Virus record (IMG/VR): IMGVR_UViG_3300030107_002115
Span: 7,481 to 71,480 of that record
Direction: 5' to 3' (one strand)
Source: a virus
DNA: 64,000 bases
A model generated the notes under the pieces. The model was not told the origin of the DNA. It worked only from the letters and a program-made list of their open reading frames with translations, and did no database searches. Within the stretch, counting starts at the first letter, position 1; the number at the start of each line of letters is the position of its first letter. The position numbers and the translations under genes are program-made. Below are positions 1-64,000 of this stretch, one piece after another.

Positions 1-420
1 TTTAATCATAATTTTGCTAAAGATTTAGACACAGATGAAACTTACCTTCCTTGGGGCAATAGTGAAGATTTAACTTCTATGAGAAGTGCTCAAGGATATC
101 TAACCCCATTTAAAATGATTTGCCACAAACTTATCTTTAGACCACCAAATCTAACAGATAATACTGATAATATAACATTTGCAATTAAAAAAATTGATAA
201 CGGAGATAACACAGAAGACTCAGTTTGTAACTATACTTATTCAACTACATTTGTTGATTATACTTCTATTACAATTAATACCTCTGATTGGAGTGCTAGC
301 CCAACTGTTGGAGCTGGCGATATTGTTGCAATCACCATTGATGCATCTCATACTGGTATAACGACTTCATCTATGGAGTTTTTTATAACATCAGTTTGGA
401 AAACATTCATAGAAACTTAA
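1..420 (+). CDS. Virion/tail accessory protein, 5'-truncated; homolog of 46521..47225
   Basis: Frame is open from nt 1 (FNHNFAKDLDTDETYLPW...) and aligns without gaps to the C-terminal 139 aa of 46521..47225. Confidence 0.8.
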   Translation, partial: FNHNFAKDLDTDETYLPWGNSEDLTSMRSAQGYLTPFKMICHKLIFRPPNLTDNTDNITFAIKKIDNGDNTEDSVCNYTYSTTFVDYTSITINTSDWSASPTVGAGDIVAITIDASHTGITTSSMEFFITSVWKTFIET

Positions 421-431
421 AGGATATAATT

Positions 432-1799
432 ATGTCATACGATAAAGGAAAAACAATAAGAGAATACATGCAAGGCGGTAATATCCAACCTATGGGCTAT
501 GCAGCAGGTGGGTATGCTGATGCTTTAAGTAGATTTAAATTAGGTCTAGATAAAGACAAAGCTTTTGGATTACAAGAAGCCCAATCTCGTGTTCTTGGAA
601 AACAATCAAAAGAAAGGGGGCTATTCGGTGGATTAGGTAGTACCGCATTAGCTGGGCTTACAAAGGTTGCATTACCAGCTCTTTTAACCACTATGAGTGG
701 TGGAGCTATAAATCCCATGACCATGAAATTAATAATGGCTGGTGCTGGAGCAGTTGCTTCTGGACTTGGTAAATGGGGTGGAGAAAAACTAGCTGAAAAA
801 AGAACAGATACTAGTGGAGTAGGCACACAATCTTCTACTGGATTATTTAAGCCGGGATTTAAGCAATTAGGACAAACTAAAAGAGAAATAGAGGGAGGAG
901 CTGCAGAAAGAGCATTGGGAGCTGGTATTGATAGCTTGGTTAAATCTGGAAGCAAAGAACTAGGTGGTGCTTTACTTGCTAAAGCTCCTAGATTATTCGG
1001 TGATGCAGGAGCTAGAAGTATTGGATTAGGTGGAGATGCTTTTGCTAAAGATGTAACTGCTAAAGGAATTGCTGATAACCCTTGGTTAGAAACAGCAAGT
1101 GATGTAGATGATGCTTGGGCTGCTGGATTATTAGATTCGCCTGAGGGAGTAGGTGGTCAGTCTCTTAGTCAAGCACAAGGATTAGGTTTAAATGTTGGAA
1201 TACCTTCAATGACAGACTTTGATTTAGGTCGTTTTTATGGCAATGTACCATCTTCTGTATCTGATGCATTAACTACTGCGGAAGTCCCACCACCTGCTAT
1301 GGCATTGGGTTCTACGCCACAACAATTTTCTTTATATAGTCCTAACCTTATACGAAATCAAATGTTTAATCAAGGCGGTGTAGTTAGAGGTTATGAAGAT
1401 GGTGGCTCTGTTAAAAGAAAAACTTTATATGGTGCTGGTGCTGATTTAGATAAAGCAAATATGGGTACAGAAGGAGACTTTTACAATATGAGAAGAGTTT
1501 TATCTATACCAGCAGAACAAGTTGGAGAAGGAAAAGGGTTGAGATATTATGGAGGGGAAGGTAGAAGCAATAGAATGAGTTTAGCAAGAGATAAGGCTGG
1601 CTTTGATGCTACGCAGCAAATGGCATTTGCTCCTCAAGACTCAATTCCATTTGATATGATTGAACAATATTTATCAGAAGTTCCTCAAGAAAAACGAGGA
1701 TTGCGTGGATTATTAGGTTTTCAACAAGGTGGTCAAACGCAAGGATACGCAGGCGGTGGCTTAATAAACATGCTACCATTTAACAGGAGGGTTATGTAA
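432..1799 (+). CDS. Putative internal virion (ejection/pilot) protein with [YFM]xxGG motifs
   Basis: Gly/Ala-rich with hydrophobic stretch; first gene of the post-tail cluster; ATG at 432 follows AAGGA (track start 396 is probably too far upstream). Confidence 0.6.
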   Translation: MSYDKGKTIREYMQGGNIQPMGYAAGGYADALSRFKLGLDKDKAFGLQEAQSRVLGKQSKERGLFGGLGSTALAGLTKVALPALLTTMSGGAINPMTMKLIMAGAGAVASGLGKWGGEKLAEKRTDTSGVGTQSSTGLFKPGFKQLGQTKREIEGGAAERALGAGIDSLVKSGSKELGGALLAKAPRLFGDAGARSIGLGGDAFAKDVTAKGIADNPWLETASDVDDAWAAGLLDSPEGVGGQSLSQAQGLGLNVGIPSMTDFDLGRFYGNVPSSVSDALTTAEVPPPAMALGSTPQQFSLYSPNLIRNQMFNQGGVVRGYEDGGSVKRKTLYGAGADLDKANMGTEGDFYNMRRVLSIPAEQVGEGKGLRYYGGEGRSNRMSLARDKAGFDATQQMAFAPQDSIPFDMIEQYLSEVPQEKRGLRGLLGFQQGGQTQGYAGGGLINMLPFNRRVM

Positions 1800-3451
1800 T
1801 GCCAGATACAGTACCAGCTATGCTAGAACCCGGTGAATTTGTTATACGCAAAGATGCTGTTGATGAAATAGGAGTAGATAAATTAAATATGTTAAACAAT
1901 ATAGATAGGTCTAGCCAGATGTATATGAATGATGGTGGGTTTGTTCCTCAATTACAACATGGTCATTCAGCTATAGATGAACTATTAGCTATGAATACAT
2001 TAAACAATCAAGCTAATGTAGATATTACTAGACAAAGTTCTATGATGAATCAGCATCATAGGCGGTTATTACCAGATGCTCAATTTACCCCAGAAAAAGA
2101 CATTCTACATTTTTTACAATCTTCAATGTCTGAAACAAACCCAATGGACGAACCGAGAAGAGGAAATAGTGAAGATAAAAATACAATTCGTAAATTATCA
2201 GACGAAGAATTAAAAAAATTAATACCGCCAAAAGAAAAAAAATACTTAGTTCCAAGAAAAAATAGAAAATGGGATTGGAGAAATTTTAATCAAGGTGGTC
2301 AAGCAAAATCTCCTCCTCCGGCTGTCGGTATACTTGGAGAAGTTCCATCATCTGAAATAAAAAAATTATTAATGTCTGATGAATTTAATCTTAGTCCTCA
2401 AGACCCAGACCCATTACAAATAGATGCAAGAATGCGTAGAGAGTTTAATGATATTGGCACTATAGGTATGGTGGATTCTAGTGCATCACTAGCTCAAATG
2501 TTAGATAAAATACAACAAGATAACGCTATGCGTAAACATCTTGAAAAAAGATATGGGGATAAACCAGAAACTTTAAGAGCACACTTAGAAGTAAGAAAAG
2601 ATGATTTCATGCCTCAAGAAGAAATAATGAAGTGGCTTAATTACGCAGCTAAACAAACTCAACCTAAATCAAATACTATTAGAGGGTATGATACTGGTGG
2701 TTATGTAGAAGAAGACTTTGCTAAAGGTTCTGAAAATTATGAATATGATTATTCAAGACCAGCTCAAACTGTAACAGGTGGAGATACTGGTACTGAAACT
2801 ACGGTAGACCCAATGCTTACTGATTTATTAGGTGAAGCTGGTATTGTTATAGACCCAGCTCAAATGGATAAATTTAGACAGTTTGACCCTTCTAAAGACT
2901 ATAAAGAAGCACAGCAATCATATACTGGAACTATGGATACTTTACAAACTACTGGAGCTGATACTCTTGCAAAACTATTAAAACAAACACAAGGAATGGG
3001 ATTAGGTGAAGTTAGTGGCATTAGAGAATCTGCTCAACAATCTGCATCAAAAAGTCTTTATCAAGATTATGCAACTAAAGCTGGAAAAGCAGCAGATATA
3101 TATGAAAGTGATAAGGAAGCTGCCGTAGATGCTTGGAAAACTTCTCAATTAGGTATAGCTGGAGATATAATGCAAGCTGGTGGAGGAATGACTGAAGATG
3201 CAAGTGAAGCATCTGCTAATTTTGATTCTTATTTACAAAATATTATGAGCACAGGTAATGACCATTGGGAAAAGTCTCATTTAGAAGCGTATAGAGATAT
3301 GCCTAGTGGCCCAGAATTTCTTAGATGGTTTCAACAATATGCAGGTGAAGGTGCTAAAATAGGAGGAGATAATGTTAGAAGTATGTGGAGTACTGATAAA
3401 GGTGAATTAGAAAAAGCATATGATTATTTCACAACAAATATAAACACATAA
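1799..3451 (+). CDS. Putative internal virion protein with tape-measure-like DxVPAxLxxGEFV domain
   Basis: N-terminus MPDTVPAMLEPGEFVIRKDAV; TAATG coupling with upstream gene; three xxxGG motifs. Confidence 0.6.
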   Translation: MPDTVPAMLEPGEFVIRKDAVDEIGVDKLNMLNNIDRSSQMYMNDGGFVPQLQHGHSAIDELLAMNTLNNQANVDITRQSSMMNQHHRRLLPDAQFTPEKDILHFLQSSMSETNPMDEPRRGNSEDKNTIRKLSDEELKKLIPPKEKKYLVPRKNRKWDWRNFNQGGQAKSPPPAVGILGEVPSSEIKKLLMSDEFNLSPQDPDPLQIDARMRREFNDIGTIGMVDSSASLAQMLDKIQQDNAMRKHLEKRYGDKPETLRAHLEVRKDDFMPQEEIMKWLNYAAKQTQPKSNTIRGYDTGGYVEEDFAKGSENYEYDYSRPAQTVTGGDTGTETTVDPMLTDLLGEAGIVIDPAQMDKFRQFDPSKDYKEAQQSYTGTMDTLQTTGADTLAKLLKQTQGMGLGEVSGIRESAQQSASKSLYQDYATKAGKAADIYESDKEAAVDAWKTSQLGIAGDIMQAGGGMTEDASEASANFDSYLQNIMSTGNDHWEKSHLEAYRDMPSGPEFLRWFQQYAGEGAKIGGDNVRSMWSTDKGELEKAYDYFTTNINT

Positions 3452-3461
3452 AGGATTTATA

Positions 3462-4673
3462 ATGGCTAATCAATATGGAGCAGTTCCTAGACCAACTATA
3501 AGAATAGAAAGACCAGAAAGACCAGATTGGGAAGGAATAATATCAGATTTTCAAAAAAAGTTTTTTCCTAGTGAAGAAGAAAAACAAGAATTACGACTTA
3601 GAGAAGATGCAAATGATAGGGCTAATGCTTTATTGCAACTTAGAAGAAATGAACAGGTTCAAACCAGTATACAAAATTCTAAGGACAATGCTAGGGCTGA
3701 TAGACTTGCGACAATTAAAGAAGATGAAAATACTAGGATTGAAGACACACACCAAGAAGCTATAAAAGATAAAGAATTTAAAATTGCAGAAGAAGATTTT
3801 AATATTGGCTGGAATGACAGGATTAAAGATAATGATATAGGTGGAGCATTAGCTTGGGCAAGTGGTTACACAACTTCAAATCCTAGATTATCTAAAAAAA
3901 TAGCTTCTTTAGAAAAAAACTTATCTGGTAAAAATATGATATTAGAAAGTAATGTAACCGCATTAGAAGGTATGCTTCCCGGTATTATAGATAAACTAGG
4001 TGGAAGAAGTATTGTAAAAAGTATCTTATTTAAAGACCCAACCGCTATTGCAAAAGAAATGTTAATATCAGAAGTGGGTAAAATAACTGGAGACAATGAA
4101 AAAGAATTTGAAAGACAAGCTACGCTCATAGGTCTTAAGTTAAAACAAACTGAACAAATGATAGATAGCCCAGAAAAACAAGCTATCATGACTTCTATAA
4201 CAGAAGACATAAATAAATTTACAGAAAAGAGTGGGGTTAATGTAGATAACCTTTTAAACAACGTAGGAGATATTGGAATAGATGTAGAAGAAGAGCCAGA
4301 GTATAAAGCGAGTGGAGTTGTTGGTTTTTTGGAAGATTTAGCACCAACACTTGGTACAGCTGAAAAAATAGGTGCTAAATTAGGCTTTCCTTCTGCAAAA
4401 AAAGCAGTAGATAAAAGAATATATAAAAAAAATATTGAACCTTATTTAATTGATAATGATGCTCATGGCTTAATATTTTATAGTGCCCTTGCAAATGTAT
4501 ATGGAAAAAATAAAGATGGAGAAATAGGGTTCTTAAATGAAAAAGGGGCTAGGCTTTTTAAAAACACAGTCCCAGAAGATAAACAAGAACAAGTATTGTC
4601 TGTATTAAAAAGCTATCATACAAACCCTAAAAAATGGCTTTTAGATTATTACAGAAAAAACCCAGATAAGTAA
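3462..4673 (+). CDS. Putative ejection protein (helical)
   Basis: 403 aa charged/helical ORF, AAGGA RBS, position equivalent to 49513..51318. Confidence 0.55.
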   Translation: MANQYGAVPRPTIRIERPERPDWEGIISDFQKKFFPSEEEKQELRLREDANDRANALLQLRRNEQVQTSIQNSKDNARADRLATIKEDENTRIEDTHQEAIKDKEFKIAEEDFNIGWNDRIKDNDIGGALAWASGYTTSNPRLSKKIASLEKNLSGKNMILESNVTALEGMLPGIIDKLGGRSIVKSILFKDPTAIAKEMLISEVGKITGDNEKEFERQATLIGLKLKQTEQMIDSPEKQAIMTSITEDINKFTEKSGVNVDNLLNNVGDIGIDVEEEPEYKASGVVGFLEDLAPTLGTAEKIGAKLGFPSAKKAVDKRIYKKNIEPYLIDNDAHGLIFYSALANVYGKNKDGEIGFLNEKGARLFKNTVPEDKQEQVLSVLKSYHTNPKKWLLDYYRKNPDK

Positions 4674-7600
4674 TGGCAATAACAAGAGAAAAATTCCTAT
4701 CTTCTTTTAGGCAAAAGTATCCTCAATTAGAAGACATAGATGATAATGAATTATATGGAAGTTTAATAAAAAAATTCCCTCAATATGAAGGGAAAATAAT
4801 TAAAGAAAATAATGAGAGTGTATGGGATTCTATGCCGGATATTATAAAGTCTGGTTATAATAAATCTATACAAGGAATGAGTCATGAAATAGCAACAGGT
4901 AAAAAGAGATTTGATTTATCTGGCTATGAACCTAGTGTTTTAGAGGATATAGGCTCTGAATTATTATCTAATTTTGCTTCTCTTCCAGATGCTGGTGCTA
5001 CAATAATAAGTGGAGGTATTGGAGGAGCTGTTGGTAAAAAATTATTTGGTAACTATGTATTTAAAGCATTAGCTAGAAATAAAGTTAAAGAGGGAGTCGC
5101 AAGAGAAGTAGCTTCAAAAGCTATAGCTAAAGGTATAGGAGCTTCTGGTGCTCAATTTGGAACATACCAAGGAGCTAGGGATTACTTAAATCAAAAACTT
5201 GAAACAGGAGAGGTTAAACCCGGTCAAGTAATTAGGTCTACACTTGGTGGGTTTGCTTTGGGGGGTATAACAGGTGGAAGCGGTGGATATTTAACACAAA
5301 GAGGGTATAGTACTCTTTCAAGAATAGGTATAGAAGCTGGAACATTAGGGACTGGAACTCCATTGTTAATGGAAGGAGAACTACCAACTCCTCAAGATTA
5401 TTTAGATTCTGCTGGCATGGTGTTAGGAATCAAAGCTGTAGGAGGTTTATTAAAATCACCAAAAGCTTTAAAATCAATGGCTAAACGCTATAAAGAAACA
5501 GGTTCTTTTTTAGAAATTAATCCAGAATTTGTAACAAGTAAAAATATACCAGCTGATATAAGAAAAAGATATGGTCAAGCAGCTACCGAAACTATTGATA
5601 AAGCTAGACAACAATCAGAAGTATGGATGGGGAAAGACGGAAGTAAAGTCCATATAATGGAAAATAATCCTAATAAAAAATATTACAAAGTATACAACCC
5701 AAATAGAAATTTAGATGAAAAAGAGCAATTTTTTAATATTAGTAAAAATAAATTTCATAAACAATATAATTTACAAAATAAAACTGTAGACCCAAACACA
5801 CTACCAAGTGATAGAGATGCAAACTTAAGAAGTATTGAAAAAAGTTTAGGCTTAAATAAAAGCGGTGCTCAACTAAGAAGAATTAAACATATAGGTAAAG
5901 AATATAAAGATATATTAGTTGGAGTTGATAAAAAAGTATTAGAAAGTATAAGAATTCCATTAAAAAGTCTTAGTAATAAATCTGCTAATGAATATAGAAA
6001 CAGTTTATTAAAAGAAGTTCAAATTAAAAAATATGAAAATGATTTTAAAAAGAAAGGTTGGGAGACTAGAAGTACTTTTAAACATAAAATATTAGAAGAT
6101 TTTTTCCCCAAAAAACTAAGTAATATATTTGAAAAGTTATTGCCAGCAGCTCAAAGAGGTTCAAATGACCCTGCTATGCGTAGGTATATATATGATGTTT
6201 CTAGATATCAAGACGCAAATAGTACTTTACTTGGTAATTTTATGACTAATTTATATGGTCTATCTGATAATAATTTCAATATAAGTAGAGCAGAGCTAAG
6301 ACCTTTTTGGAAAGCTGGAATGAGCAGAAAAGATGCTGAGATGAAATATTGGGAAAATATGACCAATTTAAAAGAAGCAGGTAAATTAGATATGTGGGAC
6401 GATTTTACTGATGATATTTTTAACAGAGCTAGGCAAGCTGGAATAGAAATTCCCGGATATTTTAAACATTACGTTCCACAAATGTTAAAACGAGAATATT
6501 CAGAAATTGTATTTAATGATTTAATATCTGTTAAAGAAAAACAATCAGCTTTATTTAAGTCTATATTAAAAGATTTAAATATAAAAAACAATACTAAAAC
6601 CTCTACTGGAATTGATGATTTATTAGGAGCATTTAACAATGTAGATGACCTTATTGCTAATAATAAAGATGTTGCTAAAGCCGCTAATACATTAATAATG
6701 AAGTCTCTTAATTCAATGAGTAAAGAAACACAATCTGCAATAAGAGCAAATATGAGTAGACAAGGAGAGTTTAGTGCTTTAAAAGCTTACGCTGCTGTTG
6801 GAAGACATATTTATAATGATATGTTTAGTACTTTTGGTAATTTAGAAAATACAAGAAAGGCAATTATTCCTCCAGAACTACTTGAAAGACATCTCCCAAC
6901 TCTTATGTCTCAATATGCAAGTAAAGCCGCTAGAAGAATAGCACAAGTTGAGACATTTGGATTAAGGGGTGAGAGATATAAAGCCTTAATGAAGGGATTA
7001 GAAGCTAGAAACCCAAGAGATGCTAGTATTATACATGAATTACAACATCATGTTACTGGTCAAATAAAATACAACACAGAATATGGCTATAGAACAGAGA
7101 CTAGGAACTTTGTAGATAATGTAATGGCTTGGGAAACAGGAACTAAGATAGGCTTAGGTTTTGCAACTATACCAAATGTAACTCAGTCTATGATATCTAC
7201 AGCTTTAGATGCTGGCTATTGGAGATTTCTTAGAGGAGTAATGGCTTTAGGTAGTAGAAAAAATAGAGAGTTAATAAAAGCTTCTGGAGCTACTAATTAT
7301 AGCCAAATAAATGAAATGATGGGGCTTAATAATTCAAGTAATTTAACTGGTGGATTTATAAGACCTACAGTAGATTTCCTTGGCAAGTGGAGTGGTTTTA
7401 ATACCGTAAATAAGATGAATCAATATTTAGCAGCTTCTACTGCTAGTGTTTATGTAAAAGATTTACATAAAATGGCCAGAGGGAAAGGATTGTTTAGTAA
7501 GTCTAGAAAGGCATGGGCTAATAGCAAATTAAAAGAACTAGGAATTGACTCTGAAAAATTTAAAAATTTTAATTTAGATATAGCAAAAGCAGGAGATACT

Positions 7601-8467
7601 GAGTTAGTTGCTATCCAAAAAGCTATGAGAAGATTTGCTAGCAATACTCAGCTACAAAAAGATATATTAAAAGACCCATTGATGTTTAATAACCCAAAGG
7701 TTCTACCATTTGTTCAATTTAAAAGATTTGGATATAGACAAGCTACATATTTAAAAGATATATTAAAGCATGATGCCGCTCATGGAAATTTTATGCCTAT
7801 GATAAGATTAGGAGTTGCTGGTTTTGCTGGTGGAGCTGGCGTTAATTGGGCTAGAAATTTTGCTAGAGAATTTCTTAGTGGTAAATTAGCTAGGGGAGAA
7901 TCTGAATATAATCCAGAAGCTGGTGTTTTAAGTAGATTAGTAAAAGAAGGGAAGATACCAGACTTAGATGAATTTATAGATGGCTTATCTTCGGTAGGTG
8001 CTCTTGGAGTTATAGGTGATATTATAACACCCGTATTAGATAGTGATAAGAATATGGCTAAGGCTATGGAATTTACTATGACCCCTGCGTTTTTATCAGA
8101 TATAAACAATCTATATACTCAATTTCTCAACCCACTAGGTAGTGATTTTAAAAATTTTCAAGCAGATGCTTTTAAAAGAATGCCTACTAGATTATTAAGG
8201 ACTGGAATATTTGGTGGTGCAACTGTTAAATCATTTAGTCAACTTATAGAAACCGAAGGTCTTAAAACACAAAGAATTAAATCTTTAAAGTCAAGAGAGT
8301 TAGGGAAAATACTTAGACTATTAGAAGAAAGTGAATATGAAAAAGCATATAGAAATGTAAGACTTTGGAATGAGTCTTATGGTAGCATCTTACCTATTGT
8401 GGCATCAGATGTAAATAATAAAAAACTAATAGCTAGAAAAAGAGCAAGATTAAAAAAGAAAGTATAA
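4673..8467 (+). CDS. Large DNA ejection / internal virion protein
   Basis: 1264 aa, Gly-rich hydrophobic N-terminal part, helical C-terminal part; syntenic with and similar to 51320..55825 (YVPQML/YVPNYL; NVTQ/NLLTGQTQ region). Confidence 0.65.
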   Translation: MAITREKFLSSFRQKYPQLEDIDDNELYGSLIKKFPQYEGKIIKENNESVWDSMPDIIKSGYNKSIQGMSHEIATGKKRFDLSGYEPSVLEDIGSELLSNFASLPDAGATIISGGIGGAVGKKLFGNYVFKALARNKVKEGVAREVASKAIAKGIGASGAQFGTYQGARDYLNQKLETGEVKPGQVIRSTLGGFALGGITGGSGGYLTQRGYSTLSRIGIEAGTLGTGTPLLMEGELPTPQDYLDSAGMVLGIKAVGGLLKSPKALKSMAKRYKETGSFLEINPEFVTSKNIPADIRKRYGQAATETIDKARQQSEVWMGKDGSKVHIMENNPNKKYYKVYNPNRNLDEKEQFFNISKNKFHKQYNLQNKTVDPNTLPSDRDANLRSIEKSLGLNKSGAQLRRIKHIGKEYKDILVGVDKKVLESIRIPLKSLSNKSANEYRNSLLKEVQIKKYENDFKKKGWETRSTFKHKILEDFFPKKLSNIFEKLLPAAQRGSNDPAMRRYIYDVSRYQDANSTLLGNFMTNLYGLSDNNFNISRAELRPFWKAGMSRKDAEMKYWENMTNLKEAGKLDMWDDFTDDIFNRARQAGIEIPGYFKHYVPQMLKREYSEIVFNDLISVKEKQSALFKSILKDLNIKNNTKTSTGIDDLLGAFNNVDDLIANNKDVAKAANTLIMKSLNSMSKETQSAIRANMSRQGEFSALKAYAAVGRHIYNDMFSTFGNLENTRKAIIPPELLERHLPTLMSQYASKAARRIAQVETFGLRGERYKALMKGLEARNPRDASIIHELQHHVTGQIKYNTEYGYRTETRNFVDNVMAWETGTKIGLGFATIPNVTQSMISTALDAGYWRFLRGVMALGSRKNRELIKASGATNYSQINEMMGLNNSSNLTGGFIRPTVDFLGKWSGFNTVNKMNQYLAASTASVYVKDLHKMARGKGLFSKSRKAWANSKLKELGIDSEKFKNFNLDIAKAGDTELVAIQKAMRRFASNTQLQKDILKDPLMFNNPKVLPFVQFKRFGYRQATYLKDILKHDAAHGNFMPMIRLGVAGFAGGAGVNWARNFAREFLSGKLARGESEYNPEAGVLSRLVKEGKIPDLDEFIDGLSSVGALGVIGDIITPVLDSDKNMAKAMEFTMTPAFLSDINNLYTQFLNPLGSDFKNFQADAFKRMPTRLLRTGIFGGATVKSFSQLIETEGLKTQRIKSLKSRELGKILRLLEESEYEKAYRNVRLWNESYGSILPIVASDVNNKKLIARKRARLKKKV

Positions 8468-9459
8468 TGCCTAAACAATCTATGTCAGATTTTCTTAAGC
8501 CACAGGCTACTACTCCTGTATCTACTAATGTCCATAGTAATATAGATGACTTAATAATACAATCTAAGCTAGATGAGTTTGCACAAACTGGTGTAATGTA
8601 TACAACACCCCTAGAGTATAAGGGTGGAGTAGATGATGTAGTAGCTAATATAGCTATGAATCCAATGATGACTTTAAAAAGTTTAGGAAGTATAGGTAAA
8701 AAATTACTACAAAAAACTGGTTTGCGTAATCCAATATATCATTTTACAAGAGGTGAGAAAGCTAGAGATATATTATCAGAAGGCACTATAAGGGGAACAG
8801 GGGAAATGTTTCCGGGGAAACCTTTTTATAAAGACTCTAGAAAATATATAGATAAATTATTAAGCAAAGATAAAACAGGGTGGCTTGACCAAACAGATTT
8901 AAAATTTGTAGAACAATTTCCTAAGTCTCCTTCCGTTTCTATTACCAGAGACCCTAAATTTTTATCTAGACCTCATAAGCATGTAGGGACAGATGTTAGA
9001 TTTGTTATGGATAGAGACGAGATGATAAAAAAGGGATTAAAGATAGAGCCATTTGCTGAAAAAGGTTTTGGAAAAGTCCATAGGACTTGGGATAAAGATA
9101 AATTTATAAGAATGAACCCTATGTTTGAATTTGAAGAAAGAGTAAGAGGAAATATTCCTACTGAAAATATAAAAATGATAGACCTTATAAGGTTTTCACC
9201 AAATAACTTCCTTACAGACATAAACAATCAAGATTTAATTAAAACATTAGTAAAATCTAACATTCCAAAAATAAAAAGTCAAACAGCCTACAATCAACTC
9301 CTAGATTTAAACAAAAGATTAACAAGTAAAAATTGGGAAGACAAAGTTAGTAAGCAAGGCGGTGTTCTACATATTGCAGACACTAGGGGGAATTTATTAA
9401 AGTATATAGATGAATTATTAAATACTCCTACTTATAAATTTGACCCATTTAAACGCTAA
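8467..9459 (+). CDS. Putative ADP-ribosyltransferase-fold protein, last gene of the virion operon
   Basis: Motifs IYHFT ... SVSITRDP ... EFEERV in the order of the three ART core strands. Confidence 0.5.
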   Translation: MPKQSMSDFLKPQATTPVSTNVHSNIDDLIIQSKLDEFAQTGVMYTTPLEYKGGVDDVVANIAMNPMMTLKSLGSIGKKLLQKTGLRNPIYHFTRGEKARDILSEGTIRGTGEMFPGKPFYKDSRKYIDKLLSKDKTGWLDQTDLKFVEQFPKSPSVSITRDPKFLSRPHKHVGTDVRFVMDRDEMIKKGLKIEPFAEKGFGKVHRTWDKDKFIRMNPMFEFEERVRGNIPTENIKMIDLIRFSPNNFLTDINNQDLIKTLVKSNIPKIKSQTAYNQLLDLNKRLTSKNWEDKVSKQGGVLHIADTRGNLLKYIDELLNTPTYKFDPFKR

Positions 9460-10787
9460 AAAGGATTAGGAGTTCCACTAACTGTATCTCCTCTTTTATT
9501 TGCCATAGCTACTGCATCCTGTTCTGTTTCTGTAACCAAACAACTATTACCATGATAACCTACCTCACAAGAATTAGTCTGTCCATATCTATTCTTAGCT
9601 ACTATAAGTTCTAAGTAGCAATCACTATTACCATCATCTCCATACCTAGATACCCAAGGATAATGAGAGAATACTACAATCTCTGCGTCTTGTTCTAAGT
9701 TACCAGACTCAGCAAGGTCAGATAACCTAGGCACTCTATCATTTCTATGTTCCATATTTCTATTCATTTGTGATACTAATACTACAGACATATCCTCAGC
9801 TTTAGCCAACCATTTATAATTACGACTTACATCTCCTATCTTTAAACGCAGGTCTCTTCTATCTTGAGGTGGGTGTTCTATTAATCCTATATGGTCATCA
9901 ATAACTACGTCTGGCTTAATAGCTTTTATCTCTCTAAACGTATTCTCCATATCTCTTACATCATCAAACATAAACAACCTACCTTCGTATACTTCTTTTA
10001 TTTTATCCATAGTTTCTTGTATACTATCTTGGTCTAAGCTAATATTATTTCTAAGGTTTCTATATTGTAAGCTATCACTTTCCATAGCTAAAAACTTTTT
10101 CATCATCTCCGTATTAGGCATCTCTCTATTAAACATTATTACTTTCTTACCTTGATGTACTAAATTCCTAGCCATATTTGCAGCTACAGTAGTCTTAGCA
10201 TTTCCGGGTCTACCAGCTATAATAGTTATCTCTCCTCTAGTCATACCTGTTATTACTCTATCTAGTTTAGGCAACCCTGTTTGTATTAATGTGGTTGAAT
10301 TAAATATAGATTCTTTAGTCTCTTCAAGTAAAGCATTAACACTAAATATTTTATTAGGTTGTAATTTAATAATATTACCTATGGTAGTATGTGCATCTTC
10401 AAGTAACGCTTGAGTCTCTACGCTATTATCGTTAATATCTTGAGAGATAGCAGACATTTGTCTATCTAACATTCTTCTAAGGTAATAATTATGCAACATT
10501 TTTGCATATGCAACTGCATGAGAAGGAGAAGTTACTTTCTCTAAAAATCCAGATATTTCATATACAACATGATAGCCTGTATTATTTAAATTAACTTTAT
10601 CAGAGATAGTATTTAAATCTATTTGCTTGTTTTCTTTATGCAGTTTTCTAATTGCAATCCAAACTTTTTTATTAAACTCTGAATAGAAAAAATCATCTGA
10701 ATCAATCCAAGATAATACTTTATCTATTTGACTTGGGTCTTGTATAACGCAACCAAGTAATGCTTTTTCTAGTTCTACACTCTTCAT
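9456..10787 (-). CDS. dnaB: Replicative DNA helicase, DnaB family
   Basis: ELEKALLG N-terminus, AGRPGNAKT, REM, SQMNR, PRLSDLAESGNLEQDAE, VAKNRYG. Confidence 0.95.
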   Translation of the reverse strand: MKSVELEKALLGCVIQDPSQIDKVLSWIDSDDFFYSEFNKKVWIAIRKLHKENKQIDLNTISDKVNLNNTGYHVVYEISGFLEKVTSPSHAVAYAKMLHNYYLRRMLDRQMSAISQDINDNSVETQALLEDAHTTIGNIIKLQPNKIFSVNALLEETKESIFNSTTLIQTGLPKLDRVITGMTRGEITIIAGRPGNAKTTVAANMARNLVHQGKKVIMFNREMPNTEMMKKFLAMESDSLQYRNLRNNISLDQDSIQETMDKIKEVYEGRLFMFDDVRDMENTFREIKAIKPDVVIDDHIGLIEHPPQDRRDLRLKIGDVSRNYKWLAKAEDMSVVLVSQMNRNMEHRNDRVPRLSDLAESGNLEQDAEIVVFSHYPWVSRYGDDGNSDCYLELIVAKNRYGQTNSCEVGYHGNSCLVTETEQDAVAMANKRGDTVSGTPNPF

Positions 10788-10788
10788 T

Positions 10789-11172
10789 TTAATCCTTTAA
10801 TTTTGGTGGTATTCTGTCTAAGCGTTTTCTTTCGTATTCATTTTTAAACTTTTGTTGTTTATATTCTTTTTCTATCATGCCACATAGATATGGTATATTA
10901 TATCCTCTATCAGCGTATCCTTTATTAATAAAAACCTGTATCATTTTCATCACTATGTTTTCATCTACATTTTCTATCTTAACAAAAAAAGCACACTTAT
11001 CTGTATCTTTTAAGTTCCATTTATCACTTACTAAGTTAAATAATTTTTCAATATTACTTGTAAGTTTTGGAGAAACACTAAGCATAAGATTTTTAAGTTT
11101 TGCAGATACTTTTTTCTTAGGCATAGTGCTATTACACATAGGACATTTAGCCATTACACATTCCACAATCAC
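10789..11172 (-). CDS. Small replication-associated protein (possible helicase loader/DnaD-like)
   Basis: Directly upstream of dnaB; CPMC knuckle; YLCGMI resembles the DnaD-type YxxxIL motif. Confidence 0.35.
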   Translation of the reverse strand: MIVECVMAKCPMCNSTMPKKKVSAKLKNLMLSVSPKLTSNIEKLFNLVSDKWNLKDTDKCAFFVKIENVDENIVMKMIQVFINKGYADRGYNIPYLCGMIEKEYKQQKFKNEYERKRLDRIPPKLKD

Positions 11173-11503
11173 CTTTTTCTAAAGGAACACCTGTATAAAC
11201 TGAAGGTGGTAGATAAATACTTTTTCTAGGATTTTTTTGCCTACCAAATATACTTCTTTTAAATGGTGTAAATGCTTTTTTACATTTGCTACATCTTAGA
11301 GGTGGATTAGTACTTGCTTCATATTTTGGGCTAGATTTTACATATGTCTTGTAATGCTCTGCACCTTCTGATGTTTCTGTTACGCAATCCCAATCAATCC
11401 AATCGTTTCCTAAGTAATATTTCAATGAATCTACTTTAGCTTTGTTTTTTAAAGCGTATTCAAACTCACGCTGTCTTGTTTTAAACACATAATCTCTACT
11501 CAT
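11147..11503 (-). CDS. Zn-binding hypothetical protein (paralog of 11524..11919)
   Basis: YLGxDxIDWDCV plus CxxC...CxxC. Confidence 0.6.
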   Translation of the reverse strand: MSRDYVFKTRQREFEYALKNKAKVDSLKYYLGNDWIDWDCVTETSEGAEHYKTYVKSSPKYEASTNPPLRCSKCKKAFTPFKRSIFGRQKNPRKSIYLPPSVYTGVPLEKGDCGMCNG

Positions 11504-11523
11504 TTTTTTTCCTTTTATTTTAA

Positions 11524-11919
11524 TTAGGTATTACACATTTCACAATCTTTGTATTCTATCCTAATCTTATTAAACACATCATCTGGAAGATACTTATTTG
11601 TATTTACCGCTCCAGAGCCACTAATAAATCTAGACCAAGCCTTTGTGCATTTCTTACATCTATATGGAGGGTAAAAAGTATGAGCTTTATTTTTCTTTGT
11701 TGCGTTATCGCTTATTGTATACTTTAAATAATGTTCTCTTCTTGGGCTTATCTCACTTACACAATCCCAATCAATAAAATCATCTCCAAGGTAATTGACC
11801 AAAGAATCTAGCTTGGCTAAGTTTTGATACACATGATTAAATTCAAACTTACTATTAATCGTATCTGCTCGCTTGCCTTTTTTTATCTCTATTTTAAACA
11901 TCTCATAGTTGCTCTTCAC
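11524..11919 (-). CDS. Zn-binding hypothetical protein (paralog of 11147..11503)
   Basis: YLGDDFIDWDCV, CKKC...CEMC. Confidence 0.6.
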   Translation of the reverse strand: MKSNYEMFKIEIKKGKRADTINSKFEFNHVYQNLAKLDSLVNYLGDDFIDWDCVSEISPRREHYLKYTISDNATKKNKAHTFYPPYRCKKCTKAWSRFISGSGAVNTNKYLPDDVFNKIRIEYKDCEMCNT

Positions 11920-12245
11920 TTCTTACCTTTTTTCTTTATTCTTTTATCTTTTGATTTTAACCTACTAATAATAAATATCTCTCCTCTATCTTCCTTAAAT
12001 GCAACCCAATCACAAGTCCCAATAGATAACCATTTAGGTATAGTTTTTCTAACCTTACATTGTATTTTAATAGGCTTTATGTCTTTGCTACCACCAACAA
12101 GAATATCTACATCTTCTGCACAATCTGGTAGAGAGAGCCCATTTGAACCATAGGCTCTCCTAACATTTTTATATCCCATCTCTTCTAGCTTGGCAACAAC
12201 CTCATACTCAAATCTATTTCCTTTTGCTTTGCTTTTTGATGGCAT
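11916..12245 (-). CDS. Holliday junction resolvase, Hjc/PD-(D/E)XK type
   Basis: SKAKGNRFE...D.DI...IQCK signature. Confidence 0.8.
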   Translation of the reverse strand: MPSKSKAKGNRFEYEVVAKLEEMGYKNVRRAYGSNGLSLPDCAEDVDILVGGSKDIKPIKIQCKVRKTIPKWLSIGTCDWVAFKEDRGEIFIISRLKSKDKRIKKKGKK

Positions 12246-12538
12246 TACTTTTCCTCTTTCTTGTTTTTCTTTTTTTCTTGAATGGGCTTTCTAGAAATCT
12301 CTCTAAGCCTATCTCGACTTTCTTCCAAAATTCCATCTACTTTCTCCTTCATATATTTTTCGTACTTTTCTTTATCTCCTTTCATATCTAAATAATTATA
12401 AAAGAAATCACTAAGTACTTTTATTGTTGTTTGATTATTCATAGCTACTTGATATAAGTAGTCTATCTTTTTTTGTGTTTTGTTTTTTTTGTTTCTTTTC
12501 ATAGCGTAAAGTTTTTGGGGAACTTGGTAGCCAACCAC
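12245..12538 (-). CDS. Hypothetical protein
   Basis: ORF in leftward operon, coupled to the resolvase gene. Confidence 0.5.
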   Translation of the reverse strand: MVGYQVPQKLYAMKRNKKNKTQKKIDYLYQVAMNNQTTIKVLSDFFYNYLDMKGDKEKYEKYMKEKVDGILEESRDRLREISRKPIQEKKKNKKEEK

Positions 12539-12788
12539 ATTATTTATTTATCATTTATTTCCAAAAATGAACTAATGTTTTCCCCAAAATATAATTATTC
12601 TCCAATTAATATTTTTAATATATCATTTACTTTCTTTTCAATTCTATGTAATCTAACTATAATACTTATAAACATACAAAGCATAAAGAAAACAAATGCT
12701 TCCCACCCAAATATAAAAGTTAAATTGTCGTTAAATAAACTATCAAAGTAATGTTTCATATATACTCCTTATTTTAATTAAAGTCTTA

Positions 12789-12908
12789 AGGCACTTTAGA
12801 GGATAAAATACAAAACCTCAAGGTGTGCCTAAAACCTAACAACCATACCCAAAAGGACAAAAAGGTATAGAGTCACAAGGAAATTTTTGGGGTGTTATAG
12901 CACACCCC
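12789..12908 (-). ncRNA. Candidate structured RNA: three consecutive hairpins
   Basis: GGGGUGU/ACACCCC, CUAUACC/GGUAUGG and AGGCAC..GAGG/CCUC..GUGCCU stems in an intergenic gap; G-U pairs favour the minus strand. Confidence 0.4.
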
Positions 12909-12920
12909 TAGCTATTATTG

Positions 12921-13121
12921 TTAAGAGGTTAAACTATAGGTAGCGTAACCTTTACTGTTATCTGTTGTTATTCTCATGTTAAAAGTAGTTCTAAGAACAT
13001 GAATGATAGCTGCTAATCTCATTGTACCAAAACGAGTTAACGCTGATTTTGGTGTTAGCTTTCTACCAGATAGTAAGTATGTTCTCACTCTTTCTATTTT
13101 ACTCTTTCTTTTTCTAGCCAT
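12921..13121 (-). CDS. Small winged helix-turn-helix protein
   Basis: YLLSGRKLTPKSALTRFGTMRLAAIIHVLR...YATYSL, a typical phage wHTH pattern. Confidence 0.75.
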   Translation of the reverse strand: MARKRKSKIERVRTYLLSGRKLTPKSALTRFGTMRLAAIIHVLRTTFNMRITTDNSKGYATYSLTS

Positions 13122-13309
13122 TTTGACTCCTTTTCATATGTTTTTCTTAGTGCTCTTATTATTGCTCTGTCTTCCCAAGCGTTCCATTCATAAACGCTTT
13201 TTCCTCCAGAGTATTCTTTAGATGTTCTAATTAGCAATCTTGTGCCAACTTCCCACCCAAACTTATCTATAAATACATCATGTATCTTGTTCCATTCTTT
13301 TATTTCCAA
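13094..13309 (-). CDS. Hypothetical protein
   Basis: ORF with GGAGG RBS, overlapping neighbours in operon. Confidence 0.5.
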   Translation of the reverse strand: MEIKEWNKIHDVFIDKFGWEVGTRLLIRTSKEYSGGKSVYEWNAWEDRAIIRALRKTYEKESKWLEKERVK

Positions 13310-13535
13310 TAGGATTACCTCCGTAGTCAGTATCTAGTCTACTAGGGTATAACTCCTCTTCTTCTTTGGTCATTCCTTCTTCTACGTTTTTTTCTGCTAT
13401 TCTGTTATATTCTTTTATTAATTTATCTCTGAATATTTCAGCTTCTTTTATAAAAGAATCTAATTCCAAATGCTGATTAATTGAAGTATTAATAGCCCTA
13501 ATAATTATATCATATTCGCTATTTGTTATCTTCAT
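13278..13535 (-). CDS. Hypothetical protein
   Basis: TAATG-coupled to upstream gene. Confidence 0.55.
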   Translation of the reverse strand: MKITNSEYDIIIRAINTSINQHLELDSFIKEAEIFRDKLIKEYNRIAEKNVEEGMTKEEEELYPSRLDTDYGGNPIGNKRMEQDT

Positions 13536-14098
13536 TAAAATGGTAAATCAGCTTCTTCACGTTTTCCGTTTGCCCACTTAAAAACACCAACAGCTTGGGG
13601 GCTAATAACATCTTCCCCATCTCTATTTTTCCAAGTATCGTGACCAACTTTAATAATAGCAGGTAAGCCTTCTACATCAGCAGGGTTAATAGAAGGAAGT
13701 GCGTATACAGTTTTTCCATTTACTTCTTTTTCTTCTACTTTTAAACCTAATGATTCTACCATAGCTTTATACCCACCATTACCACCAGTATTAGGTTCTA
13801 AATTAGGGCTATCTGGAGTTTTAAATCTAAAGAAACCCTTAGACCTAACCTCTTTACCAACAAAACGAGAACCAGATATTCCATTAAACTCTTTATCTGA
13901 ATTTTCATGTGCTAGTTTAAAGATAATGTTGTATATATCAGCTAGATATTTACCACGAATTACTACATCTTCCTTAACGGTAACATCTTTGATGTGAGCG
14001 TAGTACTCTCCTTCTGGTGTTATCACATTAGGTGTATCTTCTGATGGGTCATAGAAGGACTCTCCCCCTACCATATCATCTAGTATGTTCTCAACCAT
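13535..14098 (-). CDS. Single-stranded DNA-binding protein-like (DUF669-type OB fold)
   Basis: PEGEYYAHI start, acidic ADLPF tail, next to annealing protein; homolog of 59424..59930 (KGFFRF/KGIWRF). Confidence 0.7.
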   Translation of the reverse strand: MVENILDDMVGGESFYDPSEDTPNVITPEGEYYAHIKDVTVKEDVVIRGKYLADIYNIIFKLAHENSDKEFNGISGSRFVGKEVRSKGFFRFKTPDSPNLEPNTGGNGGYKAMVESLGLKVEEKEVNGKTVYALPSINPADVEGLPAIIKVGHDTWKNRDGEDVISPQAVGVFKWANGKREEADLPF

Positions 14099-14714
14099 TA
14101 TTTGACTCCTCTTTTAGTCTGTTTATTTTACTTATTACTCTAAGTATATCTGTTCTCTCAATGTCTCCATTCTCTATAGAGTTAGATATCTTTGTTTTCC
14201 ATTCGTCACTTAACCCCTCCATTTCACTATGAATATAATCTATATCTTCTTTAGTTAATGCAGGGTCTTCGACTCTATTTCTGTAAACATCATCAGCGAT
14301 ATTCATATACATATTAAATGCTTTTTTAATACAATCTGTATTAGCAGATTTAATATCATTTCCTATGTCTACAAACTCATTAGAGCCTTTCTTTTTCTGT
14401 ATTCTATGTGCCGCTGTCATATCTCCTTCTCTCCATATTCCACCTTCATACCATTTTAGTCTTCCGTGTACTACAAACGCTTCACTACCTAATACCTCTG
14501 TATTTATAATAGTCCAAGACCAACCTGCAAAATATTTATCTGCAAGTTTTTTCATATATGAAACCTCTACATAGTCTTGACCCATCTTCTTTTTTACAAA
14601 AGCTCTAGGTGTATTTTCCATAGATACTTTATCATGTAATTCAGTAATAGATGTAAGTCGTAATGATGTTAAACTTTGTTCTATTGCTTCGTTACTTACA
14701 ACAACTTCTTTCAC
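14091..14714 (-). CDS. Rad52/Sak-family single-strand annealing protein
   Basis: DYVEV.Y...AD.YF.GWSW ... KSANTDCIKKA. Confidence 0.75.
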   Translation of the reverse strand: MKEVVVSNEAIEQSLTSLRLTSITELHDKVSMENTPRAFVKKKMGQDYVEVSYMKKLADKYFAGWSWTIINTEVLGSEAFVVHGRLKWYEGGIWREGDMTAAHRIQKKKGSNEFVDIGNDIKSANTDCIKKAFNMYMNIADDVYRNRVEDPALTKEDIDYIHSEMEGLSDEWKTKISNSIENGDIERTDILRVISKINRLKEESNNG

Positions 14715-14935
14715 GCTTCTCCTCCTTCAGTAGTCATTACACTCGACATAACATCTAAAAGTCTAGTTGCATCTTTATCAGCTCTTTTTAAAGACAATTT
14801 AAAATCATCTAGTTCTTCATCTTGATTAGCAACTACATACATTAGATGTTGCAATGCAATCTCTACTTGTTCTATTCTAAAGTCCAACTTACTTAATTCC
14901 TTTCTTATTGGACTTGCTCTTCTCTTCATTACCAT
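14711..14935 (-). CDS. Hypothetical coiled-coil protein
   Basis: AAGGAG RBS, heptad pattern. Confidence 0.5.
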   Translation of the reverse strand: MVMKRRASPIRKELSKLDFRIEQVEIALQHLMYVVANQDEELDDFKLSLKRADKDATRLLDVMSSVMTTEGGEA

Positions 14936-15317
14936 TTTCTCTCCTTATCTTTTTTTTTGGTTTATCATTAGTAACTTCTGTTAACTCACTAATAAATAAA
15001 CTGCTTTTTTTATCTCTTTCAATCATAGCAACCATTAATAAAAGATAATTTATTATATCTTTTATTCTTTCTTCAATAGGTTCTGAGTATGTTTTTCTAG
15101 TTTTAAAATAACTAAACAAACTAGATATATGTTTTGATAAATACACAGATAAAACCTCTATAGGTTCTATGCCTAAGTTGTTAGATATATTATCAAAATT
15201 CCATAGAACATTATCATTGTGGTTGCCTTCTGTATATTCTATTCTTTTATTATCTGATAATTGAAGTGTTTCAGATATAAAAGAGTCTCGCATTTTTTTA
15301 TATTGTTTTTTATTCAT
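14889..15317 (-). CDS. All-alpha nucleotide pyrophosphatase-like / nucleotide-modification-associated (DUF1599-like) protein
   Basis: K..EY...NVL.NF...KH...EPIEERIKDIINYLLL. Confidence 0.6.
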   Translation of the reverse strand: MNKKQYKKMRDSFISETLQLSDNKRIEYTEGNHNDNVLWNFDNISNNLGIEPIEVLSVYLSKHISSLFSYFKTRKTYSEPIEERIKDIINYLLLMVAMIERDKKSSLFISELTEVTNDKPKKKIRRENGNEEKSKSNKKGIK

Positions 15318-15328
15318 TTTTACTCCTC

Positions 15329-15550
15329 TTATATAAGACTCATAGCTTTTGAATATGTCTTACCTACTATACCAGATTGAATAAGACGTTGGCTATGTAG
15401 GTAATATGCTCTCTTATAAGATATTTCTCCGTCTTGATAATAATTTTCTGGTGCTATAATTGGTACAGAAATTGCATATAATTGCTTTTTAGTTAATTTA
15501 GTATAGTCAATACCAGCTTTTTTTATTTCTTTTAATGTATATTTGTCCAT
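15329..15550 (-). CDS. Hypothetical protein
   Basis: ORF in operon. Confidence 0.5.
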   Translation of the reverse strand: MDKYTLKEIKKAGIDYTKLTKKQLYAISVPIIAPENYYQDGEISYKRAYYLHSQRLIQSGIVGKTYSKAMSLI

Positions 15551-15681
15551 TCTATACCTTCCTATTTTTAACCCAATAATATGTTAATAATAATAAAAAT
15601 ACCCCCATACTAAAACATAGAAATGCAAGACTTAATACAAAAGCATTACATACCCAAGTTGCTAAATCAAATACTATCATT

Positions 15682-16557
15682 TTATTCTCCTTCGTAATAT
15701 ATACACGATTCACTAACAGAACAATAACGTTCACATTTTACACCATTCCAACGCTCTTCCTCACTACACATCTCTGGCATATCTCCAGTAGATAATGCGT
15801 GTTCTAAGGATTCTTTTTTAGATGTAAACTTATTAATCAAATGTTCATTATGTATCTTAGGTACTTCAAGCAAATAGATATTTCTATCTAAACCTCTTTC
15901 TCTTGCTATCTGTACACCACCATCTCTAACTGTAAGTTGCATAAGCATTTTATCTACAGGATAATTATTCTTTTCTAATAAAAATCTATAAAAGTTTAAT
16001 TGCCAAGCCCAATCTCCAAAGTCTACAGCATTCTTATCTATATAAAACTGCTTCATTCTTTTTGGACTTCCTTTCTTACCCCACTTACTATTTCTTTTAT
16101 ACTTTTCTGTTGGGTGGTCTACATATCTAAACTTTATACCTAGACATTGAGCAACCTTATATGAACCTGTAAGTTTATAGTCTATAATAGTTCTAGTCTT
16201 TTCATCATATAAATCTATCACACCTGTTATTCCAAGATGTTCTAATGGTAATTCTGAATGTAGCCTAGATAAAACTTCTGCAGAATTTTCTAGTTTTTCG
16301 TGATGTAATGTACCAGCTAAAGAGAAAGCACTATTTTGAGGGTTTATGTAATAGTCTGTAGTTCTCTCTAAATATGCTTGACAAGTTCCATTAATTAACT
16401 CTGTTGTAGATGGCTTTCTATTCGGGTCTCTCTCTTGAGTCATATGTATTAAAGAAGGTAATGCTATACCCATTTTCTCTACGTCTACATCTCCACTAAT
16501 TACTTTATCTACGCCAATCTTCTCTCCGTCTGGATATATAAATCCTTTTATCGGCAT
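15682..16557 (-). CDS. Cas4-like PD-(D/E)XK exonuclease
   Basis: C..GTLHH, GVIDL, IIDYK, QLNFY, C-terminal C..C..YC..C cluster. Confidence 0.85.
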   Translation of the reverse strand: MPIKGFIYPDGEKIGVDKVISGDVDVEKMGIALPSLIHMTQERDPNRKPSTTELINGTCQAYLERTTDYYINPQNSAFSLAGTLHHEKLENSAEVLSRLHSELPLEHLGITGVIDLYDEKTRTIIDYKLTGSYKVAQCLGIKFRYVDHPTEKYKRNSKWGKKGSPKRMKQFYIDKNAVDFGDWAWQLNFYRFLLEKNNYPVDKMLMQLTVRDGGVQIARERGLDRNIYLLEVPKIHNEHLINKFTSKKESLEHALSTGDMPEMCSEEERWNGVKCERYCSVSESCIYYEGE

Positions 16558-16582
16558 CTAATCTCTCCCTTTTTAGTGGTTG

Positions 16583-16611
16583 AATTTACAATTTCACCCT
16601 TGCACTCACAA
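16583..16611 (-). promoter_or_regulatory. Sigma70-type promoter for the recombination/replication operon
   Basis: TTGTGA-17-TAAATT on the minus strand. Confidence 0.55.
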
Positions 16612-16693
16612 GAACTTTTTACTTTTTTATTATGTTTTATTTGAGCAAGTATTTGACCTGCTTTTTTCCAACCATAGTCTGTAACTAATCCCT

Positions 16694-16927
16694 TTATTTT
16701 TCCCATTCTAATCCCTCTTCTTCTTTGTTTTTATCCATAGCTTCTACTACTATATCTCTATCTTCTACTATCTTTTGTAGATATATACCACTTTCTTCTA
16801 GCAAACCAAGTTCATCTTCTATAAATCCGTAAGTATCTCTACGAACTCCTCTAGAATCTGGATATACTGCTAGCTCTACAAGTATAGTTTCGTAGTCTGC
16901 ATCTATATCAAACGATTTATTATTCAT
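16694..16927 (-). CDS. Hypothetical acidic protein
   Basis: ORF coupled to amidoligase gene. Confidence 0.5.
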   Translation of the reverse strand: MNNKSFDIDADYETILVELAVYPDSRGVRRDTYGFIEDELGLLEESGIYLQKIVEDRDIVVEAMDKNKEEEGLEWEK

Positions 16928-18110
16928 TATTACTTCCTTCTATTGTGAACTTTTCAGTTCGTTTATTTACATATTCTAATAACTCAGAACCTATAACATA
17001 TTTTAATTGTCTTTGAATATTAGAATCTTTATACATAAATTTATTTAGTTTTGTTGGAGTTTTTTCTTTACTTAAATATATTCCTTTTTCTATAATAGCA
17101 TTACATATTTTAATCCAATTTAAAATTTTAGTTTTATTAAGTGTACCACTATGATGCCTAAACTCTATAGTTCCGTGATAATACCTAGCGTGTAAGTTTA
17201 GACCATAATATCTACAATCATTATATTTTTCTGTACTAGGATAATAACCATCATAGTAATAATCTACTAATGATTGTTCACAATTATCTTTTGCTATGCT
17301 TTTTAAATTATCCATACTAATAGGAAACTTTTTACACCAATTAGATTTTCTTCTAGAAGGTGGCATCATATTAAATATAGCAGGTTCTAATACTTTATAA
17401 ACAATACCTATAAATGCTATTTCTCTAGCAGATAAATCTAGAGAATTAAAATGTATATGTAAACCACAAGACCTATTGACTCTAGCTTTATAGTCAAATG
17501 CCCAATGTGTTAAGTTTGTAATGTTATTATATAGAGAATCTCCATTTGCAGGAGTAGAGACCATCTCTGTTCCACTATATCCTTCGTCTGAATGTATAGA
17601 ACCATCGTGGCAATGAGTCCAACCACTTGGATTATCTATAGTTTGTAAATCGCTAGGATATTGACACTCTGATTCTATACCTACATATCTTTTAATATCT
17701 AATTTGTTAAAAGTTGTAGAGGTTCTAGTGTTAGAAGGTAATGATAAATTATTATTAAAATTATCTACGCAATTACCTTGACATTCTGAATCGCAATTTT
17801 CACATAGAAGCTCTTCTCTATCGTCATTCCAATACATATAATCTCTATCTCCAAGATGGTCGCATCTCTCACAATGAGAATAATACTCACCAAAACAACC
17901 ATCGCAATATGGTGTATCACTAGGACTCCAATATACTTCATCTATATATATTTCATCTGTACAAGCATCACATACATAATAATCATCTTGACATACATCA
18001 CATCTATCACTATCATTTAGTTCTGCTACCTCTTCTCCACAATCATTACAACAAAGAAGCTCTACTGGAGGTGGTTCTAGGTTATTGTTTACTTGTCTTG
18101 TTTCTGGCAT
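16920..18110 (-). CDS. Putative amidoligase (COOH-NH2 ligase type 2) with N-terminal CxxC repeats
   Basis: GIESE, DGSI, EMVS.P, SCGLHIH, RYYGLN, TIEFRHHSGT. Confidence 0.88.
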   Translation of the reverse strand: MPETRQVNNNLEPPPVELLCCNDCGEEVAELNDSDRCDVCQDDYYVCDACTDEIYIDEVYWSPSDTPYCDGCFGEYYSHCERCDHLGDRDYMYWNDDREELLCENCDSECQGNCVDNFNNNLSLPSNTRTSTTFNKLDIKRYVGIESECQYPSDLQTIDNPSGWTHCHDGSIHSDEGYSGTEMVSTPANGDSLYNNITNLTHWAFDYKARVNRSCGLHIHFNSLDLSAREIAFIGIVYKVLEPAIFNMMPPSRRKSNWCKKFPISMDNLKSIAKDNCEQSLVDYYYDGYYPSTEKYNDCRYYGLNLHARYYHGTIEFRHHSGTLNKTKILNWIKICNAIIEKGIYLSKEKTPTKLNKFMYKDSNIQRQLKYVIGSELLEYVNKRTEKFTIEGSNNE

Positions 18111-18112
18111 AA

Positions 18113-18412
18113 TTATACTCCTATATTAGTAGTTATAACTCCTACAATTAATCCATTAATTACCTTTAGCCAATTAAGTTTCTTTAAAGCATTATATATA
18201 TCTACTTCTAAAGTATCACTATTTTTATCTATGTCTACTTTAATAGATGATAAATTATCTACTTGATTTATAAGAAAATCTAAGTATTCATCATAAGAAT
18301 AATTAGCTAGAAAAGGATTTTTCTTTGCTCTTTTATATAAAGTCTCAATTACATATTTCTTAGACTTTAACATTATAGAGTTAGGAAATCCTACTAGAAT
18401 TACCTTTTTCAT
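18113..18412 (-). CDS. Hypothetical protein within the amidoligase cluster
   Basis: AAGGAG RBS; lies between GATase and ligase. Confidence 0.55.
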   Translation of the reverse strand: MKKVILVGFPNSIMLKSKKYVIETLYKRAKKNPFLANYSYDEYLDFLINQVDNLSSIKVDIDKNSDTLEVDIYNALKKLNWLKVINGLIVGVITTNIGV

Positions 18413-19517
18413 TTTTATCTCCTTCTGTTAATAGTTTAGGGGGTTCAATACCTAAAGAATTAAAATCACATTGTATACATATCCATTTATTTATATCATC
18501 ATCATAATCTAATTCATCATCTCTAGTCTCTTCGTAACAAACCTCACAATAGTTTACATTATCTTCTAATAACATCTTACTAGCAGGACTCATAGAAGAA
18601 TAATCCTCATCTGGCATATGCTCTGCACAATAATTGTCTACATAAGTATAGTCTCCACAAACTTGACAATAGTTTTTTGTGTAGCTATCATTATATGATT
18701 GAGTATCTCTATCACAACTACCATAGTTATTATAATATCCATAATGCCCACCATAATAACTACCAGATATATAGTTGTTTGTTTGACTAATAGTTTCAAA
18801 CTTCTCTATATCAAATATAGGACACCTAGCAAACTTATTAGTATTATAACTATATATTTTATCTTTAGAGACATTCTTTATTTTCAATACTAGACCTGCG
18901 TCTATCATAGCATCTTCCATTATACTTCTTGTACTAGCAAAGAATAATACCTTAGCTTTTTTCCAATAGGAAACTACCATAGGTCTACCACTTTCCCTAG
19001 CTAGATGTAGAGTAGTATTATTCTCTTTTGCCCAAGCTACTGCAAAGTCTCCATTTATATTTTCAAACGCTTTAGATTTATCTAATCTATTAAGAGATTG
19101 AAATATAACTTCTGAGTCTACTTGAGGAATAGTCTTACCTAAACTTCTAGCTACTTGATTATAATTATATATAACTCCATTATGTATACCTACAACTTCA
19201 CCTATTGTAAATGGGTGTGCATTATTTACTACTTTTGCTCCCGTAGTTGCAAATCTAGTATGCCCTAGTACAATAGATGTTTTTCTATCTATTTTATCTA
19301 TAACATTTTGCCATTCATTTGTTCTAGTTAATGTTACAGAATCAGTTAGTGTCTTGTAGGTATATCTATCTACAGGATTCATAATAGAGAAGCCTGTACT
19401 ATCAGTACCTCTCCTAGATGATTCTTCTGTAAGATATGTAAATGTACGCTTAAGAATTTCTAGCTGATGGTCTGACTGACTATTGCTAGTCTTAGCGAAT
19501 CCAAATATACCACACAT
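18381..19517 (-). CDS. Class II (Ntn) glutamine amidotransferase with C-terminal Tyr/Gly linker and CxxC fingers
   Basis: MCGIFG, RGTDSTG, GHTRFAT, NAHPF, HNGVIYN, VDSE. Confidence 0.92.
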   Translation of the reverse strand: MCGIFGFAKTSNSQSDHQLEILKRTFTYLTEESSRRGTDSTGFSIMNPVDRYTYKTLTDSVTLTRTNEWQNVIDKIDRKTSIVLGHTRFATTGAKVVNNAHPFTIGEVVGIHNGVIYNYNQVARSLGKTIPQVDSEVIFQSLNRLDKSKAFENINGDFAVAWAKENNTTLHLARESGRPMVVSYWKKAKVLFFASTRSIMEDAMIDAGLVLKIKNVSKDKIYSYNTNKFARCPIFDIEKFETISQTNNYISGSYYGGHYGYYNNYGSCDRDTQSYNDSYTKNYCQVCGDYTYVDNYCAEHMPDEDYSSMSPASKMLLEDNVNYCEVCYEETRDDELDYDDDINKWICIQCDFNSLGIEPPKLLTEGDKNEKGNSSRIS

Positions 19518-19536
19518 ATACTATATCTCCTTTTGT

Positions 19537-21486
19537 TTATTGGTTGTCTATTTGTCTATTTGTTATATACTCACAGGCTTCACTACCACCTATTATATTT
19601 ATTAATTTAATAGGTTCTATTTTAAAGAACCTGCCTTCATTGTATATAATTCTATTTATTTTCTTACCTCTATTTGTAGATAAGTTCGCAGTCTCTTTTG
19701 TAGACTGCATTATATTATATAAAAATTCTATCCATTTCATTATAGGTCTTGATTCTTCTGTACCTTCGTGGTGTCTAAATTCTATTGTGCCGTGATAAAA
19801 TCTAGCGTGTATATTTGTACCTATATATCTAGCCGTATTGTATCTATTTGTATTTATATCTGTTTCATTCCAATTTATATAATAAAATTTAGAGAAATCT
19901 ACTATGTCTTTACATTTTATTATATTATTATAATTAGCTATAAATCTTTTAGCATAACTAGAATCTCTCCTGTCTCTAGGTAATGACCTTGTTAATTCAC
20001 TATCTATCTTAGACATAATTAAAGATATAGCTTGTAATTCTTTAAACTTAAAGTCTCTAGCATTAAAATGTATATGTACTCCACAAGTACTATCAACAAA
20101 ATTACCTAAATCGTTATGATGGTCTTCTAATTCATCTACACTTCTTTTTATACTATCTCCTACAAGTGGTGCAACGTGTTTAAATTCTACTCCTCCGTCA
20201 CTTAGAGAGCCATCTGATACAGCTTTCCAAGCTGTAGGGATATCAACATTGTCTAAATAGTGTTCACAATCATCATAATCTGTAATCACTTCACTCTCTA
20301 CAGAACAATGTCTATTAATTGTATCATTTTTATTTACTTCTATAACATAAGGTGCTCTATATCTATTTTGTGTACTATACAATAAATTATTTAATTTTTG
20401 CTTACTACAACTATTGCATAGACACATATCAAAACAATATAGATATTCATTATCTAGTTTTTTCCTACAAGATGAAATATATTTCATTCTATTGTCTTTT
20501 GACTTAGATAAACATATTTCTAAGTCTAATATTGTATAATTACCACAATGATTACAAGATTTATATAATGCACTTGTGCATTCAGTACAAATATTTTTTA
20601 TACCACTATCTTTCACATAATTTAATACTTCTGAACGTATTCTATTTTCTCCGTCTACATTATTTATATATTTAAAGTTATATTCCTCTAAGCACATATC
20701 ACAATCTACTTTTAATTTATCATAACAAGTATTACAATATGTATGCTCATTAACTCTACGAGATGTCATTTCCCTAGGGACATATAATAGATTACATTTA
20801 TCACAACAATACATCTCTCTTATTCTTCCATAAGAGAATGAACCTTTCATTTCTTTTTCTATCATTTTAATTCTTGTATGACTTAAACTAAAGAATCTAG
20901 AATAACTATAATTAGAATTAATAGGCTTTACCCATTCTATTTTAGCTAAATTCTCTACAAGTGGCTTAGACTCATATTTCCAACTTAGACAGAAACTAGC
21001 TATACTATATGCACCTGTTGTATCTATAGCGTTTTTATTAATATTTTGTAGAATCTCACCCATCTCTGGGTTATCTTTATAATTAGGATATCTTTTATGT
21101 AGTGGATTATAGAACAATACATTATTACCATTAATTTTCGTAGAAAATATAGGTATATAAGATTGAAATAATATATCTTGACTTCTTGCTACATATATTC
21201 TCTTAGTAATTTTATGTTGTAGAATAAATCTATGTGGTGCAACATCTCTCCCATATCCTTCTATAAAGAAATCTGATATTACTTTTTTAATTGTAAACAT
21301 TCTACCATATACACTATAATAATTCTCTATTTCACTATATAGATAATTATATAAAGTTTTAGTATAATCTTTATTTATAAGTTTTGCTAGATTATTTTTA
21401 TCTATATCCTCCCAAGAAATATGTGTATAACTTACATCAAAACACATTCTAGGATTTAAAACTAGAACTTCATTTGAATATCGCAT
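19537..21486 (-). CDS. Second putative amidoligase with long Cys-rich N-terminal region
   Basis: SVESE, SDGSL, GVEF, TCGVHIH, RYIGTN, TIEFRHHEGT; several CxxC pairs. Confidence 0.85.
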   Translation of the reverse strand: MRYSNEVLVLNPRMCFDVSYTHISWEDIDKNNLAKLINKDYTKTLYNYLYSEIENYYSVYGRMFTIKKVISDFFIEGYGRDVAPHRFILQHKITKRIYVARSQDILFQSYIPIFSTKINGNNVLFYNPLHKRYPNYKDNPEMGEILQNINKNAIDTTGAYSIASFCLSWKYESKPLVENLAKIEWVKPINSNYSYSRFFSLSHTRIKMIEKEMKGSFSYGRIREMYCCDKCNLLYVPREMTSRRVNEHTYCNTCYDKLKVDCDMCLEEYNFKYINNVDGENRIRSEVLNYVKDSGIKNICTECTSALYKSCNHCGNYTILDLEICLSKSKDNRMKYISSCRKKLDNEYLYCFDMCLCNSCSKQKLNNLLYSTQNRYRAPYVIEVNKNDTINRHCSVESEVITDYDDCEHYLDNVDIPTAWKAVSDGSLSDGGVEFKHVAPLVGDSIKRSVDELEDHHNDLGNFVDSTCGVHIHFNARDFKFKELQAISLIMSKIDSELTRSLPRDRRDSSYAKRFIANYNNIIKCKDIVDFSKFYYINWNETDINTNRYNTARYIGTNIHARFYHGTIEFRHHEGTEESRPIMKWIEFLYNIMQSTKETANLSTNRGKKINRIIYNEGRFFKIEPIKLINIIGGSEACEYITNRQIDNQ

Positions 21487-21616
21487 CTCTAACCTCTTTA
21501 GCTATATAAATTATATAATCTTTATATATATAGACAACACCACTAGATATTATACTTAATATACTAAGGTGTGTCTCTCCACAAGAGCCTAGTAGATGAT
21601 GTATTATCTCTTTCAT
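21470..21616 (-). CDS. Small membrane protein (48 aa, not in ORF track)
   Basis: MKEIIHHLLGSCGETHLSILSIISSGVVYIY..., strong AAGGAG RBS, overlaps ligase start. Confidence 0.55.
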   Translation of the reverse strand: MKEIIHHLLGSCGETHLSILSIISSGVVYIYKDYIIYIAKEVRDAIFK

Positions 21617-21633
21617 TTTCTACTCCTTATTTA

Positions 21634-21870
21634 TTATCCTGCACTCCAATATACATTCCCTTTATATTCTACAAATTCTTTCATCTCTATATCTGAATTT
21701 ACTGCTTTTATAACTCCCATTCTAACAAGTGTCTCTCTAGAATTTTTAAATTTCTTAGGTTTATAGAATTGAAAATTACCATAGTCTTTAGGTAGGTAAT
21801 AAGCAACTACCCATTTTTTATCATCTATATACATTTGCTTTATACTATAATTCCAATCTACATTACTCAT
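21634..21870 (-). CDS. Hypothetical early protein
   Basis: AAGGAG RBS. Confidence 0.55.
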   Translation of the reverse strand: MSNVDWNYSIKQMYIDDKKWVVAYYLPKDYGNFQFYKPKKFKNSRETLVRMGVIKAVNSDIEMKEFVEYKGNVYWSAG

Positions 21871-22170
21871 TTTCTACTCCTTATATCCAGAATCTATTTT
21901 TTCTTTTATTATTTCTTTGCAGAAATCTTTAATTTCTACAATCTCTCCATAGTATAATATATCTCTAATTAGATACATAATAGCTTTTATTAAAGCATTT
22001 CTATCCATTCTCTACTCCTTTTATTATTCTATAAATTTTTCATTATATAAAATACAAAGTATATTAACATCATTACAATCCATAATGCTATAAATGTTTC
22101 TTGTACTTTCTCTAAAAAGTCTATCATTCTATCTATTCTATTTTTATCTAACATAACCACCCCTATATAT

Positions 22171-22212
22171 AAAAAAAGTAGTAGAATATAAAATCTCTAC
22201 TACTCTTTTTTT
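22171..22212. terminator. Bidirectional intrinsic terminator
   Basis: A7-GTAGTAGA-loop-TCTACTAC-TC-T7. Confidence 0.7.
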
Positions 22213-22227
22213 GTTAATAAATATTTT

Positions 22228-22431
22228 TTAGTATTCGTAAATACCTTCTATTTCCTCAAGTTCTATCTTTTTAGATAGAGGTTTTAAATCTTTATCATAT
22301 TTTAAGCTAGGGAACAAATCTTTTGTAGCTTGTTGAATTGTACGCAATTTGTGCCAGACTCTTATTTTATCTTTAAATTTGTCTAATGTGTCATTTTTTC
22401 TACGCATTTGCAAACTATATATATATTTCAT
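22228..22431 (-). CDS. Hypothetical early protein
   Basis: AAAGGA RBS. Confidence 0.5.
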   Translation of the reverse strand: MKYIYSLQMRRKNDTLDKFKDKIRVWHKLRTIQQATKDLFPSLKYDKDLKPLSKKIELEEIEGIYEY

Positions 22432-22451
22432 ATATTATCCTTTTTCTATTA

Positions 22452-22943
22452 TTACCAAGTTCTTTTGTCGATACCTCGTCTAAATCCAATTTTCTTAGTA
22501 GGTAAGTTTCTTAGAACAAATCTCGCTCTATCTCGTTTATGTCTACGCTTGTCTAGTTCTATTTCTTTAGCTTGTTCTATCTCTGTAAGCGTTTGCCCTA
22601 TGGTTAATTTTTTGTAGATTGTTTTCGTGTCTAAGTCTCTAACTTCTATTATGTATCCTAATTTATTTTCCTTAGAGCGTACAATTTCTATAATGTTCCA
22701 AAGCTCTATCTGCGTACTAGGTTCTAGTCTTATATTTTTCTTATCTTTTATAATCTCTAGTATATAATTATTAGACTCTATATTTTTTATATATCTAATT
22801 ATTATAGTACCCTTTAATTTTATATTGCCGTATCTGTAGAGATTAAAAGGATTACTATCTTTATAATTATGTAGAAAAATATCTCTCCTAGAAGGAAGCC
22901 CGTTAGAACTTCCTTCTATTCTATGGTTTTTATTCTCTATCAT
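22452..22943 (-). CDS. Hypothetical early protein
   Basis: TAATG-coupled ORF. Confidence 0.5.
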   Translation of the reverse strand: MIENKNHRIEGSSNGLPSRRDIFLHNYKDSNPFNLYRYGNIKLKGTIIIRYIKNIESNNYILEIIKDKKNIRLEPSTQIELWNIIEIVRSKENKLGYIIEVRDLDTKTIYKKLTIGQTLTEIEQAKEIELDKRRHKRDRARFVLRNLPTKKIGFRRGIDKRTW

Positions 22944-23191
22944 TACTTACTTATATTAATCGTAACTTTTCCGATTGTTTGACCTAGTGGTAAATTATCC
23001 TCCCAAGCTATTTTGTTTTCTTTAACTACAGATTCGAACTTCTCCCAAGCCTTTTTTATTTCATTTGGTGCATAATGCATTTTAGGAGGCGTAGATATTT
23101 TTCCTTCTGCAATCATTTTGCTTTGAGCTTCTTTAGTTAGATAACCAGCCTCTACCATTTTATTTGAATTTTCAAAAGATAATAATTTCAT
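22943..23191 (-). CDS. First gene of the leftward early operon, hypothetical
   Basis: AAAGGA RBS, promoter ~100 nt upstream. Confidence 0.6.
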   Translation of the reverse strand: MKLLSFENSNKMVEAGYLTKEAQSKMIAEGKISTPPKMHYAPNEIKKAWEKFESVVKENKIAWEDNLPLGQTIGKVTINISK

Positions 23192-23292
23192 TTTATTATG
23201 TCCTTTTTTTCTATGCTTTGAACTTCTACAGAGACATTTTTTCTATATTTGAAGTTCTCTACATGGTTGTTTTTTTTATGTCTCATGCTGAC

Positions 23293-23322
23293 AATTTACA
23301 AATAAAAAGTAATATGAGTCAA
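23293..23322 (-). promoter_or_regulatory. Sigma70-type early promoter
   Basis: TTGACT-18-TAAATT with A/T-rich upstream element. Confidence 0.6.
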
Positions 23323-23415
23323 TAAAAAAATACATATATATTAAGATAAATGTTAATGATAGGTCTATACGAAATAATAATGAATAAAGCAAGTGTTATT
23401 TTTAAGATATGTATA

Positions 23416-23437
23416 AAATGTGCTGTACATCACACTT
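23416..23437. promoter_or_regulatory. CRP/FNR-family-like operator
   Basis: AAATGTGC-TGTACA-TCACACTT versus CRP consensus AAATGTGA-N6-TCACATTT. Confidence 0.4.
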
Positions 23438-23450
23438 AAAAATTTAGTGC

Positions 23451-23479
23451 TTGTTTATTAACTTGAACGGCGTTAAATT
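23451..23479 (+). promoter_or_regulatory. Rightward sigma70-type promoter
   Basis: TTGTTT-17-TAAATT, same -10 as other phage A promoters. Confidence 0.45.
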
Positions 23480-23493
23480 TCGGGCTTTTTAAT

Positions 23494-23565
23494 ATTTTCG
23501 ACTGCTTAGTCGAGTTTTCGACTACTAATTCGAATTTTCAACTGAATAGTCGAATTTCAACTAGG
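23494..23565. repeat. Tandem 20-bp palindromic repeats (3.5 copies)
   Basis: ATTTTCGACTGCTTAGTCGA / GTTTTCGACTACTAATTCGA / ATTTTCAACTGAATAGTCGA / ATTTCAACTAGG. Confidence 0.85.
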
Positions 23566-23643
23566 AACGGGGGGGCGACCAATTCGCGAATATAAGACTA
23601 CACACATTGTAGCCCTATTTTTTTAGAATGGTATGTTTATTTA

Positions 23644-23874
23644 CTAAGTCCTAATGGCTGCTATACTACTTACTGGGCCAAACATCTCGCATAATTTGTG
23701 TATATCTTTGAAATGGTAGTGTGGTTGCTTAATATGGTGTTCTGCTTTGTCACTAAAGTATACTGCTTGTTCAGCTATATAGAATGTTCCTTCCTCTACA
23801 TAATGCCATTCTTTTGAATTTACTAACAATACGCTCTTTACCTCACCTACAGGCAATAATATACTCGGTCTCAC
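23644..23874 (-). CDS. Hypothetical protein
   Basis: GTG start overlapping upstream stop. Confidence 0.5.
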   Translation of the reverse strand: MRPSILLPVGEVKSVLLVNSKEWHYVEEGTFYIAEQAVYFSDKAEHHIKQPHYHFKDIHKLCEMFGPVSSIAAIRT

Positions 23875-24077
23875 TTCTTTTTCCCCTTTTTCTCTTTCAA
23901 TTTTACAATTTCCACTACTCTATCCGTAAACAGATTGATGTGATTTGCACAAACTTCAGCGTCTTTTCGCTCAATAAACCGTTTTATTGGGTAATCTGGG
24001 TGTTTTCGATTGATAAATGCTCTTCCCCTAATCATATACCAAACTTCTTCCCGATTAGTTTGTATTATTCCGTACAA
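23871..24077 (-). CDS. Hypothetical protein
   Basis: TTG start after AAAGG, promoter immediately upstream. Confidence 0.5.
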   Translation of the reverse strand: MYGIIQTNREEVWYMIRGRAFINRKHPDYPIKRFIERKDAEVCANHINLFTDRVVEIVKLKEKKGKKK

Positions 24078-24100
24078 ATCTTAACCTTTTTCATATAATG

Positions 24101-24129
24101 AAGTTACATATTATCACATAAGCTTGCAA
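24101..24129 (-). promoter_or_regulatory. Sigma70-type promoter
   Basis: TTGCAA-17-TAACTT. Confidence 0.5.
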
Positions 24130-24240
24130 GGCTTTTTTATATTTTTATTAGTAGAATTTTTTTTCTTTTTGTTATAATACGCTAGTATTATATTTTTTCT
24201 TTTTTTATTTGTTTAAACTCTGGGGCTAAAAAGGCCCTAT

Positions 24241-24269
24241 AACTTACAAACAAAACTAATAAATTGCAA
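24241..24269 (-). promoter_or_regulatory. Sigma70-type promoter
   Basis: TTGCAA-17-TAAGTT, same layout as 24101..24129. Confidence 0.5.
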
Positions 24270-24305
24270 GATAAAAATAAAAATCAATAAAAAAAAATTT
24301 TTTTC

Positions 24306-24335
24306 TTGTGAAAGTACCTATTTTACTAGTATATT
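24306..24335 (+). promoter_or_regulatory. Rightward promoter for the packaging operon
   Basis: TTGTGA-18-TATATT; ATG at 24342 would be leaderless. Confidence 0.5.
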
Positions 24336-24341
24336 TTGGGC

Positions 24342-24584
24342 ATGAATAGAGGGAATATAAAGACAATAGCGAGAAATTACTGTGCTAATTACAATGTGGG
24401 AAAGTGTTTAGGGTGTATGTTTACCAGAGAGACAGGTGTTTTAAGCATGAAATTAGATAGTAAGCTTGCTGGGAAAGAATGTTCAGTAGAAAAGGGTTGT
24501 GACTACTTTGATGCAATAGTAGTACCCGGTATATTGGATATTAGGGATAGAAACTCAATAAATAAAAACATAGGAGAGAAATAA
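24342..24584 (+). CDS. Cys-rich small protein
   Basis: YCANY..CLGC..C..CDYF..VVP. Confidence 0.6.
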   Translation: MNRGNIKTIARNYCANYNVGKCLGCMFTRETGVLSMKLDSKLAGKECSVEKGCDYFDAIVVPGILDIRDRNSINKNIGEK

Positions 24585-24874
24585 TGAAAATAGCTATAGG
24601 TGGACACGACTATACGGTTAATTTAGTTGATAGCAAGACAACAAGTGATGGTAAAATGTTACTTGGTAATCACGATGCTAGGACTTGTACTATTAATTTA
24701 GATAGGGAAATGTCTACAACTAGAACGAGAGAGACCTTTTTACATGAAGTTATTCATGTTATACTAACTAATGCAGGTATGCAGAACCATGATGAAGTGG
24801 TTATTGATGCTACCGCAAATGGATTATTACAACTAGGAGTAGGTGAATTTTTGTGGAAGAAATTAAAAAAGTAA
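24584..24874 (+). CDS. HExxH metallopeptidase-like phage protein
   Basis: RETFLHEVIH...HDE. Confidence 0.75.
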   Translation: MKIAIGGHDYTVNLVDSKTTSDGKMLLGNHDARTCTINLDREMSTTRTRETFLHEVIHVILTNAGMQNHDEVVIDATANGLLQLGVGEFLWKKLKK

Positions 24875-24956
24875 TAAAGTTAATTTATTACTACATAGAG
24901 GCAAAGTTTATATTATTTGTGATATATCTACTCTCCATGCGTAAGGGGGTATCTAA

Positions 24957-25715
24957 ATGAAGCGTGCTATTGTTACCCCCGATAAGCATTTCCCATTTGA
25001 AGACAAAAAAGCTATAAAGGTTTTATGTAAGGCGATTGAATTAGTAAAACCAGACATATATATAGATTTAGGTGATGTTGGAGAATGGGAATCAGTTTCG
25101 CATTGGCAATGGAAGAAAAAGAAGCGTCCTCCCCTTGAATATCAGCTTCCTTTTGTCCATAAAGATATAAAAGATGTGAATAAAGGTATGGATACCATTG
25201 ACGCTTCGTTAAATAGGGCAAAAACGAAGGAAAAACATTTTGTCGAAGGTAACCATGACGATTGGTTAAATCGCTTTGTAGACGAAAATCCATACCTTAG
25301 TGATACAATGCGAGTTGAAAAGGCTTTAAAGCTTAAGGAGCGTGGTTATAAATATCATAAAATAGGTAAATATTTAAAAATTGGTAAGATTAATTTTTAT
25401 CATGGTCATCATTTTGCTGGGGTTACCCATACAAGAAACCATTTATTAAGATTAGGTGGTAATGTAATGTATGGACATCATCACGACATACAACAATCTT
25501 CCATTACTCATATAGATGGAGTTAAAAGTGCTTGGAGTATTGGTTGTTTAAAGGATATGTCTGACGAAGCTAATGAATGGTTAGGAAATAGAAGACATAA
25601 TTGGCAGCATGCTTTTGCTATTGTAGACTTTCATAAGAATGGAAACTTCAATGTTACTGTTCATCAGATAGTAAATGGAGTTAGTACAGTAGACGGAAAG
25701 GTATTAAAGGCATAG
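24957..25715 (+). CDS. Calcineurin-like metallophosphoesterase
   Basis: DxH, GD, GNHD, HGH, GHHH motifs. Confidence 0.9.
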   Translation: MKRAIVTPDKHFPFEDKKAIKVLCKAIELVKPDIYIDLGDVGEWESVSHWQWKKKKRPPLEYQLPFVHKDIKDVNKGMDTIDASLNRAKTKEKHFVEGNHDDWLNRFVDENPYLSDTMRVEKALKLKERGYKYHKIGKYLKIGKINFYHGHHFAGVTHTRNHLLRLGGNVMYGHHHDIQQSSITHIDGVKSAWSIGCLKDMSDEANEWLGNRRHNWQHAFAIVDFHKNGNFNVTVHQIVNGVSTVDGKVLKA

Positions 25716-26479
25716 TGAAGACCAGAAAAATAAAAAAAATAGAATACCCATTATTTAAAGATGAAAAAGAGTTTAAATACTATATGCCAAATAAGTATCT
25801 TACTAAGAATTGGCGTGATGGAGAAGAAGGAGATTGGGTATTAACAGATGATGGTCAAGTTTGTATGGTTATTAAAAGGGGTTCGCTTTCTCACGGTACT
25901 TCTAAAACAATTAAACAAGACTATGTTAGAACAGTTATAGGTTCTTTTTTATGTAAACCTTCTGTAAAGATGGGAGGTAGAATGAGAAAGAATATGTATT
26001 CTTTTGGTAGTAGGGATATAACTCCAAAAGAAAGACAAAAAGAAAGGAAAAAGCCTACTAATTCAGAATTTCTTTTTGCTAAGTATGTAGCAAAAGGAGA
26101 TGATATAGTAGATGCGTTTATTAAGGCTTTTCCAACAAACAATAGAAAGTATGCTAAAAGAGAAGCTGGTGTACTTTTAAGGACGAATAGGGTAAAAAGT
26201 TTGGTAAGAGAAGAAATAGATAAGCTCATGAATGAAGCAGAGATAACTCCTCTGTACATTTTAGAGAAAATGAAAGATATCATTGAGTCAGAAGGTTCTA
26301 GGGATAGTGATAAAGTTTCCTTACTTAAAGAACTTGTTAGTATAGCAGGTATGAAAGATACAGAAAAGAAGTCGGAATCTGTTACTGTGTTCCAAGGATT
26401 TTCACCAGAACAGCTCAATGCTATAGGTGGAAACAATGTTAAGAAGCTTGCAAAAGCTGAAAGAGAAATAAAAAAATGA
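25715..26479 (+). CDS. terS: Terminase small subunit (probable)
   Basis: HTH-like FAKYVAKG...AFIKAF...A..LL segment, helical C-terminus, upstream of terL. Confidence 0.6.
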   Translation: MKTRKIKKIEYPLFKDEKEFKYYMPNKYLTKNWRDGEEGDWVLTDDGQVCMVIKRGSLSHGTSKTIKQDYVRTVIGSFLCKPSVKMGGRMRKNMYSFGSRDITPKERQKERKKPTNSEFLFAKYVAKGDDIVDAFIKAFPTNNRKYAKREAGVLLRTNRVKSLVREEIDKLMNEAEITPLYILEKMKDIIESEGSRDSDKVSLLKELVSIAGMKDTEKKSESVTVFQGFSPEQLNAIGGNNVKKLAKAEREIKK

Positions 26480-26679
26480 ACCTCTATGAAATAGTAATGG
26501 AAGTTCTCAAAGCAGCTAAGGAAAAAGGAGTATCCCTTGAAAATGATTGGGAAATAGAAGATATAGCTACTGAAATATATGATATGTTTTACAGTAGTGA
26601 GATTATTGGAAGTTATATAAGTAATGGATACATAGAAGACCTTAAAGACTATTGGGAAGATAATAATTTAAATGATTAA
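26476..26679 (+). CDS. Small acidic hypothetical protein
   Basis: ATGA-coupled ORF. Confidence 0.55.
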   Translation: MNLYEIVMEVLKAAKEKGVSLENDWEIEDIATEIYDMFYSSEIIGSYISNGYIEDLKDYWEDNNLND

Positions 26680-27046
26680 TAAGTTAGCCGTATACGGAAC
26701 ATTAAGAAATGGTAAAAGAAAAACATATAAGATTAATGGTTTTAGCCTTGTTTACCCCGGGCATTATCGTTACCCTGCTGCTATTATCAACAATAATTCT
26801 ACTGGAATGGTTATTGAGTTGTTAGATGTAGAGCAAGAAGATATAAATGGATATGATATATATGAAAGTGTTGATTCTGGATTGTACGATAGAAGAAAAG
26901 TAACCGTTTATGAAAATGATAAAGAAATTAACGCTTGGATGTATACAGCTGGGCCACTATTATTACAACATAAAACAGTATTTGAGTTAGTTCCAGAGCA
27001 GGATTGGTTATCAAAAAAGTCGAAGAAAAAAAGAATTTTAACATAA
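26672..27046 (+). CDS. Gamma-glutamylcyclotransferase (AIG2/GGCT-like)
   Basis: AVYGTL, DIYE, GLYDR, AWMY. Confidence 0.85.
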   Translation: MINKLAVYGTLRNGKRKTYKINGFSLVYPGHYRYPAAIINNNSTGMVIELLDVEQEDINGYDIYESVDSGLYDRRKVTVYENDKEINAWMYTAGPLLLQHKTVFELVPEQDWLSKKSKKKRILT

Positions 27047-28602
27047 ACAAAAACAATGTTTCTGAAAAAGAACAAGTTCTTGAATTAGCTAGAAAAGATG
27101 TCATATCTTTTGGCCAATTATTTATGCCAGAAGATTTTATGAAATCAACCCCAGCTCCATATCATTATGAATTAAGTGACTTATTATTAGATGATACAAA
27201 AAAACGCAACTGCATTATATTACCTCGTGGTCATAGCAAGTCTACTCTTGCTAAAGCAGCTCTTATGTATTATTTATACTTTAATCCAGAAGGTAAAAAG
27301 GAGTTTATAGCTTGGGTAGCAGAGGAACAATCTCAAGCAATAGACCATATTAAATATATACAAAACCATATAGAGATGAACCCTGCTTTAAATTACTACT
27401 TTGGTAATTTACAAGGCAATAAGTGGACTGAAAAAGAATTCACCACATCTAAAGGAGATAGAGTAATAGCAAAGGGAACATCGCAAAGGCTTCGTGGTAG
27501 GTCTCAACTTGGATTAAGATATACAAAAATTATATTAGATGATTTTGAATCTGAGTTAAATACTAAAACCCCAGATAGAAGAAGAGAGATTAAAGAGTGG
27601 GTTATGTCTACTGTAGAACCTGCCTTAGAAAATTCAAAAGGAAATGAGGGTTCTGTATGGTTAATAGGTACTATAGTTCACTTTGATTCTTTTTTACAAA
27701 GTATATATGATGGATATACAGAAGCTAAAAGAGATAAAAGAAGATATGCTTGGAATGTGTTATATAAGAAAGCTATTACTCCAGATGGTGATGTTCTTTG
27801 GCCTAGTTATTTCTCAAAAGAAAAACTAAAAGATATAAGAAGAAGATTTGAAGATGTAGGTTTAATTCATAAATTTGCACAAGAATATTTAAATGAAGCT
27901 CGTGATTTAGCTAATGCTAAATTTAAAACAGATAAAATAAATTATTATAACCATGAGTTTCACAGTAGAGATAATTATGCTTATATTGTAGATAAAGATG
28001 ATGCTATTCCTATAAATGTGTATATAGGTGTTGATTTAGCATATGAATCTAATAGTCATAATGATTATCAGATTATAATGATTATAGGTATAGATAGCGA
28101 TAGAAATTTTTATGTATTAGATTATTTTAGAGAACATATTCCATTATATGATATGCCTATAGAAATATTTAATTATGCTAAGGAATTTTCTCCAGTTAAG
28201 CGTGTTAATGTAGAAATGGTTGGAGCACAGGGAATTATTAAAGATGCAGTTAATCAAATGTCTGGAAAAGATAGAAAAGTAGCTCCCGGAATTGCATTAG
28301 GCGTTAGACCTCCTACAGGTATAAAAAAAGAAGATAGGCTTGAATCTTTATTAGCTCCTATTGTTAATAGAGGGAAATTATTTATAAAAAGAAAACATGT
28401 AGAACTTGTAGATGAAATGTTTCAATTTCCAAAAGGAAGACATGATGATGTATTAGATGGGCTTTGGTATGCAATAAATAACGCTAGACCACCAAGAAGT
28501 AAAAAGTTTGAAGCGGCTGAGTTTTTAGATGAAAATTCAAAAAGAATGAAAAAAACTAAGACAAAAAAGATAATATCTTGGGTTACTGGACTAAAAATTT
28601 AA
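27004..28602 (+). CDS. terL: Terminase large subunit
   Basis: PRGHSKST Walker A, IILDD Walker B, GT coupling motif, GVDLA nuclease, FPKGRHDDVLD. Confidence 0.95.
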   Translation: MVIKKVEEKKNFNINKNNVSEKEQVLELARKDVISFGQLFMPEDFMKSTPAPYHYELSDLLLDDTKKRNCIILPRGHSKSTLAKAALMYYLYFNPEGKKEFIAWVAEEQSQAIDHIKYIQNHIEMNPALNYYFGNLQGNKWTEKEFTTSKGDRVIAKGTSQRLRGRSQLGLRYTKIILDDFESELNTKTPDRRREIKEWVMSTVEPALENSKGNEGSVWLIGTIVHFDSFLQSIYDGYTEAKRDKRRYAWNVLYKKAITPDGDVLWPSYFSKEKLKDIRRRFEDVGLIHKFAQEYLNEARDLANAKFKTDKINYYNHEFHSRDNYAYIVDKDDAIPINVYIGVDLAYESNSHNDYQIIMIIGIDSDRNFYVLDYFREHIPLYDMPIEIFNYAKEFSPVKRVNVEMVGAQGIIKDAVNQMSGKDRKVAPGIALGVRPPTGIKKEDRLESLLAPIVNRGKLFIKRKHVELVDEMFQFPKGRHDDVLDGLWYAINNARPPRSKKFEAAEFLDENSKRMKKTKTKKIISWVTGLKI

Positions 28603-28610
28603 AATAATAC

Positions 28611-28639
28611 TTGCGTATATAGAAATATTTTATTATATT
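28611..28639 (+). promoter_or_regulatory. Promoter upstream of portal
   Basis: TTGCGT-17-TATATT. Confidence 0.6.
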
Positions 28640-28671
28640 ATGTGCAATTATTTAAATGAAGAGGTGTACCT

Positions 28672-30645
28672 ATTTCTAGTATAAGAGAACTAGAGCAGAA
28701 CGAAGCTCAACACTCTGAAGTTAACAAAGAGCTTTGGAGAATGTGGAGAGACGCTAGAGCTGATTGGGATACAGAGGCTAGAGAGTCTGTAGATTTTTTC
28801 CTTGGCAATCATTATTCACAAGAAGAATCAGATGCGTTAAGAGCAGTTGGGCAGGGAGACTTTGTCATTGATAGAGTTTATGCTGCTATAGAAAAATTAA
28901 AATCATTATTAACTTCTAGGTCTCCAAAATATAGTGCTGTTGGTAGAGAAGATTCAGATAGTAGAATGGCAAATGTTTGGAGAACATTATTAGAATATGT
29001 TTGGGATATATCAGATGGAGATACTCAATTTAAGCAGGCTGTACATGATTATGCAACTGCTGGAATGGGTTACTTTTATGCTTATATAGACCCAGAAGCA
29101 GATTTTGGAAGAGGTGAAGTAAAGTTTACATATGTAGACCCATTTAGAGTCTATGTAGACCCAGCCTCTAGAAATCGTTATATGGACGACGCATCTGGTG
29201 TTATTTTGTCTACCATCTTAACAGAAGACCAGTTGGTTAATTTATACCCTCAAGTTGAGCCATTCCTAAAAGATATTGAGTCTTATTATGAAGAAGAGGA
29301 TTATCCTGCTTCTAACAAACGTAATAGTTCAGTTTCTTTTACACCAGATACCACTTACGACTTAGAGTTTAGTAGAGTTAGTAAGTATAGAATACTAGAA
29401 AGGTTTTCTAAAATAAAAGTTCCTTTCTATAGAGTATTCAACAAACAGGATGGCTCTGAGGTGATATTAGATGAGCAAAAATATACAGAGTTTATAAATC
29501 AAGACCAAGTAAAATTGTTGATGGAAGCTGGCTTGATTGAAATTATAGAAGTTAAGCAAACAAGAATTAAAATCACAGCTACGGCTGGTGAAATATTATT
29601 ATATGAGACTATTTTAAATACAGATATATACCCATTAGTTCCAGTTCCTAATATATGGACAGGTACTCCTTATCCGAAATCTGATATATCTAAAATAAAA
29701 GACTCTCAAAGATTATTAAATAAACTTTTCTCTCTCACTCTCTCCCACGCACAAGCCTCTGCTGGATTAAAGCTTTTAGTTCCAGAGGGGAGTGTGGATG
29801 ATTTGGGGCAGTTGGAACAGGATTGGGCAAACCCCAATGCTGTAATATCATATAATCCAGAATTTGGAGCACCTCATTTCCCTGCCCCCCAATCATTGTC
29901 AAATGAATTTTATAATTTAATTAGTAGAATAGAGCATTATATAGATTTAAGTTTAGGAATACCAGAGCTTATGCAAGGCTTTAAAGAAAGTGCCCCAGAA
30001 ACTGTTCGTGGAACAGCTATGCTTGCAGAAATGGGAGAAACTCGTGGTAAATCAAAATTAAGAGATATTGAAGGTAGTTTAAATAGATTAGGCAAAAGCA
30101 TATATAATCTAGCTAAAAATCATTATACCTACCAAAAAACTTTTAGAATTGTACAGCCAAATAATGATATTACTGAATTTACAGTAAATATGTACGATGA
30201 TAAACAACAGGAAATTAATGCCATAGTAAATGATATCACCATTGGGCATTATGATGTAAGAATAATATCCGGTTCAACATTACCGTCAAATAGGATTGCA
30301 GAATATAATATGTACCTAGAGGCGTTTAAAATGAATCTGGTAGACGATGTCGAGGTTTTAAAGAAAACTGAAATCTTTGACAAAGAAGGTGTATTGCAAC
30401 GAAAGGGTCAAATGGCTCAATTACAATCATATGTTAAACAATTAGAAGAACAAGTTAAGAAACTTAGTGGAGACTTACAAACAGCAGAGCGTGAATCAGT
30501 CAACTCTAGGAAGAGAGTCGAAACTGAGAAGTTCAAAACTAAACTTCATGAAATCTCTAACGATACCAAGTTTAAAAGCAAGGTACAGGTAGATGATTTA
30601 AAAAGAATTGTTGATAATGAAAAAGAAATTGCAGTACAGAATTAA
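28672..30645 (+). CDS. Portal protein (P22-like), probable ATT start
   Basis: After terL; F.GNHY, VDPF.VY.DP, C-terminal coiled coil; GAGGTG RBS 5 nt before in-frame ATT at 28672 (track start 28741). Confidence 0.88.
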   Translation: MSSIRELEQNEAQHSEVNKELWRMWRDARADWDTEARESVDFFLGNHYSQEESDALRAVGQGDFVIDRVYAAIEKLKSLLTSRSPKYSAVGREDSDSRMANVWRTLLEYVWDISDGDTQFKQAVHDYATAGMGYFYAYIDPEADFGRGEVKFTYVDPFRVYVDPASRNRYMDDASGVILSTILTEDQLVNLYPQVEPFLKDIESYYEEEDYPASNKRNSSVSFTPDTTYDLEFSRVSKYRILERFSKIKVPFYRVFNKQDGSEVILDEQKYTEFINQDQVKLLMEAGLIEIIEVKQTRIKITATAGEILLYETILNTDIYPLVPVPNIWTGTPYPKSDISKIKDSQRLLNKLFSLTLSHAQASAGLKLLVPEGSVDDLGQLEQDWANPNAVISYNPEFGAPHFPAPQSLSNEFYNLISRIEHYIDLSLGIPELMQGFKESAPETVRGTAMLAEMGETRGKSKLRDIEGSLNRLGKSIYNLAKNHYTYQKTFRIVQPNNDITEFTVNMYDDKQQEINAIVNDITIGHYDVRIISGSTLPSNRIAEYNMYLEAFKMNLVDDVEVLKKTEIFDKEGVLQRKGQMAQLQSYVKQLEEQVKKLSGDLQTAERESVNSRKRVETEKFKTKLHEISNDTKFKSKVQVDDLKRIVDNEKEIAVQN

Positions 30646-30733
30646 AACAGATTATAGTGGGGACTATGCCCCGGTTCTGCTTTTAAGACATCTTTAATAG
30701 GTGATGCTAATAACAAAAGAAATCGAGGAATAA

Positions 30734-31501
30734 ATGGAAAACGCTATACACGAGGATACCACAAAAATAGATGGTGTTGAAGGCGAAGTTTTAGAACGAG
30801 TTGTTGAACCACAAGTAGTAGAAGAAGCTCCTGCTCCAGAGCAAGTAGAGGAGCAACCAATAGATGAAGCTAAAAAGTTTCAATCTATGTATGATAAAAA
30901 AAGTGCTGAATACGACAGGTTAAATAACGAAGTTGAAGAATTACGCAAATACCAACAACTAGGTGAGGTTTTAAATAACAGACCAGATGTTGTTGAGGCA
31001 ATGAGAAACACGCTAAGTGGTAACAATAATAACCAACCAGTTAAAGAGAATAATCAATTAACTGAGGATTCTTTTGACCCTTGGGAGGCTTATTATAAAC
31101 CCGGCTCACCTTCTTATGAGATGAGGGTGGGTCAAGAAAAAGCTCTAGTAAATGAAGCTGTTCAACAACAGTTTTCTGGATTACAAGAGCAGATGGCACT
31201 TAATAACTTAAAACAAGAATTGACAAATAAATATGGTTTTGAAGACCCTAAAATGGCTAATGACTTTATACAGTTTGCAACACAACCAAGAGAAGATATT
31301 CCTTTGGATATGTTAGTAGATGTTTATAGAAAGCATAGAGGTGGAGAAGAAAAAGTATCTCCAAATTTACAAGCTGTTCAAAAGGCTCAAAATACTGCAC
31401 CTACAGCTGGTGTCGTACAAGGTGGTACTCCACAAAAACCAAATGAGTTTGAAGATGTTTGGAATGGTGTTATGAGTGCATCAAGAAACACAAAAATATA
31501 A
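30734..31501 (+). CDS. Scaffolding protein
   Basis: Acidic N-terminus, FQSMYDK coiled coil, between portal and capsid. Confidence 0.75.
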   Translation: MENAIHEDTTKIDGVEGEVLERVVEPQVVEEAPAPEQVEEQPIDEAKKFQSMYDKKSAEYDRLNNEVEELRKYQQLGEVLNNRPDVVEAMRNTLSGNNNNQPVKENNQLTEDSFDPWEAYYKPGSPSYEMRVGQEKALVNEAVQQQFSGLQEQMALNNLKQELTNKYGFEDPKMANDFIQFATQPREDIPLDMLVDVYRKHRGGEEKVSPNLQAVQKAQNTAPTAGVVQGGTPQKPNEFEDVWNGVMSASRNTKI

Positions 31502-31517
31502 ACTCAAGGAGTCCTAA

Positions 31518-32849
31518 ATGGCAACTTACAATCAAGGTATTGTGAATGTTGGTGACCCGGGTTCAGCCGCTTCTGGCTATCATACTCGTCGGTTATTTAA
31601 CTTCTCAGACCGTGTGGCCGAGCTAGCTCCAGAGGAATCACCATTCTTCGTGTATCTCTCTAAGGTAGCAAAAGTCCCTACGGATGACCCACAATTCCGA
31701 TTTTTAGAAGATAGAACTAAGGTTTCTATGACAGACAGAGGGTTTTTACTTTCTGGTTCTCATAGTATTCCTGCTGCTGGTTCTACTTATTCATACACAG
31801 TTGACACTTCTGGCGGTGCGTCAGTAGATTGGCTAGTAAAAGGTATGGTGTTTGCTGTAGATTATACAGAAAATAATTCACCAGAAACAATAATAGTAAG
31901 AGTGGAAAGTGCTCCAGTTGATGCTGGTTCTACAACGACTTTTACTGGAAAAACAATTTCAGCTATTGATGGTGCTGAAACTGGTGCAGATAATGCTAAA
32001 TGTCAAGTAATTGGTACTTCATATGCTGAAGGTACTGGTGCTCCAGATGTATGGTCTGAAGAGCTTGATAATGATTATGGGTATACCCAAATCTTTAAAA
32101 CAGCTTGTGAAATGTCTAATACAGCAAGAGCAACTAGGTATCGTGGATACTCAGACGAATTCCAAAGAATTTGGAATCTTAAATTGCGTGAGCATAAAAT
32201 AGATATCGAAAGAGCTATGTTATTTGGTCAGCGAGCAAGTACTGGCGGTATTCAATATACTGAAGGTATCTGCGGACATGTTATTAAAAATGGAACAGCA
32301 GTAGTAAATGACGGTGCATTAAGTTATAGTTCTGGTGCTCCATATTTTAGAAGTTCAACTACAGCAGAATTAACATACGACAGAATCTTATCTGATTTTG
32401 AAATTGTATATGACCCTGCTCGTGGAGGAACTGATTCTAAATTAGCCCTTGCTAGTTTACCAGTATTGACATTCTTTAACAAACTAGGAGATGGTTTATT
32501 TATTGATTCATCTGTTGGTTATTCTAATAGTGCAATGCGTTATAACGTAGACCAGAAAGATGGAAGATTCGGACATAAAGTATTGGCTGTGGAAACTATT
32601 CACGGAACAATGAATATGGTTAAAGAACCTCTTTTCCGTAATTTTGCATCTGGTTTCTTAATGATGGTTGACTTAGACCATGTAGCTTATCGTCCATTAG
32701 TTGGTAACGGTGTTAATCGTGACACTCAAGTTCAGACTAATGTTCAATCTGCTGATGAAGACCTTCGTAAGGATATGATTCTTACTGAAGCTGGTTTAGA
32801 AGTATCTCTTCCAGAAACTCATTATCTACTTAACTTAGAAGGAGTATAA
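31518..32849 (+). CDS. Major capsid protein (HK97 fold, DUF5309/SU10-like)
   Basis: PEESPF, EGT.AP, YTQIFKT, KIDIERAMLFG, ILTEAGLEV; strong RBS and biased codons. Confidence 0.88.
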   Translation: MATYNQGIVNVGDPGSAASGYHTRRLFNFSDRVAELAPEESPFFVYLSKVAKVPTDDPQFRFLEDRTKVSMTDRGFLLSGSHSIPAAGSTYSYTVDTSGGASVDWLVKGMVFAVDYTENNSPETIIVRVESAPVDAGSTTTFTGKTISAIDGAETGADNAKCQVIGTSYAEGTGAPDVWSEELDNDYGYTQIFKTACEMSNTARATRYRGYSDEFQRIWNLKLREHKIDIERAMLFGQRASTGGIQYTEGICGHVIKNGTAVVNDGALSYSSGAPYFRSSTTAELTYDRILSDFEIVYDPARGGTDSKLALASLPVLTFFNKLGDGLFIDSSVGYSNSAMRYNVDQKDGRFGHKVLAVETIHGTMNMVKEPLFRNFASGFLMMVDLDHVAYRPLVGNGVNRDTQVQTNVQSADEDLRKDMILTEAGLEVSLPETHYLLNLEGV

Positions 32850-32851
32850 TA

Positions 32852-33280
32852 ATGCGAAGTGATTATCTAAATGTAAATAGTGGACATACAGGTAGCTATG
32901 TAAAAAAGATAGAAGAAGTTGGAGCAGCAAGAACATTAACTACTGAAGATAGTGGTAAAGTTTTTACTTGTGAATCTTCTGGTGGAGCTTTCTCAATCAC
33001 ACTACCTACTACTTTAGTAGATGGTGTTCATTACAAATTCATTGTATGGGAAGAAACTCCAACTGCTGATATAACTATTGCCGCTGGTAGTGCAATCGTT
33101 AGTATGGTTCAAAAAGATGCTGGTAATGACGCTGCATCATCAACCGCAGGTACTCAAATTTCAAACATTATACTAGACACAACAGCACAGCGTGGTGATT
33201 ATGTAAAGATAATGGCTTGGAACGGTGAGTGGTTAGCTGAATCAATGAGTAGCATAAATGCTGGTATACATACATCATAA
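32852..33280 (+). CDS. Capsid decoration/minor structural protein
   Basis: TLT..DSGKVF...ITLP beta-rich protein directly after capsid gene. Confidence 0.55.
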   Translation: MRSDYLNVNSGHTGSYVKKIEEVGAARTLTTEDSGKVFTCESSGGAFSITLPTTLVDGVHYKFIVWEETPTADITIAAGSAIVSMVQKDAGNDAASSTAGTQISNIILDTTAQRGDYVKIMAWNGEWLAESMSSINAGIHTS

Positions 33281-33316
33281 ACTTAATACATAGAGTTTAG
33301 CAGTAATTAGAACTGT

Positions 33317-33343
33317 GGGGGTTATCAATAAAAGGTAACCCCC
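33317..33343 (+). terminator. GC-rich stem-loop after capsid genes (terminator or mRNA stabiliser)
   Basis: GGGGGTTATC-7-GGTAACCCCC; no U-tract on plus strand. Confidence 0.45.
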
Positions 33344-33368
33344 AAATCTAAAAAAAAAGGAAAATAAA

Positions 33369-33686
33369 ATGTCTACTGGATTATATAAATACTCAGCAAA
33401 AGAAGCATCTAATTTATTAATAGGTCAAAATGGATTTGATGTAATAGCCGAACACGATACAAGCACATCAGAGCCAGATACTGGTTCTTGGATAGCTATT
33501 CAAGCACTTGGTAAAGGTGGTGGTGATGCTGCTGTTGAATTTTTAAAATTAAAAGTAACAGCAAATGTTGGAGATAGTATTTCAAGTTGGTTTTATATGA
33601 TTCCCGGTGAGATATTATATGGTAATTTTAGCGGTATTATTAATCATACAGATTCTACAGCAACTTGCATAGCTTACAGAGGATAA
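33369..33686 (+). CDS. Small structural protein, distant relative of 38315..38596
   Basis: Shared N-terminal KY(S/T)xxExxN motif and beta-rich body. Confidence 0.55.
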   Translation: MSTGLYKYSAKEASNLLIGQNGFDVIAEHDTSTSEPDTGSWIAIQALGKGGGDAAVEFLKLKVTANVGDSISSWFYMIPGEILYGNFSGIINHTDSTATCIAYRG

Positions 33687-33795
33687 GAAGAACAAAGAGA
33701 TTAGAGAGAAGATTTGGCTTTGTTGAAGAACAAAAAACACCAAATCTAATTAAAAGAATTTTAAACTGGATTAAAGAAAAAATATTAAGAATAAA

Positions 33796-34041
33796 ATGAA
33801 TTGTAAACATTGTGAATACCCAAATAATGAGAATTGGTTTTATTGTAAAAGTTGTGGAAAAAGAGCATCTACGCCTAAATTTACAAGTACTATGTTTATG
33901 AGAAAAGAATCTAGTAAAAGAACAGATATTGAATTTTCAACAACAACTTTAGATGCACATATTGCTAAAGTAAAAAAAGATAAACAATTAAAAGATAGTA
34001 ATATGTGGAAAAAAAGAATTAAACAAGCGAGTATGAATTAA
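33796..34041 (+). CDS. Zn-ribbon protein
   Basis: CKHC...CKSCG. Confidence 0.65.
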   Translation: MNCKHCEYPNNENWFYCKSCGKRASTPKFTSTMFMRKESSKRTDIEFSTTTLDAHIAKVKKDKQLKDSNMWKKRIKQASMN

Positions 34042-36773
34042 TGGCTACATTTGAAGCACAGGTAGAAGGACTTACTAGCTTATCAATAGATGGAAGTAGT
34101 GCCCCTACTCAAACAGAATTAACTCAGTTTCTTACTGATGGTGCAAAAGAAATTTTAAATACATTACCAAAATCTAAAAAAAGTTTATATACAACTGCAA
34201 ATGAATTAAATGGTAGTAGTACAAATTTAACAATAGGTGGCTCTGAAATATTTACAGTAACTAGAGATGATGGAACAATTAATCAACCATGTAGATTAAT
34301 ACCTCCTAATATGAGTGGAAGGGCAAGTGACTCAGACGATATGAATGCAGCTTCAACTACAGACCCGGTATATTATGTTACTAACAATATTTTAACCGTT
34401 ATACCAGAACCAACTAATTCTAATAATGCACATGTACAAACCTTAGCATATCCATCTGTTGCTTATGGAGATAGTTCTATAACAAAGTTTCCAGATGAAG
34501 CTGAATATTTAGTCCCATTATATGCGTCTATAAAATCTTTACAAAATGTTTTAGGAAATAGAGTTTCTAATTCAGATATCACAACTGCTTTAACTGCTGT
34601 TAATACAGAACTAGATGAAACGTTATCTATTGCAGATAATATGCATACAGAAATTGGTATCATAAATTCATCATCTGATAGTGCTTTAACTGAAATTGCA
34701 TTAGCCAATACAGAAGTAGATAAAATGGCAACAGAAGCTGGATTAGATAATGCTGAATTAGATAAAGCAACTGCCGAATTAGCAGAAGCTGTAACATTGG
34801 TAGATAGCGGAATAGATACCGCAACAGCGGCTATAGCTACTGCAGCTGGTAGAATAAATACAGCTGTTGCCTTAGCTAATGATGAGTTTGACGAAGTAGC
34901 AGCTGAGGTAAGTTCTACTACGACATCTCCAATAACACAAGCTAGAGCAGCTGTTCCTAGTGCTATATCATTAAATGATTTAACGATAACTGCAGTACCA
35001 CCTAATGCTCCATCATTGGGAACTGTTTCTTATACTGATGCTTCTAATTCAGATGCTTCTGCTCAAGCTGTTGGGGCTATAACAGTAGCAACTGTTTCTA
35101 AGGCTGATATAAGTGGAGATGTTCCAACTTACAGTAAACCAAGTTTAACAACTAGAGTTTCTTTTAAAGCTTTTTACGCAGATACAAGCAATGCAAATCC
35201 ATTTGGAGACAATGACCCGGATGATTTTTCAATAAGTGCAAAAATACCAGCAGTTCCTGCGATTAATATTATATCATATACAGATGCTACTAATGCTGAT
35301 GCTAGTGCAGCAGCTATAACAACAGCTATTATGTCAAGTTCTCCTATATCTTATGGTAGCGGTGGGGACGCTGATGCTGCTTTAGATGTTTCTTCTAATG
35401 CTCCAACATTTACAAAGCCTTCTGTTGCATTAGATTTTGCTAAGGTTGATAGCCATTTAGATGATAATGAAGATATGGAATTAGCTCAAGTTAAAATAGC
35501 ACAAATACAAGCACAAATATCAGAATATAACGCTAATATATCTAATGAACAAAATGAATTTAACAAAGAAAATATTAGATATCAAATGGAATTTAAAGAG
35601 GCTACAGAAAAAGCAAATAGAGATTTGCAAGTAGCTATTAATAATCTTAATTCTGTAACTCAAGAATTAAGTCAAGAGTCTAGGCAAACAACAGATATAG
35701 ATAAATTTAATAAAGCTCAAGACCAAGCACTTGAATTAACAAATAAAGCTAAAGGAATGGAGAAGTTAATTGCTGATAATAACAATAAACTTCAAAAATA
35801 TTCAAATGAATTACAAAGTTATCAAGCAGAAGTTAATACGGAAATACAAGAGTATACAAGAAAATTAGATAAATATAAAACTGAAATGAATCAAGTTTTT
35901 CAAGCTTGGGCAAAATCAGAAGCAGACTCGCTACAGCAATTTTCATTAGATATGACAAATGAATTAAATGAATATAATAAAGAAAACGCTAGATATCAAG
36001 CAAATATTCAAGCTGAATTAGCAAAACATAATAGCGATTTACAAAAAGCTCTTAATCAAGCTAGGATAGATGCAGATGACGCCAAACAAGAAGCAGCTCA
36101 AACTACAGATGTTGACAAATTTAATAAACAACAAGACCAAGTGCTATCTTTACAAAATAAAGCAAAAGCTATGGAAGCTACAATATCTAACAATGATGAT
36201 TTAATTCAAAAATTTAATTCTGAATTAGGAAAATATTCAGCTGAAGTAAACAAAGAAGTACAGCAATATCAAAATAATATACAGCAAAAAGTTCAAGAAG
36301 TAGAATCAAGTACAAAAATACAATCTTCTTATTATCAAGAAGCTCAAGCAAGAGTAAATGTTGGAAATGCTTATTTAGCAGAAGCAAATGCATCTGCATC
36401 AGAAGCTCAAACATATATAGGTGAAGTTTCTGCTAGAGTTCAACAGGTACAAGCTCAAATAGCTGTAGCACAAGGATATATAGCAAATGGAGCTGGATAC
36501 TCAAGAGTGGCGGCAACATACGGACAAACTGCTCAAGGATACCTTGGTACTGCTAATGCTTATCTACAATCTGCTCAAGGTTATGTAGCCTCAGCACAAG
36601 CATATGCGTCTGAAATACAATCTAAAATAGCAATATCTCAAGGTTATATAAATGAAACACAGGCTAGATTAGCCGTAGATACCAGCTATTATACTTGGTA
36701 TGAAAAACAACAGGCAAAATTACAAGCCGATTACGATAAAGGCTTACAACTATTAATAGGACAGGGAGGATAA
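34041..36773 (+). CDS. Head-tail adaptor-like protein with long internal helical insertion
   Basis: Globular N-terminal ~170 aa ending FPDEAEYLVPLYA, C-terminal WY...LQADY helix, internal paired repeats and coiled coil. Confidence 0.55.
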   Translation: MATFEAQVEGLTSLSIDGSSAPTQTELTQFLTDGAKEILNTLPKSKKSLYTTANELNGSSTNLTIGGSEIFTVTRDDGTINQPCRLIPPNMSGRASDSDDMNAASTTDPVYYVTNNILTVIPEPTNSNNAHVQTLAYPSVAYGDSSITKFPDEAEYLVPLYASIKSLQNVLGNRVSNSDITTALTAVNTELDETLSIADNMHTEIGIINSSSDSALTEIALANTEVDKMATEAGLDNAELDKATAELAEAVTLVDSGIDTATAAIATAAGRINTAVALANDEFDEVAAEVSSTTTSPITQARAAVPSAISLNDLTITAVPPNAPSLGTVSYTDASNSDASAQAVGAITVATVSKADISGDVPTYSKPSLTTRVSFKAFYADTSNANPFGDNDPDDFSISAKIPAVPAINIISYTDATNADASAAAITTAIMSSSPISYGSGGDADAALDVSSNAPTFTKPSVALDFAKVDSHLDDNEDMELAQVKIAQIQAQISEYNANISNEQNEFNKENIRYQMEFKEATEKANRDLQVAINNLNSVTQELSQESRQTTDIDKFNKAQDQALELTNKAKGMEKLIADNNNKLQKYSNELQSYQAEVNTEIQEYTRKLDKYKTEMNQVFQAWAKSEADSLQQFSLDMTNELNEYNKENARYQANIQAELAKHNSDLQKALNQARIDADDAKQEAAQTTDVDKFNKQQDQVLSLQNKAKAMEATISNNDDLIQKFNSELGKYSAEVNKEVQQYQNNIQQKVQEVESSTKIQSSYYQEAQARVNVGNAYLAEANASASEAQTYIGEVSARVQQVQAQIAVAQGYIANGAGYSRVAATYGQTAQGYLGTANAYLQSAQGYVASAQAYASEIQSKIAISQGYINETQARLAVDTSYYTWYEKQQAKLQADYDKGLQLLIGQGG

Positions 36774-36774
36774 T

Positions 36775-37266
36775 ATGGCAGCTGATAAAGCAACAGTAAG
36801 TGTTTCAGCTTCGCTTTTACCAGATGAAATAAAAACATCAGTAGGCGGTACTACTATATATGATATAAATGATGTTGGAGATAACAATAAATGGCTTTAT
36901 GGACTTACTATTGTAGGCAATAGTAATGAAGATGCTTTTTTAAGTAGCTTACATTATATAGGACAAGGAACTGCAGAAGAAGGTGGGTCTAGTATAACAA
37001 ATGGAACTGATGATGTGGTATTTCTTTTTATAAAACACACAGGAACTTCTGATGGTAGCACAGCAAATACAAGTAAACTTTTTTTAAATTTAAGTGGTGC
37101 TGACCCATCTGGTGGTGGCTCTGTTGGAGATATAATTCTTGAAGCAAATGAATGTTTTTACGCAAGGCTTTCTAATACAGAAATAAATGATATAAATGTA
37201 GAAGCTGATGGCTCTTCAAATATACAGATTATGGCTTTTGCAATTTGTGATGATGGTGGTGTATAA
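36775..37266 (+). CDS. Structural protein (beta-rich)
   Basis: Position in tail operon; FIKHTG, L..NECF motifs. Confidence 0.5.
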   Translation: MAADKATVSVSASLLPDEIKTSVGGTTIYDINDVGDNNKWLYGLTIVGNSNEDAFLSSLHYIGQGTAEEGGSSITNGTDDVVFLFIKHTGTSDGSTANTSKLFLNLSGADPSGGGSVGDIILEANECFYARLSNTEINDINVEADGSSNIQIMAFAICDDGGV

Positions 37267-37517
37267 TGTCTAAAACTGCAGTATCTTTAGGAACTTCTTC
37301 TTCTTTTTCTAGTAGTGTGCTTAATACTTCCCCGTCTTTTAGTGCGAATACATTAAACACATCTCCGTCTTTTAGTTCTTCTACGTTGAATACTTCTCCT
37401 TCGTTTTCTGCAGTTACATTACCAACTTCTATTACTTGGTTACTTGAAGGAGCTTGGGAAGCATTTAATGTTCAAAATTGGGAAGATAAAATTTTAATGT
37501 GGGAAGAGGCAGGATAA
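37266..37517 (+). CDS. Small Ser-rich repeat protein with Trp-periodic tail
   Basis: About four 11-aa (33-nt) LNTSPSFSxxx repeats, then W-x4-W-x7-W-x6-W. Confidence 0.6.
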   Translation: MSKTAVSLGTSSSFSSSVLNTSPSFSANTLNTSPSFSSSTLNTSPSFSAVTLPTSITWLLEGAWEAFNVQNWEDKILMWEEAG

Positions 37518-37825
37518 TGGCAGTACATAGTTTAACAGTAAAAAAAATAATATCAAGAGTAAGGCAATCTTTTCCAGATGCACCAGAAAATTATATTATG
37601 AATTTAATTAATGAAGCTTTGGTAGAATTAGGTAAGTATTCTAGTAAAATAGAATATGCTAAAACAACTACAGTTGCAGACCAACAATGGTATACATTAA
37701 GTGATAGTAATTCTGGATTAGAAATTAATAAAGTATTTAGAGTAGATTTTATGGATTCTAGTGGCGAGTATGTAAAAATACCAAGATTGCTAGATGGTGA
37801 AATCTTAACAATGGACATAGACTAA
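37517..37825 (+). CDS. Phage adaptor-like protein, N-terminal half
   Basis: IISRVR...LINEAL...T.ADQQWY.L; TAATG-coupled ATG at 37517. Confidence 0.5.
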   Translation: MAVHSLTVKKIISRVRQSFPDAPENYIMNLINEALVELGKYSSKIEYAKTTTVADQQWYTLSDSNSGLEINKVFRVDFMDSSGEYVKIPRLLDGEILTMDID

Positions 37826-38256
37826 TGGCAAGTAGTTATAAATATCCAGAAAAATATATAGCTTGGTTTATTAAAGGAAATCATATAGCTATTGTTACAA
37901 CAAAAGGTGAAACAGATGGTACTACTCATTCTCAGTTAGGTCAATATAAACCTATTGACGAAGCTGTAACAAATGGAGTATTATTACATTATCAAGGAGA
38001 ACCTAATGCAGTTAGTGCAATTACAGATACTCCAGATATAGATAATGTATTTCATAGTTCTTTAATAGACTATGTTAAATCAAAATTATATCAAGACAAA
38101 GCTGGTATTACATCAGACCCTAATATTGCTAGTGTTAGTTTAAACCTTTCACAGGTTCACGAAGCTAAATGGGTAGAAGCTACAAAAAAACATGGAGCAA
38201 ATAAAAGAGACAAAACTGGTGGCTCTAGAATGATAAGATTACCAGACTTAACTTAA
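37825..38256 (+). CDS. Phage adaptor-like protein, C-terminal half
   Basis: DTPDID..FH..LIDYV motif typical of adaptor C-termini. Confidence 0.5.
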   Translation: MASSYKYPEKYIAWFIKGNHIAIVTTKGETDGTTHSQLGQYKPIDEAVTNGVLLHYQGEPNAVSAITDTPDIDNVFHSSLIDYVKSKLYQDKAGITSDPNIASVSLNLSQVHEAKWVEATKKHGANKRDKTGGSRMIRLPDLT

Positions 38257-38314
38257 CAACCAATATGCCCATGAGAAATGTCAAGCTCGGTAAGGCATAG
38301 CAAGGAGAAACAAG

Positions 38315-38596
38315 ATGGCAGAATCAATTAATAAATATACAGTAGTAGAGTCATTAAATCAAATGCTCTATGAAAGTGCAACCACCGTTACAGCAGTTCA
38401 TGGTGGCTCTGACCAAACACTAGATGATTCACATACAGCTTTATATGTGGGTACTGGTGGAAATGTGGTACTTACACTTCAATCTGGTAGCGATGCAACT
38501 TTTACAAATTTAGCAAGTGGTCAAATATTACCTGTTAAGTTTTCAGCAATCAAAGCAACAAATACAACAGCAACTAATATGCTGGCATTGAAATAA
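38315..38596 (+). CDS. Capsid spike-base protein (RcGTA Rcc01079-like)
   Basis: ALYVGTGGNV...TF.NL.SG.ILPV...I.AT.TTAT...AL pattern. Confidence 0.6.
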   Translation: MAESINKYTVVESLNQMLYESATTVTAVHGGSDQTLDDSHTALYVGTGGNVVLTLQSGSDATFTNLASGQILPVKFSAIKATNTTATNMLALK

Positions 38597-38727
38597 TGAT
38601 AGGCGGTATTAGGGCTAACATAGTCAACTTTGTACAAACAATACTTGATGTTGGTTGGAACGGAGCAGAAGCTGTACAGCTTAAATGGGAAGATACAACC
38701 AGTAAATGGGAAGATTTAGAAGGATAA
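38596..38727 (+). CDS. 43-aa Trp-periodic micro-protein (not in ORF track)
   Basis: MIGGIRANIV...KWEDTTSKWEDLEG, TAATG-coupled, ends just before the fibre start. Confidence 0.5.
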   Translation: MIGGIRANIVNFVQTILDVGWNGAEAVQLKWEDTTSKWEDLEG

Positions 38728-38731
38728 AATT

Positions 38732-41659
38732 ATGGCAACTTTAACAGGGCAAACAATAGCATCATCTTATGAACAATTACTTCATGTAGATAGAGATGGT
38801 GGGGGAAATACAACAACTTTAGTAGATGTAAAAGATGGAGACAATGGAACTACATTTGCATTAAAACTAGCAACAGATAAAGTAAGAATAGAAAAATTAG
38901 GAATCTTAACAGATTCTCCAGAAGCATCTTTAGATGTAAACACAAGTATTACTGCTGGGGGTGGAATCGCCTATGGTGCAATTATAAGAGGTTCTGAAGC
39001 AGCCGATGGGGATAACTTAGATACTGGAGATGGTATTGGTTTAAAATTTGAGATTCCAATAGATACAGCAACGAGTAACATTGGTGCAAGTATTGAAGCT
39101 ATTAAATCAAGTAATTTAGATAGTAATTCTGAAACCAAAATGATTTTGAAAACATCTGGCAATGATGAAACATTAGATACAGCATTTACTATATTCTCAA
39201 ATCAAAATACTGCGATTGAAGCAACTAAAGGATTTTATTTAGATGGTGGTGGCAATACTTTTATATCAGAAGTATCAGCAGATACAATTCAATTTACTAC
39301 TGGAGGCTCTGAAAGGATTAGAATAGATAGTTCTGGAAATATAGGTGTGGGAACAGATTCTCCAGACACCTATTTACATATTCATAAAGCAACTGCTGGT
39401 TCTGTAGATACTAATGCTAACGCTCAATTAACCATTGAAAATAGCGACCATAATGCTATACAATTTTTAACACCAAATGATAAAAATAATATTATTTATT
39501 TTGGTGATGTAGATGATGATGATGTCGGATATATCAATTATGCTCATGGTACAAATACTATGAATTTTCAAACCAATGCTGCTATTAGAATGTCTATAAA
39601 TAGTCTTGGTAATGTAGGAATTGGAGTCACTCCAGAATCTACTAATTCTAATGCATCAGCATTACAAGTAGGAGGAAATGCTTATTTACTTAGCACCAAA
39701 ACTCAAGGAGCATCTGGAGAAATGGACTTTGGTCATAATTTTTATTGGGCGGCTGATGGAAACCAAAAACATATAAGCACAGATGAAGCGAGTCAATATC
39801 GTCAAGGTGGTGGAAATCACGAATTTAAAAGTGTAGCAAGTGGTTCTGCTGACGCAACAATTACTTGGACTAGAATGATGAAACTTGATATTAATTCAAG
39901 AGTTTCATTAAGTAATAATGATGGTGGTGCTAATAACACAACTTTTGGAAATTTAGCTGGAGCTGCCTTAACAACTAATGGAGATAGGAATTCTCTTTTT
40001 GGTCATTTAGCTGGAAATGATATTAGTAGTGGTCAAGAAAATACTTTAATGGGTTATCTTGCTGGTGAAAAAATCACAACAGGGTTGTATAATACAGCGA
40101 TAGGTAGTCAAGCTTTTGCAACAAATGTAGATGGAGATGAAAATACAGCACTTGGATATGCAAGTTTATACAATTTTGAAGCTGGAAGTGATGGCGAAGG
40201 AAAGAATGTATCTATAGGTGCAAACGCATCTTTCCATCTTGATTCTGGTCAATATAATACAATAGTCGGAACTAGTGCTGGATTTGGAACTCATGCCGAA
40301 ACAATTACTTATTCTGAAAATACAGCAGTTGGTTATAAAGCAATGATGGATATGGTAAGTGGTACTGCAAATGTAGCCATAGGGAATAATGCTTTAGAAA
40401 ATGCAACTACTGCTACTGTCAACACAGCCGTTGGTGGCGAAGCTATGGCTGGAATAACAACTAATGCTGTTCAAGATGCTGTAGCTATTGGGCATAGTGC
40501 TTTTAAAGGTTCTAGCTCAACAACTACTGGAGCAAATGGAACTGTAGCCGTTGGACACGATGCCTTAAAAGTTCTTACAACTGGAGCATCTAACCTTGCC
40601 GTAGGTTTTCAAGCTGGGCTAACAATAACAACAACAAGTGGAAATACTATTGTAGGTTCTGGTACAGCTACTGCTGGTACTATTGGTGCAAATAATACAG
40701 TAGTAGGACACGATGCTTTTAATGCTAATATAGATGGAGCGGCTAGTTGTGTTGTTGTAGGAAAATCTGCTTTAGCTGCAGCTCATACTCAAACTGGAAC
40801 TATAGCTATTGGAGCAGCTACACTTGGAAATTGTACAAGTGGAATTGGTAATACTGGCGTAGGATATGAAGCGTTAGCATTATGTACAGATGGAAAGCGA
40901 AATACAGCAATTGGTTATCAAACATTACACTCAGCTATGAATGTAGGAGATAGTAATACTGCTGTTGGGTTTAAATCTTTATATGCAGTTGACCCAGACG
41001 CAGATGACGAAGGGGCAAATTCGGCTCTAGGTTCTTTATCTGGTTCTACAATTACTAGTGGGGAAGCAAATACTTTTTTAGGGTTTGCAACAGGAGCAAG
41101 TGGTTCAAATGATACAACTACAGGTGATGGAAATACCTTTGTGGGTTCTTTGGCTGGAGGTTCTGGTGCTGGTGTAAACGATGAGATTGTTTTAAAAGCT
41201 GGTGTAGATGCATTAGCTGGTGGTGGAACTGAAACAATAAGAATAGGTGTTGACTCAGATTATATTACTAATGATTTTGGAGAAAACGCTACTTGGACTC
41301 ATTCTTCTGATAAGAGAATTAAGAAAAATATTAAGCCTTTAGATTTAGGTTTACAATTTGTAAATGATTTAAAGCCAGTTACTTTTAATAAAAAAGCTCC
41401 AAGTGAATATCCAAAAGAATTTGAACAATATAATCCTAAAAAAACAAAAAGGATAAATCCAGATGCAGTTAATTATGGGTTTATTGCTCAAGAAGTTAAG
41501 GAGTCTATGGATAAAGCTGGACATTCAAAATTTCCAATGTGGAAAGAAAATAAGGATGGTATGCAAATGCTGGGAGAAACAGCGTTAATTCCTACTTTAG
41601 TAAAAGCAATACAAGAGTTATCAGCAAAAGTAACGGAATTAGAAAACAAACTTAAATAG
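38732..41659 (+). CDS. Tail fibre/spike with beta-solenoid repeats and C-terminal peptidase S74 chaperone
   Basis: GNIGVGT repeats, many NTAVG/NTAIG repeats, SSDKRIKKNI, GFIAQEV, LVKAIQEL. Confidence 0.9.
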   Translation: MATLTGQTIASSYEQLLHVDRDGGGNTTTLVDVKDGDNGTTFALKLATDKVRIEKLGILTDSPEASLDVNTSITAGGGIAYGAIIRGSEAADGDNLDTGDGIGLKFEIPIDTATSNIGASIEAIKSSNLDSNSETKMILKTSGNDETLDTAFTIFSNQNTAIEATKGFYLDGGGNTFISEVSADTIQFTTGGSERIRIDSSGNIGVGTDSPDTYLHIHKATAGSVDTNANAQLTIENSDHNAIQFLTPNDKNNIIYFGDVDDDDVGYINYAHGTNTMNFQTNAAIRMSINSLGNVGIGVTPESTNSNASALQVGGNAYLLSTKTQGASGEMDFGHNFYWAADGNQKHISTDEASQYRQGGGNHEFKSVASGSADATITWTRMMKLDINSRVSLSNNDGGANNTTFGNLAGAALTTNGDRNSLFGHLAGNDISSGQENTLMGYLAGEKITTGLYNTAIGSQAFATNVDGDENTALGYASLYNFEAGSDGEGKNVSIGANASFHLDSGQYNTIVGTSAGFGTHAETITYSENTAVGYKAMMDMVSGTANVAIGNNALENATTATVNTAVGGEAMAGITTNAVQDAVAIGHSAFKGSSSTTTGANGTVAVGHDALKVLTTGASNLAVGFQAGLTITTTSGNTIVGSGTATAGTIGANNTVVGHDAFNANIDGAASCVVVGKSALAAAHTQTGTIAIGAATLGNCTSGIGNTGVGYEALALCTDGKRNTAIGYQTLHSAMNVGDSNTAVGFKSLYAVDPDADDEGANSALGSLSGSTITSGEANTFLGFATGASGSNDTTTGDGNTFVGSLAGGSGAGVNDEIVLKAGVDALAGGGTETIRIGVDSDYITNDFGENATWTHSSDKRIKKNIKPLDLGLQFVNDLKPVTFNKKAPSEYPKEFEQYNPKKTKRINPDAVNYGFIAQEVKESMDKAGHSKFPMWKENKDGMQMLGETALIPTLVKAIQELSAKVTELENKLK

Positions 41660-41669
41660 GAGAATCAGA

Positions 41670-41996
41670 ATGAACTGGTCAGAATACAAAGCAAAGAAAG
41701 GTAAAACAGCCGACTTTGCAAAAAAAGAAGTAGTAACTAAAAAAGCTGTTAAAGAGGTTAAAGACTCTGATGGCGTAGTAGTAAAAAAAGCAGAAGCAGA
41801 AGAAAAAAGAGCATACATAGCTATGGTTCAAAAGGCTTGGAATTCATCAACTGGAGAACAGCTAGATGACCGAGAGCAAGAATGGTCACTATCTGAACTT
41901 GAAAATGAAAAGAAAAGATATGATGATAATATGACTAGAGCAAAAGCACAAAGCGATGGATTAGCAGAGGCGATTGCAGACTTTAAAAAACTTTAA
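41670..41996 (+). CDS. Hypothetical protein (fibre-associated)
   Basis: AGGAG RBS, follows fibre. Confidence 0.6.
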   Translation: MNWSEYKAKKGKTADFAKKEVVTKKAVKEVKDSDGVVVKKAEAEEKRAYIAMVQKAWNSSTGEQLDDREQEWSLSELENEKKRYDDNMTRAKAQSDGLAEAIADFKKL

Positions 41997-42021
41997 ATAA
42001 CAAACAACACAGGAGTTAATA

Positions 42022-42258
42022 ATGGCAAAAAAAGAAAAAGAAATGCCTAAAGAACAGACAATTAGTTACGAAGGAAAAGAATATAAAGTGTCTGTATTTA
42101 ACGAGCAAGAAATTGATGATTTTAATCATTCTTTAGATTTGCAAAATAAAATTCAAAGAGCAGCTTTTAATTTAAGGCAACTTAATGGCTCTGCTGAATA
42201 TTATAAATCTAAAAATAATAAAGCAATAAAACGTGTAAATGAGGAAAAAGAAAAGTAA
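42022..42258 (+). CDS. Small coiled-coil protein (possible fibre chaperone)
   Basis: AGGAG RBS; ISYEGKEY...DLQNKI. Confidence 0.55.
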   Translation: MAKKEKEMPKEQTISYEGKEYKVSVFNEQEIDDFNHSLDLQNKIQRAAFNLRQLNGSAEYYKSKNNKAIKRVNEEKEK

Positions 42259-42400
42259 TCAATTTACAAATTATAACATCCTCATAAAGCTTGTTTTTAT
42301 GGGGTTGTTATTATTTAGTTGTGAAGGTTGGTCTGTAATGGGATATGCTTTAGACAAATCACAAGAAAATAAAATTGATAGTACAGAGATAAATGAATGA
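42239..42400 (+). CDS. Small lipoprotein (53 aa, not in ORF track)
   Basis: Basic N-terminus, hydrophobic core, LFS-C lipobox. Confidence 0.5.
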   Translation: MRKKKSNQFTNYNILIKLVFMGLLLFSCEGWSVMGYALDKSQENKIDSTEINE

Positions 42401-42713
42401 AGAGTTTAAAACTGCTAAGTCATATCGTACTGGCATTATTGACGACAATGCTTATATCACTATTAACTGGAAACTTTTGGTACAGTTTGGGGTATTTATT
42501 TTTGGCATCGGTTATACTTGGATGGATTTACAAGGTCGAATTTCAAGTCTTGAAGATGAAGTTGTGGAGGCTCATTCTGAAATACGGATGCTCGTTAGTA
42601 AACATCAGCTGGAAGAAACTGCACAATTAGAAGAACTTGAAGATAAACTCAAGTTTTATGAAAAAGAACTCAATATTAATCCTCTATCTTGGAGGAAAAG
42701 GAAAAAGAAATAA
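42393..42713 (+). CDS. Single-TM coiled-coil protein (lysis cassette)
   Basis: One TM followed by coiled coil. Confidence 0.5.
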   Translation: MNEEFKTAKSYRTGIIDDNAYITINWKLLVQFGVFIFGIGYTWMDLQGRISSLEDEVVEAHSEIRMLVSKHQLEETAQLEELEDKLKFYEKELNINPLSWRKRKKK

Positions 42714-43030
42714 TGGACTTTATGGCTGTTTACGGAGAAGCAGGAATGATTGGGGTTGTTGGTGCTATGTTTGTATACCTAGTTATTTCTTTATCTAATA
42801 AATCAGCCAAACAACAAGAAGTATTAAAAGAATTAGAAGTTGAAAATAAAGGACAAAGCGAAACATTGGAAAATATGGAAGGAATGATCATAAAGTTAAT
42901 TAATAGATGGAATCAATCAGATGATAAACTTGATAGAAAGTTTGATGCTCTTACTAAAGAAGTAAATGATTTAGATAATCAAGTATCAAGAATAGATGGT
43001 TCTCTTTCAAGAATAAACGGAAAGCATTAA
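42713..43030 (+). CDS. Holin-like protein
   Basis: YGEAGMIGVVGAMFVYLV TM plus coiled coil, near endolysin. Confidence 0.55.
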   Translation: MDFMAVYGEAGMIGVVGAMFVYLVISLSNKSAKQQEVLKELEVENKGQSETLENMEGMIIKLINRWNQSDDKLDRKFDALTKEVNDLDNQVSRIDGSLSRINGKH

Positions 43031-43176
43031 TGGATAGTTTAAAAGTAACTGGAGCAAGTTTCACAAGTCAAGTAATAGTCTTTATGGATATGTTACCTTA
43101 TTTTTTAGGAATTATAATAGCTATAATGAATATAGTCTATCTTTATTATAAAATAAAAAAAGCAAAGGAGTTGTAA
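43030..43176 (+). CDS. Small membrane protein (48 aa, holin-like)
   Basis: MDSLKV...LGIIIAIMNIVYLYYKIKK; TAATG-coupled. Confidence 0.55.
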   Translation: MDSLKVTGASFTSQVIVFMDMLPYFLGIIIAIMNIVYLYYKIKKAKEL

Positions 43177-43353
43177 ATGTTAGGAAAAGTAGTAGCTCAG
43201 TATTTATTAGATGATGAGGTTAAAGCTGATTTAATTGCGTCTGTTAATAAATCTGTTAACGTACCAATGATTAATGAAAAGACAGAAGCTAAGATTTTAG
43301 AAGCTATCTGGGAATTATTTGAAATGGCAATTAAAAAGAAATTAGGAGTATAA
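43177..43353 (+). CDS. Small hypothetical protein (58 aa)
   Basis: AAGGAG RBS; VNKSVNVPMINEKTEAKIL. Confidence 0.6.
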   Translation: MLGKVVAQYLLDDEVKADLIASVNKSVNVPMINEKTEAKILEAIWELFEMAIKKKLGV

Positions 43354-43355
43354 TA

Positions 43356-43553
43356 ATGACACATTCAATAATAGTTATTTTAACAATGGCAACACTTAAT
43401 ACTGAACCTTTAGATTCTAATGGTAAACATTTAGAACAATATGCTATGATGGAAGATGTGAAAAAGAAAAAAAAGAAAGGCAAAAAGATTGGTGGTAGCA
43501 AAGGAAAGAAATCAAAAAAAGGATTTTTTTCTAAGATATTTGGCTCTAAGTAA
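43356..43553 (+). CDS. Small Lys-rich protein
   Basis: AGGAG RBS, poly-Lys C-terminus. Confidence 0.5.
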   Translation: MTHSIIVILTMATLNTEPLDSNGKHLEQYAMMEDVKKKKKKGKKIGGSKGKKSKKGFFSKIFGSK

Positions 43554-43951
43554 TGCCACGTTTTAGTAGAAAGTCTAGGGAAAAATTAGAAGGCGTAGAT
43601 GCACGTTTAGTTTTATTATTAGAAGAGGTTGTTAAATATTTTGATATTACCATTATTGAAGGTAAGCGTAGTCAAGAAAGGCAAAATCAATTAGTAAAAG
43701 AAGGTAAAAGTAAAACTAAATTCGGTAAACACGTACAAGGAATGGCTGTTGATATTGCTCCTTATCCTATTGATTGGAACGCTAGAGATGATTTTCACTA
43801 TTTAGGTGGCTTTGTTTTAGGGATTGCTTGTAAGATGGGCGTTAATGTTCGTTGGGGTGGCGACTGGTCGTCATCATCTTTAGCAAAAGAACAACGCACA
43901 ACTAAAGATAATTCTTTTGATGATTTAGTACACTTTGAAATAAAAGAATAA
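43553..43951 (+). CDS. Endolysin, peptidase M15 (L-Ala-D-Glu peptidase type)
   Basis: EG.RS..RQ..L, H..G.AVD, WGGDW, D..HFE. Confidence 0.92.
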   Translation: MPRFSRKSREKLEGVDARLVLLLEEVVKYFDITIIEGKRSQERQNQLVKEGKSKTKFGKHVQGMAVDIAPYPIDWNARDDFHYLGGFVLGIACKMGVNVRWGGDWSSSSLAKEQRTTKDNSFDDLVHFEIKE

Positions 43952-46521
43952 TGCCTAAGAATCAAATACTTCTTAATGATTTTTCAGGTGGCTTAAACGA
44001 TTATCAAGTTCCTAGGGATTTACAATTTAATGAATTACAAGCTTGTAATAACTTTACATTTCAACAAGGTAAAACTTTAAGAACTAGAGGGTCTTTTGTA
44101 GCTCACGGAGATGCACCAGCTCAAGCAGCTACTATAATTGGTGGTTATGGTTTTACATCTTTTGAGTCTGATTATTCTCCATCTTCTTATGAAGCTGTAA
44201 ATACAAGTGTTAGTACTAATTTAGTTTTTACAAATGATACTGGTGAAGGTTTAAATTCAGCTACAGTAGCTGGTGCGTATTTTGGCAGTTTTCAAGAAGG
44301 TGGACACGCTGTTTATAGCGTTCATAGTAGTTCTGGTTTACAAGATACCATTGATACAAGTATAGAACCCGGTATGCAAATAAAAATATCTGGGACAGCT
44401 AAAAATAATGGAATATATACTGTTTTAGGTGTTGGAGATAGTATAAATACAGAGGATGATACCGCTGTAAATGCTATAGAAATAGATAGTTCTTTAAACA
44501 CTTTTGCTAGTGAAACCGTAGCTGCTAATAGTACAACAACTGGAACAAAATCTATATTAACTCACACGTTAGGTGAGAATTGTTTAGTTGTTTCTGATAT
44601 AGCTACTGGTAATCTTGATGTATATACTAAATCATCTGATGCTTTTATAGCTAGTGCTATTAGAACAAAATCAACTGCTGCTTCAGTAGATCAAAGCTCA
44701 TCTTTTACATCTGAATATTCTTTTTATGTTATAGATAATGCTTTAAGAGTTTCTGATGGAACAACAAGTCCTTTTATGCAACCTAAATGGTATGGTTATA
44801 TTGAAAGACATCATTTTAAAGATGTTCAATATAGTTCTACAGATATTGTTGGTTCTGCAACAACTTTTAAAGGTTGGTATCAAGACATTAATAAATTAAA
44901 CATACCAATTTCTGCTAGAACAGATACTAGTGATACATATCCTTCAACTGCAAATATAAGTTCAACTTCCTTTTCAAATAGAGGTGGTTTTACTATTAAT
45001 TACGATAGTACTAATACAAATGATAATAGTTTATGGGATTCAGAAACTTGGAAAATAGCCTTATCTTTAGTTTATGATGGAAATCAAGAATCTTTATTAT
45101 ACGTACCCACTTCAAATAATACGTTTACAACTGTACTAGGTAATGATTTACGTTTACGTGTTATGGCTGCAATAAGTGCTAGTAATTTAGGATATGGAAC
45201 TAGAGTAACAGGCGGTAGAATGTATTATAAAACTTCTGATTCAGAAACAGACGATTGGATATTGTTATGTAATATAGATTTAACTCACGGAGTTTCTCCT
45301 ACGTTAGAAGGAGATAAAACTGGATGGACTGCTGCAAGTGCAACTACGTTTTATTCTGATGTAACATTACTATCCCCTAATACGGATTCTTACAAATCAA
45401 TAAATGGATATTCTCCCGATATACATTCTAATTCTATAGGTAGACTTGGAGAAGGGTGGAAAACTGGTTTAATTTGTAATAGAAGAGCTTTTGTTGCAAA
45501 TGTAAGAACTAAAAATGAATATGATAATAACGTAACAATTCACGGAGATAGAATTATGTATTCTATGCCTAATAAATTTGATACGTTTCCATCTTTTAAT
45601 TATATAGACGTAGTAAAAGGTGACGCAGAACATTATTTAAAATTAGAATCATTTGCAGATAGATTATTAGCTTTTAAACACCATTCTGTTCAAATTATAA
45701 ACGTTTCATCTCCCAGTGATGACAGTTGGTTTTTAGAAGAAGATATAAAAAATAACGGAGTAGAACATTCAGCGTCTGTTTTTAGATCAAACAAAGGAAT
45801 TATTTGGGCAAATAATGAAGGTTGTTTTTTATATAACGGTTCTGAGATATTAAATTTAACAGAAAATAAAATAGATCAAAGTACTTGGAGTAGTTTTGTT
45901 ACCACTTCTTCTTGTGTTGGTTATGATGCTCATTCAGATATGATTTTAGTTAGTAGACAATCTGATACTGGAGCTTCCAATATGGGAGATTGCTATGTTT
46001 TTGATTTTAAAACAGGAGCTTGGTCTTATGTTTCTACTTTAATAAATGTTAGTTCTTTATATACAAATTTTATAACTGATTATAATGGAGATTTATGTGT
46101 TGCTGTTAAAAATAGTAGTAACATTGAAATAAAAAAGTTTTCTCATACAACGATTGAAGATATAAGTACTGGAAAAGCTTTAATAAAAACAAAAGATATA
46201 GATTTTGATTTACCCTCTATAAAAAAGAAAATATATTCTGTAACAGTAACTTATAAAAGCGATAATGCACAAACAGCACCTATATCTTATTCTACTAATG
46301 GAGGTACTAGCTATACTAATCTTACAGGTAATTTTATAGCAACAGGAGCTACTTGGAAAAAACTTAAAGCAACTGCCTCTTCTCCAATAACGTGTCAGTC
46401 CGTAGCTATACAAATTAAAAACGCATCAGCATCAACTGGAAGTACTAGGGGAATACAAATTGGAGATATAAGTATAGAATATAGAATACTTAACGTTGCT
46501 AATGTTACTAGTGATACGTAA
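43951..46521 (+). CDS. Tail nozzle / stabilisation protein (tubular B-like)
   Basis: N-terminal DFSGGLN..PRDL..E...N motif, beta-propeller-like body, KTKDIDF...KKK C-terminal motif. Confidence 0.7.
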   Translation: MPKNQILLNDFSGGLNDYQVPRDLQFNELQACNNFTFQQGKTLRTRGSFVAHGDAPAQAATIIGGYGFTSFESDYSPSSYEAVNTSVSTNLVFTNDTGEGLNSATVAGAYFGSFQEGGHAVYSVHSSSGLQDTIDTSIEPGMQIKISGTAKNNGIYTVLGVGDSINTEDDTAVNAIEIDSSLNTFASETVAANSTTTGTKSILTHTLGENCLVVSDIATGNLDVYTKSSDAFIASAIRTKSTAASVDQSSSFTSEYSFYVIDNALRVSDGTTSPFMQPKWYGYIERHHFKDVQYSSTDIVGSATTFKGWYQDINKLNIPISARTDTSDTYPSTANISSTSFSNRGGFTINYDSTNTNDNSLWDSETWKIALSLVYDGNQESLLYVPTSNNTFTTVLGNDLRLRVMAAISASNLGYGTRVTGGRMYYKTSDSETDDWILLCNIDLTHGVSPTLEGDKTGWTAASATTFYSDVTLLSPNTDSYKSINGYSPDIHSNSIGRLGEGWKTGLICNRRAFVANVRTKNEYDNNVTIHGDRIMYSMPNKFDTFPSFNYIDVVKGDAEHYLKLESFADRLLAFKHHSVQIINVSSPSDDSWFLEEDIKNNGVEHSASVFRSNKGIIWANNEGCFLYNGSEILNLTENKIDQSTWSSFVTTSSCVGYDAHSDMILVSRQSDTGASNMGDCYVFDFKTGAWSYVSTLINVSSLYTNFITDYNGDLCVAVKNSSNIEIKKFSHTTIEDISTGKALIKTKDIDFDLPSIKKKIYSVTVTYKSDNAQTAPISYSTNGGTSYTNLTGNFIATGATWKKLKATASSPITCQSVAIQIKNASASTGSTRGIQIGDISIEYRILNVANVTSDT

Positions 46522-47225
46522 TGCCTAGATTAGAGCGACAATTAAGAAAAACAATTAATTCAAAAGGTAACGCATTACCTAATAGTAATTCAAAATCCGT
46601 TATTGATTACACTCCATCTAGCTCTAATATGAAAGAAGGTGAGCAAATTTTTGCAAAAGAAGGTAATAAACCACTTGCTTTATATAAAAAAAATAAAGGT
46701 ATATTAAATAAAGTTTATTTATCAGCTGATGGAAATCAAATTGTAGATAAAAAATTAATAACTAATTCACTACAATATAAAAAACGTTTTATAGATTATA
46801 GAATATTTATTCACAATTTTCAAAAAGACCTTGATACTGATGAACTTTATCTACCTTGGACTGGAGTTGTAGATACTACATCTTTTAAATCTTCAACTGG
46901 TTATTTAACTCCTTTTAAAATGACGTGTCATAAACTTATATTTAGACCACCAAATTTAACAGACAATACAGATAATATTGTATTTGCAATAAAAAAAATA
47001 GACAATGGAGATAATACAGAAGATGCTGTTTGTAATTATACTTACTCAACTACATTTGTTGACTATACTTCAATAACTATAAAACAATCTGATTGGAGTG
47101 CTACTCCAATAATAAATGCTGGTAATATAGCTATATTAACTATTGACGCTTCAGATACCGGAATAACAACTTCTGCTATGGATTTTTTTGTAACGTCAGT
47201 ATGGAGAGTAGAGGTAGAAATTTAA
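46521..47225 (+). CDS. Virion/tail accessory protein
   Basis: Homolog of 1..420. Confidence 0.7.
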   Translation: MPRLERQLRKTINSKGNALPNSNSKSVIDYTPSSSNMKEGEQIFAKEGNKPLALYKKNKGILNKVYLSADGNQIVDKKLITNSLQYKKRFIDYRIFIHNFQKDLDTDELYLPWTGVVDTTSFKSSTGYLTPFKMTCHKLIFRPPNLTDNTDNIVFAIKKIDNGDNTEDAVCNYTYSTTFVDYTSITIKQSDWSATPIINAGNIAILTIDASDTGITTSAMDFFVTSVWRVEVEI

Positions 47226-47272
47226 GTAAATAAATATGTATATTCTAACTACAAAAAAGTATATTATATAAT

Positions 47273-48376
47273 ATGGCAAGACAATCTAAGAAAATTTTAT
47301 CTACAAGAGCTAGGTCTTTAGCTGGAACAACTAGAGTTTCTACTAGTGAACGTAAACGTTTACAAAATGCCGTTAATAAGATGCAAAAAGAAATTGATGA
47401 TTTTAACGCTTCCATAGAAAAACGTAAAAAAGAAAAAGGTAGATGGGGTTGGGTTAGCGAGATTGGCGGTGTTCTTACTACTGTTGGAGCTGCGACTGGA
47501 AATCCAATAATTGCTGGTATTGGTTTAGGTGCTACCGCTATTGGATCAGCTAAAGAATATCAAAAAACAAAAGATTACGTTAGAGCTGCCGATAGGATAG
47601 AAACAGATCAAGCTAAAAAATTTGAAAAAAAATTATTTGTAGGTCAATCAGCTAAAGACGCAACTGCTGGTATGGAATCATATAAAGATGATGCTGCACA
47701 ATCTGCTGAAGATCAAAGAAAACTAGCATTTAAAGAAGGTTTGATGGATGTAGGTGCTGGTGTACTTCAAGCTGGACAAGCTGGAACATTTGGTGGTAAA
47801 ATGTCTAATTTTTTAAATAAACCTATTGCTTCATTTGAATCAACTGAAGGTATGTCTGATACAGGTAAGTTTTTAGTGCAACAAGCAAATCAAAATATGG
47901 GTTCTATTGGTAGTATTGGAACAGAAGCTTTAGGTGGTTATGGAGTAACTCCTTCAATACAACAAGGAATAGGTGCTAGGTTTGGAGAGAAAATACCGGG
48001 ATCAGCTAATTATACTGGTAAATCATTTAAATCTTTTGACTCTATTAAAATACCAAGAAATGATAGAAATATAGATAGAATGTTTAATCAAACTTTTACT
48101 GAAGAAAGTTTTAATACAGTTCCTAACGTTAATTTAAATATGCCAACTCAAGCAAGTTTAAATCGTATAAACAATCCAACATTTCAAACACTTACAGGTG
48201 GTGGAATTGAAAGTGCTGGTTCTTTTAAAAATGAACTTTTGAGAGATAAATATAAACAAAAAGCTTTAAGATCTGGCAATATTATAAAAAATTTCAATCC
48301 AGATGATGATGAATTTTTAGTGAAAAATTTATTAAACTGGAGAGATCGTGGGATAAGTTATGGGGGAAGTTATTAA
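47273..48376 (+). CDS. Putative ejection/pilot protein (phage B)
   Basis: Gly/Ala TM hairpin (IGGVLTTVGAATGNPIIAGIGLG), syntenic with 432..1799. Confidence 0.55.
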   Translation: MARQSKKILSTRARSLAGTTRVSTSERKRLQNAVNKMQKEIDDFNASIEKRKKEKGRWGWVSEIGGVLTTVGAATGNPIIAGIGLGATAIGSAKEYQKTKDYVRAADRIETDQAKKFEKKLFVGQSAKDATAGMESYKDDAAQSAEDQRKLAFKEGLMDVGAGVLQAGQAGTFGGKMSNFLNKPIASFESTEGMSDTGKFLVQQANQNMGSIGSIGTEALGGYGVTPSIQQGIGARFGEKIPGSANYTGKSFKSFDSIKIPRNDRNIDRMFNQTFTEESFNTVPNVNLNMPTQASLNRINNPTFQTLTGGGIESAGSFKNELLRDKYKQKALRSGNIIKNFNPDDDEFLVKNLLNWRDRGISYGGSY

Positions 48377-49503
48377 TGCCTGATAATAATGGATTAGAAG
48401 AATATAATCCTTATGATTATATAGATGCTATTACAGATGATTATGATAGTGATCAAGCTACACGTGATTTATACGGTCAAGATTTAAGTGAAAGTTTTTT
48501 AAATACAACTGATCCTTCAACTGGATTAACATATCGTGATTTAGTATTGCAATATGATCCTACTGGAGAACAAGAATTATATTCATCTTTTAAAGCTGGT
48601 GCTAAATCAGCATTATCTAGTACTATAGGAAGTATGGCTAACGTTAGAGGTCAAGAAAGAATACGTAGTGCTGGTACTGGTTTTGCTAAAGTTGGTGCAG
48701 GTTCTCAAATGTTAGAAGAAACAAGTCAAGACACTTCTAGTTTATACGGAGATGCTTTTTCAGGTGCTTTAATGGATTTAACTAGAGGTGTAACAAGACA
48801 AAGAGAAACGTATCAAGAAGATTTAGCTAGACAATTAGATGAATGGTCACAATCTCAAGATATATTTGCTGATAGTGGAGATGGAGACGGAACATTACCA
48901 CAAAATCAATGGTATGATGGAGATACATTAGAAGGTTCAGATGTTGAATTTCCCGTAGGTGTAGAAGATGGTGAACAATGGACACATCCCGAAACTGGAG
49001 ATACTTATGTTTGGAATGATGGTGGTGGCATAGATGGATACTGGTCTTTTTTAGATATTGACGATAGTCAAGATTTGTCTGTAAATGAATTTCCAACATA
49101 TACTTTTGATAATCCACCACCAGTAAATGAATTGGAAATATTATACGAGGGAGAAACATATACTTGGGATGGAACACAGTATGTAGATGACAATGGGAAT
49201 CCTTGGAGTGGTTATGGAGACATAGGTCAAGGTACTGGAGAAACTGGATCATACGAAGGTAATATTACACAAGGTGGTGAAGTTGGTAGTGATCCAACCG
49301 GACAACAACAATATCAAAATTTTCCAACTGGTCAAATGACAAATGTAGGAGAACCTTTTGATCCTTATACAAATATAGGAACTGTTATAGTTGTAGAGTC
49401 AGAACCTCCACGTACATTTATGTGGGATAATGAAAATAATATATATGTAGAGTATGATACAGAAGGAGCTGGACAACTTGGACAAACCGCACCAAATCAA
49501 TAG
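48376..49503 (+). CDS. Acidic internal virion protein (phage B)
   Basis: QYDP motif like QFDP in 1799..3451; three T(Y/F)xW(N/D) modules. Confidence 0.55.
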   Translation: MPDNNGLEEYNPYDYIDAITDDYDSDQATRDLYGQDLSESFLNTTDPSTGLTYRDLVLQYDPTGEQELYSSFKAGAKSALSSTIGSMANVRGQERIRSAGTGFAKVGAGSQMLEETSQDTSSLYGDAFSGALMDLTRGVTRQRETYQEDLARQLDEWSQSQDIFADSGDGDGTLPQNQWYDGDTLEGSDVEFPVGVEDGEQWTHPETGDTYVWNDGGGIDGYWSFLDIDDSQDLSVNEFPTYTFDNPPPVNELEILYEGETYTWDGTQYVDDNGNPWSGYGDIGQGTGETGSYEGNITQGGEVGSDPTGQQQYQNFPTGQMTNVGEPFDPYTNIGTVIVVESEPPRTFMWDNENNIYVEYDTEGAGQLGQTAPNQ

Positions 49504-49512
49504 GAATAAATA

Positions 49513-51318
49513 ATGGCTAGACCACAACCAAGAAGAACGTTATTAGATTTTGCAAACATAGAACGTGCAGATTATTCTCCTACAACAGCTGAAATAATAC
49601 AAGATACGTTAGGTACTGCTTTAGAAACAGCATCTAACGCTTATGTAAAATCAGTAGAAATAAAAAATCAATACGCATTAAAAGCAGCACAAGTTCAATT
49701 AGAAAGAGAAAGATTTAATGAATTAAAATTACAAAATGATGAAGCTAATAAATTCGCACAAGATAAAGTTATAAGGGGTTATGTAACTGGTGTTGTTGCT
49801 AGTAATGACGGTAAAAAAGCTTTTTTTGATAGTATAGACACTCTTCCTGAAGAAGAACAAAGTATATTAATAAATAAATACGATAAAGCAATACCAATTA
49901 ATAATCAATTGACAACATTAGAAACTGCGTTATCAACTTCTGGGAAAAATTTAAGTAATGCTGATTTAGAATATTTAAGTAATTTAAGAAAATACAATCA
50001 AATAAAACCAAGTGCTTTGTTTAGTGAGAAAAAAAATTCTATTTTAACAGATACATTTAAAGAATATAATAAAAATAAATCTTATTATGATTTAGTAAAT
50101 GATAAAGAAAAATTTGAAGCTATTTTTCCAAATGTTGATCACAATAAACTTGCTACAATAGAACCGGGGCAATTTAGTCAATATGTAATTACTGCATTAA
50201 GAGATGAGAATAAAGCAAAAATAGAAGCTGGACAAATAAATTTAAATAATTATTATAAATATGCAACTACATTAATAAATCAAATTCAAGCAAGAAATGA
50301 TATTGCAACTGATGATATGTCAAGTGATGCAATTAGAAAAGAAGCTCTTAAAGATATAAAAAAATATAATGAGGAACTTGATAAATTAAGAAAAACAATA
50401 TCTGATAAAATAAAACCATTAGGTAAACCAAGTGATGAAACAGGTGCTGGTGATGAAACAGGTGCTGGTGATGAAACAGGAACTTCTATTAAAACTGGTA
50501 ATAAAATATTAGACGATTTAAATATTTCAAAAAGTGAATTTGATTCGTTTTTTAAATACAGAGAAGATAATAATTTAACAAACAAATATAATCAAAATGA
50601 TGTAGTTAACTTTATAAAAAATCTTAGAGAAGAAAATGAAAATAATTTAATAAAAAAAGAAGATGCTTTTCCAGTTCCGTTTGGTAAAGATTCTATTCAA
50701 TATGATATTACTACCCCTGACTCTACTGTTGTTTCATCCCTTAGAGTTAAACAGCCTTCATTAGATAGGGAAGAAGAAAAAAAACAAATAAATAATGCAC
50801 TTGATGGAGTAAGTCCACTTGATGATAGTGTTAATAAAGCTGAAGCAGAATTTGTTACTGATCCACTTGCTAATCAAGACATTAATTTATTTCCATCTAC
50901 AAATGAAAGATTACTTAAAAGGCAAAATAAAATAAAACAACAATCAAATATAGTAGAAGAACCAACAAAACAAAATATTTTAGACGAGTGGGATGTTAAA
51001 GAAGCTCCTCAACAATTTAAGCAAAACACATCAAGAGTTTATAAGACTAGAGAAATATTATCTCAAATAAACACATTTAAAAACACTATTGAAAATCAAA
51101 ATTTAAGTCCTGAAAATTCTATAAGGATGCAAAAAGTATTAGCTAATAAACAAACTGAATTAAAACAATTACTTGTTCCTTATATATCTAGTGAAAACGG
51201 TTCTTTTAAAGATTCTAAATTTGACAAACAATTTTATTCATTACTTTCAAGACAAACAAAAATACCCGTAAACGAATTAAAGCAATTAATTTTATCAAAC
51301 GTTTCTTATAATATATAA
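49513..51318 (+). CDS. Putative ejection protein (phage B)
   Basis: 601 aa helical ORF, syntenic with 3462..4673. Confidence 0.55.
   Translation: MARPQPRRTLLDFANIERADYSPTTAEIIQDTLGTALETASNAYVKSVEIKNQYALKAAQVQLERERFNELKLQNDEANKFAQDKVIRGYVTGVVASNDGKKAFFDSIDTLPEEEQSILINKYDKAIPINNQLTTLETALSTSGKNLSNADLEYLSNLRKYNQIKPSALFSEKKNSILTDTFKEYNKNKSYYDLVNDKEKFEAIFPNVDHNKLATIEPGQFSQYVITALRDENKAKIEAGQINLNNYYKYATTLINQIQARNDIATDDMSSDAIRKEALKDIKKYNEELDKLRKTISDKIKPLGKPSDETGAGDETGAGDETGTSIKTGNKILDDLNISKSEFDSFFKYREDNNLTNKYNQNDVVNFIKNLREENENNLIKKEDAFPVPFGKDSIQYDITTPDSTVVSSLRVKQPSLDREEEKKQINNALDGVSPLDDSVNKAEAEFVTDPLANQDINLFPSTNERLLKRQNKIKQQSNIVEEPTKQNILDEWDVKEAPQQFKQNTSRVYKTREILSQINTFKNTIENQNLSPENSIRMQKVLANKQTELKQLLVPYISSENGSFKDSKFDKQFYSLLSRQTKIPVNELKQLILSNVSYNI
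50432..50480 (+). repeat. 18-bp tandem repeat (DETGAG x2.7)
   Basis: GTGATGAAACAGGTGCTG repeated. Confidence 0.9.
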
Positions 51319-51319
51319 A

Positions 51320-54300
51320 ATGTCAGAAAAAGTTGATTATAGTAGATTATTTAATGATCCCAACTTTGAATCTTTAAATAGCATAGATGTTAATAAGGTT
51401 GATTATAGTAGATTATTTAATGATCCTAATTTTGAATCTTTAAACGAACCAACTCAATTAGATGTTATTCCTTATGATGAAATTACAAGACAAGAAGAAA
51501 TATTAGAAGAAGAATTAAAACGTGATGCTGGTATTGTTGAAAGATTTTCTAGGAATTTTGTTGAGGGAATTTCCCCTATTCCTGTTGACATAACATCTAA
51601 TATTGCAGAATCAGATAGTTTTTCTGATAGAGCTGCTGCTATCTCAGGTCAAGTTTTAGGTTTCGGTACTGGATTATTTGCTACTGGTGGATTTTTAGGT
51701 GGTTTAAAAATTGTAGGTACTGGTGCAAAAGCTACATCAGCATTAGGTAAAGCGTCTAAAGGTTACAATACTGTAAGTAAACTACAAAAACAAGCAAAAG
51801 CAACTACTAACGTAAAAAGAAAAACAGATTTATTAAATAGAGCAAAAAAAATAGAAGATTATACTGATAAACAATTATCGGTAGCTGGAGTTGTAAAAGA
51901 TAATTCTTTACTTGGTAGATCAACTAATTATAGAAAACTTATTTCAAAAACTGGTGCTGGTGAATTTGAATTTACCAAGTTTATAGCTAAAAATAAATTA
52001 ATAAAAAAAATAGCTCCTATGACTGAGGGAGAATCAGCAATACGTACTGCTAACGCATTAGATACAGGTCTTACGAATATGGCAGCTTCAAGTATTATGT
52101 TTCAAAAAACAATACCTTTACGTGATGAAGATGGAGATTTTATAATAGGACAAAGAATTACTAAACCTTTATTAGATGGTATGTTAATGACAGCGGCTGG
52201 ATTACCACGTGTTTTTGGTATGGCTGGTTTAAATACGTTAAAAGGTTCAAGTTCAAAAGCGTTAGCAACTGAAGCTGGTTTAGTTTTTGCAACTGGAATG
52301 GGTGCAACGCAAATGGGTTTAGGTATTAACCAAGAAAATAAAGTAGGCTTTGCAGATAACTTAATGGATGGTGCAATATTTACAGCAGCTCATTACATTG
52401 GAGTTGGTGCTGATAAACTTAGAATAAAACAAGCAATACGTGAAGGTGTTGAATTTGCAGTAGAAGATAAAACTGTTGTTAATAAAATTGTAAAATCTAT
52501 GAAAGATAAAGAAATTGACGAAATTAGAGGTCTTATTAATACAAAAAGACCTCAATATTTACGTAATAGATTTATAAATAAAAAAGATAAAAATCAATTA
52601 GTTCAATTAAAAACAGTTAAGCAACAAAAATCTGGAAATCATACATTATCTTATATAGTATTAGATGATTCAAAAGGATTAGCGGATAATACATTTACAA
52701 TTACAGCAAAGACAAGACAAGATGCTTTAAATCAATTTTTTAGTAAATACAATTCTGTACTACCTAATGAAAAACTAATAGAAGCAGATTATTTAAAAAA
52801 GAATCCTAATATTTTAGATATAGGTAAAAAATTAAAAACAAGTAATCCTTCGCTTTATGCAGAACACGAAAAATTAGTTAAAACTATTAGAAGAAAAGAA
52901 GCTCTTTTTAATATATCTAAAAACGATTCTAGGAAATTAAGAACCGGAACTTTTAAATATTCACGTGGTTCTTTTGATAATATGAACGTAGAGCAATTAA
53001 CAACATATAATAATATGTTGAATAAGACTTCTAAATATAAATCATTAGAAAAAGCTACAAAGCAAAATCCTATTGCTCCTAAATTACCAGAAGAAAATTT
53101 TTTCACCAAGGGATTAACTGAAACAAAAGATAGAACAAATGAAAAAGCTTACTCATTTGAAAATGTTTTAATGACTTTTGGTAAACTAGGTCAAGAATTA
53201 GCAGCTAAAGTATTAGATCACGTAGGTACAAAAGCAGTAGTTAGAGGTCACTTTGGTAAGTTTTTTGAGGACTTAAGAAAAGATTTTAAAATTAAAAATA
53301 AAGATTTTGATGCAATAACAGGCGTACTTGGAGATAATAGAATTAAGTTACTTGTAAATGAAGATAAAATAAAGAATATTGCAGATGCTAAATTAATAGC
53401 AAAAAAAGCTAGGCGTTTTTTTGATGAGTCTTTTATAGAATCTGCAAGAGATGGCGTAGAAATAAAAACAAAGAAAAAAGAATTTGAACCTATATTAAGT
53501 ATTTTTGATACAAAAGGAAATCTTGTTAAAGTTTCTGATAAGTCTTTTGATAATGGTGATGTTTTAAAAATATTAAATAAAAAGAAAAGTTCAGTTATTA
53601 ATTCTAATGGTAAAAAAATAAACGTAGATGTAGATAAAAGTATAGAGAAGTCATTTTATATTAAAAATTATGTACCTAATTATTTATCTGAAGATGGTAA
53701 AAAGTTTTTTTCAATACCAAAAAATAAAAATTTAATTATAGCATCTTTAATTAAAAAAAATCCAGATTTAGATGAAGCAGAAATTAATTTTTTAGTAAGA
53801 AATATAACAAGATATTCTGATCCAAATCAAACTATAGGAATATTAGGTAAACGTAAACTTGATATACCTCCTTACGTATTAGTAGAAAAAAATACAAACA
53901 ATTTAATAGATTTATCTGATACTGTTAATGTATCTAACTTTAAACCTAATCAAGTTGTTACAGATATAGATGGTAGGCAAAAAGTTATTGGAAATATAAT
54001 TGAACTATATGAAAAAGATTTTTCAAAAATTTTAAATACGTACTCTAATCAAATTGCAAACGCAAGAGCTTTAGCTAGAAATTTTGATACTCTTGGAGCT
54101 AGAGGTGTTGTTGCTTCTGATTATTTAGAAAAAATAGAAGCTAAATACGGAAAAGATAACTCCCTTTATGTACAGAAAGGTTTAGATTTATCTTTAGGTG
54201 GTGAAAAAAGTTCAACTATAGGTACGTATGGAAATAAAGTTTCAAAAACTATAGCTAACTTATATCTATCTGGACCTAGTGCTGCTCTTAAAAACTTATT

Positions 54301-55825
54301 AACTGGTCAAACTCAAAACGTAATGACATTTGGAGTAAGGAAAACAGTTGCTGGACTTGTCAACTCTCTATATAATAATAAATTTTATGATAAATTATCA
54401 AAGCAATCCGGTGCTTTAAGTGATGAATACGTTGATGAATTAGCTTTAGGAATGAAAGGTAGAATTGGTAAAGCTGTTAACTGGCTTTCAGCACCATTTA
54501 GAGCTATTGAAAGATTAAATAGACGTGCATCAGTTGCTATTGGAGATTCCCAATTAAGAGATTCTTTTGACGTATTATTAAATAAAAAAGGAAACTTTTT
54601 TAATAATAAAAAAGATGCAACAAGAATGTTAAAAGGAGTGATGAAGTTAGATGATGAAAGTATAGACTATATGTTAAAACAACTAAGGGAAAACTCTTCA
54701 TATAAATCAGAAGCATTTAATCAACTAGTAAATACAAATAAAAGATTTAATTTTATGTATGAAAAAGCTCTTTTCCAAGCTCAGGGACAAACTCAGGGAG
54801 TAACCCAACTGCCATTTCTACCTCTTTGGATGTCGGAAAATAATAAAAAGTTCCTTACGTTATTTTATAGAACAGCTTATCGTGTAACTGAAAATACGTA
54901 TAATAGAGCAGTAGTTCCATTTATTAGAGATGGTAATCCTTTCCCTGCTATGAAATTTATAACAGCATCTGGTTTATCTGGAGCTGCTGTATATGATTTG
55001 TATTATAGAGGTGCAGTAGGTAAAGATTTAATAGATAAAAAATTTCAAGATACACCAGCAAGATTATTTGATTACGCAGTTAGAGGAGAAACCTTTGGTG
55101 TTTTCAGTAACTTACTTGATGATTATGGTGGTGGGGCAACATCATTAGCACCTGTACCTGTTCAATTTGGAATAGAATTTAAAAATTATATATTAAATAA
55201 TGTTGAAATGTTTGGTGACGCAGAAGCACATAAAAAGCTTGGAGTTGATTACGCTAGAAAAAACGTATCAGTAGCTAATCAAGTATATGAAATATATAGA
55301 AATTTAAATAACGATATAAATAAAAGATTTGAAAAACAAAAAAACTTACAATATAAGTTTGTAGATACCTATAAACAATTTGGAACAAAAAAAGAAAGAG
55401 ATAATCTTTTACAGTTATTAAACTCTGGAAAAACAAGCGAACAATTATTTTGGAATAAATTACTTTCAGAATCTTTAATAACTGGAGATAAAGAAAGGTT
55501 TAAAAAAGACTTTATAAAAACACGTGGTTATTTAGAACAAGATTTAGTAAAAGATTTAAACTTAAAAGGAAAAGAAGTAACATTAAGGCAATTAAGAAGT
55601 GAAACACATAAACGTATAAAAACTGCGTTAAAAAATAGAATAAGACCTTATCCCGAATCTTGGGATAAGTTTTATGCGGGTAAAAGACCTTCGGATAAAT
55701 TTAAAAAATTTTTAAACGCTGAAGATAAAAAAGAATTAGATTTTTTAATGAATAAATATAAAAGTTTAAACGATATTTTAGTTATCGTTATGAACGAAGA
55801 AGTAGATACGTTTTCTCCTTTCTAA
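51320..55825 (+). CDS. Large DNA ejection / internal virion protein (phage B)
   Basis: 1501 aa, syntenic with and distantly similar to 4673..8467. Confidence 0.65.
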   Translation: MSEKVDYSRLFNDPNFESLNSIDVNKVDYSRLFNDPNFESLNEPTQLDVIPYDEITRQEEILEEELKRDAGIVERFSRNFVEGISPIPVDITSNIAESDSFSDRAAAISGQVLGFGTGLFATGGFLGGLKIVGTGAKATSALGKASKGYNTVSKLQKQAKATTNVKRKTDLLNRAKKIEDYTDKQLSVAGVVKDNSLLGRSTNYRKLISKTGAGEFEFTKFIAKNKLIKKIAPMTEGESAIRTANALDTGLTNMAASSIMFQKTIPLRDEDGDFIIGQRITKPLLDGMLMTAAGLPRVFGMAGLNTLKGSSSKALATEAGLVFATGMGATQMGLGINQENKVGFADNLMDGAIFTAAHYIGVGADKLRIKQAIREGVEFAVEDKTVVNKIVKSMKDKEIDEIRGLINTKRPQYLRNRFINKKDKNQLVQLKTVKQQKSGNHTLSYIVLDDSKGLADNTFTITAKTRQDALNQFFSKYNSVLPNEKLIEADYLKKNPNILDIGKKLKTSNPSLYAEHEKLVKTIRRKEALFNISKNDSRKLRTGTFKYSRGSFDNMNVEQLTTYNNMLNKTSKYKSLEKATKQNPIAPKLPEENFFTKGLTETKDRTNEKAYSFENVLMTFGKLGQELAAKVLDHVGTKAVVRGHFGKFFEDLRKDFKIKNKDFDAITGVLGDNRIKLLVNEDKIKNIADAKLIAKKARRFFDESFIESARDGVEIKTKKKEFEPILSIFDTKGNLVKVSDKSFDNGDVLKILNKKKSSVINSNGKKINVDVDKSIEKSFYIKNYVPNYLSEDGKKFFSIPKNKNLIIASLIKKNPDLDEAEINFLVRNITRYSDPNQTIGILGKRKLDIPPYVLVEKNTNNLIDLSDTVNVSNFKPNQVVTDIDGRQKVIGNIIELYEKDFSKILNTYSNQIANARALARNFDTLGARGVVASDYLEKIEAKYGKDNSLYVQKGLDLSLGGEKSSTIGTYGNKVSKTIANLYLSGPSAALKNLLTGQTQNVMTFGVRKTVAGLVNSLYNNKFYDKLSKQSGALSDEYVDELALGMKGRIGKAVNWLSAPFRAIERLNRRASVAIGDSQLRDSFDVLLNKKGNFFNNKKDATRMLKGVMKLDDESIDYMLKQLRENSSYKSEAFNQLVNTNKRFNFMYEKALFQAQGQTQGVTQLPFLPLWMSENNKKFLTLFYRTAYRVTENTYNRAVVPFIRDGNPFPAMKFITASGLSGAAVYDLYYRGAVGKDLIDKKFQDTPARLFDYAVRGETFGVFSNLLDDYGGGATSLAPVPVQFGIEFKNYILNNVEMFGDAEAHKKLGVDYARKNVSVANQVYEIYRNLNNDINKRFEKQKNLQYKFVDTYKQFGTKKERDNLLQLLNSGKTSEQLFWNKLLSESLITGDKERFKKDFIKTRGYLEQDLVKDLNLKGKEVTLRQLRSETHKRIKTALKNRIRPYPESWDKFYAGKRPSDKFKKFLNAEDKKELDFLMNKYKSLNDILVIVMNEEVDTFSPF
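51329..51445 (+). repeat. 51-nt direct repeat (KVDYSRLFNDPNFESLN x2), period 66 nt
   Basis: Two copies differing only at synonymous sites. Confidence 0.9.
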
Positions 55826-55904
55826 TTTTTATTTTAGCCCACCCCCCAGCAGGTTTCCCAGCAGCAGCGGCAATCTGGTGAACGGGAAAAAAAATAATAA
55901 AAAA

Positions 55905-56324
55905 TTACGTAATATTAATAGTTTTTGATGCGTCTTTTAAATTTATATAACCAACAGTTTTATATATTAATTTTTTCTTTTCATTTAACATAGTACTTTT
56001 TGGGAGTTTTCTTTTTTCCCATTTAAAATCGTATTTTTCTTTTGTTAAATTGGTTATGTTAAATATAGCTATGCTTTTATTAAAACATACTACGTATATA
56101 AAATATTTACCTAATTGCTCTGCTTTCTTTAAATTTTTAAGTAATTTGTCTTTTTCTATGATACAATTTAAATATTTAAAGTCTCTTATTTTTATTTCAT
56201 ATAAATAATTTTTATCTTCTGCATCATATCTTGAAAATTTATTAGAAGCTAATTTAGCTTCTCTTTTAAACTTTTTATTTATACAATCTATAATATCTTG
56301 TTCTGTTTTACGTTTAACTTTCAT
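55905..56324 (-). CDS. PD-(D/E)XK nuclease-like protein
   Basis: SRYDA...YEIKIR...IEKDK. Confidence 0.6.
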   Translation of the reverse strand: MKVKRKTEQDIIDCINKKFKREAKLASNKFSRYDAEDKNYLYEIKIRDFKYLNCIIEKDKLLKNLKKAEQLGKYFIYVVCFNKSIAIFNITNLTKEKYDFKWEKRKLPKSTMLNEKKKLIYKTVGYINLKDASKTINIT

Positions 56325-56721
56325 CTTTATTTCCGTGTTGTTCTCTATGACATAAACAGCATAAAACTCTACATTTACTTACCTCTTTCATAATAGTTTT
56401 CCAACAATATGTTGCTTGACCAATCATATTACCTATTGTATATTTTTTAGTACTACTTAGTATGTGATGAAATTCTAAAGCATTAACAGAAAAATTTTTA
56501 TGTGTTTTTTTTGAATATCCACAGTATTCACAAGATAAACTTTCTTTATATTTTTTAAATTTTACTCTTACCTCTAATCTTTTTTTTGCTTTTCTACTAT
56601 TATAACATTTTTTACAAATACCTCTTCTATATGAAAGACCCGTAATTTTACTTTTTTTTGCATTTTTATGGTATTCATCTATATCTTTTTCTTCTAAACA
56701 TAAATTACATTTTTTTTTCAC
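56314..56721 (-). CDS. HNH endonuclease
   Basis: CEYCG...LEFHH...KCRVLCCLCHREQH with N-terminal Zn finger. Confidence 0.85.
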   Translation of the reverse strand: MKKKCNLCLEEKDIDEYHKNAKKSKITGLSYRRGICKKCYNSRKAKKRLEVRVKFKKYKESLSCEYCGYSKKTHKNFSVNALEFHHILSSTKKYTIGNMIGQATYCWKTIMKEVSKCRVLCCLCHREQHGNKDES

Positions 56722-56927
56722 GACATACTCTTTTTATATTTTGTTTGTTGATGTTTACTCATTTCAATCCAACACTTTTCAAGTTTGTTTATTCTAGTAT
56801 CTGATAAGCCACTCATAGCACCACAAAATGTAAACCTTTCCCAAGTATGTTTTTTAATTTTAGGATCGTATGTTGATTTTGTAGCAAATGCACACATACC
56901 TTTTTTTATTTTACAATTATCAAACAT
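56718..56927 (-). CDS. Cys-containing hypothetical protein
   Basis: C..C..CG..CW pattern. Confidence 0.55.
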   Translation of the reverse strand: MFDNCKIKKGMCAFATKSTYDPKIKKHTWERFTFCGAMSGLSDTRINKLEKCWIEMSKHQQTKYKKSMS

Positions 56928-57015
56928 TTAGGGTTACTCTTATTTTTTTATTTATCATAGGCTTTCTTTTTATTTACTTTTTCCTAGACTAACGCCAACC
57001 AATCTAGGAACATTT

Positions 57016-57312
57016 TTAATAAGAGCAACCCTTATTTTTAAAACATTTATCACATAATAATCTTTGTTTTCCTATTGATGGAAAGTCTGCATAATATTCA
57101 CAGCGTTCTTTTTTTGATTTAATAGTTTCCCATACCATTTTACAAGATGGGCAAAATTTTAATAATTTATCTGCTATTTTAGAATCCCATTTATGTACTC
57201 TTCTTATGAAGTTATCACGTATAAAAAAATTATCTTTTTTATATTTATAATTTGGGCATTTTGGAGGGTGGTTATGTGGTTTCATTATTTCTCTCTTAAT
57301 TAGATAAGCCAT
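57016..57312 (-). CDS. Zn-binding hypothetical protein
   Basis: CPSC.VWE...FPSIG...CDKC; related to 63254..63454. Confidence 0.55.
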   Translation of the reverse strand: MAYLIKREIMKPHNHPPKCPNYKYKKDNFFIRDNFIRRVHKWDSKIADKLLKFCPSCKMVWETIKSKKERCEYYADFPSIGKQRLLCDKCFKNKGCSY

Positions 57313-57351
57313 TACATATAAAATATAATGGCTTATCGTTGATCAACACAA

Positions 57352-57516
57352 TTAAAAAGGAACGTCTTGCTTTTCACTAATCTTTAAAGATAAATACTTA
57401 ACACCTTTTTTAGATTCGTTAGACCAAGCTGCAATTCTAAATTCCTTACCTTCTACGTTTATTTCTCCGCTCATATCAGGTTGTGTTTCTTTTTCTTTAT
57501 TTGCATCTTTATTCAT
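57352..57516 (-). CDS. Small DUF736-like ssDNA-binding protein (54 aa, not in ORF track)
   Basis: QPDMSGEINVEGKEFRIAAW...GVKYLSLKI..DVPF; AAGGAG RBS. Confidence 0.7.
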   Translation of the reverse strand: MNKDANKEKETQPDMSGEINVEGKEFRIAAWSNESKKGVKYLSLKISEKQDVPF

Positions 57517-57539
57517 TGTTTTTTGTTCTCCTTGTTTTT

Positions 57540-57896
57540 TTATATTAATTCTTCATCTGTATTATGTTTAATTAAACTTAATAATAAAAGGTAACGATCT
57601 AGTGATAGTGAAATCATAGGTTTCATTCTATCTCCACGAAATACAACACCTATCTCTTCTTTTTCGGGTAATATGTATCTAGGTACTGATTTTTTTCTTT
57701 TACAACCATAAAAATGTCCTTCAATTTCAACATCGCCTTTTTCGTGATTAGCACCACCTCTATCTCTATTAAATGAAATTAAATTATATTCATTACAAAG
57801 ACGTACAGTTTCACGTTGTAATTCAGCACCTCTTTGTCTATTTCTTCTACCTTGCCTAACTTTAGTCGCAGACTTCACATTTCGCTTTGTTTTCAT
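57540..57896 (-). CDS. Holliday junction resolvase-like protein
   Basis: RNRQRGAELQRE...GDV...CKR; position equivalent to 11916..12245. Confidence 0.6.
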   Translation of the reverse strand: MKTKRNVKSATKVRQGRRNRQRGAELQRETVRLCNEYNLISFNRDRGGANHEKGDVEIEGHFYGCKRKKSVPRYILPEKEEIGVVFRGDRMKPMISLSLDRYLLLLSLIKHNTDEELI

Positions 57897-58092
57897 AACT
57901 TTCCTCCGTTACAGTTTTATTATCTATATTAGATTTAAGCAATATTTCATTATCTATATCTTTTAATATTGGTGTTAAATTATTAAACATTTTTAACTCA
58001 TCTTCAGATCGGTGTTGTTTGTTGCTTAATATCTTGTGATAAACCCTTAAACAATCCAAGATCACTTCCGTTTTTTTCTTGTTTAGTTTCAT
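57862..58092 (-). CDS. Hypothetical protein
   Basis: GGAG RBS, C-terminal CEVCD. Confidence 0.45.
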   Translation of the reverse strand: MKLNKKKTEVILDCLRVYHKILSNKQHRSEDELKMFNNLTPILKDIDNEILLKSNIDNKTVTEESYENKAKCEVCD

Positions 58093-59443
58093 TTTTATTC
58101 TCCATTTCTTCTATTTCATAATTTTCAGCTAACGCTACAGAATGATGGTCATAAATTTTACATTTATCACCTAAAACACCTAATTCAACAATACCAGTTT
58201 TTCCATATCTGTTTTTACCAACACAAACATCAATACCATATTCACCGTTTGATGATCCAACTCCTAAGTATCTCCATTCATAATACATAAATAAGATAGT
58301 TTCAGCATCTTGTTCTATTGATCCACTATCTCTTAAATCTGATGGAATAGGACGCTTATTGGGTCTTTCTTCGCACTTTCTATTTAATTGCGATACAAGT
58401 ATAGCTGACATATTATAAGACTTACAAAGTGTCTTATATTCTTTCATTATAGCATCTGTACGTAAACGTGGGTCTTCTATATGTCTTAACGTTGCAAGAC
58501 CAATATAATCATCAATAACTACATCTGGTCTTACTTGTCTTATTGTTGCAACGGTAGATTCAAAGTCATTACTTTTATCTTTCATAATTAACTTATCTTT
58601 ACCCCAACGTTTTATTAAATTATCTTTAGATTGCTTTAAGTCCTTATCATCAATAGATGACAAAGTACCTGTAATTGCACGTGTATAAGATACTTGTTTT
58701 GATTCGGAAACTAATAATTTTTGCATCATAGATGAATTTTTCATTTCACGATTAAATACAAGAACTTTATACCCACGATCTAATAAAGACCTTACAACAT
58801 TAATTGCCATTGTACTTTTAAAATGTCCCGGTCTACCAGCAATAACTGTAATTTCACCACGTCTCATACCACCAATCATTTTATCTAATCCACTATAACC
58901 AAAACGTATAGTATTATCTTGGTTTTTCATATCTTTTATAGCCACGTCCATAGTTTTCTCTAAATTAAACTTATCATCTCCGTGTATAGATAATATATTT
59001 CCAATACTATTATGTATTTTACTTAAATAGTCTGACGTTTTTGTATTATCGCTACCAATTGTTTTTTGTATATTAATAACAATATTTTTTAAGTTTCTTA
59101 GTTCTGATTTTTCATATATATTTTTAGCATATTGACTAGCAAAACTTGGTGTTGTCATTTTATCAAAATAACCTAATATATCATATACTGGTGTACCACT
59201 TGCAGAATCTGAGTTTTTTAATTGAGATTTTATAGTTGTAATATCTACTTTTACTCCACTTTTATATAAAGTTACTATTTTATCCCAAATAACTTTGTTA
59301 AACCCATCATAAAACATATCCTTTTTTACAATGGGTAAAACTTCATCTATCTTTTTATTATCAGTAAGTACACAAGCTATTAATGCTTGTTCAGATTCTA
59401 TTGATCTAGGTTGTAACGTAGTATTATTTTGATTTTTCTGCAT
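58004..59443 (-). CDS. dnaB: Replicative DNA helicase, DnaB family (phage B)
   Basis: PRSIESEQALI, AGRPGHFKS, SQLNR, SDLRDSGSIEQDAE, KNRYG. Confidence 0.95.
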   Translation of the reverse strand: MQKNQNNTTLQPRSIESEQALIACVLTDNKKIDEVLPIVKKDMFYDGFNKVIWDKIVTLYKSGVKVDITTIKSQLKNSDSASGTPVYDILGYFDKMTTPSFASQYAKNIYEKSELRNLKNIVINIQKTIGSDNTKTSDYLSKIHNSIGNILSIHGDDKFNLEKTMDVAIKDMKNQDNTIRFGYSGLDKMIGGMRRGEITVIAGRPGHFKSTMAINVVRSLLDRGYKVLVFNREMKNSSMMQKLLVSESKQVSYTRAITGTLSSIDDKDLKQSKDNLIKRWGKDKLIMKDKSNDFESTVATIRQVRPDVVIDDYIGLATLRHIEDPRLRTDAIMKEYKTLCKSYNMSAILVSQLNRKCEERPNKRPIPSDLRDSGSIEQDAETILFMYYEWRYLGVGSSNGEYGIDVCVGKNRYGKTGIVELGVLGDKCKIYDHHSVALAENYEIEEMENKNETKQEKNGSDLGLFKGLSQDIKQQTTPI

Positions 59444-59930
59444 TATTTTCCCATTTACTATGAATTACGGCTACTTTATTTGCAAATTTTCCGTAATTAG
59501 ATTTATAAGTATCAGCTTCAACATTTATAAGCACATTTTTACCAACTATGTTTTCATTTGTAAGTTCGGGAAGTCTTTTTAAAATAACCCCGTTTCTTTC
59601 TACTTTTTCAAGTGGAATATCAAATATATCTAATATATTTTTATATATTATATTACCACGTTTACTTGTATTAACTTTAGTTGGATCGCTTCTAAATCTC
59701 CATATTCCCTTATCGGCAATTGAGCAACCTTTATTTTTACCTTTTGCTATTTCGTAAGTTGGTTTAAAAATATCAGCGTGAGTATTGTGTCTAGTTATAA
59801 CTGTATTTTTTATTACACTTTTAATAATAGCAGGGTATGTTCCATCTTCTATAATTACGTCATTATCTTCTTGGTAAAAAGCATCAGTATAAGGATCATC
59901 ACCGAAAATAGAGTCTATAAATCTACTCAT
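59424..59930 (-). CDS. SSB-like protein (phage B)
   Basis: DGTYPAII...ADIF...KGIWRF; homolog of 13535..14098. Confidence 0.65.
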   Translation of the reverse strand: MSRFIDSIFGDDPYTDAFYQEDNDVIIEDGTYPAIIKSVIKNTVITRHNTHADIFKPTYEIAKGKNKGCSIADKGIWRFRSDPTKVNTSKRGNIIYKNILDIFDIPLEKVERNGVILKRLPELTNENIVGKNVLINVEADTYKSNYGKFANKVAVIHSKWENNAEKSK

Positions 59931-60568
59931 TATTCTGTTACCAATTGTAACTTAGATTTATAATCACTTATTTTTTCTATTGAACCTTCTAAGTTACCTT
60001 CGTTTATATTTCCATTTTCTAAAGCGTGAACTACTTTTACATAAAAATCATCATCAGATGGAATACCTTTAAGCGAATTTAATACTAAAAGTTTTAATTT
60101 CTGATCTTTTTGAGGATCATTTTTCTTTTCGTATTTGGTAGATAAATCATTAACATATTTATTATCATCAAATAAACCTAAGAAAACATCAGCATTAAAA
60201 CCTAACTTACTAAGACCTTTTGTTAGGGCATCTGTTGCAACTTTCTTAAAGAAATCATCATCAACACGACCATTTACGCTATATTTAATTGCTGAATGAA
60301 TAGGTATATATTTTTTTGATTTATCATTACTTAAATACCATAACGTAGCTTGATAAACAACCATACCTTCTTGTCTCCATCTATCTATACGTTCTTCTTC
60401 AATACCCCAACCAGTTCCCATAGCACCAAATACTTCAGTTGCTTTTTGTACTTGTGATTGAGCACCTATAGCAGTAAAACCACCACGTTGATTAACTTTT
60501 TTTGTATACTTAGGATCGGTTTGAGAAACTTGATCCCATATTTTCATATTGTTATTATTTTTAGACAT
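59930..60568 (-). CDS. Rad52/Sak-superfamily annealing protein (phage B)
   Basis: TEVFG..G.GWG...KKVATDALTKGLS.LGF.ADVF. Confidence 0.65.
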   Translation of the reverse strand: MSKNNNNMKIWDQVSQTDPKYTKKVNQRGGFTAIGAQSQVQKATEVFGAMGTGWGIEEERIDRWRQEGMVVYQATLWYLSNDKSKKYIPIHSAIKYSVNGRVDDDFFKKVATDALTKGLSKLGFNADVFLGLFDDNKYVNDLSTKYEKKNDPQKDQKLKLLVLNSLKGIPSDDDFYVKVVHALENGNINEGNLEGSIEKISDYKSKLQLVTE

Positions 60569-60578
60569 TGTTCCTCCT

Positions 60579-61328
60579 TTAGAAATTGTCTTTTATACCA
60601 CCCCCACATACGTTAAAGTACTCGCAATATTTTTCATTACATTCCCATTCTTGGTTTGGTGATAATCCAAGTTGTAATGTAGGTGCTTTTTTATTTTCGA
60701 TTGATTCTGTTACTATTTTGTGAGCGTTACTCCAATACTCTTCTGCTTTATCTACACAACTTAAATCTAACTCATAATCTCTCATTTGTGAATTATCTTT
60801 ATTGTAGAACACAAGCGTAAGACCTTCTAAAAAGCCATACTTTCTTTTAAACCATAATCCATACGTTCCAAGTTGTAAACCATAATTTTTACTTACCTCT
60901 TGTGGGTTTGCATTACGTCCAAACATAAGTCTCCATCTCCACGAATTACACGTTTTTATATCGTATAAAATACCTTCTTTAACTAAAGCTAAATCAATAA
61001 ATCCACGAACATTTAAATCTTCTAAAAACAATTCGTTTTCTATTAATATAGGTAATCCGTTTTGATGTGCATATTTAGTAACTGCTTTTTGTATATCTGT
61101 ATGTACTAATTCGCCTAAACGAAATAATCTATACGTATTAGAGTCTCTACTAGCTTTTTCGCCAAGGTTTAAAGAACCGTAATAATGTTTTCTTATACAC
61201 ATACCACTCAATGATGAGTGATACCAATTTTCTTTACCAAGGTAACGATTTCTTACCTTTGAATCATTACGTTCTTTAATAAAAGAGTCGTATATATCTC
61301 TTACTATACTATCTTTTTTAATTGGCAT
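60579..61328 (-). CDS. Cas4-like PD-(D/E)XK exonuclease (phage B)
   Basis: C.RK.YY, G..VH, GFID, YDIKT, QLGTY, WEC...YC...VC. Confidence 0.85.
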   Translation of the reverse strand: MPIKKDSIVRDIYDSFIKERNDSKVRNRYLGKENWYHSSLSGMCIRKHYYGSLNLGEKASRDSNTYRLFRLGELVHTDIQKAVTKYAHQNGLPILIENELFLEDLNVRGFIDLALVKEGILYDIKTCNSWRWRLMFGRNANPQEVSKNYGLQLGTYGLWFKRKYGFLEGLTLVFYNKDNSQMRDYELDLSCVDKAEEYWSNAHKIVTESIENKKAPTLQLGLSPNQEWECNEKYCEYFNVCGGGIKDNF

Positions 61329-61509
61329 TGTTTTCTTCTATGCCTAATGATTTATTATAATATTGGTTTAGATACTTTTCTATTATCTGATTCAATTTTT
61401 CTTGAACAGGTAATCCATCAATAGCTGCAAGTATCTTTAACTTTTTCCAATTTTGTCCATTAGCCTTAAAAGATGTTACAATATTTTTTGTTTTTTCTAT
61501 TTCTACCAT
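61318..61509 (-). CDS. Ribbon-helix-helix DNA-binding protein
   Basis: TSFK strand then WKKLKILAA and LNQIIEKYL helices. Confidence 0.65.
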   Translation of the reverse strand: MVEIEKTKNIVTSFKANGQNWKKLKILAAIDGLPVQEKLNQIIEKYLNQYYNKSLGIEENNAN

Positions 61510-61636
61510 TATATTACGTTCCTTTTTATTTGTTATAATATAACGTACTTGTTATTATTGTTTTACTTGTTTACTATTATAATTATAATGTACGTTATAT
61601 ATATATTAATTAAATAATACACTCATATTGTACTAG

Positions 61637-61665
61637 AATATACTAAAAAAAATTTGTAGTCTCAA
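61637..61665 (-). promoter_or_regulatory. Sigma70-type promoter of phage B replication operon
   Basis: TTGAGA-17-TATATT. Confidence 0.55.
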
Positions 61666-61702
61666 GTACTTTTTTAACTTTATTTAATAAAATACTACTA
61701 TA

Positions 61703-62170
61703 CTAAAATATATTATCGAGTCTTGATTTACTTTTATTCCCTTCACCTTCAAATACGTTAGGATTGTGATAGTCAATAATTATATTATCTTCTATAGTAT
61801 CATATTCATAACTAATAACGCCAGAAAGTAATGTTTTCTTATCTTTTACGTTATTTTTGTATTGATATTGAAATATAAGACAATCTTGTTTTTCTTTTAT
61901 AAGTTTGTCTTTTTTATATTTAGTTATCCAAGCGTCATTTATTAAGATAAATGCTTGTGTTTTTGATTCTACTAAGTATTTAGATATTATACCATATATT
62001 AATTGTTTATCTTTATAGGAAAATAACTTACCTAATTCTGCTATTCTTTCAATACCTTCAGAATCGTAAGTAAAAATAGTAGGTACGTGAAATTTTGCTG
62101 AACTTAATATATTTTGTGCAATTGGAATAACTTTATTTTTTAAGTTATATTCAAATGTTCTTTTTTCCAT
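61703..62170 (-). CDS. Hypothetical protein
   Basis: AGGAGG RBS. Confidence 0.6.
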   Translation of the reverse strand: MEKRTFEYNLKNKVIPIAQNILSSAKFHVPTIFTYDSEGIERIAELGKLFSYKDKQLIYGIISKYLVESKTQAFILINDAWITKYKKDKLIKEKQDCLIFQYQYKNNVKDKKTLLSGVISYEYDTIEDNIIIDYHNPNVFEGEGNKSKSRLDNIF

Positions 62171-62179
62171 AGTTTCCTC

Positions 62180-62668
62180 CTAGGCTTGAGCCATATTTGT
62201 TTGTTTTATCATATTATTAATTACTTCATTAGTTTCCTTGATTTGTTTATCTAAAGAATTGTATACTTTGCCCCCAGTTATTCTAGGTTCTATAGTTAAT
62301 TCAGATGTATCAGCATTACTTATTTTTTCTTTAGTCCATTCTTTAAACATCTTTACCTCATCTTTAAATCTATCAATAACCTCTTTATTTTTTTCATCAC
62401 CCGAAAGTACCCTATACAACGTATGCGATCTTATATGTAACGCAGCTATTTGTTTTGCAAACTTTTTTAATGGTATTTCTTTTGATTTATTTAACATATT
62501 TTTTATATTAGGTCTTTTTTCTAAGTAATTATATACCTTTTTTATAAACTTATCTGAACTAAGTTTATTACTTTTACAATTAGATAATATAGTATCTATA
62601 TCTTCTTGAAGATTTGTTATATCTTCTTTATCAATTGGGTTAAAACTGCATTTTTCTTTTAAATTCAT
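62180..62668 (-). CDS. Hypothetical protein
   Basis: AAGGAG RBS. Confidence 0.6.
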   Translation of the reverse strand: MNLKEKCSFNPIDKEDITNLQEDIDTILSNCKSNKLSSDKFIKKVYNYLEKRPNIKNMLNKSKEIPLKKFAKQIAALHIRSHTLYRVLSGDEKNKEVIDRFKDEVKMFKEWTKEKISNADTSELTIEPRITGGKVYNSLDKQIKETNEVINNMIKQTNMAQA

Positions 62669-62937
62669 TTTTCACTCCTTTTATTCAACCACTCTTTAAA
62701 CATAAAAAGTAGTAATGACATTATAAACAAAGCTACGCTATAACAAAGTATAGATATAGCTATTAATAATAAATTAACTATCCAATTTGCTACATTTAAT
62801 ATTATCATTTTAATACCCCTATACCTAAATTTGTATTTATTTCAATATACTTATTAATATTATCTTTATTAATAAATTCCCAATTAGTGTGACCATAATG
62901 ATCTAAACACCAATCATCTATGTATTCTGTTATGTCT

Positions 62938-63264
62938 TTACTCATTTAACGCTCCTTTTTCTTTTTCTTTTATGTGTATTATTTTAGCAGATAGATACAC
63001 AGCTAAGTCTAACGCTTCTTCTAATGCTTCATCTAACCAATCACGTCCATCATTAACCATTATTTGACTTCCATATTCACGCTTACCTATCTCTAATCTT
63101 TTTTGTATCATTTTTATAATTCTTTTATTAGCACCTTTTTCTTTTGCTTTATTATTGTCAAAAGCACATTTCGTACATAAACGTTCTTTTGTTTTGTAAT
63201 TTGTGATAGTGCTACTACGTCCACATTTACATTTAGGTTTTATCTTAGGCTTTTCAATACTCAT
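62938..63264 (-). CDS. MazG-like all-alpha NTP pyrophosphatase with N-terminal Zn finger
   Basis: RLEIGKREYG...DWLDEALEEALDLAVYL. Confidence 0.65.
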   Translation of the reverse strand: MSIEKPKIKPKCKCGRSSTITNYKTKERLCTKCAFDNNKAKEKGANKRIIKMIQKRLEIGKREYGSQIMVNDGRDWLDEALEEALDLAVYLSAKIIHIKEKEKGALNE

Positions 63265-63454
63265 TATTTACGTTCCTCATTTTTATATTAATACATCTTT
63301 CACAAGTTATTCTGTCTAATCCATACGTAGGCATATTACTATAGTGTATCTCTTTTTTCTTATAGTATGAATCTTTTTCATATACTTTTTTACATTTTAA
63401 ACAATATTTTAATCTTCTTGCTTCTTTTTTATGTTGGTTTTTATTAGTTATCAT
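63254..63454 (-). CDS. Zn-binding hypothetical protein
   Basis: LKYCLKCKKVYE...MPTYG...CERC. Confidence 0.55.
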   Translation of the reverse strand: MITNKNQHKKEARRLKYCLKCKKVYEKDSYYKKKEIHYSNMPTYGLDRITCERCINIKMRNVNNEY

Positions 63455-63482
63455 TATTTAATCCTTTTTAAAATTTTAATGT

Positions 63483-63857
63483 TAAGGTAAGCGTAACGAT
63501 CCGGCTTTAACACACAGACGGTTTTATTTCTGTTGGCTTCACGCTACGCTATCTATCCTTAATTGACTCAATTTAGCCCCTAGAAACGCAACTGTTTCTT
63601 AACCGTGTGTGTTTATAGTATAACAAGCCCATCGTCATAGGACTTACTGCCCAGCATTTTTGTAATACCTACTTTGGACATAGTCCTTATTCAGTAATTA
63701 CTCATCGGTGATTGAGTCAAAATTATTAGGGTAATTATCTTTTATACCAAAAATCACTTATTTTTACAAACATACTTTTGATAATGTTTTATGTGTTCCA
63801 CATTATCAGTTTATGGTTTATTTTATTTTTGATTTAAAAAGGTTTAATTACCCTAAT
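63483..63857 (-). ncRNA. Candidate large structured non-coding RNA with pseudoknots
   Basis: ORF-free, locally GC-richer, at least six complementary segment pairs, two sets of them crossing. Confidence 0.55.
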
Positions 63858-64000
63858 TTTTATTGTTTAGCTTCCATCACTAAACGTCATTATTAGATCA
63901 GGTGATCCGTATTCTTTTTTCCTATAATCAAGTACATTTTGTTTGAATGTTTTTGAATTATCAAATATTAAATCTACGTCAGTATTTTTTTCATCTTTAT

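Follow-up and report, generated by a model that had tools for sequence, protein, structure and literature searches.

A probable conserved three-stem RNA motif among the replication and recombination genes of uncultured aquatic tailed phages

Gene setting of the non-coding gap

The window, by which we mean the whole 64,000-nt stretch of DNA analysed here, comprised bases 7481-71480 of a 71,480-base viral contig, and genes for terminase, portal and major head protein marked the source as a tailed phage. The sequencing runs containing DNA of the window were labelled as marine metagenome, and none of the runs listed was recorded as RNA. CheckV rated the record (G000) 100% complete, yet the sequence joining its two ends was missing, and open reading frames were cut at both contig ends: a tail-fibre-like gene at the start (L029:1-1583) and a minus-strand gene at the end (63867-64000 of the window). 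Two DnaB-like replicative helicase genes lay in separate minus-strand blocks (9456-10787 and 58004-59443), and two further minus-strand genes (16920-18110 and 19537-21486) matched PHROG families annotated as amidoligase.

The candidate RNA region was contained in a 412-nt gap (63455-63866) bounded by two minus-strand genes. The first-pass annotation had remarked on raised GC and on the lack of a reading frame, and both observations held: GC was 0.35-0.42 across 63450-63700 compared with about 0.19-0.30 in the surroundings, and 63455-63866 contained no ORF of at least 30 aa, only frames of 21-27 aa. The first gene downstream (63254-63454, minus strand) encoded a 66-aa protein with two CxxC pairs, for which no Pfam or PHROG family matched. 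Beside it on the minus strand was a gene for a 108-aa protein without a Pfam family. Also downstream of the gap on this strand were genes identified by family matches as encoding a Cas4-like PD-(D/E)XK exonuclease, a DnaB-like helicase and a RusA-like resolvase, together with a protein whose PHROG matches carry the annotation exonuclease and which we take to resemble an annealing protein of the Sak/Erf type. These downstream minus-strand genes placed the gap at the head of, or within, a leftward replication-recombination operon.

Recovery of the motif family

No match to the gap was found by BLAST among 50,697 phage records. Searches by nhmmer and blastn against 27 loci reached via the Cas4-like exonuclease likewise gave nothing, the nearest of these loci (L002) not being syntenic upstream, and a locus search with the 108-aa neighbour protein did not find relatives. 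When metagenome contigs of four runs were compared with 62000-64000, close relatives were about 98% identical over 63457/63465-63722, while some of their adjoining segments were 86-90% identical or replaced, with a loose end at 63457. Otherwise unrelated contigs had only 63507-63551 or 63511-63541 in common with the window. Pattern scans were therefore made with that short shared segment, and they recovered the family.

Scans of viral and metagenome contigs yielded 39 distinct sequences, which with L238 and the truncated L220 made a family of 41 from marine and freshwater sources. Of the 119 rows returned by the loose viral pattern, most were coding or arose by chance, and about 17, representing 13 distinct sequences, were true members. 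The tight motif pattern gave no matches in one genome each of 185,579 prokaryote species. In one doubtful, divergent candidate (L206:4822-4922, plus strand; 23 bits), P1 was paired, P2 had 4 bp and the loop ended in CCG, but AAAACCAGG stood where members have AAAGCCGGA.

Structure and covariation of the conserved unit

Covariance model R1 matched the window at 63486-63555 on the minus strand (cmsearch, 69.2 bits, E 1.2e-15, full model 1-83), and this was its only match in the 71.5-kb record. The conserved unit proper spanned 63490-63550 of the minus strand, 61 nt in the window, without P3. The first-pass annotation had treated this segment as the 3' hairpin of a larger molecule; the hairpin was real, but it was the whole of the conserved unit and not a part of one.

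Members of the family shared the order P1, U-N-AAGCCA, P2, GUG, an optional P3, AAAGCCGG plus two bases, and P1'. P1 was 7-18 bp long and free in sequence, P2 had 5 bp with a loop of 9-12 nt ending in CCG, and P3 occupied 2-60 nt. The conserved AAAGCCGGA strand was an element of this motif, and AAGCC occurred in both of the nearly invariant junction strands.

The window copy, read along the minus strand, began with the 5' strand of P1, AGCGUAGCG (63542-63550), which formed 9 bp with the 3' strand, CGUUACGCU (63490-63498); one pair was G-U, at which the plus strand would have an A-C mismatch. The AAGG/CCUU extension noted in the first-pass annotation was present as well. Junction strand J1/2, UGAAGCCA (63534-63541), was fixed in the 39 aligned sequences save for its second base (G, A or U). 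Hairpin P2, ACAGA/UCUGU with the 10-nt loop AAUAAAACCG, followed at 63514-63533. J2/3 consisted of GUG and then UU (63509-63513), the latter at the site of P3 in other members. Junction strand J3/1, AAAGCCGGAU (63499-63508), included AAAGCCGG, which was invariant in the 39 aligned sequences; such invariance of the core was partly an effect of ascertainment, as the scan patterns fixed much of it, including parts of the U-N-AAGCCA strand and of the AAAGCCGG strand. One scan left the loop CCG and the 3' strand free, yet fixed AAGCCAACAG and CUGUGUG, and the true members that it returned all kept the loop CCG and AAAGCCGG. The conserved junction strands U-N-AAGCCA, GUG and AAAGCCGG were all present in the window copy. 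P3, which lies between GUG and AAAGCCGG, was absent from it, with only UU in that place, and was absent from L188 too; it is therefore optional and not defining. The P1 of the window was nearest to those of L052, L192 and L200, whose gene context differs.

Homologs could thus be collected as the first-pass annotation had envisaged, and covariation was present among them, confined to the motif that it had named the 3' hairpin. In the MAFFT alignment A1, P1 and P2 were paired in 90.8% of 585 cells, compared with 62.3% in shuffles and 33-56% with slid partners. Two-sided changes were found in 12 of 15 pairs, comprising all 10 tested in P1 and 2 of 5 in P2. The covariation score was 0.731 against 0.195 and was attained by none of 500 shuffles; the structure was derived from the same sequences that were tested and their kinship inflates shuffle tests, but the result was robust despite this, because of the slid-partner controls and the presence of about 22 different P1 sequences. 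In the family alignment, 86.4% of P1 cells and 99.5% of P2 cells were paired. Covariation within P2 took the form of A-U to G-C in 4 sequences and of U-A versus A-U in 26 versus 12 sequences. Loop CCG may possibly pair with CGG of the 3' junction strand as a pseudoknot, a suggestion with weak support: the bases of CCG and CGG were invariant, and the position flanking them was A/A 34 times, G/G 3 times, and G/C and A/U once each. A further candidate pair, joining the base ahead of AAGCCA to the second base behind CCGG, was of a standard type in 33 of 39 sequences.

In subsets of members, additional short elements lay close upstream of P1, namely a hairpin GGGACUCCGCAUCCC, a string CGUAAGGCUUAAAG or ACUAUCC (subsets L032, L034, L035, L151 and L185, at about 5-25 nt from P1; L104, L127 and L171; L193, L198 and L201), none of them being found in the window.

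Helices of the proposed large fold

The first-pass annotation had proposed one pseudoknotted RNA of 240-375 nt, ribozyme- or riboswitch-like, in which the hairpin was joined to sequences farther upstream. Every helix that it listed was found in place on the minus strand, including a perfectly complementary 10-bp pair that it had called P1 (I17; 63563-63572/63711-63720), a complementary long-range "kissing" pairing of 12-13 nt (I11, 92%; 63601-63613 with 63509-63523), a complementary pairing I24 (82%; 63639-63649/63692-63702), the AGAAAC/GUUUCU hairpin (63582-63587/63594-63599) and a perfect 13-bp stem formed by an inverted repeat (I5; 63725-63737/63845-63857). The existence of all these helices, together with the raised GC over 63450-63700, spoke for the large fold.

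The density of helices had been read as a sign of a large RNA, and this reading did not survive shuffling. The core (63483-63725) folded on the minus strand with a minimum free energy of -58.2 kcal/mol (z -1.45), 17 of 200 shuffles being as stable, and the plus strand gave a z of -1.60. Perfect stems of at least 6 bp numbered 8 in the 243-nt core compared with 5.9 ± 2.3 in 500 dinucleotide shuffles, 23% of which reached 8. Such similar numbers in shuffled sequences count against the large fold. More in its favor were the 10-bp stem, the longest in the core, which was attained by 3% of shuffles, and the 8-bp core of the long-range pairing, as two stems of at least 8 bp compared with 0.36 in shuffles and only 5% of these reached 2. 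The whole gap folded with a z of -4.17 that none of 100 shuffles matched, because of an AT-rich hairpin domain at 63725-63857 and not because of the core.

The kissing pseudoknot had been drawn between a strand inside the 10-bp pair and the loop of the 3' hairpin. This "loop" was not free, as it held the covarying P2 and the nearly invariant junction strands. The proposed partner at 63509-63523 comprised the loop CCG, the 3' strand of P2 and GUG, so that pairing with 63601-63613 would unfold P2 and the junctions and therefore competes with the structure supported by covariation. The duplex of the core with its complement at 63601-63613 was predicted at -14.4 kcal/mol, a value attained by 3 of 100 shuffles, and the pairing could represent a lineage-specific alternative fold masking the motif. 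Across the family, however, only 3 of 78 flanks, taken from 39 members, had a comparable anti-core complement (≤0.05), as many as chance would give.

The 10-bp pair, the H-type knot and the 13-bp stem were without comparative support. A variant in runs X4/X5 (63643 C>T with a base inserted after 63641) broke the AGGACU/AGUCCU helix of the H-type knot, and no compensating change was among the X4/X5 differences listed. In contigs of runs X2, X4/X5 and X8, 118 different letters took the place of 63723-63760, the segment that includes the left arm of the 13-bp stem. Near-identical strains apart, no relative of the upstream ~170 nt was found in any other motif member, and a pattern scan of viral contigs for the region of the 10-bp pair gave no matches. 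Taken together, the chance-level helices, the conflict with P2, the lack of upstream relatives, the breaking variant and the replaced arm left the large pseudoknotted fold unsupported, and we regard it as highly unlikely. A structured RNA on the minus strand was upheld as to its existence and strand, but its conserved unit measured 61-70 nt and not 240-375 nt.

The GC-raised, non-coding stretch upstream of the motif (63556-63722, minus strand), with the 10-bp pair, the AGAAAC hairpin and the H-type knot, had no similarity to the flanks of other members. A tblastn search of it for a protein remnant with all neighboring ORFs gave only artefacts reading through the motif. It was about 98% identical in close relatives, a level equal to that of one neighboring gene segment, and is probably a lineage-specific 5' leader. 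The AT-rich region farther upstream (63722-63866) contained the 13-bp inverted repeat, an inner 9-bp repeat (63779-63787/63800-63808) and a sigma-70-like match from 63750 to 63722 on the minus strand, features that make it a possible promoter or operator region. The 12-mer of the 13-bp repeat had no other exact copy in the window.

Strand and genomic context

The first-pass annotation had fixed the strand by a single G-U pair, and the family agreed with this argument, as P1 had 28 G-U/U-G cells against 7 A-C/C-A cells. In 37 of 39 loci the motif ran in the same direction as the longer open frames; the exceptions were a short locus (L155) and one in which the motif lay near the locus end (L159). 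In one lineage (L161/L179), it was placed within a cluster of tRNA genes and on their strand. The G-U excess, the co-orientation and the location on the tRNA strand favor an RNA of the same sense as the genes, from the minus strand in the case of the window. At this locus (L161:6655-7401; also L179:1283-2030) the motif stood between tRNA-Arg and tRNA-Thr and was flanked on both sides by two copies of a ~75-nt GC-rich repeat whose ends pair (GCGGAAG... with ...CUUCCGC); the repeat was cloverleaf-like by eye but was not called as a tRNA by ARAGORN.

The motif occurred once per record in six of six viral records of 40-71 kb. It occupied short intergenic gaps, often ~20 nt from the preceding stop codon and ~20-35 nt from the start codon that follows; in the window, the start codon of the 66-aa gene was 35 nt past P1. 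Neighboring genes varied, drawn from one pool that included primase-helicase, SSB, UvsX-like, Erf-like, Cas4-like exonuclease, AAA+ and small membrane proteins. The 28 downstream ORFs fell into 18 mutually unrelated clusters, and no ORF cluster accompanied the motif throughout its members as a consistent partner protein would. Proteins of 66-76 aa with two CxxC pairs adjoined the motif in three lineages (window 63254-63454, minus strand; L193:3034-3243; L198:3565-3795), with the homologues of the 66-aa protein lying upstream of the motif in L193 and L198 and downstream in the window. In L173 and L194, the motif was flanked by homologues of the 108-aa protein of the window and of the exonuclease.

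Types of P1 and P3 were reassorted among members. Near-identical P1 sequences were observed in differing gene contexts (L129, L165 and L194), and the same P3 was observed in L031, L056, L081, L107 and L173. The reassortment suggests that members recombine inside the invariant core or that the motif moves as a cassette. Relatives of the window had mosaic breakpoints at 63457 and 63722, near the motif. The motif appears to mark sites of gene-module exchange.

Proposed role and alternative explanations

Comparison of the sequences led us, with considerable assurance, to regard the motif as a real conserved RNA with the size and fold described. With more reserve, we favor the reading that 63490-63550 of the minus strand is one copy of this motif, which belongs to uncultured aquatic tailed phages, and that it folds within the early transcript. 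Transcription would run in the direction of the early replication and recombination genes, and the motif would fold by itself inside the polycistronic early transcript, acting in cis regardless of the adjoining gene. The remainder of the 412-nt gap would then be a lineage-specific promoter and leader, outside any large pseudoknotted RNA. As a processing or stability element, the motif could define and protect mRNA ends, either by cleaving itself or by being recognized by a host nuclease. We put this cis-acting role forward tentatively, as one that may well prove mistaken, and self-cleavage within it is doubtful.

The gene context that led us to a cis-acting element also bears on a switch. Nucleotides of the junctions were highly conserved, a pseudoknot was possible and the motif often stood 20-35 nt ahead of a start codon, as might be expected of a ligand-sensing riboswitch aptamer governing the downstream early gene. 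However, the 18 unrelated clusters of downstream ORFs represented no consistent functional class, the motif abutted the preceding stop codon in several members, and P1, at up to 18 bp, overlapped neither a terminator nor a ribosome-binding site. A long and stable P1, with downstream genes unrelated to one another, speaks against a switch and fits a constitutively folded element, and we hold an aptamer to be very unlikely indeed. A core that stayed nearly invariant while P1 varied would also be consistent with a surface touching a conserved partner, and thus with a stable small RNA of ~60-120 nt released to act in trans by binding a conserved factor of the host or the phage, as a decoy or regulator might. 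A closed P1 would give a compact, tRNA-sized molecule, each phage had a single copy, and the copy of L161/L179 lay among tRNA genes on the same strand. Against this, neither a promoter nor a terminator of its own was found, with no U-tract past P1 and no terminator-like site in the gap of the window; there was no conserved processing signal beside P1, and no partner gene consistently co-occurred. Release in trans is therefore an explanation that we rate as rather unlikely.

The motif could alternatively work as single-stranded DNA, as a priming or origin element of the replication module. It was single-copy and always within a replication/recombination module, and the strand-specific G-T pairing is possible in DNA too. 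The replication proteins, however, differed among phages whose cores were nearly identical (L056 has a fused primase-helicase, the window a pair of DnaB-like genes), and orientation followed transcription in 37 of 39 loci. One lineage had the motif in a tRNA cluster, and a three-stem junction with long invariant single strands would be more typical of folded RNA, so that we consider a DNA signal quite unlikely. We thus retain a cis-acting RNA element of the early transcript as the preferred reading.

A bolder form of this reading would place the motif in a new class of RNA, either catalytic or ligand-binding. Most likely among these would be a small self-cleaving ribozyme of a new kind, placed once per early replication operon (and once in a tRNA cluster), that cuts and stabilizes transcripts. 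The complement at 63601-63613 may then be a lineage-specific masking strand that switches the motif off. To our knowledge, orphan RNA motifs that resemble ribozymes mostly prove to be non-cleaving, and we consider this bolder proposal improbable. Few classes of small ribozyme and of phage regulatory RNA are known, and most of them came to light through free stems around invariant junctions in phage intergenic DNA. The motif described here had clean covariation, a nearly unchanged core across phages otherwise sharing little, and a fixed link to replication and recombination. At 61 nt, the copy in the window is small enough for direct bench work. Even as a mere processing or stability element, it would reveal how early transcripts are organized in uncultured aquatic phages. 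The dense helices found by eye were ordinary under shuffling, and it was sequence comparison that singled out one real element.

Comparison with known RNA classes

The absence of a known family, as the first-pass annotation had suspected, was confirmed with the covariance models of Rfam. Rfam 15 (4227 models) had no matches in the window at the gathering score, and at E≤10 the region 63200-64000 had only three unrelated weak matches, none of them on the motif. No matches at the gathering score were found in L030, L031, L032, L034 and L035, and none at E≤10 on the motif in L032 and 8 further loci. A tRNA or tmRNA was rejected, as ARAGORN called no genes in the window and none on the motif in 38 member loci. 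An intrinsic terminator was also rejected, with no terminator-like sites in 63000-64000 and no consistent U-run behind P1 in the 39 members. Full-text literature searches, which work by words and not by sequence, found no description of the motif.

Small self-cleaving ribozymes are 60-120 nt long, with free stems around conserved junctions, optional stems and varied phage gene neighborhoods. The motif was similar to the twister, twister-sister, pistol, hatchet, hammerhead and HDV-like ribozymes in its size, free stems, conserved junctions and varied neighborhoods. The Rfam models of these ribozymes, however, matched neither the gap in the window nor 9 other member loci (E≤10), and no cleavage site could be named in the motif. 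Between their early genes, T7-like phages have hairpins processed by RNase III that are simple and long, with several copies per genome. The motif would resemble them as an intergenic element co-transcribed with genes of any identity, whose role would be to define mRNA ends and protect them, but it is present in single copy and forms a three-stem junction in which ~35 unpaired bases are nearly invariant.

The nut sites of lambdoid phages and the put sites of HK022 are small structured RNAs of early operons that act in cis on the transcription machinery for antitermination. Like them, the motif would be an early-operon RNA serving the transcription or translation machinery and not one gene. It differed from them in that no terminators were identified downstream and in that its position in the operon varied, with many members between internal genes. 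Plasmids and small phages have single-strand initiation signals, which function as DNA and co-vary with a primase of their own. They share with the motif a single-copy, strand-specific, folded and conserved character and a place beside replication genes; in contrast, the replication genes of motif members differ and the orientation of the motif follows transcription.

Absent from Rfam 15, the motif is one more of the orphan structured RNAs that phages are known to contain. From IMG/VR, Fremin, Bhatt and Kyrpides (2023, PMC10690425) predicted 8,495 candidate structured RNAs, and the motif may already be among their models; their text names no motif with such a context. Their candidates are like the motif in coming from IMG/VR and in being covarying intergenic phage RNAs, some of which lie close upstream of genes.
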